DNA from: Clostridia bacterium
GTDB taxonomy: Bacteria; Bacillota; Clostridia; Christensenellales; CAG-138
Direction: 5' to 3'
NCBI GenBank assembly: GCA_045592165.1
Contig: JAZNUG010000077.1
Location: 1 to 36,280 of the forward strand
DNA length: 36,280 bases
Positions 1 through 36,280 of this stretch are shown here, in pieces. Numbering within the stretch: position 1 is the stretch's first letter; each line of letters begins with the position of its first letter. The translations under genes were made by a program, and so were the position numbers. The notes below the pieces were generated by a model. It saw nothing but the letters and a program-made list of their open reading frames with translations. It was not told where the DNA came from and searched no databases.

Positions 1-240
1 GGTAACGGCAGCGGGCGGTTCTGTTTCAACAGGACCGTTATCGGGCAGAATGCCAACGCGGTTCACTATGGAATCGCTGAAATATATGCCAAGGCCGCCG
101 CTTACAAGGGCTACCACCAGCAGGCAGGCAATCAGCTGACCTATGGTTACTCCCTTCTTTTTCTTTCCATTATCATAACCTCCGTCGGAGCTGTAGCTGT
201 AGTTGCCGGAATTATTATTGTACCAGTTGTTGTTTTCCAT
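1..240 (-). CDS. 5' part of a membrane-anchored protein, possibly an HtrA/DegP-like serine protease (truncated by the window edge)
   Basis: Manual translation from ATG 240: MENNNWYNNNSGNYSYSSDGGYDNGKKKKGVTIGQLIACLLVVALVSGGLGIYF..., a polar N-terminus, basic patch and one TM helix. SD GAAAGGAG upstream. The frame is open to position 1. The protease domain is not visible, so the product is a guess. Confidence 0.45.
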   Translation of the reverse strand, partial: MENNNWYNNNSGNYSYSSDGGYDNGKKKKGVTIGQLIACLLVVALVSGGLGIYFSDSIVNRVGILPDNGPVETEPPAAVT

Positions 241-280
241 TGGGTAAAAGCTCTCCTTTCCCACTTTATGTGTCAATATT

Positions 281-309
281 AATATACAATTTTGAAGGGA
301 CTATATCAA
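281..309 (-). promoter_or_regulatory. sigmaA-type promoter for the gene at 1-240
   Basis: TTGATA-17 bp-TATATT on the minus strand. Confidence 0.55.
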
Positions 310-417
310 CATCGTGCCATTATTATGGTGAAAAGTGAAATAATTATGTCATGGGATATTTTATCCGTCTTTTTTGCACTGCGGCATGGCAAATTATACC
401 ATAAAATGCGGTGACAA

Positions 418-428
418 TATGATATAAT
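418..428 (+). promoter_or_regulatory. Extended -10 promoter (TATGnTATAAT), probable leaderless start for recD2
   Basis: TATGATATAAT ends at 428. ATG at 435 lies 6 nt later and has no SD. Confidence 0.6.
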
Positions 429-434
429 ACATAT

Positions 435-2636
435 ATGCAGATACACGACACAATACAGAACATAATATTCCGCAGCGACGATACGGGCTTTACCGTATTG
501 GAGCTGATAGATGAGTCCGGCGATGAAATAACCGCCGTTGGCGGCATGCCTTCAGCTGCGGTGGGAGAGCGGATAGAGCTTGAGGGGGAATGGACAGAGC
601 ACCGTGCATACGGCGTGCAGTTCAAGGTAAAGGAATTTAAAACCCTTTCTCCCGCAACCCTTGCCGCGCTTACGGCTTACCTTTCCAGCGGCCTTATCAA
701 GGGCATAGGCGAAAGCACCGCCCAGCACATAGTGGCCACATTCGGCATGGACACCCTTGACGTGCTGGAAAATCAGCCGGAGCGGCTTACCGAGGTTTAC
801 GGTATAGGCCGCGTAAGGGCGCATACCATAGCATCATCCTATATGGCCCAGAAGGATATGCGGGAAATAATGATGGGTCTGCAGCAGTACGGCATATCTG
901 TAAATCAGGCAATGAAGCTGTATAAGATCTACGGTCCCCATTGCCTTGCAAGGGTGCAGGAAAATCCATATCGCCTTATTGAGGATGTGGAAGGAATCGG
1001 CTTTAAAACAGCAGATAAAATTGCCCAAAATGGCGGATTTTCCGCAGAATCCCCTTTCCGTCTGAGAGCGGGACTTAAATATACTCTCCAGTGGGCAAGG
1101 CAGGAAGGACATACCTATCTTCCCAGAGAAAAGCTTGTTCAGGTTGCGGCGGATATACTTGGCGCAGAGCTGTATCCCGTTGAAAAGGAACTGGATGAGC
1201 TGATAGTGGATGAAAACGTAATATACAGGATAGTTGATGGTGTGGATGCATGCTTCCTGCCATATATGTACCGTATGGAGCGGGAGTGCGCCGAGCGGCT
1301 GTCCTATCTTTGCATGCCGAAGGCGGCGAATCCCTTTTTCAATATCGGCAGCCAGATACAGCGCCTTGAGGAACAGCTTGGCGTATCCCTTGCAGAACAG
1401 CAGAAAAAGGCGGTGCATCTTGCCCTGTCCAAAGGCATGCTGGTAATAACCGGCGGACCCGGCACAGGCAAAACAACTATTCTGCAGTTTGTTATAACTC
1501 TTCTTGAAAAGCTGGGGGAAAGCTTTGAGCTGTGCGCCCCCACAGGCCGCGCCGCAAAGCGCATGACAGAAACCACAGGCTGCGAAGCACGTACCATACA
1601 CCGGCTGCTGGAATATGCCTATGGGGAAAACGGGTTTTCCCGCAATCAGGATAATCCTATAGATGCGGATACCATAATAATCGACGAAATGAGCATGGTG
1701 GATGTGCAGCTCATGTGGGCGCTGCTTCGGGCAATACGCCCCGGCACAAGGCTCATAATGGTAGGCGATGCGGATCAGCTTCCTCCTGTCGGACCCGGCA
1801 ATGTGCTGAGGGATATAATTGCCTCAGGCACTGTGCCCGTGGTGCGGCTTACGGATATTTTCCGTCAGGGTGGGCGCAGTGCAATAGTCACCAATGCCCA
1901 TCGAATAAACAACGGCCAGCCGCCCATACTCCGCGGCGAGGAGGAATTCGGCTTCGAGGCCATAGATTCCGCTGAAAGCATAATACGCCGCCTGACAGCC
2001 CTTTGCTCAGGCAAGGTGAATATTCTGGGAGTGTCAGAGCCTCTCAAGGATATACAGGTCCTTTCTCCTATGAAAAAGGGCACCCTTGGCGTAAAGAATA
2101 TAAACCTCAGGCTGCAGGAAGCGCTGAACCCTCCCATGCATAAAAAGCACGAGCGCCAGTATGGCGATACCGTATTCCGCGTGGGGGATAAGGTAATGCA
2201 GATAAAGAACGACTACCGCATGGGCTGGAAACGAAGCCGCCCCGGCAGGCCGGATGAACTGGGCGAAGGAGTGTACAACGGCGACCTTGGCACCATAATG
2301 GACATAGACCTGTACGAACAGACGGTTGAGGTGCTTTTTGACGATGAACGCACTGCACTGTATGAATTCAGCCAGCTGGAAGAGCTGGAGCTTGCCTACT
2401 GCATCTCCATACACAAGAGTCAGGGCAGCGAATTCCCCGTAGTTATTCTGCCCCTTGCAGGCGGCCCGCCAATGCTTATGACGAGAAACCTGCTGTACAC
2501 CGCTGTTACCAGGGCAAGAAACCGCGTGCATATCCTGGGTCATGAGGAATGTCCTGCCCAGATGGTGGCAAACAGCCAGGTAAAGCGCAGATACAGCGCC
2601 CTTTGCGACCTTCTTAAAAAAGGAGGGCAGGAATGA
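435..2636 (+). CDS. recD2: ATP-dependent RecD2-like DNA helicase
   Basis: 733 aa with N-terminal HhH repeats (IKGIG, VYGIG, VEGIGFKTAD), Walker A GGPGTGKTT, APTGRAA, IIDEMSM, GDADQL, SIHKSQGSE and YTAVTRA. Confidence 0.95.
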   Translation: MQIHDTIQNIIFRSDDTGFTVLELIDESGDEITAVGGMPSAAVGERIELEGEWTEHRAYGVQFKVKEFKTLSPATLAALTAYLSSGLIKGIGESTAQHIVATFGMDTLDVLENQPERLTEVYGIGRVRAHTIASSYMAQKDMREIMMGLQQYGISVNQAMKLYKIYGPHCLARVQENPYRLIEDVEGIGFKTADKIAQNGGFSAESPFRLRAGLKYTLQWARQEGHTYLPREKLVQVAADILGAELYPVEKELDELIVDENVIYRIVDGVDACFLPYMYRMERECAERLSYLCMPKAANPFFNIGSQIQRLEEQLGVSLAEQQKKAVHLALSKGMLVITGGPGTGKTTILQFVITLLEKLGESFELCAPTGRAAKRMTETTGCEARTIHRLLEYAYGENGFSRNQDNPIDADTIIIDEMSMVDVQLMWALLRAIRPGTRLIMVGDADQLPPVGPGNVLRDIIASGTVPVVRLTDIFRQGGRSAIVTNAHRINNGQPPILRGEEEFGFEAIDSAESIIRRLTALCSGKVNILGVSEPLKDIQVLSPMKKGTLGVKNINLRLQEALNPPMHKKHERQYGDTVFRVGDKVMQIKNDYRMGWKRSRPGRPDELGEGVYNGDLGTIMDIDLYEQTVEVLFDDERTALYEFSQLEELELAYCISIHKSQGSEFPVVILPLAGGPPMLMTRNLLYTAVTRARNRVHILGHEECPAQMVANSQVKRRYSALCDLLKKGGQE

Positions 2637-3277
2637 AGCTGAAGGAGCTGTTTCTCAATGCCCTTTATCCTGAGGATGCGGCATGCTGTCTGTGCAATAG
2701 GGAAGCCGTGCTGAACAGCAATGGCATGTGCGAAAACTGTGCAGAGCTTGTATTGCCGGCTCCGCAGGTTTTTCTGAATGAGCCAGTGGATGAGGCTGCT
2801 GCGGGCATACTGTACAATGATGCGGCGGCAGATATGATACACCGCTTTAAGTATTACGGCTGCCGCTACCTTGGCAAAAGCCTTTCTTCTTTTATCACTT
2901 TGCCGGATAACTGGCAGGCGGATATGATAATACCTGTGCCGCTGCACAGCGCCAGATTAAAGGAGCGCGGCTACAATCAAAGCCTTATTCTTGCGGAACA
3001 TCTTAGCATGAGATGCGGTGTTCCGGTAAAAGCTGATTTGCTCAAAAGAATAAGGAATACCCTCATGCAATCCCTTACATCCCGGGAGGAACGAAGGGAA
3101 AATGTAAAGGATGCATTCCGCGCATCAGACCGGTGTGCCGGCATGAGGATAATACTGGTGGATGACGTAATCACCACTGGAAGTACCGCGGAGGAATGCG
3201 TCAAGGCGCTGAAAGCCGCCGGAGCAGACAAAGTATATGTTATTGCCGCCTGCTATGCGGGAAGACAGGAGAGCTGA
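2633..3277 (+). CDS. comF: ComF family protein (zinc ribbon plus phosphoribosyltransferase domain)
   Basis: CxxC pairs at the N-terminus, PVPLH, RGYNQS, LVDDVITTGST. ATGA overlap with recD2. Confidence 0.9.
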   Translation: MKLKELFLNALYPEDAACCLCNREAVLNSNGMCENCAELVLPAPQVFLNEPVDEAAAGILYNDAAADMIHRFKYYGCRYLGKSLSSFITLPDNWQADMIIPVPLHSARLKERGYNQSLILAEHLSMRCGVPVKADLLKRIRNTLMQSLTSREERRENVKDAFRASDRCAGMRIILVDDVITTGSTAEECVKALKAAGADKVYVIAACYAGRQES

Positions 3278-3994
3278 ATGGAAAGATTCTGCCGTACGGA
3301 ATTGGTTTTGGGCCACGAGGCCATGGAAAAGCTGAGCAAGGCTTCTGTTGCCGTGTTCGGAATCGGCGGCGTCGGCAGCTATGCCGCAGAGGCTCTTGTA
3401 AGGAGCGGTGTAGGCAGGCTTATGCTGGTGGATGATGATGTTGTTGCGGAGAGCAATATAAACCGTCAGCTGATAGCCCTCACTTCCACAGTTGGAAAAC
3501 AGAAGGCCCTTGTGATGAAGGACAGGGCGCTGGATATCAATCCGAATGCAGAAATCGATGCAAGACCTGTTCGCTTTGATGAATCCACCTCAGACCTGTT
3601 TGATTTTACAGGGTACGATTACATAATCGATGCCATAGATTCCGTAACATCAAAGATATTGCTCATCGAAAGGGCGAAGGCCGCTGGCGTGCCCATAATT
3701 TGTTCAATGGGAACGGGAAATAAGCTTTATTCGGATAGCTTCTGCATTGATGATATAGCCAAAACCACAGTGTGCCCACTTGCCCGGGTAATGCGCCGGG
3801 AGCTGAAAAAGCGGGGCATAGAGGGTGTAAAGGTACTGTATTCCAAAGAGCCTGCAATAGCCCCTAAGGAAAATTCAGACGAAGAACTGCTTCCCGGCAA
3901 GCACAGGATAACAGGCAGCGTGGCTTTTGTTCCTTCGGTTGCTGGGTTGATGCTGGCAGGGGAAGTGATACGGCACATTGCCGGCGCGGAATAG
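3278..3994 (+). CDS. tcdA: tRNA threonylcarbamoyladenosine dehydratase (ThiF/E1-like family)
   Basis: GIGGVGS, SNINRQ, IIDAID, CSMGTGNK, CPLARVMR and GSVAFVP motifs. Confidence 0.88.
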   Translation: MERFCRTELVLGHEAMEKLSKASVAVFGIGGVGSYAAEALVRSGVGRLMLVDDDVVAESNINRQLIALTSTVGKQKALVMKDRALDINPNAEIDARPVRFDESTSDLFDFTGYDYIIDAIDSVTSKILLIERAKAAGVPIICSMGTGNKLYSDSFCIDDIAKTTVCPLARVMRRELKKRGIEGVKVLYSKEPAIAPKENSDEELLPGKHRITGSVAFVPSVAGLMLAGEVIRHIAGAE

Positions 3995-4047
3995 GCGAAG
4001 GCTGTTCTGCGCATACTCAATAGGTGAATGACAAGGGGGATACCATT

Positions 4048-4788
4048 ATGAAGCTTACAGTATTGGGCCGCCACGGTCCCTTTCCCGCGCCGGGAGGAGC
4101 CTGTTCCGGCTATCTGGTTCAGGCGGGGGAAACTGCTCTCGTGCTGGAGCTTGGCCCTGGCGCGCTGTCCAATCTCAGGAGGATATATCCCTATATAAAT
4201 GTGGACGGCATACTGCTGAGCCATCTTCACAGCGACCATATGGGAGATATGCTGGTGCTGCGCTATGCCTTGCCCCAGCTGAAATTCGGCGGAGCGGATG
4301 TAAAAACTCCGTTGACGGTTATTGCCCCCGAAACTCCGGAAACCGAGTATCGCATGCTCGCTTCTTCCGGAGTGTTTGAAATGGTCAGCGCAAAGGCAGG
4401 GCAGAAGTTCCGTTTCGGCGATGTAACCGTAACCCTTTACGGCTCTTCACATACCGTTGAAACCTATGCCTTTGATATAGAATATAAAGGCAAGCGGATA
4501 TTCTATACCGGTGATACAGGTATGCATCCGGGACTTGCGGAACAGTGCCGCGGGGCGGACATACTCCTTGCAGATGCCTGCTTCCTCAATGCGGAAAAGC
4601 CCGGAGAAAAGGCACAGCACCTTACTGCCGGCGAGGCGGGGCAGATTGCAAAGGCCGCAGAGGTGGGTCAGCTTATCTGCACCCATGTATGGGGCGGCAG
4701 GGAGAATACGGACCGTATGCTTGCGGAGGCGAGGGAACATTTTGCAAATTGCCTTATAGCAGAGGAAATGCACGAATATCACGTATAG
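4048..4788 (+). CDS. MBL-fold metallo-hydrolase (RNase Z/BN-like)
   Basis: MKLTVLG...ACSGYL, SHLHSDH, YTGDTG, HLT, LICTH. SD AAGGGGG before ATG 4048, so the start is moved from 4024. Confidence 0.85.
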   Translation: MKLTVLGRHGPFPAPGGACSGYLVQAGETALVLELGPGALSNLRRIYPYINVDGILLSHLHSDHMGDMLVLRYALPQLKFGGADVKTPLTVIAPETPETEYRMLASSGVFEMVSAKAGQKFRFGDVTVTLYGSSHTVETYAFDIEYKGKRIFYTGDTGMHPGLAEQCRGADILLADACFLNAEKPGEKAQHLTAGEAGQIAKAAEVGQLICTHVWGGRENTDRMLAEAREHFANCLIAEEMHEYHV

Positions 4789-4799
4789 CGTAAATACAG

Positions 4800-4825
4800 A
4801 AAGCGGCTTTAATGCCGCTTTTTGT
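4800..4825 (+). terminator. Intrinsic terminator, identical to 7190-7215
   Basis: AAAGCGGC-TTTAAT-GCCGCTTT followed by TTGT. Confidence 0.8.
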
Positions 4826-4923
4826 ATGCCGGGTTTTTCCATATTAATAAAGTCTTAAGGGTTTGCAGTGTTTTATGTTAATACATATTCTGCTATGCTT
4901 TACCTTATAACGGAGGTGATGGA

Positions 4924-5628
4924 ATGTACAACATTCTTATATGCGACGACGAAAAGGACATACGCAGGGCATTGAGTATATATCTTGCAGGTGAGGGCTA
5001 CGGCGTGCTTCAGGCGAAAAACGGCAGGGAGGCTGTGGATATAATCCGGCAGGAGGAGATCCATCTTGTGCTGATGGATATAATGATGCCGGTAATGGAC
5101 GGCATGGCGGCCATTACCGCCATACGTCAGGAAAGCAATATTCCCGTGATACTGCTTACTGCCAAAGGCGAGGACATGGATAAGGTGGCAGGCCTTACGC
5201 TGGGGGCAGACGATTATGTTACAAAGCCCTTTAACCCAATCGAGGTATTGGCGAGAGTAAAGGCACAGCTTCGCCGTTATGCCTATCTTGGAGGCATGGG
5301 CCGCACGCCGAAGTCCATAAGGGTTGGGGATATAGAGCTGGACGATGAGGGCAAGAGCGTCACCCTCTGCGGAGAGGAAGTATCCCTTACCCCTACCGAA
5401 TACGACATACTCAAGCTTCTTATGGAAAACCCCGGCAAGGTATTCTCTTCAAAGGAGATATACCGTCTCATATGGAAGGATAATCCAATAGGTGCGGAGG
5501 GAACCATTGCCGTGCATATACGCCATATCCGTGAAAAGCTGGAAATAGACCCCGGCAACCCGCGATACCTGAAGGTGGTATGGGGCAAGGGCTACAAACT
5601 GGAGGGAAAGCAAGATGAAAGGAAGTAA
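4924..5628 (+). CDS. OmpR-family DNA-binding response regulator
   Basis: Receiver domain (CDD, MDIMMP, LTAK, GADDYVTKPF) and winged helix (LTPTEY, VHIRHIREK, VWGKGY). SD GGAGGTG. Confidence 0.95.
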   Translation: MYNILICDDEKDIRRALSIYLAGEGYGVLQAKNGREAVDIIRQEEIHLVLMDIMMPVMDGMAAITAIRQESNIPVILLTAKGEDMDKVAGLTLGADDYVTKPFNPIEVLARVKAQLRRYAYLGGMGRTPKSIRVGDIELDDEGKSVTLCGEEVSLTPTEYDILKLLMENPGKVFSSKEIYRLIWKDNPIGAEGTIAVHIRHIREKLEIDPGNPRYLKVVWGKGYKLEGKQDERK

Positions 5629-7171
5629 ACTTACTCATAAATTCTGGGCAAGGGCAGCGGGGCTGGTGCTGTTTGCGGTGCTGTCTGCTGCGCTTGTGGT
5701 ATGCGGTGCGGGCGTATTGTACTGCTATAATCAGGGCTGGTATACTGCGGGAGTCGATATGGATCTGCAAGGCTTACTGGCAGTTTTATTTGTTAACCGA
5801 TATGACATAATAACCGCAGGGATCATAGCGGGAGTCGGCATAATTGTGCTGTTTCTCTTTCTGCTGTGCTCTGCCGCACATAAGGATGGGGAGGAGGGGT
5901 ATGTGCTTATCCGTCAGGACCATATCCCCTTTGATATTTATCTGATACTTGCGGGTCTGCTGTGCATTGGTTCCCTTGTGCTGGGGCTTAACATTGCGGC
6001 TACCACAGGAGGATATGTGATAGAACTGGTGTTCGCTGCTCTTTGCATAGCCGTATCCGCAGGGGCGGCAATGGCAGCCTGCATGACCTTTGCCGCCCGC
6101 ATAAAGACAAAGACGCTGTTCAGCAATACCATCATATGCCGCGTGATTGCATGGTTTGGCAGGCTGTTCAATCTGATGGGCATGAACCTTAAGGCCGCCT
6201 TCATCTTCCTTGGCTACCTGCTGCTCAATGCCATAGGAGCCGTGTATCTGTTTGAAAGCAGGTATTCCGGTTTTGCCTTCGCAATGCTTGCGTTTGGCAA
6301 TTGCGCCGTGCTGTATGGCGTACTTGAATGTGTGTCCCAGATGAAAAAACTGAAAGCGGCCGCGGCGGCCATTGCAGAGGGTGATCTCAGCTACGAGACG
6401 GATACCTCCAGGCTCAGGTGGGAATTCAAGGAGCATGGCGAAAACCTCAACAGCGTTGGCCGGGGCATGGCAAGGGCGGTAAACGAACGGATGAGGAGCG
6501 AACGCTTTAAGACAGAGCTCATCACAAATGTCAGCCACGACCTTAAGACGCCTCTTACTTCCATTGTTACATACATTGACCTTTTGCAAAAGGAAGAAAT
6601 ACCCGGCGAACAGGCAAAGGAATATGTGGATACCATAGCACGGCAGAGCGCCAAGCTAAAAAAACTTACCGAAGACATTATCGACGCATCCAAGGCTTCA
6701 TCCGGCGTAATAAGCGTGAACTTTGAGCGGGTGAATGTATCCGAACTTTTGCGCCAGTCTGCCGCGGAATACGGCGAGCGCATGTCTGCTGCGGGGATAT
6801 CCCCGGTAATGACGGTTCCGGAGGAGGATATGTATATCACGGCCGATGGGCGGCTGCTGTGGCGTGTGATGGATAATCTGCTGTTGAATATATGCCGCCA
6901 CGGCATGAGCGGAACAAGGGCGTATATCGGTGCGGAAAAACGGGAAGAAAGCACTGTGATAAGCTTTAAAAATATATCTGCAAAAGAGCTGAATATACAT
7001 CCTGAAGAACTGCTTGAGCGGTTTATTCAGGGCGATGAGTCCAGAAATACCGAGGGCAGCGGGCTGGGATTATCAATAGCCCAGAGCCTTACAGAACTCA
7101 TGAAGGGGGAAATGCATCTGCATCTCGATGGGGATCTGTTCAAAGTGGAACTGATATTTTCTGAAGGTTAG
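5615..7171 (+). CDS. Multi-TM sensor histidine kinase (HAMP-like, HisKA, HATPase)
   Basis: Several hydrophobic segments, H-box NVSHDLKTPLTS, N-box DNLLLN, G2 GSGLGLSIA. Overlaps the regulator gene. Confidence 0.93.
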   Translation: MKGSKLTHKFWARAAGLVLFAVLSAALVVCGAGVLYCYNQGWYTAGVDMDLQGLLAVLFVNRYDIITAGIIAGVGIIVLFLFLLCSAAHKDGEEGYVLIRQDHIPFDIYLILAGLLCIGSLVLGLNIAATTGGYVIELVFAALCIAVSAGAAMAACMTFAARIKTKTLFSNTIICRVIAWFGRLFNLMGMNLKAAFIFLGYLLLNAIGAVYLFESRYSGFAFAMLAFGNCAVLYGVLECVSQMKKLKAAAAAIAEGDLSYETDTSRLRWEFKEHGENLNSVGRGMARAVNERMRSERFKTELITNVSHDLKTPLTSIVTYIDLLQKEEIPGEQAKEYVDTIARQSAKLKKLTEDIIDASKASSGVISVNFERVNVSELLRQSAAEYGERMSAAGISPVMTVPEEDMYITADGRLLWRVMDNLLLNICRHGMSGTRAYIGAEKREESTVISFKNISAKELNIHPEELLERFIQGDESRNTEGSGLGLSIAQSLTELMKGEMHLHLDGDLFKVELIFSEG

Positions 7172-7189
7172 AGGCAAAAAATTTTTTTA

Positions 7190-7215
7190 AAAGCGGCTTT
7201 AATGCCGCTTTTTGT
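7190..7215 (+). terminator. Intrinsic terminator, identical to 4800-4825
   Basis: AAAGCGGCTTTAATGCCGCTTTTTGT. Confidence 0.8.
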
Positions 7216-7321
7216 CATTTTATGATAGATTCATGTTGAAAAGGACGAGAAAACACAGTATCATGATTTTGTACATTTGGACTCCCGGTTTGGGTTGTAT
7301 ATTTTTCATATAGCGGTATTT

Positions 7322-8062
7322 ATGAAGCGCTGCTGCAAAAGCAATCATATGAACTCAACAGGCCGTTGTTATGCTCCGGATATCCTGAGCATTATTTTTG
7401 TGCTTATTTTGTGCCTGTTTGTGCTTTGCGGCTGCGGTGGAACAGACAGGTATGTGGAGATAGTGGTTGCCGGAGGCGATGTGGTTATAACACCTGTGCC
7501 GGCGATGAATGAAGATACATACAGCCCTTCGAAGGCAGTAAGCGCACCGAGCGAGACAAACGAGGATGAAATACCGGCAGAAAACCTGTTGGATGAGCCT
7601 ATTGAATCAATACAGTCAGGAACAGCGCCGAATATTATTGCCGCACCGGAACTTCCGCCGATTGTAATGCCAACTTATCCGTCTTTTGTAACCATAACGC
7701 CGGATCCGATATACACTGCTTTGCCAACCACGGCTCCTACGCCTGTACCTACTCCCACGCCTGCTCCTGTACCGACACCGGATCCGGAAAAGCTGATGCG
7801 GCAGGAACTGGATGACGTATATGGGGAATATGTGGAGGAATGGGAATTACTGTATAAGGAATACGAGGCAAAGTGCGCCGTTGTGCTGAGCAGCCTGGAT
7901 TGCATGGGGCCGCTGTCGGATGATCCGGAGTATATTGAAGAATACAACAGGCTTACAAACCTGCTTGATATGTACGATGCGGAATTCATTGCAAATGTTG
8001 AGGAGCTGGATGCTGTATATTTTGCAAAGTATTCGGCGGTTTATGATAAATACGGTATGTAA
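7322..8062 (+). CDS. Hypothetical Pro/Thr-rich acidic protein, putative lipoprotein (start uncertain)
   Basis: Hydrophobic stretch ending in LCGC, PT-repeat linker (PTTAPTPVPTPTPAPVPTPDP) and an acidic helical C-terminus. Followed by a terminator. Confidence 0.65.
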   Translation: MKRCCKSNHMNSTGRCYAPDILSIIFVLILCLFVLCGCGGTDRYVEIVVAGGDVVITPVPAMNEDTYSPSKAVSAPSETNEDEIPAENLLDEPIESIQSGTAPNIIAAPELPPIVMPTYPSFVTITPDPIYTALPTTAPTPVPTPTPAPVPTPDPEKLMRQELDDVYGEYVEEWELLYKEYEAKCAVVLSSLDCMGPLSDDPEYIEEYNRLTNLLDMYDAEFIANVEELDAVYFAKYSAVYDKYGM

Positions 8063-8065
8063 TAT

Positions 8066-8092
8066 AAAAGCCCCGCGCAAGCGGGGCTTTTT
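8066..8092. terminator. Bidirectional intrinsic terminator
   Basis: AAAAGCCCCGC-GCAA-GCGGGGCTTTTT between convergent genes. Confidence 0.9.
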
Positions 8093-8104
8093 GAATGAGC
8101 AAAA

Positions 8105-9394
8105 TCAGTTGTCGTATCTTGTGGCGGCGTCCTTGAAATTCTGCCATTTTCCGCCCATGAAGCGGTGCATTTCTTCGGTGCAGTGCAGCCATTTGCCAAC
8201 GCAGCGGCTTTCCGGATAAAATTCCATAAACTCGCCTTCAAAGAAGGTATAGAAGCGGGATACGTCGGTGCACATACCGTAGGTGGGAAGGATGGAACTG
8301 TCCATGTGCAGTTCCACTGTTTCGCCTCTGCGGGTGCCGCGGTAGGTTATGCCGGTAGAGTCAAGAGTGAGGGTACCTTCGCCCACTATCTCGGAGGTGG
8401 CCTGGTTTTTCAGCAGCTTGTATTTGGGCAGCATGCCAAGCTTTACTTTGCTTTCCAGTACAAAGCCGGGGAAGGATACCTCACGGGAAGATATTTTGCG
8501 CTCCCAGTCAAACCATGCGCGGGGAGTTTCAGGTATTACGCATTCATCGTCAAAGGGGATAAGGTCGTAGTATTCATTGAGTTCAGCGCCGTTGCCGCAT
8601 TCGGTGCAGTATATGCGGTTGCCCTCGCCCATCATGGTGAATTCCCTGCGGCATTTGGGGCACATATACAGCAGATCATGCAGGCGCTTTGCCATTTCGC
8701 CGTGACCGTCGTATGCTACGCGGGCGGTTTTGTTCCATGCATAATCGTCCTGCTTGAGGGCCTCGTGAAGCATATCGGTCACTTCATCTTCGCTGAGAGC
8801 GGCAAGCTGCTCAGGGGTGAAAAGCTGATCCACAGTAACCTTTACCTTGCCCCTGCGCTCGTCAAGGCAGTACTTGGTGTTGGTGAGATAGCCGCCCTGT
8901 ATATGGCACATGAGCACAGGCAGCTTAAAGTGCTTTAAAAGCTTTGCGGATCCCAGTGCAACAGGCTGGTTTGCGCCGGATATGCTGCTCATTCCTTCAG
9001 GGAATATGCAGACCACGCCGCCGCTTTTGAGTATGCGGGTCATTTCCTTTATGCAGTATACGTCGGCCGTAAAGTTCTTTTTGGGGATTACCTGAAGCAG
9101 CCTGAACACAAGCGCGAGATGTGAACGGAAAAACTCGTTGTATCCCGCAACGTAGTTCATGCGATGGGGCAGAAAGGGGAGACCGGTATAAAGGTAATCC
9201 ACCCGGGAAGCATGGTTGCTTACCACGATAAAGGGGCCTTTGTAATCCTTGGGGTTGATTTTGTATTCAAAGGTAACTCCAAGCCGCTTTACGAATATCA
9301 GCCGCCATATATTGGCAAGCAGGGGATATATCACAGCGGGCGGGCGGCGTAGCTTTCTGGCGGCTATCTTCTGGGCGATGGTAGGCTTTGACAT
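8105..9394 (-). CDS. PlsC-like lysophospholipid acyltransferase with a C-terminal zinc-ribbon extension
   Basis: NHASRVD (HX4D), FPEG, then CPKC...CTEC. SD GGAGG before ATG 9394. Confidence 0.85.
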   Translation of the reverse strand: MSKPTIAQKIAARKLRRPPAVIYPLLANIWRLIFVKRLGVTFEYKINPKDYKGPFIVVSNHASRVDYLYTGLPFLPHRMNYVAGYNEFFRSHLALVFRLLQVIPKKNFTADVYCIKEMTRILKSGGVVCIFPEGMSSISGANQPVALGSAKLLKHFKLPVLMCHIQGGYLTNTKYCLDERRGKVKVTVDQLFTPEQLAALSEDEVTDMLHEALKQDDYAWNKTARVAYDGHGEMAKRLHDLLYMCPKCRREFTMMGEGNRIYCTECGNGAELNEYYDLIPFDDECVIPETPRAWFDWERKISSREVSFPGFVLESKVKLGMLPKYKLLKNQATSEIVGEGTLTLDSTGITYRGTRRGETVELHMDSSILPTYGMCTDVSRFYTFFEGEFMEFYPESRCVGKWLHCTEEMHRFMGGKWQNFKDAATRYDN

Positions 9395-9427
9395 AATCCT
9401 GTCCTCCAAGATATGTTGATTATAAAA

Positions 9428-9456
9428 ATTATACCATTGCGGGGCAATGTTGGCAA
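9428..9456 (-). promoter_or_regulatory. sigmaA promoter of the acyltransferase, with a palindromic spacer
   Basis: TTGCCA-17 bp-TATAAT with TG extension. The spacer contains CATTGC-N3-GCAATG. Confidence 0.7.
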
Positions 9457-9551
9457 AGGCATATAAAAGGGCGGTTTTGCTTGTGGGAATCGGAGCATTG
9501 TGATAGTATAATCAATGGCGTTTGATTAATTGCAATCATGAAAGAAGGAAA

Positions 9552-10799
9552 ATGATGAAGCTTAGTATTAAAAAGCCCTATTACGGCTGGGTTATAGTAG
9601 CTCTGGGTATATTGATAATGGCGGCTTCGGTGGGCATAGTTAATAACTGCACATCCCTGTATATCGTACCCATATGCGAAGAAATGGGATACTCCAGAAA
9701 AGCCGTATCCATGCTGAATACCCTTATTTCCGTGGGCAGTATGGTAGTGTCCGCCGTCTCTGCGGAGCTTTATCATCATTTTCCCATAAGGCGGACCATG
9801 CAGGTATCCGCGGTTGTAATAAGCGCAGGATACTTTATGTTTTCATTGGCCAATAAGTTATGGCAGTTTTATGTGATCTGCATAGTGGTGGCATGTGCAT
9901 TGTGGCTGCTGGCATACATACCCTTTGCGGTAATTCTCAGCAACTGGTTTCATAAGCGTACGGGTTTTGTGATCGGCCTTACATACATGGGTACAGGCGT
10001 GGGCGGCATGATTTTCAGCCCCATCATAGGCTCCCTTATTGCAAATGCTGGTTGGCGGCAGGCTATGGTTACGATGGCGATAGTCATGGCCGTAATACAT
10101 ATACCCTGCACATTTTTCCTCAGGGACAAGCCCGAGGATATGGGTCTCAGGCCCTATGGAGAAGAGGAGGAAAAGGAGCAGGTTGAGCACAGGGATACTC
10201 TGCCCGGAATACCCTTTGCCGTTGGTAAGCATGGTGCAAAGTTTATAGTCATGGCGGTGGCGGTATCTGTAATTTGCTTTGCGAATATTGGCTTCTGCAC
10301 CAACCTTCCTGCCCATATGTCAGACAGGGGATATTCTATCGAACAGGCCTCGCGCCTGATGTCCGCAACCATGGCATCCCTTGCGGTGGGCAAGATTTCC
10401 CTCGGCTGGATATACGATAAATTCGGCAGTAAGCTTGCCACTGGCCTTTCCGGATTGATGCTGGCGGCCTGTCCCATTGCGGGCGTATTTCTGCCCGGAG
10501 TGGCCCCTGTTGTGTGCATAGTGGTGTGCTTCTCCCTTGGCATGGCCTTCGGCTCCGTGGGTATTCCCATCGTAGCAAGGGAAGCCTTCGGCCTCAGAGA
10601 TTTTGACAGATACAACGGCGCACTGAATGCCATAACCGGCGTTTTTTCTGCGGCGGCTCCGGTGTTCAGCGGCGTCGTCTATGACGCCGCCGGAAGCTAT
10701 GTTCCCGCGTTTCTTGTTTATGCGGCAGCGACAGTTATATTCACCGCGTCGCTTATACTATGCCTTGGCAGGAAGAGCGAAGGATATCATACAGCGTAA
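9552..10799 (+). CDS. MFS transporter (OFA/MCT-like)
   Basis: About 12 TM helices, YYGWVIV, WFHKRTG, PEDMGLRPYG, GWIYDKFG. SD AGAAGGA. Confidence 0.9.
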   Translation: MMKLSIKKPYYGWVIVALGILIMAASVGIVNNCTSLYIVPICEEMGYSRKAVSMLNTLISVGSMVVSAVSAELYHHFPIRRTMQVSAVVISAGYFMFSLANKLWQFYVICIVVACALWLLAYIPFAVILSNWFHKRTGFVIGLTYMGTGVGGMIFSPIIGSLIANAGWRQAMVTMAIVMAVIHIPCTFFLRDKPEDMGLRPYGEEEEKEQVEHRDTLPGIPFAVGKHGAKFIVMAVAVSVICFANIGFCTNLPAHMSDRGYSIEQASRLMSATMASLAVGKISLGWIYDKFGSKLATGLSGLMLAACPIAGVFLPGVAPVVCIVVCFSLGMAFGSVGIPIVAREAFGLRDFDRYNGALNAITGVFSAAAPVFSGVVYDAAGSYVPAFLVYAAATVIFTASLILCLGRKSEGYHTA

Positions 10800-10805
10800 T
10801 CAAGT

Positions 10806-10837
10806 AAAAACAGCAGGGTGTTTGCCCTGCTGTTTCT
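10806..10837. terminator. Bidirectional intrinsic terminator
   Basis: AAAAACAGCAGGG...CCCTGCTGTTT between convergent genes. Confidence 0.85.
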
Positions 10838-10853
10838 GTATATATAGGTATTA

Positions 10854-11969
10854 TTATATAAGCTTGCGGTAAATGGCTGCCATGGTGGCAATGTCAAACT
10901 TTACATAGCTCTGATTGAGCAGGCGCTGCTGAAGCTCCTCCACGTCCTTTGCAAAGCTGTCTGCCTCAGGGTCGGTCATGCCATAGGCGCTGAGGGGCTT
11001 GCGGGGAATGATGCGGTCCAGCAGGCTCTCGAGGGCATCGTAGACCTCATTGGCATCGCAGCCCAGTTCCTTGGCGATGAGGGCTTCAAGGGTAAGTATC
11101 TTGCCTTCCGGCCGCTGACGGCGGTACTCCTTGAATACGGCGGTAAAGAATTGATAGTTTGCCTCGCCGTGGGTAACGTGATATTTGCCGCTCAGGGGGT
11201 AGGACATGGCGTGTACTGCGCCGGTGCCTGCGTTGGCAAAGGCTATGCCCGCCATGTTGCTGGCCATCAGGAAGTCTGAAAGCAACGCCATGCGGGTGCT
11301 TTCGCCTTCTTCAAGGACTCTGGTAAAGCCGCTGATGATAAGCCTTATAGCCTCAAGGCTGAACAGCTCGGTATAGGGGCTGGCCTTGGGGGAAAGATAG
11401 GATTCTGCGGCGTGAATAAGGGCGTCTATTGCACTGGTGGCGAATACTTCATAGGGCATTTCCTCAAGAAGCTCGGGTATAAGCACTGCACAGTCGGGGA
11501 ATATGGCTTCGTCTGCAAGGCCCAGCTTTGTGCTGCGGCTGGTAATGGAGGTTATGGATACACTGGATACTTCGCTGCCTGCGCCGCAGGTGGTGGGTAC
11601 GGCGATAAGCTCATGCTCCTTTACGATGGGTACTTTGCGCATGAAGATATCCTCGGTGCATTCCGCATCTTTGAGCACAAGAACCTTTGCCATATCTATT
11701 ACTCCGCCGCCGCCGACGGCGATTATGCGGCCGCATCCGCTTTGCTTATAGTCCTTTATCAGGGCATCCATCATTATATCGGTGGGCTCGCCTGTGCCGT
11801 ATTTGGATTTGAACTCCACATGACAGTCGAGATTAAGGCAGGCAAAGTACTTTTCATATACCCTGCGGCTGATGAGCATAAAGTCATTTGCGTTAATCCG
11901 GAATTCCCCGGCAAACTCCCCGGCGTTATTAAAGCTTTTTACGGCGGTCTTCTGGCGGAAAAGCTGCAT
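10854..11969 (-). CDS. Iron-containing alcohol dehydrogenase, probably 4-hydroxybutyrate dehydrogenase
   Basis: GGGGVID, PTTCGAGSE, DALIHAAE, HAMSYPL, HGEANY. Length and C-terminal QQRLL resemble clostridial 4-HB dehydrogenases. SD AGGAGG. Confidence 0.8.
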   Translation of the reverse strand: MQLFRQKTAVKSFNNAGEFAGEFRINANDFMLISRRVYEKYFACLNLDCHVEFKSKYGTGEPTDIMMDALIKDYKQSGCGRIIAVGGGGVIDMAKVLVLKDAECTEDIFMRKVPIVKEHELIAVPTTCGAGSEVSSVSITSITSRSTKLGLADEAIFPDCAVLIPELLEEMPYEVFATSAIDALIHAAESYLSPKASPYTELFSLEAIRLIISGFTRVLEEGESTRMALLSDFLMASNMAGIAFANAGTGAVHAMSYPLSGKYHVTHGEANYQFFTAVFKEYRRQRPEGKILTLEALIAKELGCDANEVYDALESLLDRIIPRKPLSAYGMTDPEADSFAKDVEELQQRLLNQSYVKFDIATMAAIYRKLI

Positions 11970-12003
11970 GTGTATATCCTCCTGTATGCTGTGTTATAAG
12001 GTT

Positions 12004-12032
12004 ATCATACAACAAATACATGCTTAATTCAA
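12004..12032 (-). promoter_or_regulatory. sigmaA promoter of the Fe-ADH gene
   Basis: TTGAAT-17 bp-TATGAT on the minus strand. Confidence 0.6.
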
Positions 12033-12060
12033 TTTGATTCATGCGGATATTTACACATAT

Positions 12061-12089
12061 AAAACGTCCCTGCACCTATTGCGGGGACG
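12061..12089 (-). terminator. Intrinsic terminator of the KdpE-like gene
   Basis: Minus strand CGTCCCCGCA-ATAGG-TGCAGGGACG-TTTT. Confidence 0.7.
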
Positions 12090-12104
12090 CTGTCTGTGAA
12101 GTTA

Positions 12105-12809
12105 TCAGTTGTCATAATGGTCTATCATGCGGTAGCCTACGCCGGTTTCGGTAATTATAAACTGGGGATCGGCAGGATTGGCTTCTATCTTGCGGCGTAT
12201 ATTTGCCATGTTTACGCGCAGTATCTGGTTGTTCACCGTGGGACGGGCACCCCACACGCTGCGTATGATGAAATCGTAGGTAAGTACCTTGCCGAGGTGC
12301 AGCATGGTAAGCATGACTATTTTGTATTCTATCTGGGTAAGATGGATTTCCTTGTTGTCCACGTATACCCTGCGCTTGTCGTAGTCGATGGTGAGTGCGC
12401 CGTTTACCGCCCTGCCGGTGGGTGTATCCGGGCCGGCCACACTTGCATGGCGCAGTGCGATCCGGATTCGTGCCAGCAGCTCAGCGGTACCGAAGGGCTT
12501 GGTGACATAGTCGTCTGCGCCCAGGTCCAGAGCTTCCACTTTGTCCTTTTCCCTGTTTCGGGCAGACAGGACGATAATCGGCACTTTGGACCACTGGCGT
12601 ACATTGCGGATGATATCTATGCCGTCCATGTCGCTCAGTCCCAGATCCAGCAGCACCACATCGGGACAGTGGGAGGATATGGATGAAATGGCTCCACGGC
12701 CTGTGCCCACAGAAATCACTTTGTAGTCATTTGCGCTGAGTATAGTGGTGAGCAGATGTACGATGGCATTATCATCTTCTACCACCAGCACGATTGGAAG
12801 GTTTTTCAT
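12105..12809 (-). CDS. KdpE-like OmpR-family response regulator
   Basis: VEDD, LLDLGLSDMDG, IVLSAR, VEALDLGADDYVTKPFG, LRVNMANIRRKIE, TETGVGY. SD GGAGG before ATG 12809. Confidence 0.9.
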   Translation of the reverse strand: MKNLPIVLVVEDDNAIVHLLTTILSANDYKVISVGTGRGAISSISSHCPDVVLLDLGLSDMDGIDIIRNVRQWSKVPIIVLSARNREKDKVEALDLGADDYVTKPFGTAELLARIRIALRHASVAGPDTPTGRAVNGALTIDYDKRRVYVDNKEIHLTQIEYKIVMLTMLHLGKVLTYDFIIRSVWGARPTVNNQILRVNMANIRRKIEANPADPQFIITETGVGYRMIDHYDN

Positions 12810-12914
12810 TGAAGCCTCCATATAGCTTTCTATGCGATATATTATGAAATATGTATAACAATTTTATTATATAGGTTCATAGATATTGAGTGGAAGAAGA
12901 AAACGTATATTTGG

Positions 12915-12951
12915 CGTAAAGAAATGTTAAAACGTGTTAAGAAAAGATAAA
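12915..12951. promoter_or_regulatory. Four phased direct repeats (10-11 bp period), putative response-regulator binding array
   Basis: CGTAA/GTTAA/GTTAA/GATAA at 12915, 12926, 12936 and 12946, between the divergent regulator and kinase genes. Confidence 0.5.
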
Positions 12952-13065
12952 TGCATATTGCGGATATATATAAATTACCGCAGAATTGTTGCAGATGCTG
13001 TAAAAGCACGGCAAATATTTAATGAAAATGAAAATGCTCCGCTGCGATGGGTATTTTGGATGTGA

Positions 13066-13076
13066 TGTGATATAAT
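13066..13076 (+). promoter_or_regulatory. Extended -10 promoter (TGTGnTATAAT), probable leaderless start for the kinase
   Basis: TATAAT ends at 13076. ATG at 13083 lies 6 nt later and has no SD. Confidence 0.6.
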
Positions 13077-13082
13077 CAGGCC

Positions 13083-14156
13083 ATGAGAAAAGACATTGTG
13101 AAAACATTAAAGAGAATAAAACATTTTCGGGTGGAAGTCCTGCCTATGGTGTATACCATACTTATTATGACAGTCGCCACTCTGATTAGTTTTGTTCTGC
13201 ATAAATTTTTTATCATGAACAATAATGTATCCATGATATATGCTTTAGCGGTAGTAGTGGTGGCCTGCGTTGTGCCCAATTATTTTTACGGCGTTATTGC
13301 CTCCCTCATAAGTGTAATAGGCGTTAACTATTTCTTTACAGCTCCTTTCTGGGCTCTCAATTTCACCATGACCGGGTATCCTATAACATTCCTTATAATG
13401 TTGATTACTTCCATAATTACCAACACTCTTGTTATAGGTTACAGAGAGCGTCATAAGGCGGTTGTGGAAGCGGATAAGGAAAAGCTCAGAGGCAACCTGC
13501 TCAGGGCTATTTCTCATGATCTGCGTACTCCGCTTACCACCATTTCCGGATCCAGCGCCGCCCTTCTTGAGGATCATGGCAGAATAAGCAGCGAGGACAG
13601 CAAAGCTCTCCTTACCGATATCCACGATAATGCCCAGTGGCTTATCCGCATGGTGGAAAACCTCCTGTCTGTAACCCGCATGCAAAGCGGTGTATCCGCT
13701 GTAAAGAAAGTGCCCGAGCTTGCGGAAGAGGTAGTGGCCAATGCGGTATCTCAGGTGCGCAAGCGCTTCCCCGGAAGGAGCATCTCCATTGCCGTGGAGG
13801 ATGATCCGCGCGATGTGCCGATGGACGGTACACTGATAGTTCAGGTTATAATCAACCTCATCGAAAACGCCATATTCCACAGCGGCAGTATGGATATCAT
13901 ACATGTATCCGCCAGCATAGGGGAAACAGAGGCGCTGTTCAATGTAAGGGATCATGGCTGCGGCGTGGATATTCAGCGTATAGAAAAACTTATAGCAGGA
14001 CATATAGACTCTGCCAATACAGGGGACAGTTCCAGAGGTATGGGCATAGGCCTTTCTCTGTGCTCCGCAATAATAAAAGCCCATGGAGGAAGGTTCTGGG
14101 CCTGTAACGGGGAGGACGGAGGAGCGGTGTTCAGCTTTGCGCTGCCGTTGGAGTGA
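13083..14156 (+). CDS. Short KdpD-like sensor histidine kinase (4-TM DUF4118-type domain, HisKA, HATPase)
   Basis: Four TM helices with NYFFTAP, LLRAISHDLRTPL, NLIENA, DHGCG, GMGIGLSLC. Lacks the KdpD N-terminal, Usp and GAF regions. Confidence 0.88.
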   Translation: MRKDIVKTLKRIKHFRVEVLPMVYTILIMTVATLISFVLHKFFIMNNNVSMIYALAVVVVACVVPNYFYGVIASLISVIGVNYFFTAPFWALNFTMTGYPITFLIMLITSIITNTLVIGYRERHKAVVEADKEKLRGNLLRAISHDLRTPLTTISGSSAALLEDHGRISSEDSKALLTDIHDNAQWLIRMVENLLSVTRMQSGVSAVKKVPELAEEVVANAVSQVRKRFPGRSISIAVEDDPRDVPMDGTLIVQVIINLIENAIFHSGSMDIIHVSASIGETEALFNVRDHGCGVDIQRIEKLIAGHIDSANTGDSSRGMGIGLSLCSAIIKAHGGRFWACNGEDGGAVFSFALPLE

Positions 14157-14186
14157 AATATACAAACTGTTTTTTGCTGATCCATC

Positions 14187-14215
14187 TTGACTCAGGCTTT
14201 ACTGTATGATAAAAT
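14187..14215 (+). promoter_or_regulatory. sigmaA promoter of the pyr operon
   Basis: TTGACT-17 bp-TAAAAT with TATG extension. Predicted +1 at about 14221-14223. Confidence 0.85.
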
Positions 14216-14248
14216 ATCGAAGATTTGAGCCTAAAAGGAGGAAACGCC

Positions 14249-14326
14249 ATGAAGCAGTATACGGCAAACAGAAAAATGCTTGATATCTGCGGCGTGGTAT
14301 TCTCTTCTACGGTATTTATTTTTTAA
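14249..14326 (+). CDS. Putative pyr operon leader peptide, 25 aa (MKQYTANRKMLDICGVVFSSTVFIF)
   Basis: Perfect SD AAGGAGG at 14235-14241, 7 nt before the ATG. The 3' half is U-rich and the stop codon overlaps the terminator stem. Too short for the ORF track. Confidence 0.7.
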   Translation: MKQYTANRKMLDICGVVFSSTVFIF

Positions 14327-14357
14327 ATCTTTCCATTTTATTTGGAAAGATTTTTTT
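14325..14357 (+). terminator. Attenuator terminator upstream of pyrB
   Basis: AAATCTTTCCA-TTTTATT-TGGAAAGATTT, then a T run to 14357. Lies between the promoter and the pyrB SD. Confidence 0.8.
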
Positions 14358-14391
14358 ATAACTTTTATTTGACATGCGAAAGGAGAAACCA

Positions 14392-15321
14392 ATGCTTAAA
14401 GGAAGAAGTATTCTTGAACCCATGGACATGACCGTTGCCGAACTCGAGGAGATTTTCGATCTGGCTGACGCCATTATCGACAACCCCGAAAAGTTTGCCC
14501 ATGCTTGCGACGGCAAGCTGCTGGCCACTCTCTTCTATGAACCCAGCACCCGTACCCGCTTCAGCTTTGAGGCTGCCATGCTGCGTCTGGGCGGCAAGGT
14601 AATCGGCTTCTCCGAGCCCAATTCCAGCTCCGTTGCAAAGGGCGAAAGCATTGCCGATACTATCCGCACCATCGCCTGCTATGCCGATGTTGCCGTAATG
14701 CGTCATCCCAAGGAGGGTGCTCCCCGTATCGCCGCAAACAGCACCGATATGCCGGTTATCAATGCAGGCGACGGCGGTCATCAGCATCCCACCCAGACCC
14801 TTACCGACCTTCTGACCATCCGCCGCCGCAAGGGTGGCTTCACCAACCTTAAGATCGGCCTCTGCGGCGACCTTAAGTTCGGCCGTACCGTACATTCCCT
14901 CATCAAGGCCATGTCCCGCTATGAGGGCGTTGAGTTTATCATGATCTCCCCTGAAGAGCTGCGTATTCCCGAATACGTACGCAAGGGCGTTCTGGAAGCC
15001 AACAACATTCCTTACCGCGAGGTAAAGAAGATGAAGGAAGTTATGCCTGAGCTGGTCGTTCTGTATATGACCCGCGTACAGCGTGAGCGCTTCTTCAATG
15101 AGGAAGATTACATCCGTCTGAAGGACCGCTACATCCTGGATCTCGAGAAGATCGAGAATGCCAAGGAAGACCTGATGATTCTCCATCCCCTGCCCCGCGT
15201 AAACGAGATCGCCGTAGAAGTGGACGATGATCCCCGTGCCCTGTATTTTGAGCAGGCCAAGAACGGTATGTTTGTCCGCATGGCTCTCATCATGAAGCTG
15301 CTGGGTATCGAAGTACAGTAA
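14392..15321 (+). CDS. pyrB: Aspartate carbamoyltransferase catalytic chain
   Basis: [63 protein letters not shown] before ATG 14392. Confidence 0.97.
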
Positions 15322-15335
15322 AGGAGGCATAAACC

Positions 15336-15764
15336 ATGATAGTAAACAGCATTGAAAAGGGCATCGTAATCGACCATATCACTGCAGGCACCGGCCACAG
15401 GATACTGGATTTCCTCAATATCGACACCAAGAACAACACCGTGGCCTTCATCATGAACGCCTACAGCAAGAAGCACGGCCGCAAGGATCTGATCAAGATC
15501 GAAAACGTAACCGACGTTGACCTGACTGTACTGGGCCTGCTGGATCCCACCGCCACCGTAAACGTAATCGAAAACGGTCAGATCGTACGCAAGATCAGCC
15601 TTGAGCTGCCTGAGACCGTTGTGGACGTTATCAAGTGCAAGAACCCCCGCTGCGTTACCAGCGTAGAGCGTAATGCACACCACATCTTCCATCTTATGAA
15701 CGCCGAGACCCACGAGTATCGCTGCGAATACTGCGACGATATCGTAAACATGAAGGGCGAATAA
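15336..15764 (+). CDS. pyrI: Aspartate carbamoyltransferase regulatory chain
   Basis: GIVIDHI, KDLIKIE, ATVNVIENG, and zinc ligands CKNPRC and CEYC. Confidence 0.95.
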   Translation: MIVNSIEKGIVIDHITAGTGHRILDFLNIDTKNNTVAFIMNAYSKKHGRKDLIKIENVTDVDLTVLGLLDPTATVNVIENGQIVRKISLELPETVVDVIKCKNPRCVTSVERNAHHIFHLMNAETHEYRCEYCDDIVNMKGE

Positions 15765-15774
15765 TGTAACTTTC

Positions 15775-15816
15775 GGGCTTGCTTCCCTGGGAAATACCGT
15801 AAAGAGAAGCAAGCCC
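15775..15816 (+). other. Intercistronic stem-loop between pyrI and pyrC
   Basis: 11-bp perfect stem GGGCTTGCTTC/GAAGCAAGCCC, with no proper U-tract. Confidence 0.7.
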
Positions 15817-15842
15817 TTAACCTATACGAAAGGAGCCGGTCA

Positions 15843-17069
15843 ATGAATATTTGCATAGCAGGAGGAAGGCTTGTGGATCCCACCATGGGGCTGGACAAGC
15901 TGGGAGATATTTACTTTAAGGATGGCATTATCGCCGCAATACGTGCAGAAGGCTTTGAACAGGGAAATATCCCCGAGGGTGAAACACGGCGCATAGAGGT
16001 TAACGGAGCCCTTGTTGTGCCCGGCCTCATTGATCTCCATGTGCATTTCAGAGACCCCGGTTTCTGCTATAAGGAAGACATGACCACGGGCTGTGCATCT
16101 GCAGCGGCAGGCGGCTTTACCACAGTATGCATGATGCCCAACCTTAAGCCCATAACCGATACCCCGGAGCTTGTGGCAGAGCTTGCCAAGCGTTCTGAGG
16201 GCATCCGTGCCCTGCCTGTCGGCTCAATCACCATGGGCCAGAAGGGCGTGGAAATAACCGATGCAGCCGGAATGAAGGCGTCGGGCGCCTGCGCGATCAG
16301 CGAAGACGGACGCTCTGTAATGGATGCGGCTGTGATGTACAGGGCAATGGAAGCGGCGGCAAAGGCGGATATGCCTGTGTTTGACCATACCGAGGACGAT
16401 TCTCTTGCAGGAACAGCAGCAGGTGAGGCTGTTATCGCCGTAAGGGATATGCTTTTTGCAAAGGAAACCGGATGCAGGCTGCATCTTTGCCATATCAGCT
16501 GCGGGCTGTGCCTGGATGCCATAAGGGCGGCAAAGGCAAACGGCCTTGATGTTACCTCCGAAACAGGCCCCCATTACTTTGTGTTTGATAAATCCCGCGC
16601 TACCCACGGTCACTTTAAAATGAACCCTCCCCTCAGAACCAGGGAAGATGTTGCGGCTGTAATAGAGGCTATCAAGGACGGCACCCTTGATGTTATCGCC
16701 ACAGATCATGCCCCCCACAGCGCCGAAGAAAAACTTTGCGGCTATGATAAGGCAATGAATGGCATAATCGGCCTTGAAACCTCCTTCCCGGTAAGCTATA
16801 CTGCCCTTGTAAGGGGTGGTCATATAGACCTTGATAAGCTTATCCGCCTTATGAGCTGCAATGCTGCTGCTATCCTTCGGGATGACATGAGGGGCACCCT
16901 TAAAGTGGGCGCTGCGGCAGATGCAGCGGTGTTTGATATCGACACTCCTTACGTTATAAATCCTGCCGCATTTAAGTCAAAGGGACGCAATACTCCCTTT
17001 GAAGGTATGGAAGTATACGGCAGGACGCTGCTTACCATTTGCGGCGGCAATATAGTTTACATGGCATAA
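15843..17069 (+). CDS. pyrC: Dihydroorotase (class I)
   Basis: PGLIDLHVHFRDPG, GGFTT, MPN, KMNPPLR, ATDHAPH, SKGRNTPF. Confidence 0.95.
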   Translation: MNICIAGGRLVDPTMGLDKLGDIYFKDGIIAAIRAEGFEQGNIPEGETRRIEVNGALVVPGLIDLHVHFRDPGFCYKEDMTTGCASAAAGGFTTVCMMPNLKPITDTPELVAELAKRSEGIRALPVGSITMGQKGVEITDAAGMKASGACAISEDGRSVMDAAVMYRAMEAAAKADMPVFDHTEDDSLAGTAAGEAVIAVRDMLFAKETGCRLHLCHISCGLCLDAIRAAKANGLDVTSETGPHYFVFDKSRATHGHFKMNPPLRTREDVAAVIEAIKDGTLDVIATDHAPHSAEEKLCGYDKAMNGIIGLETSFPVSYTALVRGGHIDLDKLIRLMSCNAAAILRDDMRGTLKVGAAADAAVFDIDTPYVINPAAFKSKGRNTPFEGMEVYGRTLLTICGGNIVYMA

Positions 17070-17090
17070 ATACAGAAAGGAACCGCAGAC

Positions 17091-17996
17091 ATGATAGACA
17101 TTCTTATCAACAGAATCGACGAGCTGAACAACCCCACCGTTGTGGGTCTTGACCCCACTCTGGAAATGATCCCCGGCTACCTCAAGGAGGCTAAGTTTGC
17201 CGAGTTCGGCAAGACCCCCCAGGCCGTTGCGGAGATGTTTGTGGAGTTCAACAGGCAGATTATGCTTGCGGTGCAGGGCATAGTTCCTGCCGTAAAGCCC
17301 CAGGTTGCCTTCTATGAGCGCTATGGCATCCATGGTCTCATGGCATACGAAAGAACCTGCAGCCTTGCAAAGAAAATGGGTTTTATCGTGATTGGCGATA
17401 TTAAGCGCGGAGATATCGGCTCCACTGCTGCAGCCTATGCGGCACATATCGGCGGCACCGAAATCGAGGGCGAAAAGTATGACCTGTGGCATGAGGATTT
17501 CATAACTGTAAACCCCTACCTGGGTGTGGACGGAATCAAGCCCTTTGTGGATGCCTGCAATGCCAATGACAAGGGCATATTCGTGCTGGTTAAGACCAGC
17601 AATCCCTCCAGCAGCCAGCTTCAGGATAAGCTGGTGGACGGCGTACCCGTATATCTTCACGTTGCAGCTCTTGTTGACGAATGGGGCCGCGATGCAATGG
17701 GAGAAAAGGGTTACAGCAAGGTATGCGCAGTTGTCGGTGCAACTCATCGTGAGCAGGGCGCAAGGGTGCGTCAGGCTCTGCCCAATACATTCTTCCTCGT
17801 GCCCGGCTACGGCGCACAGGGCGGCACCGCTGAGGATATCCGCGGCTTCTTTGATGCTGAGCGCCGCGGCTGCATAGTCAATTCCTCCCGCGGCATTATC
17901 GCTGCCTATAAGAAAAACGAAAAGTATGGCGAAAAGGACTTTGCCGATGCTGCACGTGATGCCGCAATCGCCATGCAGAAGGATATCATGGGATGA
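17091..17996 (+). CDS. pyrF: Orotidine-5'-phosphate decarboxylase (long type)
   Basis: VGLDP, VKPQVAFYE, DIKRGDIGST, LVKTSNP, VVGAT, LVPGYGAQGG, NSSRGI. Confidence 0.96.
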   Translation: MIDILINRIDELNNPTVVGLDPTLEMIPGYLKEAKFAEFGKTPQAVAEMFVEFNRQIMLAVQGIVPAVKPQVAFYERYGIHGLMAYERTCSLAKKMGFIVIGDIKRGDIGSTAAAYAAHIGGTEIEGEKYDLWHEDFITVNPYLGVDGIKPFVDACNANDKGIFVLVKTSNPSSSQLQDKLVDGVPVYLHVAALVDEWGRDAMGEKGYSKVCAVVGATHREQGARVRQALPNTFFLVPGYGAQGGTAEDIRGFFDAERRGCIVNSSRGIIAAYKKNEKYGEKDFADAARDAAIAMQKDIMG

Positions 17997-18751
17997 AGAA
18001 GATATCTGAAGCAATCATAAAGAAAAATATGCTCATAGCTCCGGATATTTACAGGATGGAGCTGGAATTGGCCCAGGATGTGAATGCTCTTCCCGGCCAG
18101 TTTGTTAACGTATATCTGGATGACGGTGCACATCTTTTGCCCCGTCCCATAAGCATCTGCCGCGCAGAGGGAAATAACCTTACTTTGGTATACCGTGCGG
18201 TTGGCGCCGGTACAAAGATAATGGCCGGCCTTACCGAGGGTGACACCCTCCGTGTATCCGATCCTCTTGGCAATGGATTTACACTGCCTGAGAGCGGCAC
18301 TGTGCTGGTAGTGGGCGGCGGTGTCGGCGTGCCCCCAATGCTGGGCACCGCCATTGCCGCAAAGGCCCGGGGCCTTAAGGTTATGGCGGCCGTGGGCTAT
18401 CGCAGCGAGCTTTTCCTTAATGAAGAGTTTGAGCAGACGGCAGAGCTTCTCATTGCCACCGATGACGGCAGCGCAGGCTATCATGGAACAGTTGTGGATA
18501 TGCTGCGCGGATCTGATATTCCTGCTGATACTACTGTACTTTCCTGCGGCCCCAAGCCCATGCTTAAGGCGCTGGTTGAGTATTGTCAGGAAGCAGGTTT
18601 CCCCGTTCAGGTTTCCCTTGAGGAGCGCATGGGCTGCGGCTTTGGCGCATGCGTAGGCTGTGTATGCAAGCTGAACCAGAACGGCAGCGTAGTTCAGAAG
18701 CGGGTCTGCAAGGACGGCCCCGTATTCAATGGCAGCGAGGTGATATTCTGA
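17993..18751 (+). CDS. pyrK: Dihydroorotate dehydrogenase electron-transfer subunit
   Basis: PGQFV, RPISI, GGGVGVPP, CGPKPM, ERMGCGFGACVGC, CKDGPVF. Confidence 0.95.
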   Translation: MKKISEAIIKKNMLIAPDIYRMELELAQDVNALPGQFVNVYLDDGAHLLPRPISICRAEGNNLTLVYRAVGAGTKIMAGLTEGDTLRVSDPLGNGFTLPESGTVLVVGGGVGVPPMLGTAIAAKARGLKVMAAVGYRSELFLNEEFEQTAELLIATDDGSAGYHGTVVDMLRGSDIPADTTVLSCGPKPMLKALVEYCQEAGFPVQVSLEERMGCGFGACVGCVCKLNQNGSVVQKRVCKDGPVFNGSEVIF

Positions 18752-19662
18752 TGAGCAATGTGGATCTTTCTGTAAACTTTGCAGGTCTTCAGATGAAGAA
18801 CCCCGTTACTACCGCCAGCGGTACATTTGCTCCCCGTGAGTGCGGCGAGTTTTATGATATTGCCCGCCTCGGAGCAGTAATAACCAAGGGTGTGGCGGCA
18901 GAACCATGGCAGGGCAATCCCACTCCCCGTATAGCGGAAGCCTACGGAGGAATGCTCAATGCCGTTGGCCTTCAGAATCCCGGTGCAGAGGAATATATTA
19001 AAAAAGACCTTGCTTACCTTAAGGATTTTGACGTGCCCGTAATCGCCAATCTTGCCGGTCACAGCATAGAAGAATACTGTGCGGTAACCGAGATGCTCAA
19101 CGATACCGACGTTGCCATGTATGAGCTGAATATATCCTGCCCCAATGTTAAGTTGGGCGGCATAGGCTTTGGCACAGACCCCAAAATGGCAGCAGAAGTT
19201 ACCGAGGCGGTTAAAAAGGTTTCCAAGAAACCCCTCATAGTAAAGCTTACCCCCAACGTCACCGATATTACCGCCATTGCAAAGGCAGTGGAGAGCGCAG
19301 GCGCAGATGCGGTGTCTCTGATAAACACCCTGCTTGGTATGCGCATTGACCTTCGCACAAAGCGTCCCCTCCTTGCAAACGGCACAGGCGGCTTCTCCGG
19401 CCCCGCAGTCAAGCCTGTGGCAATTCGCATGGTATATCAGGTGCGCAGAGCCATAAGCCTGCCCATACTGGGCCTTGGCGGCATTATGACCGGTGAGGAT
19501 GCGGCGGAGTTTCTTATGGCAGGTGCAGATGCGGTTGCCGTTGGCACAGCAGCCCTTGTTAACCCCACTGCTCCCGTGGACGTGGTGGAGGGCCTGAGGG
19601 CATTTATGGAAAGAGAAGGCTATCAGAATATCGCGGCGCTCAAGGCCGCATTCAAGGGATAA
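18751..19662 (+). CDS. pyrD: Dihydroorotate dehydrogenase B catalytic subunit
   Basis: KNPVTTASGT, GNPTPR, NAVGLQNPG, ELNISCPN, KLTPN, GGFSGPAVKP. TGATG overlap with pyrK. Confidence 0.96.
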   Translation: MSNVDLSVNFAGLQMKNPVTTASGTFAPRECGEFYDIARLGAVITKGVAAEPWQGNPTPRIAEAYGGMLNAVGLQNPGAEEYIKKDLAYLKDFDVPVIANLAGHSIEEYCAVTEMLNDTDVAMYELNISCPNVKLGGIGFGTDPKMAAEVTEAVKKVSKKPLIVKLTPNVTDITAIAKAVESAGADAVSLINTLLGMRIDLRTKRPLLANGTGGFSGPAVKPVAIRMVYQVRRAISLPILGLGGIMTGEDAAEFLMAGADAVAVGTAALVNPTAPVDVVEGLRAFMEREGYQNIAALKAAFKG

Positions 19663-19677
19663 CAAAGGAGGAACAAC

Positions 19678-20361
19678 ATGAGCTACAAGTCTGAATTCAT
19701 TACCTTCATGGCCCGCGCAGGCGTTTTGACCTTTGGCGATTTTACCACCAAGAGCGGCCGCAAGACCCCTTATTTTATCAATACCGGCAACTATAAGACC
19801 GGCGGACAGATTGCCCGTCTGGGCGAGTTCTATGCCGCCTGCATCGAAGAGCACATCAAGGCCGGCGAGCTGCCTGAGGATATCACAGCTCTGTTTGGAC
19901 CTGCATACAAGGGTATTCCCCTTGCAGTATCCGCTGCTGCTGCCCTTTATAAGGGCGGACGTGACCTGAACTACTGCTTTAACCGCAAGGAAGTCAAGGA
20001 TCACGGCGAAGGCGGCTCCATGGTAGGCTACAAGCCCAAGGATGGCGACAAGCTGCTGATAATCGAGGACGTTATCACTGCAGGTACTGCTGTTCGTGAA
20101 ACCCTGCCCGTACTGCAGGCAGCGGCAAAGGTAGAGGTGCCCGGCCTCATCATCTCTGTTGACCGCATGGAGCGCGGTCAGGGCGAGCTTACCGCCATTC
20201 AGGAGATAAAGCGGGATTTCGGCATCACCACTTTCCCCATCGTTACCGTTGTGGACATCCTTGAGACCCTCAGCGGCAAGGAAGTTGACGGCAAGGTGCT
20301 TATCGATGCTGACATCCGCCGCAGGATGGAGCAGTACATGGCAGATTACTGTGTAAAATAA
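19678..20361 (+). CDS. pyrE: Orotate phosphoribosyltransferase
   Basis: FGDFTTKSGR, FGPAYKGIPL, NRKEVKDHGEGG, IIEDVITAGT. SD AAGGAGG. Confidence 0.96.
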   Translation: MSYKSEFITFMARAGVLTFGDFTTKSGRKTPYFINTGNYKTGGQIARLGEFYAACIEEHIKAGELPEDITALFGPAYKGIPLAVSAAAALYKGGRDLNYCFNRKEVKDHGEGGSMVGYKPKDGDKLLIIEDVITAGTAVRETLPVLQAAAKVEVPGLIISVDRMERGQGELTAIQEIKRDFGITTFPIVTVVDILETLSGKEVDGKVLIDADIRRRMEQYMADYCVK

Positions 20362-20375
20362 ACAAATAAAACAAA

Positions 20376-20446
20376 AATGTCAAATGCACTTTACATTATG
20401 GAGCGTATATGCTACCATATAAAATGTAAAGTGCATTTTACATTTT
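20376..20446 (+). promoter_or_regulatory. Promoter with two palindromic operators for the Xre regulator
   Basis: O1 AATGTCAA-ATGCAC-TTTACATT (20376-20397) and O2 AAAATGTAAA-GTGCAT-TTTACATTTT (20421-20446). TTTACA-17 bp-TACCAT at 20390-20418. Confidence 0.75.
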
Positions 20447-20465
20447 GGAATTGGACGGTGAAAGA

Positions 20466-20663
20466 GTGAATAACAAAATAAAGGAATACAGAAAGAACCT
20501 AAAGATAACCCAGGATGACCTTGCAAGGGAAGTGGAGGTTACGAGGCAGACTATAATTGCCCTTGAAAACGGCAAGTATGATGCGTCTCTCAAACTTGCA
20601 TACAGAATTGCAAAGTACTTTGGGGTGTCCATTGAAGAAGTGTTCTTGTTTGAGGAGGAATAG
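20466..20663 (+). CDS. Xre/Cro-family HTH transcriptional regulator
   Basis: NKIKEYR...TQDDLA...[22 protein letters not shown] start after GGACGGTG. Confidence 0.92.
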
Positions 20664-20665
20664 CT

Positions 20666-21076
20666 GTGGACTATAAGAAAAAGCTTAAAACAAGGCTGAA
20701 TACAGCCATAATAATGATAAGCGTGGGAATAATTTTTACCGTTTCATCCATATTCGCCGATTCGGAAATGGCATCCACATTTGGCGCTGTGTTTCTGGTG
20801 ATGGGCATTGCGCGGGTGGTGCAGTACAAACGGCTGCTGAATGACCCGGAGGAAATGCGCAGGCGGGAAATCGTAGAAACGGATGAGCGCAACGTAATGC
20901 TGTGGACAAAAGCCAGAAGCCTTGCCTTTGTGATATACATTATCGCCTTGGGCATTGCGGTAATAGTTCTGCAGCTGATGGAAATGACACAGGCCGCAAA
21001 CATAGTATCATGGTGCTTGATGGGGTTTGTGGTAATATACTGGATATGCTACTTTATCATTGTAAAAAAGAACTGA
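20666..21076 (+). CDS. Small 4-TM membrane protein with a DER motif (DUF2178-like)
   Basis: Four hydrophobic helices and ETDERN. Coupled to the Xre gene via SD GAGGAGG. Confidence 0.8.
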   Translation: MDYKKKLKTRLNTAIIMISVGIIFTVSSIFADSEMASTFGAVFLVMGIARVVQYKRLLNDPEEMRRREIVETDERNVMLWTKARSLAFVIYIIALGIAVIVLQLMEMTQAANIVSWCLMGFVVIYWICYFIIVKKN

Positions 21077-21085
21077 TGTGGAAGC

Positions 21086-21115
21086 AAAAACAGACGGCTG
21101 CGGGCCGTCTGTTTT
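21086..21115. terminator. Bidirectional intrinsic terminator
   Basis: AAAAACAGACGGC-TGCGG-GCCGTCTGTTTT. Confidence 0.88.
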
Positions 21116-21127
21116 AATGTGCGGTTT

Positions 21128-21964
21128 TTACATGTTAAGCAGTATCATTGCGATGAATATGAGCATTACCGCTGCCCATTGGAGCTTGCTGAGCTTTTCC
21201 TTGAAGAAAAACAGCCCGGTAAGTGTAACCACCATCAGCGTGCCAACGTGGCAGGAGGGGTAGAATATGGAGGCGGGAATGTATTCCAGGGCCTTCAGGG
21301 TTATCCTTGCGGCGTAAAAATTGGGTATGCCCAGCAGAAGGCCGAAGAGTATATCTGCTTTACCAACCTTTTCCCGGCGGAGGAGTGTAAGCAGGCCGGA
21401 CAGCAGTGCCGCCACAACAAAGATATAAAACAAAAACTGATCAGACAAGCTGACAGGGCCAAATTGCTCATACACCTTGCTGATGGCATCAGCGCTTCCG
21501 TTTATGATAAGCAGCAGGGGAAGACCCAGCTTGAATTGTATTGTATTGTCCTGATCCTTAAGGTTGATAAGCACTATTGCCGTAACTGCCAGCAGCACTC
21601 CGCAGAACTGGATAAGGCTGGGCCGCTCATTAAAGAAAACCAGGGATATGGCAAGGGGAACCAGTAGGCCCAGTTTCATGAAGGTGGAGGAAAGAACTAT
21701 TCCGTTTTTCCTTACATTGAGCTCAAGGAGCAGAAAAGCGGAAAGATACAGCACGCCGCCTATGGAGCCGATGATGATCGGGGCAGAGGAGCCTCTGGCA
21801 ATAAGGGGCTGGCCTGCTGCCAGCATATGAAATGCTGCAAGGAACATGCTGGTGAAATAGCTGATGGCCAGCTTGGGAGTTTTTGCGGAGGTATGGTCCT
21901 CACTTATGCGCATGAATATGGCTATCATCGCGCCGCCCAGTATGGCAGGAATAAGGTAAAGCAC
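21128..21964 (-). CDS. EamA/DMT-family transporter
   Basis: About 10 TM helices in two repeats ending FFNERPS and FFKEKLS. GTG start. Confidence 0.85.
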   Translation of the reverse strand: MLYLIPAILGGAMIAIFMRISEDHTSAKTPKLAISYFTSMFLAAFHMLAAGQPLIARGSSAPIIIGSIGGVLYLSAFLLLELNVRKNGIVLSSTFMKLGLLVPLAISLVFFNERPSLIQFCGVLLAVTAIVLINLKDQDNTIQFKLGLPLLLIINGSADAISKVYEQFGPVSLSDQFLFYIFVVAALLSGLLTLLRREKVGKADILFGLLLGIPNFYAARITLKALEYIPASIFYPSCHVGTLMVVTLTGLFFFKEKLSKLQWAAVMLIFIAMILLNM

Positions 21965-22042
21965 AGTAAAATACCGCCTGAAAATTAGTCTTTGGTATTA
22001 TAACATATCAGAAAGCAAAAGGTAACACTGTGCGAACAATAT

Positions 22043-22070
22043 AAAATCCGGGAATACTTTTCCGGATTTT
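22043..22070 (-). terminator. Intrinsic terminator
   Basis: AAAATCCGGGAA-TACT-TTTCCGGATTTT, just past the stop of the 22077-22511 gene. Confidence 0.75.
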
Positions 22071-22076
22071 GTGCTT

Positions 22077-22511
22077 TTACAGATATTGGCGGATGTCTAT
22101 TGTCAGCTTTTCTTCAAGGTTGATAAGCCGCTTGGTAATGTCCTTTGATACTTCGTCTGCCGCTTCGTACTGATTCAGATACCTGTTAAGGGATTTTACT
22201 CCCATATTGCAGCCGTCTGTCATCAGGTCGGCTATGGTGCTGTCGGTGTCGTCCATGCCAAGCTTTACGTTGGTTTTCATCCACGACATGCCCTTGGCAA
22301 TAGGGTTGGGGTCCTTGCCGTCATCCTGATATTTTTCCAATAGGTGCTGAAGTTCGGCCTGCAGTTTCAGGTGCTCTTCCTTACAAAGGGACAGCTTTTC
22401 CCTGAAGTCCTTGCTTTCAATGTGATTTATAACCTCGTCGATGGAGGAAACCCCCATCTTGATGCCTGCGTCGCATTCCCGCAGCAGTTTTACCGTATCC
22501 TGTTCTATCAT
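22077..22511 (-). CDS. Hypothetical four-helix (ferritin-like) protein
   Basis: Two related helical halves (GIKMGVSSI / GCNMGVKSL). SD AGAAGGAG. Confidence 0.7.
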   Translation of the reverse strand: MIEQDTVKLLRECDAGIKMGVSSIDEVINHIESKDFREKLSLCKEEHLKLQAELQHLLEKYQDDGKDPNPIAKGMSWMKTNVKLGMDDTDSTIADLMTDGCNMGVKSLNRYLNQYEAADEVSKDITKRLINLEEKLTIDIRQYL

Positions 22512-22644
22512 GTCAGCTTCTCCTTCTCTTGTTGCTTGGGATTAGTATGCCCATTCTGCGGCCGGCCATGTTATGGCAGAAGGAAAAGTTGAAATGATGT
22601 CCGGTATGGTGCTATATTTATGGATATGGAAAGGAAGTAAAATA

Positions 22645-23241
22645 ATGAGCAAGTATGAAAAATGCCATCCGTCCTATTCCGAGGATGCTTTGATTTATGA
22701 AGCCGTGGAGGCTGCAAAGGGCTTTGATAGGCTGGCTGATGCAAATCTGTATTTCAAGGCCCTGTGCGATTCTATGCCGAAATTCGTGCAGTTGAGCAAT
22801 AATGTTTATCGTTACAAGGATTATTTTATTCAGGTGGGAAAGCGATTCCTTATGGCGGGCCACGGAAGCTCTCTGATGAGCCTGTCTGGGATGGAGCTTT
22901 CCTTCTTGCCCCAGGGTATTGCCGTTATATGGTTGGATAACGACGAAGATATGGTGCTGATTACAAGGATAAAGGGCAGCGAAGCCCATCGTCTGCTGCC
23001 GTACAGCGGCCCTGTATCTGCACTGTCCGTGCAGGCAAGACAGCGTCTTTTGGCGGATGCGGATCGTTTGCTTGAGGATAACCGCGCCGTATTGGCTGTT
23101 ACGAAAGAAAAAGACTCGTGGAACCTTCTTGAGGGGGAGGAAAGGATAGTCTTTTCCCGTTGTGAACTGGCTTTCGTTCCGGATGGGGCAAAAGCCGCAT
23201 ATCGCAGCAGAGTTCTGGAAGCACTTCAATTGGACGAATAA
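22645..23241 (+). CDS. Hypothetical protein, possibly a degenerate kinase-like fold
   Basis: 198 aa ORF with SD GAAAGGA, ending at a terminator. The fold is a guess. Confidence 0.65.
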   Translation: MSKYEKCHPSYSEDALIYEAVEAAKGFDRLADANLYFKALCDSMPKFVQLSNNVYRYKDYFIQVGKRFLMAGHGSSLMSLSGMELSFLPQGIAVIWLDNDEDMVLITRIKGSEAHRLLPYSGPVSALSVQARQRLLADADRLLEDNRAVLAVTKEKDSWNLLEGEERIVFSRCELAFVPDGAKAAYRSRVLEALQLDE

Positions 23242-23243
23242 TG

Positions 23244-23274
23244 AAAAAAAGGGAGCGGTTTTCCGCTCCCTATT
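23244..23274. terminator. Intrinsic terminator, strongest for the minus-strand rubrerythrin gene
   Basis: AAAAAAAGGGAGCGG-TTTT-CCGCTCCCT. Confidence 0.88.
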
Positions 23275-23285
23275 AATGTGACTTT

Positions 23286-23828
23286 TTAGTTGAAGTACCT
23301 CTTCAGCAGGCCTTCGAATGCCTTGCCATGACGGGCCTCGTCACGGGCCATTTCATGGACGGTGTCATGGATGGCGTCAAGATTCAGTTCCTTGGCGCGC
23401 TTTGCCAGCATGAACTTGCCCTCGGTGGCGCCGTTTTCGGCTTCTACGCGCATCTCGAGGTTCTTCTTGGTGCTGTCGGTAACAACTTCGCCCAGCAGCT
23501 CGGCAAACTTTGCAGCATGCTCAGCTTCTTCATAGGCAGCCTTTTCCCAGTACAGGCCGATTTCGGGATAGCCCTCGCGGTGTGCTACACGGGCCATGGC
23601 AAGGTACATACCTACTTCGGTGCATTCGCCGGTGAAGTTGGCGCGGAGGCCCTCGATGATTTCGGGATCTACGCCCTGAGCAACGCCAACGACGTGTTCG
23701 GCGGCCCAGCTCAGCTTGGTTTCGTCAACGGCAACGAATTTTTCGGCGCCGGCCTTGCAGGTGGGGCAAAAATCGGGAGCGGCATTGCCCTCGTGAACAT
23801 AACCGCAAATGGTGCAACGGAATTTCAT
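23286..23828 (-). CDS. Reverse rubrerythrin (NADH peroxidase)
   Basis: N-terminal rubredoxin-like CTICGY...CPTC, then di-iron motifs [15 protein letters not shown] and DEARHG. SD AGGAGG. Confidence 0.95.
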
Positions 23829-23928
23829 GAATTAATCCTCCTGAATTTTTAGTATTATACCATCGGCACAGCCGATCTGTGACGGTATGGATGGCGGCGG
23901 TTAGTCATAAGCAACTCCCACCATATAG

Positions 23929-23957
23929 ATGATATACTATTTGCCTTTTTTTGGCAA
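23929..23957 (-). promoter_or_regulatory. sigmaA promoter upstream of rubrerythrin
   Basis: TTGCCA-17 bp-TATCAT. A TTGCC-N7-GGCAA dyad overlaps the -35. Confidence 0.55.
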
Positions 23958-24046
23958 TATTCTCTATACATATTTGCGGAAAAAACACAATATGGTCACT
24001 GGCGGATAAAATATAGATCCGAATGGTGATAATTTATTCAATCATG

Positions 24047-24075
24047 TTGAACTTGACAGGTCAAAGTGAGATAAT
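24047..24075 (+). promoter_or_regulatory. Promoter of the TauE operon with a dyad in the spacer
   Basis: TTGAAC-17 bp-GATAAT with TG extension. TTGAC-AG-GTCAA at 24053-24064. Confidence 0.55.
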
Positions 24076-24121
24076 CTATACAGGAGAATGTTGTTCCCAT
24101 CAGGAGCACAGATAAGATTTA

Positions 24122-24868
24122 ATGGAATTTTCTGCAGAACTTTTTGCTTTTATCGCCGCCGCATGCTTTATGGGCGCTTTTGTTCAGCGGGTAAGTGGTA
24201 TAGGATACGGCATAATAGTAATGATGTTTTTTCCGCTGGCCATGAGTATGGGGGAATCCACGGCCCTTTCCGGCATGGGTTCACTTATTGCCTCCTGTGT
24301 GGTGACTTATTCCATGCGGAAGTATATCAATATAAAAAAGGCAATGTTGCCTTTGGTGCCATACTGTGTCATAGCCTGCCTGATGATGCTGTTCGTAAAA
24401 AGCGCCGCACACAGCCTGCTTATGCTGCTGCTGGGTATCGCTCTTTGCGGTATGAGCATATATTTCTATTTTTTCAACGGAAGGATACACATACTTCCCA
24501 CGCCGAAAAACGCAATGATAGCAGGCAGTATAGGCGGTGTGCTGTCAGGATTGTTCTCCATGGGCGGTCCGCCGGTAATGGTATACTTCCTCAGCTGCAG
24601 CGATACCAATGACGAATATCTTGCAAACATACAGTTCTTTTTCGTGGTTTCAAATGCGATTTCCACCGTGGCAAGGGTTGCAAATGGTTTTGTGACCGCA
24701 AATGTGATGTGGCTTATGGTGCCGTCTGCTCTTGCCATGGCTGCCGCGAATTTCCTGGGCGGCAGGGTATACAGGAAAATCAGCACAGAGGGTCTGCGCA
24801 AGGTGGTATACGGAGTGGTTGGCCTATGCGGATTGCTTACCATACTCAGGGCCACAGTATTGGCCTGA
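24122..24868 (+). CDS. TauE/SafE-family (TSUP) transporter
   Basis: GAFVQRVSGIGYG, GSIGGVLSGLFSMGGPP, about 8 TM helices. Confidence 0.88.
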   Translation: MEFSAELFAFIAAACFMGAFVQRVSGIGYGIIVMMFFPLAMSMGESTALSGMGSLIASCVVTYSMRKYINIKKAMLPLVPYCVIACLMMLFVKSAAHSLLMLLLGIALCGMSIYFYFFNGRIHILPTPKNAMIAGSIGGVLSGLFSMGGPPVMVYFLSCSDTNDEYLANIQFFFVVSNAISTVARVANGFVTANVMWLMVPSALAMAAANFLGGRVYRKISTEGLRKVVYGVVGLCGLLTILRATVLA

Positions 24869-24901
24869 CAGTGCAATATTTAGAGAACAGAGGAGGATAG
24901 C

Positions 24902-25666
24902 ATGGATCAAAGCTATTGCAGTGCAAATAACAGACAGCCCGTGTCAAGCGTGCGCAAGGCGTATTTTGCAAGGCTTATTGGCCGCTGCCTGCTGTTCTGT
25001 GTATGCATATGCTTATGGATATGGCATCCCGGGACATTTGACGTACTGTATGGTATGAATTTCTTTGACAGGCTTTCTTTTATCCATTTCATGTGGATAT
25101 TATGGATGATCGATATGATCTGTCAGCTGCTGCCCATAGGGAGCAGAATATCCCTGGGATCCCATAAGCTGTTCAAACAGAAATTCCGTCCGATACGGGA
25201 TAAGATTAATTATAAGGCGCTGCGGGAATACATGGTATCCACCACAAAGGCTGCATACAAGGTTATGCTGCTGTGGCTGGGGCTTGCCGCAATAATAGCG
25301 TGGTTGTATTTTACAAAGGTGATAAACCGTATAGCCATGTTTATGATAACCGCCGCATTTTCCATATGCGATCTTATCTGTGTGCTGATATGGTGTCCCT
25401 TCAGGCTGTTGATGAAAACCCGCTGCTGTACCACCTGCAGAATATTCAACTGGGATCATCTGATGATGTTTACCCCGATGTTTTTTGTAAAAGGCTTTTA
25501 TTCGTGGAGCCTGGCCTTTATTGCACTGCTGGTTTTTGTAATATGGGAGCTGTTTACATTGATGTACCCGGAACGTTTCTGGGAGCATTCCAACGATGCC
25601 CTCAAGTGCGCAAATTGTACGGATAAGCTGTGCACCCAGTATTGCAGAAAACTGACCCAAAGATAA
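24902..25666 (+). CDS. Hypothetical Cys-rich membrane protein
   Basis: 5-6 TM helices, WCPF, RCCTTCRIFNWD, PERF, LKCANCTDKLC. SD GAGGAGG. Confidence 0.8.
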   Translation: MDQSYCSANNRQPVSSVRKAYFARLIGRCLLFCVCICLWIWHPGTFDVLYGMNFFDRLSFIHFMWILWMIDMICQLLPIGSRISLGSHKLFKQKFRPIRDKINYKALREYMVSTTKAAYKVMLLWLGLAAIIAWLYFTKVINRIAMFMITAAFSICDLICVLIWCPFRLLMKTRCCTTCRIFNWDHLMMFTPMFFVKGFYSWSLAFIALLVFVIWELFTLMYPERFWEHSNDALKCANCTDKLCTQYCRKLTQR

Positions 25667-25679
25667 ATATTAAGAAATC

Positions 25680-25714
25680 AAAGGCCGCCGGAATTACCGG
25701 CGGCTGTTTGTTTT
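25680..25714. terminator. Intrinsic terminator between convergent genes
   Basis: GCCGCCGG-AATTA-CCGGCGGC-TGTTTGTTTT. Confidence 0.8.
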
Positions 25715-27074
25715 ATTGTAAATATGAGGCCGTTTCTGCCTGCGGTCCTACGTTTACTATTCCGGAGATTGAGCGGTATTTGTCCTCCGTCACCAGTACC
25801 TTATCTATCAGTTCTCCCTCTGCGGAATAATACAGCTTGTGGGTCTCTGCGATGCTTCCCCTGCGGGCTTTGCGGATGGTTTTGCTTTCGCCGGGGGCAA
25901 GGGAGGGATCAACGACCGTTTCGGTACCCGGGGAGGAAAGGGTGGCGGTCTTTTTTGAAGTGAGCTCTATGCGTATTCCGTTTTCCAGCGGTCTGCCGTA
26001 TATGCGTACCGTTACGGTCTTTTCCTTTTCATCCGTTATGGCGGATACGGTAACGGGAGCAGGGCCTGAGTTGACAAATTTCAGGTTCGGTCCGCCTGTG
26101 GATATGGTGGCATCCCTTCCTATATCCACATAGCCAAGGGGCCAGGAATGATGATGCCGCTCGGTAATTTCCAGGTCTGCCATGAGAACCGCATTGTATA
26201 GAGTGGTGGATACCTGGCATACTCCGCCGCCGTATTCCTGCACATATGTGCCGTCCCTGATCCCTGCGGCGGTTTTCCAGCCGTTTTCCTGGTTTCTGTC
26301 GCCAAGTATTCTGTTGGTGTTGAATTCCTCACCGGGGGCAATTACCGTTCCGTCAATCATGGCGGCTGCTTTAACTATATTGAAAACCCTGTTGGCCTTG
26401 CCGTAGGTGCTGCCGGAAAATGAGGTGGTAAATTCGGATATCAGCGAGGTATCCTGCTGTGCCATATCTATAGTGTACCGGGCGGGGACAGCCGAGGTTT
26501 CGGCAGAAACGGTGCCGCTCCCGCCTCCGGAAATAAGCTCATATACGGCGCTGCTCAGCTTATCATAGTCAATCTGCTGCCCGTCCCTGTGCTGTGTGTA
26601 TGCAAAGCCGCTTCCGGGGGAATAGACTGCAGTTCCGTCCTCCGGCTGATATTGCAGCCGGGCAGTGTGTTCCATAAGGGCTGTTTTAAGGGCGTCTCTG
26701 TCGGCGCTCATGGAGGTGTGCAGTCTGCGCGGCTCAATGCCTGCAGGCCAGTGTTTTTTCAGGGCAAGGGCTTCCTGTATGGTTTCCTCCGTATTGAAGT
26801 TTATGGGAAGAAGGGAGCCGCTGATATCAACCGTGTCATCTCCGGCTGCAACGGTATAGCGCAGATCTTCAAGGGCGGCGGTATGGAGGGCTTCCAAGGC
26901 AGCAGAAGCTTCCGAGGGGGTCATACCGGATACATCCACGTTGTCTATCAGTATGCATTCTCCGAGCCGCGCTCCGGAGCTTTGCGCCTGTTCAGTATCG
27001 GCATATTTATCGGCACAGCCGGAGAATAATATAAGGACGGCCAAAACCGGCAGATACAAAGCATGTTTCTTCAT
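25713..27074 (-). CDS. VanW-family protein (PG-binding-like, VanW, G5-like), putative lipoprotein
   Basis: Lipobox LFSGC, NRVFNI, PGEEFN, GGGVCQVSTTLYNA, ERHHHS, GRDATI. SD GAGGA before ATG 27074. Confidence 0.88.
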   Translation of the reverse strand: MKKHALYLPVLAVLILFSGCADKYADTEQAQSSGARLGECILIDNVDVSGMTPSEASAALEALHTAALEDLRYTVAAGDDTVDISGSLLPINFNTEETIQEALALKKHWPAGIEPRRLHTSMSADRDALKTALMEHTARLQYQPEDGTAVYSPGSGFAYTQHRDGQQIDYDKLSSAVYELISGGGSGTVSAETSAVPARYTIDMAQQDTSLISEFTTSFSGSTYGKANRVFNIVKAAAMIDGTVIAPGEEFNTNRILGDRNQENGWKTAAGIRDGTYVQEYGGGVCQVSTTLYNAVLMADLEITERHHHSWPLGYVDIGRDATISTGGPNLKFVNSGPAPVTVSAITDEKEKTVTVRIYGRPLENGIRIELTSKKTATLSSPGTETVVDPSLAPGESKTIRKARRGSIAETHKLYYSAEGELIDKVLVTEDKYRSISGIVNVGPQAETASYLQ

Positions 27075-27199
27075 ATGCAAAAATCCTCGTGATTCATCAT
27101 TTGTGCTGATAGTATCTGCAGAAAAAGCAAAAGGATACCGGGGTGAAGCAGTTAATAATTGCATAATCAATTAAAGTATGCGGAATATACTTGAAAAAG

Positions 27200-27253
27200 A
27201 TTGTATTTATAATATACAATTATATACAGGGACAGTATTTTAAATTGTCTACA
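27200..27253 (+). promoter_or_regulatory. Putative GntR/FadR autoregulatory operators
   Basis: ATTGTAT-N7-ATACAAT (27200-27220), TTATATACAG and TTGTCTACAG, overlapping a TTGAAA-18 bp-TACAAT promoter. Confidence 0.5.
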
Positions 27254-27265
27254 GGAGGAAACAAA

Positions 27266-27907
27266 GTGGTTTTTGATCCAAGCGACAAGCAATCCCTTAC
27301 TGCAAAGGTGTATGAATACATCCGAAACGGTATACTTGACGGCAGCTATAAGGACGGCGACTATCTTGTGGAAACCCGGCTGGCAGATGAGCTTCAGGTA
27401 AGCCGTACTCCTATCCGCGAGGCGCTTAAGCAGCTTGAGCTGGAGGGCCTTGCCATGTCCATGCCCAACAGGGGCGTGGTGGTTCAGGCTATTACTCAGA
27501 ACGATATTGATGATATGTACAACATTCGTCAGATCCTGGAAGGACTGGCGGCATATTGGGCAGCCCAGCGAATAACCAAGGAACAGCTGAATGCATTGTC
27601 CGAAAAACTGGATTTTATGGATTTCTATACCGGAAGGGGCGGTGCAGCGCAGCTTTCCAAGCTGGATAATGAATTCCATGAGCTTATTTTCAAGGCCTGC
27701 GACAGCCGTATGCTCCGCCATATACTGACCTCGCTCCATCAGAATACCCGCAGGGCGCGCACCAGCAGCCTTACCGTTCCCAGCCGTCCCGGCGATTCCC
27801 TAAAGGAGCATAAAGCAATATTTGCCGCCATCAAGGCCGGTGATCCCGATGCAGCCAAAATTGCTATGGAAAATCACGTAAAGAACGCCCACAGCGCAAC
27901 AATGTAA
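27266..27907 (+). CDS. GntR-family (FadR/FCD) transcriptional regulator
   Basis: LVETRLADELQVSRTPIREALKQLELEG, DNEFH, EHKAI, MENHV. SD AGGAGG before GTG 27266. Confidence 0.93.
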   Translation: MVFDPSDKQSLTAKVYEYIRNGILDGSYKDGDYLVETRLADELQVSRTPIREALKQLELEGLAMSMPNRGVVVQAITQNDIDDMYNIRQILEGLAAYWAAQRITKEQLNALSEKLDFMDFYTGRGGAAQLSKLDNEFHELIFKACDSRMLRHILTSLHQNTRRARTSSLTVPSRPGDSLKEHKAIFAAIKAGDPDAAKIAMENHVKNAHSATM

Positions 27908-27917
27908 TTGCCCTTCG

Positions 27918-27943
27918 GGAGGATGCGTCGCATCCTCCTTTTT
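27918..27943 (+). terminator. Intrinsic terminator
   Basis: GGAGGATGC-GTC-GCATCCTCC-TTTTT. Confidence 0.85.
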
Positions 27944-27975
27944 GTATTATCTGATTATCCTATAAGGAGATAAAA

Positions 27976-29148
27976 ATGGCGCGGATTGATTGTAAAGGTG
28001 AAGTATACAGTGCAGGCGGCCCAGGTTTGTTTATGCTGGGCAGAGCAGAGCAGGCAGGACAGAAGCTGCTTGAGGAATATGAGGGCAAGGTGCGGCTTAT
28101 CTATCTTGATCCGCCTTTTGGTACGGGGGATACCTTTGCCGTAAAATCCGGTCCGAAGGGAAAAAGCGTAAGGGTACCCGCATATGCGGATAATCTTTCC
28201 CATGAAAAATACATGGAAATGATGGAAAGCGTACTTACCCTATGCCGCAGACTGCTTGCTCCGGACGGCACCGTATATCTGCATGTGGATTATCGCATGG
28301 CGGCTTATCTCAAGCTGCTGATGGATAAGATATTCGGCAAAAAGAACTTTGTAAACGAGATAATCTGGGCATATAAGTCAGGCGGACGGGCCACGAAGCA
28401 TTTTTCAAGAAAACATGACGATATTCTGGTATACCGCAAGGGGAATTCAAACTATTTTGACATTGTTTCCGTGGGTATACCCAGAGGGCCGGAGCGCCGC
28501 AATCACATGAAGCAGCAGGTGGATGAGGACGGAAGAGTTTATTATTCCATCCGTTCCGGCGGCAAGGTATATAAATACTACGAGGACTCTTTGGTATTTC
28601 CCAGCGACGTATGGACGGATATTGAGCATCTCCATCAGCGGGACCCTGAGCGTACAGGATACAGTACCCAAAAGCCTGAGGCCCTGCTTAAACGCATAAT
28701 ACTTGCTTCGTCCGAGGAAGGGGATATCGTTGCGGATCTGTTCTCAGGAAGCGGCACCACGGCGGCTGCTGCGGCAAAGCTGGGCCGCAGATGGATTGCG
28801 GCGGATGCCTCTCCCGCGGCGCTGATGACGCTCAGAAAACGCTTGCTGGATTGTCACAGCGATACTTCCATGTTTACTGCAGACCACAGAATGGAAGTGG
28901 AATACCTTTCCTGTACGGATGTGGGAAAAAGGCCGGATGTTACCGTAAGCAGGGACAGGGACGGCTTTGTTGTATGTCCCAATGAAGAGCTCTCCTACAT
29001 TGCGGCAGGCCATATGGAGGATGGTGTATTCACGGCAGATGCATATGATACCGTCCCTGCTGCCAGCAAAAAGATGGCAGTAAAGGGAGATAGGCTTACT
29101 CTGCTGGTATCCGACCTTTACGGCAATATTTCAGTATGGGAATACTGA
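27976..29148 (+). CDS. Site-specific amino-DNA methyltransferase (beta-class motif order), orphan
   Basis: Motif IV IYLDPPF precedes motif I DLFSGSGTT. NEIIWAY and YSTQKPEALLKRII are also present. Confidence 0.9.
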   Translation: MARIDCKGEVYSAGGPGLFMLGRAEQAGQKLLEEYEGKVRLIYLDPPFGTGDTFAVKSGPKGKSVRVPAYADNLSHEKYMEMMESVLTLCRRLLAPDGTVYLHVDYRMAAYLKLLMDKIFGKKNFVNEIIWAYKSGGRATKHFSRKHDDILVYRKGNSNYFDIVSVGIPRGPERRNHMKQQVDEDGRVYYSIRSGGKVYKYYEDSLVFPSDVWTDIEHLHQRDPERTGYSTQKPEALLKRIILASSEEGDIVADLFSGSGTTAAAAAKLGRRWIAADASPAALMTLRKRLLDCHSDTSMFTADHRMEVEYLSCTDVGKRPDVTVSRDRDGFVVCPNEELSYIAAGHMEDGVFTADAYDTVPAASKKMAVKGDRLTLLVSDLYGNISVWEY

Positions 29149-29168
29149 TTAACTTAAATTGAGGCAAC

Positions 29169-29198
29169 AAAAAAGACCGCTGAAAAGCGGTCTTTTTT
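29169..29198. terminator. Bidirectional intrinsic terminator
   Basis: AAAAAAGACCGCT-GAAA-AGCGGTCTTTTTT. Confidence 0.92.
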
Positions 29199-29207
29199 AT
29201 GTGTTGC

Positions 29208-30407
29208 TTATGCCTTTGCAGCGTTGTATTTTTCAATGGCCAGCTTGAGCAGTTCCATGGAGCGCTCGAGGTCCTGACAGTTGAGCACATAGGCAAAACG
29301 TACTTCGTCAACGCCCTTGCCGGGAGTGCTGTAGAAGCCTGCGCCGGGGGCATACATAACGGTTTCGTTATTGTCGGAGAACTCGGTAAGCAGCCAGGTC
29401 TGGAACTTATCGGTGTCATCAACGGGCAGCTTTGCCATCATGTAGAATGCGCCCTTGGGCTCCTTGCAAACCACGCCGGGAATCTCCATCAGCTTCTTGT
29501 AGATGGTGTCGCGGCGGCGCTTGTATTCTGCGCGGACAGCGGCAAAGTAATCTGCATCCACGGAGTACAGGGCGGCGGAAGCTACCTGGTCCAGAGTGGC
29601 AACGGAAAGACGGGCCTGGCAGCACTTGAGAACATTCTGCTGCAGTTCCTTGTTCTTGGTGATAAGTACGCCAATACGTGCGCCGCAGGCGCTGAAACGC
29701 TTGGATACGGAGTCGATTACGATGGCATTGTCGGCGATATCGTCAAACTGGGCGATGGAATCCAGAGAAACTTCATCTTCGTATACGAATTCACGGTATA
29801 CTTCATCGCCAATGAGGAACAGGTCATGGGCCTTGGCAATGTCGGCCAGTACGCGCATCTCTTCCTTGGTAAGCACAACGCCGGTGGGGTTGCCGGGGTT
29901 GGTGAACATGATGGCGCGGGTATTGGGGGTGATCAGGGCTTCGATCTTTTCCTTATCCACATACTTGTAGCCCTCTTCGGGGGTGGTGTGGAGGGGAACG
30001 ATCTTGCCGCCGGTGACGTTTACAAAGGTGCGGTAGTTGGGATAGAAAGGCTCAGGGATGATTATCTCATCGCCGTCGTCAAGTATGCAGTTGAGAACCA
30101 TCTGCAGGGCCTCGGAGCCGCCGGAGGATACAAAGATATCGCTGTTTGCAAGCTCTACGCCGATGCCGGCATAGTAATTCTTGACTGCGTCAATCATTAC
30201 GGGAAGGCCGGGGGAGGGGGCGTATTCAAGAACAGGCAGGGTAAAATTGCGTACCGCCTCAAAGTATGCGGGAGGGGTTTCAATATCGGGCTGACCTATA
30301 TTCAGATGATAGATCTTGATACCCTTCTTGTTGCATTCCAACTGATAGGGATAGAACTTGCGAATGGGGGAAAGGCCGCATTTTTCGACTTTGCTGGAAA
30401 ATTTCAT
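29208..30407 (-). CDS. PLP-dependent aminotransferase class I/II (aspartate aminotransferase-like)
   Basis: LNIGQPD, GGSEAL, NPGNPTG, DEVY, SVSKRFSACGARIG, PKGAFY. Confidence 0.93.
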   Translation of the reverse strand: MKFSSKVEKCGLSPIRKFYPYQLECNKKGIKIYHLNIGQPDIETPPAYFEAVRNFTLPVLEYAPSPGLPVMIDAVKNYYAGIGVELANSDIFVSSGGSEALQMVLNCILDDGDEIIIPEPFYPNYRTFVNVTGGKIVPLHTTPEEGYKYVDKEKIEALITPNTRAIMFTNPGNPTGVVLTKEEMRVLADIAKAHDLFLIGDEVYREFVYEDEVSLDSIAQFDDIADNAIVIDSVSKRFSACGARIGVLITKNKELQQNVLKCCQARLSVATLDQVASAALYSVDADYFAAVRAEYKRRRDTIYKKLMEIPGVVCKEPKGAFYMMAKLPVDDTDKFQTWLLTEFSDNNETVMYAPGAGFYSTPGKGVDEVRFAYVLNCQDLERSMELLKLAIEKYNAAKA

Positions 30408-30549
30408 TTGTAATGTGCCTCCGGATGGTATTTGTTTTTTGCATGAAAGAATTCGGGTATAGAAGTATACCCGATGTCATTATATCATATATTATACCAC
30501 ACCTTTTACAGGAAACAATGCGGGGACCGCTTATAGCACAAAAGTGCAT

Positions 30550-30585
30550 AAATAAAGGATTGTCCGGAGAGGAACAATCCTTTTT
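30550..30585 (-). terminator. Intrinsic terminator of the second VanW gene
   Basis: AAAGGATTGT...ACAATCCTTT dyad. The minus strand is followed by ATTT. Confidence 0.7.
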
Positions 30586-30598
30586 GCTGTTTATTGAA

Positions 30599-32146
30599 TT
30601 ATGCGGTGGGCTTTGGCAGGCTGGGGTCGCCTGTACCGACGGTAACCTTGCCCTGAACGGCTCGGTAGCTGTCGGTATACAGCAGCTCGGAGCTGTCCAG
30701 AGTGCCGTTTACGTACTTGTCTCTGAATACTTCGGACTTGTAGCCCTTGCGGGAGGTAACGGTTGTTTCCTTATATCCCATAGGCCATTCAGGATTTTCC
30801 TCGGTGACGGTTTCCTTGGGGTCGATGGTTTCTATTACTTCGCCGCGGGTAGTGTAGGTAACGCCGTCGGGCAGGGGTTCGCCGTAGATGTAGATGGTCA
30901 TGGTGTGATTGGTCTGGTCGCAGTAGGCGAAGATATACAGCGGAGCCCCGGTATTATTTATGAAGTTGAGGCTCTTGCCGCTGTCGACGCTGCCTGTAAC
31001 GGTGGAGTCAAGGCCGATGTCTGCGTAGCTGGAGGGCCAGGAGTGATGGTAGCGCTCGGTTATCTCTATCTCGCTGCCGCTGCAGAGCAGGGCGTTGTAC
31101 AGGGTGGTGGAAACCTGGCATATACCGCCGCCGGCCTGCATTTCATAGGTGTTGCCGTTTACAATGCCGGGAGCGAGAGGCCAGCCGCCGGACTCGGTAC
31201 GGGGACCGATGAAGCCGTTGAAGTTGAATTCCTCGCCAACTTCTATTTTGCAGCCGTTGAGGAGGGTGGTGGCCTTCTGAATATTGCCTACGCGGTTGGT
31301 GTTGCGGAGGCTGGAGCTGCTGCCGAAGTCTGTCTGCCAGGTAGAGCGCAGCTGGGTGTTTTCCTTAAGCCAATCCAGAGAATGGCTGGGGGCCTGGGTA
31401 ACAAGTTCAGGCTTGATGAGGGTCTGGAAATTGCCTTCGCTGAGGGCAGTAGTGATGGAGGAGAGCAGCGCCTCCTGATCCAGTACGTGGCCGTCTTCGC
31501 CCTCGTGGTAATTGAAGGCGGGAGTGGCGGACCACATATTTGCCTCGGCAGAGGGCTCAACAGCGGGGGTATCCACAGCGGCGGCGATTTCCGCAATCTG
31601 ATTCCTGAGGACCGTGGCATCAGGGGTGAAGTTTACGGTAAATTCCTTGCCGAGTTCCTTGAGTTCCTTCTTGGCCTTGCTGTTTGCGGCGGAAGTGTCG
31701 CCGCGGCCGTACAGCATTGCCTGAGCAAGAACGTATTCAAGGTCGGTGGATACTTTCATATCTGCGCCGGTGAACAGCCACAGGCTGGAGCCGTAGGATA
31801 CGCCGATGTTCACGTTCTTTGCGGTTTCCTCCAGCATGGGTGCTATGGTGCTTCTGGCTTCATCCAGTGTCATGCCGGATACGTTTTTGCCGTTTATGAC
31901 GATACCGCTGAGGTAGGTTCCTTCATCCAGATAGGAGCGGAGCTTCTTTTCTCCGGGGATATGGGTATGGCGAATACGCAGGAAAAACACCACAGCAAGG
32001 GCCGCGATGAGTACTGCGGCAAATATAAACAGCCTGCGGGTCATGGCCTTATAGGGATTTACTTTTCTCTTTCTGCGTCCGCTGCTATGCCGTTCTGCCG
32101 CTGCTTCGGCGGAGCGGCTGCTGCGGTTGCGGGTTTTAACATCCAT
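30599..32146 (-). CDS. VanW-family protein with N-terminal TM anchor and G5-like C-terminus
   Basis: Basic N-terminus plus TM helix, NRVGNI, GEEFNFN, GGGICQVSTTLYNA, ERYHHS, GLDSTV. SD GGAG. Confidence 0.9.
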   Translation of the reverse strand: MDVKTRNRSSRSAEAAAERHSSGRRKRKVNPYKAMTRRLFIFAAVLIAALAVVFFLRIRHTHIPGEKKLRSYLDEGTYLSGIVINGKNVSGMTLDEARSTIAPMLEETAKNVNIGVSYGSSLWLFTGADMKVSTDLEYVLAQAMLYGRGDTSAANSKAKKELKELGKEFTVNFTPDATVLRNQIAEIAAAVDTPAVEPSAEANMWSATPAFNYHEGEDGHVLDQEALLSSITTALSEGNFQTLIKPELVTQAPSHSLDWLKENTQLRSTWQTDFGSSSSLRNTNRVGNIQKATTLLNGCKIEVGEEFNFNGFIGPRTESGGWPLAPGIVNGNTYEMQAGGGICQVSTTLYNALLCSGSEIEITERYHHSWPSSYADIGLDSTVTGSVDSGKSLNFINNTGAPLYIFAYCDQTNHTMTIYIYGEPLPDGVTYTTRGEVIETIDPKETVTEENPEWPMGYKETTVTSRKGYKSEVFRDKYVNGTLDSSELLYTDSYRAVQGKVTVGTGDPSLPKPTA

Positions 32147-32181
32147 TTATCTTCTCCGTAAGTGCATATTTTAACTTATAC

Positions 32182-32210
32182 ATTATACCCGAATAAAGTG
32201 CGGGTATCAA
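32182..32210 (-). promoter_or_regulatory. sigmaA promoter of the second VanW gene
   Basis: TTGATA-17 bp-TATAAT, with an ATACCCG-N9-CGGGTAT dyad. Confidence 0.7.
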
Positions 32211-32348
32211 CAGCTTTTGGGCAATGGCTCATATGGAAAAATTCGCCGGATATATCCCATTGCTCATGCATGGAACATTATACACCAAAGCATGACAATA
32301 TGAAGCCACTTCACAAAATCATCGAATATTGTTTACAAAATAGTGCCC

Positions 32349-32377
32349 TTGTGGCAATTGGGTATGGATAGTATAAT
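32349..32377 (+). promoter_or_regulatory. sigmaA promoter of the rnj operon
   Basis: TTGTGG-17 bp-TATAAT. Confidence 0.55.
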
Positions 32378-32470
32378 ATTGACGTATACTGGAAATGGTG
32401 TGTCCATAGGACACAAAGACATATACCAAAATTGATATGTACATTATTGAGTACAGAAAGGAAAACCAAA

Positions 32471-34126
32471 TTGGCATCAAAGAAACTTAAGATAATTCCC
32501 CTCGGAGGCGTAGGGGAAATAGGCAAGAACATGACCGTAATAGAATACGGCAGCGACATAATCATAATCGATTGCGGCCTGGCATTTCCGGATGACGATA
32601 TGCCCGGAATAGATGTCGTTATACCCGATATGTCCTATCTTGAAAAGAACGCCCAGAATATCCGCGGCATATTGATTACCCACGGCCATGAAGACCACAT
32701 CGGCGCGGTGCCCTATGCATTGCAGAAGCTGAAGGTGCCCGTATATGCTACCAAGCTTACCATAGCCCTTATCGAGCAGAAGCTCAGCGAAATAAAGGTT
32801 GATAATGTAGACCTGAACTGTGTAAGTCCCGGGGATACCATCCGTCTTGGCTGCTTCAATGTGGAATTCATCAAGACCAGCCATTCCATAGCTGATTCCT
32901 GTGCCCTTGCTATCAACACCCCTATCGGCACAGTAATCCACACCGGCGACTTCAAGGTGGACTATACTCCCATCGACGGCGAGCCTATCGATATCGCCCG
33001 CCTTGCATATTACGGCTCCCGCGGCGTACTGGCCCTTATGAGCGACAGCACCAATGTGGAAAACGACGGCCATACCCCTTCCGAGCGGGGCATCGGCAAA
33101 ACCTTCGAGCATTACTTTGACAAGGCCAAGGGCAGGGTAATTGTTGCCACCTTTGCCTCCAATATTTACCGCATACAGCAGATCGCGGATGTGGCAATAT
33201 CCTTCGGCAGGATGATATGCTTCCAGGGCCGCAGTATGGTGAAAATCGCAGAGATTGCAAGAGACCTTGGCTATCTGCAGCTGCCGGATGAGAGCATAGT
33301 GGATGTAAACCAGCTCAAAAAGCTCCGTGACGATCAGATATGCGTAATTACCACCGGATCTCAGGGCGAGCCCATGAGCGGCCTGTTCCGCATGGCAAAC
33401 TCATCCCACAAGGTAAACGTAGGAAAGGGAGATATGGTTATAATCTCCGCATCCTCCATACCCGGCAATGAAAAGAGCGTTGCAAAGGTAATAAACCAGC
33501 TGTATCAGCACGGCGCAAGGGTAATATACGACCACATGGCGGATGTTCACGTTTCCGGTCACGCCTGCAAGGAAGAGCTTAAGCTTATGCTTACCCTTGT
33601 AAAGCCCAAGTTCTTTATCCCTGTTCACGGTGAGGCAAGGCATCTTTATCAGCATGCGGAGCTTGCCGAGGAGCTTGGCATATCCGAGGATAATATCTTC
33701 ATCACTGAAATCGGCGATGTTGTGGAGCTTACACGCAATAAGGGCCGCATGGCAGGCAGCGTTACCGCAGGCAGTGTAATGGTGGACGGCAGCGGCATAG
33801 GCGATATAGGCAATGTGGTGCTCAGGGACAGAAAGCTGCTTTCCGAGGACGGCATCTTTACCGCTGTAATCACTCTTAACCGCCAGACAGGCGCTCTGCT
33901 TGCAGCTCCAGAAATACTTTCCCGCGGCTTTGTGTATGAAAAGAGCTCTGAGGAGCTTCTTAAGGAAGCGCGCGAGCTTGTCCGCTCCAAGGCGGCCCAG
34001 TTCGAAAAGAACCACAAGAGCAACTGGGCTTCCATAAAGAACGATATACGCAACAGCCTTAAAAACTACCTTTACGATCAGACACGGCGCAGGCCCATGG
34101 TGCTGCCCATAATTATTGAAATATAG
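32471..34126 (+). CDS. rnj: Ribonuclease J
   Basis: IPLGGVGEIGKN, THGHEDHIG, HTGDFK, FASNIYR, TGSQGEP, HVSGH, PVHGE. TTG start after GAAAGGA. Confidence 0.96.
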   Translation: MASKKLKIIPLGGVGEIGKNMTVIEYGSDIIIIDCGLAFPDDDMPGIDVVIPDMSYLEKNAQNIRGILITHGHEDHIGAVPYALQKLKVPVYATKLTIALIEQKLSEIKVDNVDLNCVSPGDTIRLGCFNVEFIKTSHSIADSCALAINTPIGTVIHTGDFKVDYTPIDGEPIDIARLAYYGSRGVLALMSDSTNVENDGHTPSERGIGKTFEHYFDKAKGRVIVATFASNIYRIQQIADVAISFGRMICFQGRSMVKIAEIARDLGYLQLPDESIVDVNQLKKLRDDQICVITTGSQGEPMSGLFRMANSSHKVNVGKGDMVIISASSIPGNEKSVAKVINQLYQHGARVIYDHMADVHVSGHACKEELKLMLTLVKPKFFIPVHGEARHLYQHAELAEELGISEDNIFITEIGDVVELTRNKGRMAGSVTAGSVMVDGSGIGDIGNVVLRDRKLLSEDGIFTAVITLNRQTGALLAAPEILSRGFVYEKSSEELLKEARELVRSKAAQFEKNHKSNWASIKNDIRNSLKNYLYDQTRRRPMVLPIIIEI

Positions 34127-34148
34127 AATTTACTTCGGAGGTACAGCT

Positions 34149-34490
34149 ATGGTATACGACAAGGCGAATGAACTGGCTCAGGATATCAGAAACAGCGAGG
34201 AATACAGGGAGTATAAGGCTACTAAAGAAAAGGCCTTTGAAAACCAGACCACTGCATCCCTCATCAAGGAATATCACAAGCTGCAGATTACCGCCCAGGC
34301 CGCGATGGTTACAGGCAATAAGGATGATGATTCCATGCAGCGCCTGCAGAAGATCGGCGAGCTGCTTCAGATGAACCATGACGCTTCCGCCTTTCTTATG
34401 GCGGAATACCGCCTTAATCGTATGGTGAGCGATATCTACAAGATACTTGCCGAGGCCATAGAAGTGGATCTGGGCATGCTGGAGGAATAA
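34149..34490 (+). CDS. YlbF/YmcA-family protein
   Basis: VYDKANELAQDIRNSEEY...FLMAEYRL. SD GGAGGT. Confidence 0.85.
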   Translation: MVYDKANELAQDIRNSEEYREYKATKEKAFENQTTASLIKEYHKLQITAQAAMVTGNKDDDSMQRLQKIGELLQMNHDASAFLMAEYRLNRMVSDIYKILAEAIEVDLGMLEE

Positions 34491-35669
34491 ATGGAAAACA
34501 CCCAGAACAGCCGTGAAAATCAGGCTGCCGAAAAACTTTCCGCCGCAAGGAGGAAAAAATACCGCCGCAGAAAGGTGATGCGTATACTGCGCCCTGTGCT
34601 GATATACGGCATCAGCATTGCCATATGCTTTTTTATAGCGCGGGCGGCGGTGGAATATGCGCTGGATGAATATGTGCGTCCCGTGGATACCTCAGATGCC
34701 ACACCCGTCACGGTAACCATTGAAAAGGGCAGCGGCGCTTCCACCATTGCCAAGATGCTGTACGAAGCGGGCGGCGAGGGAAACGTGGGTCTTATAAAGA
34801 GTAAGGCTGCTTTCAAGATATATGTTGACTTTACCGGAAAATCCAGCACCCTTAAGGCTGGTACTTATGTGCTCAGCCGCAATATGAACATTGCCCAGAT
34901 GGTGGATATAATCTGCATGGGCAATCCAGCCCGTCAGACTGTAAAATTCACCATACCCGAGGGCATGGAGATCGCGGACATTGCGGACAGGCTGGTGGAG
35001 CTTGGCGTATTGGAAAGCAAGACAGAATTCCTGTCCCTGTGCGAAACAGGCGAGGCCTTCAGCGAGTACAGCTTTGTAAACGCCATACTTCAGAGTGACG
35101 ACGCACAGAGCAGAAGGTACGCCCTTGAGGGATATCTGTTCCCTGATACATACGAGGTATATGTGGGCGCATCCGCAAAGAGCATAATTGCAAAAATGCT
35201 CATCCGCTTCAATGAGGTGTTCAACGAGGAATACATGGCCCGGGCGCAGGAGCTTAATATGTCCGTGGACGATGTGGTTACCCTTGCTTCCATAATCGAG
35301 CGTGAAGCAAAGACCGCAGACTTTGCAAAGGTTTCTGCTGTATTCCACAACCGTATGAATGACGGCATGCGCTTGCAGAGCGATGCACCCCTCAAGTATA
35401 TTTTCAATACCGAAAACGTGCTCGACTTCACTTCCGAGCAGATGGAGGTGGATTCCCCCTACAACACCTATAACGTTGACGGTCTGCCCGTGGGCGCCAT
35501 TGACAACCCAGGAAACAACGCCATATACGCCGCGCTGTATCCGGATGAGGAGTTTATGGAGGACGGCTACCTTTACTTTGTACTTAAATCCAGAGATTCC
35601 ACCGAACTGGTATTCTCCAAGGATTACGATGACTTCTTAGATGACAAGGAGGCTTATCAGAAGAGCTGA
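34491..35669 (+). CDS. mltG: Endolytic transglycosylase MltG (YceG family)
   Basis: N-terminal TM helix, LKAGTY, TIPEG, LEGYLFPDTY, LASIIERE, VFHNR, SPYNTY, GLPVGAI. Confidence 0.93.
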   Translation: MENTQNSRENQAAEKLSAARRKKYRRRKVMRILRPVLIYGISIAICFFIARAAVEYALDEYVRPVDTSDATPVTVTIEKGSGASTIAKMLYEAGGEGNVGLIKSKAAFKIYVDFTGKSSTLKAGTYVLSRNMNIAQMVDIICMGNPARQTVKFTIPEGMEIADIADRLVELGVLESKTEFLSLCETGEAFSEYSFVNAILQSDDAQSRRYALEGYLFPDTYEVYVGASAKSIIAKMLIRFNEVFNEEYMARAQELNMSVDDVVTLASIIEREAKTADFAKVSAVFHNRMNDGMRLQSDAPLKYIFNTENVLDFTSEQMEVDSPYNTYNVDGLPVGAIDNPGNNAIYAALYPDEEFMEDGYLYFVLKSRDSTELVFSKDYDDFLDDKEAYQKS

Positions 35670-36280
35670 TGAATATCAAGCTTCCCGAACTGCTTGCCCC
35701 TGCGGGCAATATGGAACGGCTCTGCACTGCCTTTGACTACGGCGCAGATGCGGTATATGTGGGGGCTCAGAGCATGAGTCTCAGAAACTTTGCCGATAAC
35801 TTTACCCCTGAGCAGCTGAAAGAGGGCTGCGATTATGCCCATGCCAGGGGCGGCAAGGTGTATGTGGCCTGCAATGCCTTTGCCCATGACAGAGATTTGA
35901 CAGAGCTGCCTTCCCTTTTTGAGCAGATACAGGCCGCCGGTGCGGACGCCCTCATTGTTAATGATCCGGGCGTTATACGCATGGCGAGACGCTGTGTGCC
36001 GGATATGCCCCTGCATCTCAGCACCCAGGCAAATACCCTCAATACCGAGGCTGCGTTGTTCTGGCATGAGCAGGGCGTGGAAAGAATAGTGCTTGCCCGG
36101 GAACTTTGCATTGAGGAAGTAAAGGATATGCGAAGCAAGCTTCCTGACAGCCTTGAGCTGGAGATGTTTATCCACGGGGCAATGTGCATTTCCTATTCCG
36201 GCCGCTGTTTGCTCAGCAACTACCTCAACGGCCGCGATTCAAACCGGGGCGAGTGTGCCCAGCCCTGCCGCTGGAAGTAC
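35669..36280 (+). CDS. U32-family protein (tRNA hydroxylation TrhP/YrrO-like), truncated by the window edge
   Basis: Manual translation: MNIKLPELLAPAG...GADAVY...HLSTQAN...VLAREL...HGAMCISYSGRCLLS...NRGECAQPCRW. TGATG overlap with mltG. Confidence 0.92.
   Translation, partial: MNIKLPELLAPAGNMERLCTAFDYGADAVYVGAQSMSLRNFADNFTPEQLKEGCDYAHARGGKVYVACNAFAHDRDLTELPSLFEQIQAAGADALIVNDPGVIRMARRCVPDMPLHLSTQANTLNTEAALFWHEQGVERIVLARELCIEEVKDMRSKLPDSLELEMFIHGAMCISYSGRCLLSNYLNGRDSNRGECAQPCRWKY

Follow-up and report, generated by a model that had tools for sequence, protein, structure and literature searches.

The window, as we call the whole stretch of 36,280 nucleotides from a gut clostridial bacterium analysed here, carries a pyrimidine biosynthesis operon that is preceded by a compact leader with a promoter, a short open reading frame (ORF) and an intrinsic terminator. 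The features of the leader and the genes downstream of it are as follows.

14187-14215, + strand: sigma-70-type promoter matching 10/12 consensus positions, with TG extension; -35 TTGACT at 14187-14192, 17-nt spacer, extended -10 TGATAAAAT with the hexamer TAAAAT at 14210-14215
14222-14227, + strand: predicted initially transcribed region GATTTG
14235-14241, + strand: Shine-Dalgarno AAGGAGG of the leader ORF, 7-nt spacer to the ATG
14236-14296, + strand: predicted 5' hairpin (minimum-energy fold and 5-species comparison)
14249-14326, + strand: leader ORF of 25 codons plus TAA (ATG at 14249, TAA at 14324-14326)
14298-14324, + strand: U-rich tract, 17 T of 27
14325-14357, + strand: intrinsic terminator, 11-bp stem, 7-nt loop, 7-T run, -11.7 kcal/mol
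14358-14391, + strand: 34-nt spacer from the last T of the run to pyrB, nearly invariant within the genus
14380-14385, + strand: pyrB Shine-Dalgarno AAGGAG, inside the spacer
14392-20361, + strand: operon pyrB-I-C-F-K-D-E, assigned by NCBIfam matches
14392-15321, + strand: pyrB, ATG at 14392, match at or above the curated cut-off
15336-15764, + strand: pyrI, match at or above the curated cut-off
15843-17069, + strand: pyrC, strong match
17091-17996, + strand: pyrF, match at or above the curated cut-off
17993-18751, + strand: pyrK, strong match
ending at 19662, + strand: pyrD, match at or above the curated cut-off
19678-20361, + strand: pyrE, match at or above the curated cut-off

The promoter, the perfect Shine-Dalgarno sequence with its 25-codon ORF, the U-poor early leader followed by a U-rich ORF end, and the TAA overlapping the 5' arm of an 11-bp terminator 34 nt before pyrB had all been described in an earlier note on this DNA, and we recovered each of them at the positions given there. 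The GATTTG start region and the 5' hairpin are two further features, beyond those of the note. While T makes up 24.8% of the whole window (50.4% GC), the leader has 6 T in the 50 nt at 14231-14280 versus 17 in the 27 nt of the U-rich tract, and the two halves of the ORF contain 8/38 and 19/40, respectively. The tract ends in TATTTATTTTTT (14313-14324), containing two matches to TTNTTT, a motif reported to act as a NusG pause site in Bacillus subtilis (PMC12288461), and RNA polymerase could pause at the tract or at these matches. The terminator follows directly. Its stem pairs 14325-14335 with 14343-14353 through 11 bp, 3 of them G-C, the 7-T run occupies 14351-14357 with three of its T lying within the stem, and the last two bases of the leader stop codon are also the first two of the 5' arm. 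The only TTGACA between the terminator and pyrB lies 20 nt before the ATG, and we rejected a second promoter there because no room is left for a -10 element plus a ribosome-binding site.

Taken singly, the promoter and the terminator are at chance level, as scans of an 8-kb region found 9 promoters (9.2 expected from shuffles) and 9 terminators (7.8 expected), but their combination with a leader ORF is rare. In the 1.84-Mb genome, only 1 of 893 terminator-like sites has the leader design, and it is the pyrB site, on which the criteria themselves were modelled (a ribosome-binding site, an ATG ORF of 10-60 codons ending from -15 to +40 of the hairpin, and a gene of at least 100 aa within 160 nt). 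No ORF plus terminator was found upstream of the uracil permease and upp genes of this genome, nor was carB found in it.

Textbooks assign the control of Firmicute pyr operons to PyrR, and UTP-sensitive attenuation through a leader peptide to enteric bacteria. The absence of a PyrR loop from the leader and of pyrR from the operon, both already claimed from the sequence, held up, the latter now for the whole 87.9%-complete genome and by both protein and RNA-site searches. The best match to the PyrR profile in this genome was an HGPRTase with 38.7 bits, against a cut-off of 140. The Rfam PyrR model (RF00515) scored 19.9 bits in the leader, against a gathering score of 54, with the match resting on the terminator part, and it had no match genome-wide, its sensitivity being modest (1/3 visible PyrR leaders recovered at the gathering score). 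As the genome is 87.9% complete, it does not prove the absence of PyrR on its own; PyrR is also absent from the 4 other species of the genus that have the leader. More widely, 14/15 genomes with a leader ORF have no PyrR match above 45 bits, the exception being G033, which has both a leader ORF (locus L022) and a PyrR match of 143 bits, while PyrR-like matches of 88 to 143 bits occur in 17/41 relatives. Four PyrR-positive species of the genus lack a true pyrB (best match of 114 to 135 bits versus a cut-off of 237). Nothing in Rfam 15 reached its gathering score in the window, and no Rfam family did so in 16 non-PyrR leaders of relatives; ncr1575, with 27.9 bits versus 60, was rejected as a terminator-like match.

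Within the genus, the -35, TG, and -10 elements are invariant across 5 species, while the spacer between them varies. The leader Shine-Dalgarno is kept as GGAGG or GGGAGG in 5/5 species, the frame is open in 5/5, one in-frame 3-nt deletion included, an ATC-N-GCGG block inside the ORF is invariant, and the terminator stem is either invariant or shows only one-sided changes. Frameshifting indels place the stop in the 5' arm in 3 species and just past the U run in 2 (L005 and L006), whose read-through ORFs cross the terminator and end at a TAA contained in the 34-nt spacer, but despite these indels the frame runs for 25 to 37 codons without interruption. Most of the expectations that the earlier note set for relatives held: they retain the ribosome-binding site, the start codon, and a frame that is open up to the terminator, but not the peptide, which is unrelated between genera and altered at its hydrophobic C terminus by frameshifts inside the genus. 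The stop-to-hairpin distance, expected to be conserved, varies from -13 to +59, two species of the same genus reading through the terminator. A Pfam search with 6 leader peptides returned 0 families at E values up to 10 and no similarity to PyrL, in a database that we take to include a PyrBI leader family.

Among 108 pyrB loci surveyed, 54 have a close upstream terminator, which we divided into 20 with a PyrR-type box (a heuristic requiring CCTTTAA or CTTTAAA within 260 nt), 8 terminators of upstream genes, and 26 of neither kind, the last amounting to 22 lineages when the genus of the window is counted once. A strict leader ORF (5-mer Shine-Dalgarno, at least 10 codons, stop between hairpin -15 and hairpin end +40) is present in 13/26 non-PyrR loci, that is, 9/22 lineages, one of them (L075) doubtful and not all fully independent, as L016, L018, and L019 have one terminator in common and the pyrB genes of L036 and L065 share 80 to 81% identity with the pyrB in the window. 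Shuffles predict about 0.7 for the 22 lineages (summed from per-locus values of 0 to 0.16), and the same kind of ORF is found in 1/20 PyrR-type leaders and in 0/8 upstream-gene terminators. In three further loci (L036, L010, and L018), a frame behind a weaker ribosome-binding site stops 9, 6, and 3 nt short of the hairpin, respectively; L036 comes from a cultured organism, Bacilliculturomica massiliensis Marseille-P3303. In an unbiased scan of ATG ORFs with a Shine-Dalgarno that start within 220 nt of the hairpin, all stop between -13 and +59 of its first base and none earlier, with the doubtful L075 (stop at +75) set aside. ORFs reaching the hairpin recur where the start regions are unrelated (L016, L019, L056, L059, L065, and L089). 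The feature that is kept is that a ribosome would reach the hairpin, rather than that it would sit at the stop codon. The U-rich end, which had also been expected to be conserved, is found in 9/13 leader-ORF loci (last 30 nt with 43% T or more, T runs 4 to 8 long, compared with a median of 38% and runs of 3 in PyrR-type leaders) and is absent in the remaining 4 (L016, L018, L059, and L010). The leader device is not general among PyrR-less Clostridia: it was found in 0/4 pyrC-first operons of PyrR-less genomes and in 0/3 carA upstream regions (G041, G043, and G044), and the pyrB promoters of L015, L017, L021, and L041 are not followed by any terminator.

Transcription is predicted to start at G14222, base 7 after the -10 hexamer, which is followed by a run of three T. 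The same element, GAAGATTTG, occurs in this genome at both the pyrB and the uracil permease promoter, with identical spacing (-10 hexamer, 6 nt, GATTTG), and the permease promoters of 4 further PyrR-less species of the genus carry it with the same spacing, so that the permease motif is kept in 5/5 PyrR-less species; it is also present in G021, from another genus. At pyrB, the start region reads GATTTG or AGTTTG in 5/5 species of the genus although the promoter spacer varies, and it is of the GATTTG type in L021 and L041, which have neither terminator nor leader ORF. A third promoter bearing the motif drives a sodium-dependent transporter gene. Three T near the start have been reported to suffice for UTP-dependent stuttering, E. 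coli pyrBI reading AATTTG (PMC6524683), and probably this leader has a second UTP-sensitive layer at initiation, with the polymerase stuttering on the three T of GATTTG as in E. coli pyrBI.

The whole leader folds with -40.7 kcal/mol (z -4.6; 0/200 shuffles equally stable) into two independent hairpins, and neither the minimum-energy nor the consensus folds contain an antiterminator competing with the terminator. The 5' hairpin is predicted to pair 14236-14242, the ribosome-binding site, with 14290-14296, and 14246-14251 (GCCAUG, with the start codon) with 14283-14288, and 3 of its pairs have changed on both sides among the 5 species of the genus. As it sequesters the leader ribosome-binding site and start, it could limit translation or be indicative of a different mechanism. 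Minimum-energy folds pair the ribosome-binding site with the downstream U/C-rich tract in 9/13 leaders. Compared with dinucleotide shuffles, the per-locus fractions range from 0.013 to 0.89 (Fisher combination over 9 lineages, about 0.015), and as the pairing is not above dinucleotide-preserving shuffles in 6/9 lineages, we rejected the view that masking of this site is conserved and selected for, and treat it as purely hypothetical.

We consider that the best explanation of this locus, with a probability of roughly 0.6, is a PyrR-independent, ribosome-mediated transcription attenuator of pyrBICFKDE that resembles pyrL by convergence and probably includes UTP-sensitive stuttering at GATTTG. 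In the best reading, its action parallels that of the E. coli pyrL leader, without homology between the two. Transcription would begin near G14222, and a ribosome would load at the strong ribosome-binding site and translate the 25-codon leader. With plentiful UTP, the polymerase would run ahead of the ribosome, the 11-bp hairpin would form, and transcription would stop at the U run, 34 nt before pyrB. With scarce UTP, the polymerase would slow down over the U-rich latter half of the leader, the hairpin, and the U run, so that the ribosome could catch up and, standing at the last codons or the stop, cover the 5' arm (14325-14335) as the 3' arm emerges; the hairpin would then be blocked and the polymerase would continue into pyrB. 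The polymerase may in addition stutter on the three T of the start region, which would make a second UTP-sensitive layer. A bare terminator would stop more transcripts at low UTP, the opposite of what a biosynthetic operon needs, and we infer that a following ribosome reverses this effect. A ribosome close behind the polymerase can keep the hairpin from folding wherever the leader frame extends up to or past it. Against the attenuator reading counts that Bacillus subtilis reportedly uncouples transcription from translation. In E. coli, tight coupling across pyrL has been described as preventing the pyrBI terminator (PMC5021804).

The similarity to E. coli pyrBI extends to the same first regulated gene, pyrB followed by pyrI, to the same order of promoter, short translated leader (translation being predicted in our case), and intrinsic terminator just before pyrB, to U-rich leaders with an ORF that reaches or crosses the hairpin, and to three T in the start region (AATTTG in E. 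coli, GATTTG at the predicted start in the window). The upstream short ORF, the terminator, the hairpin-reaching frame, and the U-rich stretch are those of the pyrL functional class. The differences are that the leader has no sequence similarity to PyrL, as no Pfam match was obtained, that it is shorter, with 25 codons versus the 44 of E. coli pyrL, that its stop overlaps the 5' arm while that of pyrL lies beyond the terminator (as in the two sister species that read through), that it has a predicted 5' hairpin masking its ribosome-binding site, and that the host belongs to a PyrR-less clostridial lineage.

PyrR attenuation in Bacillus subtilis (RF00515) also relies on a terminator within the 5' leader of pyr genes in a Firmicute, with the same outcome as we propose here, premature termination when pyrimidines are plentiful, but the window lacks PyrR, its binding loop, and the antiterminator or anti-antiterminator alternatives, and PyrR-type leaders in our survey carry such an ORF in only 1/20 cases. 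In the Thermus pyr operon, a leader peptide acts together with PyrR, and its translation counters a terminator; that leader depends on PyrR, which was not found in the genome of the window, and L022 in G033, having both a leader ORF and PyrR, might resemble the Thermus system. The tlrB and vmlR leaders of Bacillus subtilis contain a short ORF reported to be translated during a pause at a T-rich TTNTTT motif, with the position of the ribosome deciding on termination (PMC12288461, PMC9226507), and at tlrB the NusG pause is described as giving time for leader peptide translation (PMC12288461). The two TTNTTT matches just before the hairpin are similar to this arrangement, but tlrB and vmlR sense antibiotic-stalled ribosomes and control resistance genes, while the pyrB leader would sense polymerase speed, presumably set by UTP, and control a biosynthetic operon. 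The histidine leader peptide upstream of hisS and hisZ in bacilli is among the small number of classical leader-peptide attenuators that have been reported in Firmicutes, and its description states that such attenuators had not been shown outside Proteobacteria and Actinobacteria, with the exception of ermC (Naville and Gautheret 2010, PMC2965389). It senses charged tRNA through regulatory codons, and its gene family and lineage differ from those of the window. The competing antiterminator hairpin of the classical amino acid attenuators (trp, his, phe type) is absent from the folds predicted here. The type of mechanism is known, and its form in a PyrR-less clostridial lineage is apparently undescribed in print: the earlier note knew of no such case in Clostridia, and neither did we find a description in full-text literature searches.

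Several other explanations can be proposed for the same features. The signal might be read only at initiation, high UTP causing stuttering on the T of GATTTG and the release of short transcripts, with an ORF that adds no regulation and a terminator that serves as a constitutive partial stop or as an insulator from the upstream histidine kinase gene. We consider this unlikely, although the motif fits the stated need for at least three T soon after the start (PMC6524683), shows identical spacing in the pyrB and permease promoters, is kept in the genus at both and in G021 at the permease, and stands without terminator or ORF in L021 and L041; as an insulator would suggest, the terminator scan found none between the kinase gene and 14325. 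However, the start position is a prediction, a sodium-dependent transporter gene lies behind the third promoter that bears the motif, and the recurrent ribosome-binding site, ATG, and hairpin-reaching frame are left unexplained in lineages with unrelated starts. As both layers coexist in E. coli pyrBI, initiation control would more probably supplement the attenuator than replace it. Still less likely is a structured RNA read by a protein or small molecule, in which the 5' hairpin would be the sensor, the apparent ribosome-binding site its purine-rich strand, and the ORF incidental. The folding energy far below that of shuffles, the two-sided changes in the hairpin (14236-14251 with 14283-14296), the invariant ATC-N-GCGG block, and the pairing of the ribosome-binding site with the U/C-rich tract in 9/13 folds would all be expected from such an element, but it would not explain why no ORF stops farther than 13 nt upstream of the hairpin. 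Moreover, genera have no sequence or structure in common, none of the 16 non-PyrR leaders has an Rfam match at gathering score, no predicted antiterminator pairing competes with the terminator, and in most loci the pairing with the tract does not exceed that in dinucleotide shuffles.

A translated leader could also sense the status of translation instead of UTP, either as charged tRNA for the terminal Phe, Ile, and Leu codons or as elongation rate. The last codons are indeed rich in Phe, Ile, and Val in the window, L005, L019, L056, and L065, and a U run coding for Phe has been interpreted as a Phe-sensing uORF before aroF in Acholeplasma (PMC8632094). We find this very improbable, as the products of the operon are pyrimidines and not aromatic or branched-chain amino acids, a ribosome stalled ahead of the hairpin would promote termination given that no alternative antiterminator is predicted, and the codons read at the U tract are not conserved, since the frame there differs among the species of the genus. 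The hardest to credit is that the arrangement is due to chance, or that the ORF codes for a small hydrophobic peptide with a function of its own: the hydrophobic C terminus would suit such a peptide, but the peptides are unrelated between genera, frameshifted at that end within the genus, and without any family match, and 9/22 lineages have the ORF versus about 0.7 expected.

Returning to the pyrL-like attenuator, a broader version of it is possible, though less likely than not: PyrR may have been replaced independently, in several clostridial lineages and in at least one genome of the Thermotogaceae, by a protein-free UTP sensor of two layers, stuttering at three T in the pyrB and uracil permease promoters plus a translated leader whose U/C-rich end has a triple role. 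This end would be a brake for the polymerase, the anti-Shine-Dalgarno strand, and the run-up to the terminator. Once transcribed, the anti-Shine-Dalgarno strand would close the leader ribosome-binding site, and low UTP would both widen the time for ribosome loading and let the ribosome catch the polymerase. If true, this two-layer sensor would be a natural case of Firmicute transcription-translation coupling that is conditional on nucleotide supply.

If the attenuator reading is true, abundant gut Clostridia (labelled Oscillospiraceae, Lachnospiraceae, and Bacilliculturomica) would have reached the enteric solution convergently, and they would offer a Gram-positive model in which the ribosome must catch RNA polymerase, with a bearing on the debate about coupling in Firmicutes. 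It would also allow better annotation of short ORFs before pyrB and provide a compact, protein-free, pyrimidine-responsive part for engineering anaerobes. The GATTTG common to the pyrB and uracil permease promoters suggests reiterative transcription well outside Proteobacteria and Bacillus.

In public RNA data, four runs, two of them gut metatranscriptomes and two of uncertain kind, covered small shares of the stretch, the alignments being Logan contigs of relatives with 90 to 95% identity. Three contigs start at 14347, inside the hairpin, which we attribute to a likely assembly break at the inverted repeat.

The region preceding pyrB bears out the leader elements that the earlier note had placed at 14187-14391, and the T counts on which it relied were exact on recount (6/50 in the early leader and 17/27 at the ORF end, in a window with 24.8% T and 50.4% GC). 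The elements are as follows:

14187 onward, + strand: sigma-70-type promoter (TTGACT, 17 nt, TAAAAT, with TG ahead of the -10)
past the -10, + strand: predicted start region GATTTG, its G being the 7th base past the -10
14235-14241, + strand: Shine-Dalgarno AAGGAGG of the leader ORF, with a 7-nt spacer to the ATG
14249 (ATG) to 14324-14326 (TAA), + strand: leader ORF of 25 codons
14325-14335 / 14343-14353, + strand: intrinsic terminator with an 11-bp stem, a 7-nt loop and a seven-T run
downstream, + strand: operon genes pyrB, pyrI, pyrC, pyrF, pyrK, pyrD and pyrE, in this order

The first two bases of the terminator 5' arm fall within the stop codon of the leader ORF, and the pyrB ATG (14392) lies 34 nt past the last T of the run. 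The gene preceding the leader, a sensor histidine kinase, ends at 14156, and a terminator scan of the region found none belonging to it. Each on its own, promoter-like and terminator-like matches turn up about as often as in shuffles, but the combination is rare. Among 893 terminator-like sites on both strands of the 1.84-Mb assembly, the pyrB leader is the one site with a Shine-Dalgarno and an ATG ORF of 10 to 60 codons, a stop from 15 nt before the hairpin start to 40 nt past its end, and, no more than 160 nt away, a gene coding for at least 100 aa; these criteria were taken from the pyrB leader itself, so that 1/893 serves as a base rate rather than as a formal test.

A ribosome with its A site on a stop codon encloses roughly 13 to 15 nt of downstream mRNA. 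At the leader stop, it would cover the terminator 5' arm (14325-14335), and the 3' arm would still be inside the hybrid and exit channel of a polymerase that has reached the last base of the U run, leaving the loop alone between ribosome and polymerase. When UTP is plentiful, the polymerase would move past the leader ahead of the ribosome and the hairpin would form; when it is scarce, the polymerase would be slowed in the U-rich second half, the hairpin and the U run, and the ribosome would catch up. The logic is the same as in Escherichia coli pyrL, where the terminator is described as being prevented by tight coupling across the leader (PMC5021804). With a terminator alone, low UTP would be expected to raise termination if it had any effect, which is the wrong sign, so it is the translated frame that would give the correct one. 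We assign a probability of about 0.6 to a ribosome-mediated, UTP-linked attenuator before pyrB; the interpretation as a whole has partial support, which covers its architecture, its conservation and the lack of PyrR. Judged by its predicted mechanism, the leader belongs to the pyrL functional class, without being a relative of PyrL by descent.

The leader is kept in five species of the genus, with pyrB identities of 91 to 100%. The -35, the TG, the -10, the start region (GATTTG/AGTTTG), the Shine-Dalgarno, the ATG, a short block within the ORF, the T run, the terminator and the whole spacer before pyrB are invariant or nearly so, and variation is found in the promoter spacer and in much of the sequence inside the ORF. 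All five species have an open frame, with an in-frame 3-nt deletion in one of them. At two loci (L005 and L006), small indels near the ORF end shift the frame, and the resulting ORFs of 36 to 37 codons cross the entire hairpin to a TAA directly past the U run. Stop position is thus not the conserved trait, which, from these alignments, is a translation frame reaching the hairpin. The forecast of conservation made in the earlier note held for the Shine-Dalgarno, the ATG and the open frame (5/5 species) but failed at L005 and L006 for the stop-to-hairpin distance. The 34-nt spacer (14358-14391) is almost unchanged in the five species despite the varying ORF interior, and its conservation exceeds the need of a ribosome-binding site alone.

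Beyond the genus, our survey covered 108 pyrB loci, 28 from 41 related genomes and 80 from named records. A terminator ends 10 to 170 nt ahead of pyrB in 54 of them, of which 20 have a PyrR-type box (a heuristic motif, CCTTTAA or CTTTAAA within 260 nt), 8 have upstream-gene terminators and 26 have neither, the last representing 22 lineages with the window's genus collapsed to a single one. A strict leader ORF (5-mer Shine-Dalgarno, at least 10 codons, stop from 15 nt before the hairpin to 40 nt past its end) was found at 13 of these 26 loci and in 9 of the 22 lineages, including the doubtful L075 and with some dependence among lineages, as L016, L018 and L019 have one terminator sequence in common. 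The summed shuffle expectation is about 0.7 lineages, and the comparison sets gave 1/20 (PyrR-type leaders) and 0/8 (upstream-gene terminators). Besides the window's genus and L075, the lineages are L016, L019, L022, L056, L059, L065 and L089; by record title, they include Oscillospiraceae and Lachnospiraceae genomes and a Thermotogaceae genome. ORFs with a weaker ribosome-binding site end 9, 6 and 3 nt ahead of the hairpin in L036 (Bacilliculturomica massiliensis, with a pyrB 81% identical to that of the window), L010 and L018, respectively. In an unbiased scan of ATG ORFs with a Shine-Dalgarno starting at most 220 nt from the hairpin, all stops, L075 aside, fall at -13 to +59 from its first base. 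No similarity was found among the leader peptides and none matched a Pfam family, as expected from the poorly conserved peptide anticipated in the earlier note. L036 and L065 may have ancestry in common with the window's operon.

The U-rich ORF end, also predicted for relatives, is present at 9 of 13 leader-ORF loci (last 30 nt before the hairpin at least 43% T, T runs of 4 to 8, compared with 38% T as the median and T runs of 3 in PyrR-type leaders) and lacking in L016, L018, L059 and L010. Two TTNTTT matches lie at the end of the window's U tract; this is described as the non-template motif of NusG-promoted pausing in Bacillus subtilis, and in the tlrB leader a NusG pause is reported to buy time for leader-peptide translation (PMC12288461). 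The leader fold (-40.7 kcal/mol, z -4.6) is far stabler than shuffles. In a predicted 5' hairpin, the Shine-Dalgarno (14236-14242) pairs with 14290-14296 and GCCAUG with 14283-14288, and three pairs are altered on both sides within the genus. This hairpin may be a timer that shuts the ribosome-binding site after the U-rich strand is made, low UTP giving a wider loading window, or it may be a pause hairpin. It may equally be a by-product of the U/C-rich tract, with which the ribosome-binding site is predicted to pair in most other leaders as well, composition-matched shuffles being nearly equal in this respect.

The absence of a PyrR loop and of pyrR, previously claimed for the leader and the operon, appears to extend to the genome. 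The window gave no match at the gathering score of any Rfam family; the Rfam PyrR RNA model scores 19.9 bits versus 54 on the leader, via the terminator half, and has no match across the whole genome. As this model is poorly sensitive, reaching the gathering score in 1/3 leaders with a PyrR loop visible by eye, the absence of the RNA site rests on motif and protein both being missing. The top match to the PyrR protein model in the window's own genome (assembly completeness of 87.9%) has 38.7 bits versus a cut-off of 140, and four leader-carrying sister species (86 to 98% complete) have no match above 40 bits. The 38.7-bit protein is a hypoxanthine phosphoribosyltransferase instead (208.8 bits to TIGR01203). 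PyrR-like matches of 88 to 143 bits occur in 17 of the 41 relatives, and 14 of the 15 genomes carrying a leader ORF, whether strict or weak, have none above 45 bits, the exception being G033 (143 bits). The G033 leader, L022, has a 56-codon ORF with a strong ribosome-binding site that reads through the terminator, and in this genome a leader peptide and PyrR may work in one combined system.

Not all PyrR-less relatives have the device: it was found in 0/4 pyrC-first operons (which have plain promoters) and before 0/3 carA genes, and several surveyed pyrB genes have a promoter alone. Public RNA data yielded no usable signal for the leader, the aligned sequences being contigs of relatives at 90 to 95% identity. 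Within the genus, G000 (the window's genome), G002, G003, G005 and G008 combine a leader-bearing pyrBI operon with a lack of PyrR, while the four PyrR-positive species (G001, G004, G006 and G007) have a pyrR-permease pair and no true pyrB (top match of 114 to 135 bits versus 237). Together with the greater identity of the window's pyrB to that of Bacilliculturomica (81%) than to those found elsewhere in its family (other genera, 45 to 64%), this split hints at the operon and the leader moving together, and suggests that the whole operon was gained or lost along with the leader. A carbamoyl-phosphate synthase large subunit was not found in G000 (top TIGR01369 match of 28 bits, in an assembly 88% complete). 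Full-text literature searches turned up no account of leader-peptide attenuation upstream of pyrB in Clostridia, so within the searches made a pyrL-class attenuator at this position is not in print. Naville and Gautheret describe leader peptides as rare in Firmicutes (PMC2965389), and a 26-genome survey of uORF motifs gives none for pyrB (PMC8632094).

A second layer may act at initiation. The sequence GAAGATTTG follows the -10 at equal spacing in the pyrB promoter (14216-14229) and in that of the uracil permease (TIGR00801, 304 bits) of the same genome (contig C52, L129/L034). At the permease promoter, [G/C]AAGATTTG is kept by the 5/5 species of the genus that lack PyrR and by G021, a genome from a different genus that also lacks it (L130-L133, L143); in the four PyrR-positive species, the gene immediately preceding the permease is pyrR. 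A genome-wide count of three 9-mer variants gave 44 occurrences, seven of them with a -10-like hexamer just upstream, and three of these seven were judged convincing promoters (pyrB, uracil permease and a sodium-dependent transporter). UTP-dependent reiterative transcription is described as needing at least three T just past the start, the pyrBI start being AATTTG (PMC6524683). The start region is a candidate UTP-sensitive reiterative-transcription site outside Proteobacteria, and we think that initiation stuttering at the predicted start is a real, partly independent layer; the same start region precedes pyrB in L021 and L041, without any terminator. Outside the genus, many pyrB promoters of PyrR-less genomes (L010, L016, L018, L019, L056, L065, L089 and others) have, just past the -10, an A run and then T (AAAAAT-like) as the predicted start region, not GATTTG.

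Other arrangements were seen in the named records. In L048, L058 and L075, whose labels are Tissierellia and Ezakiella, pyrB is preceded by a promoter and a strong terminator, with no PyrR box or convincing leader ORF found, and this may be a further attenuator type; L048 and L058 have a similar start region. Upstream of its pyrB promoter, L048 also carries a THF riboswitch (RF01831, 63.7 bits; 1180-1269) in the opposite (-) orientation. In L038, labelled Petrotoga sp., a purine riboswitch (RF00167, 73.9 bits versus a gathering score of 37; 1335-1437, + strand) and a terminator lie directly upstream of pyrB, which appears to place a purine-sensing element on a pyrimidine operon.
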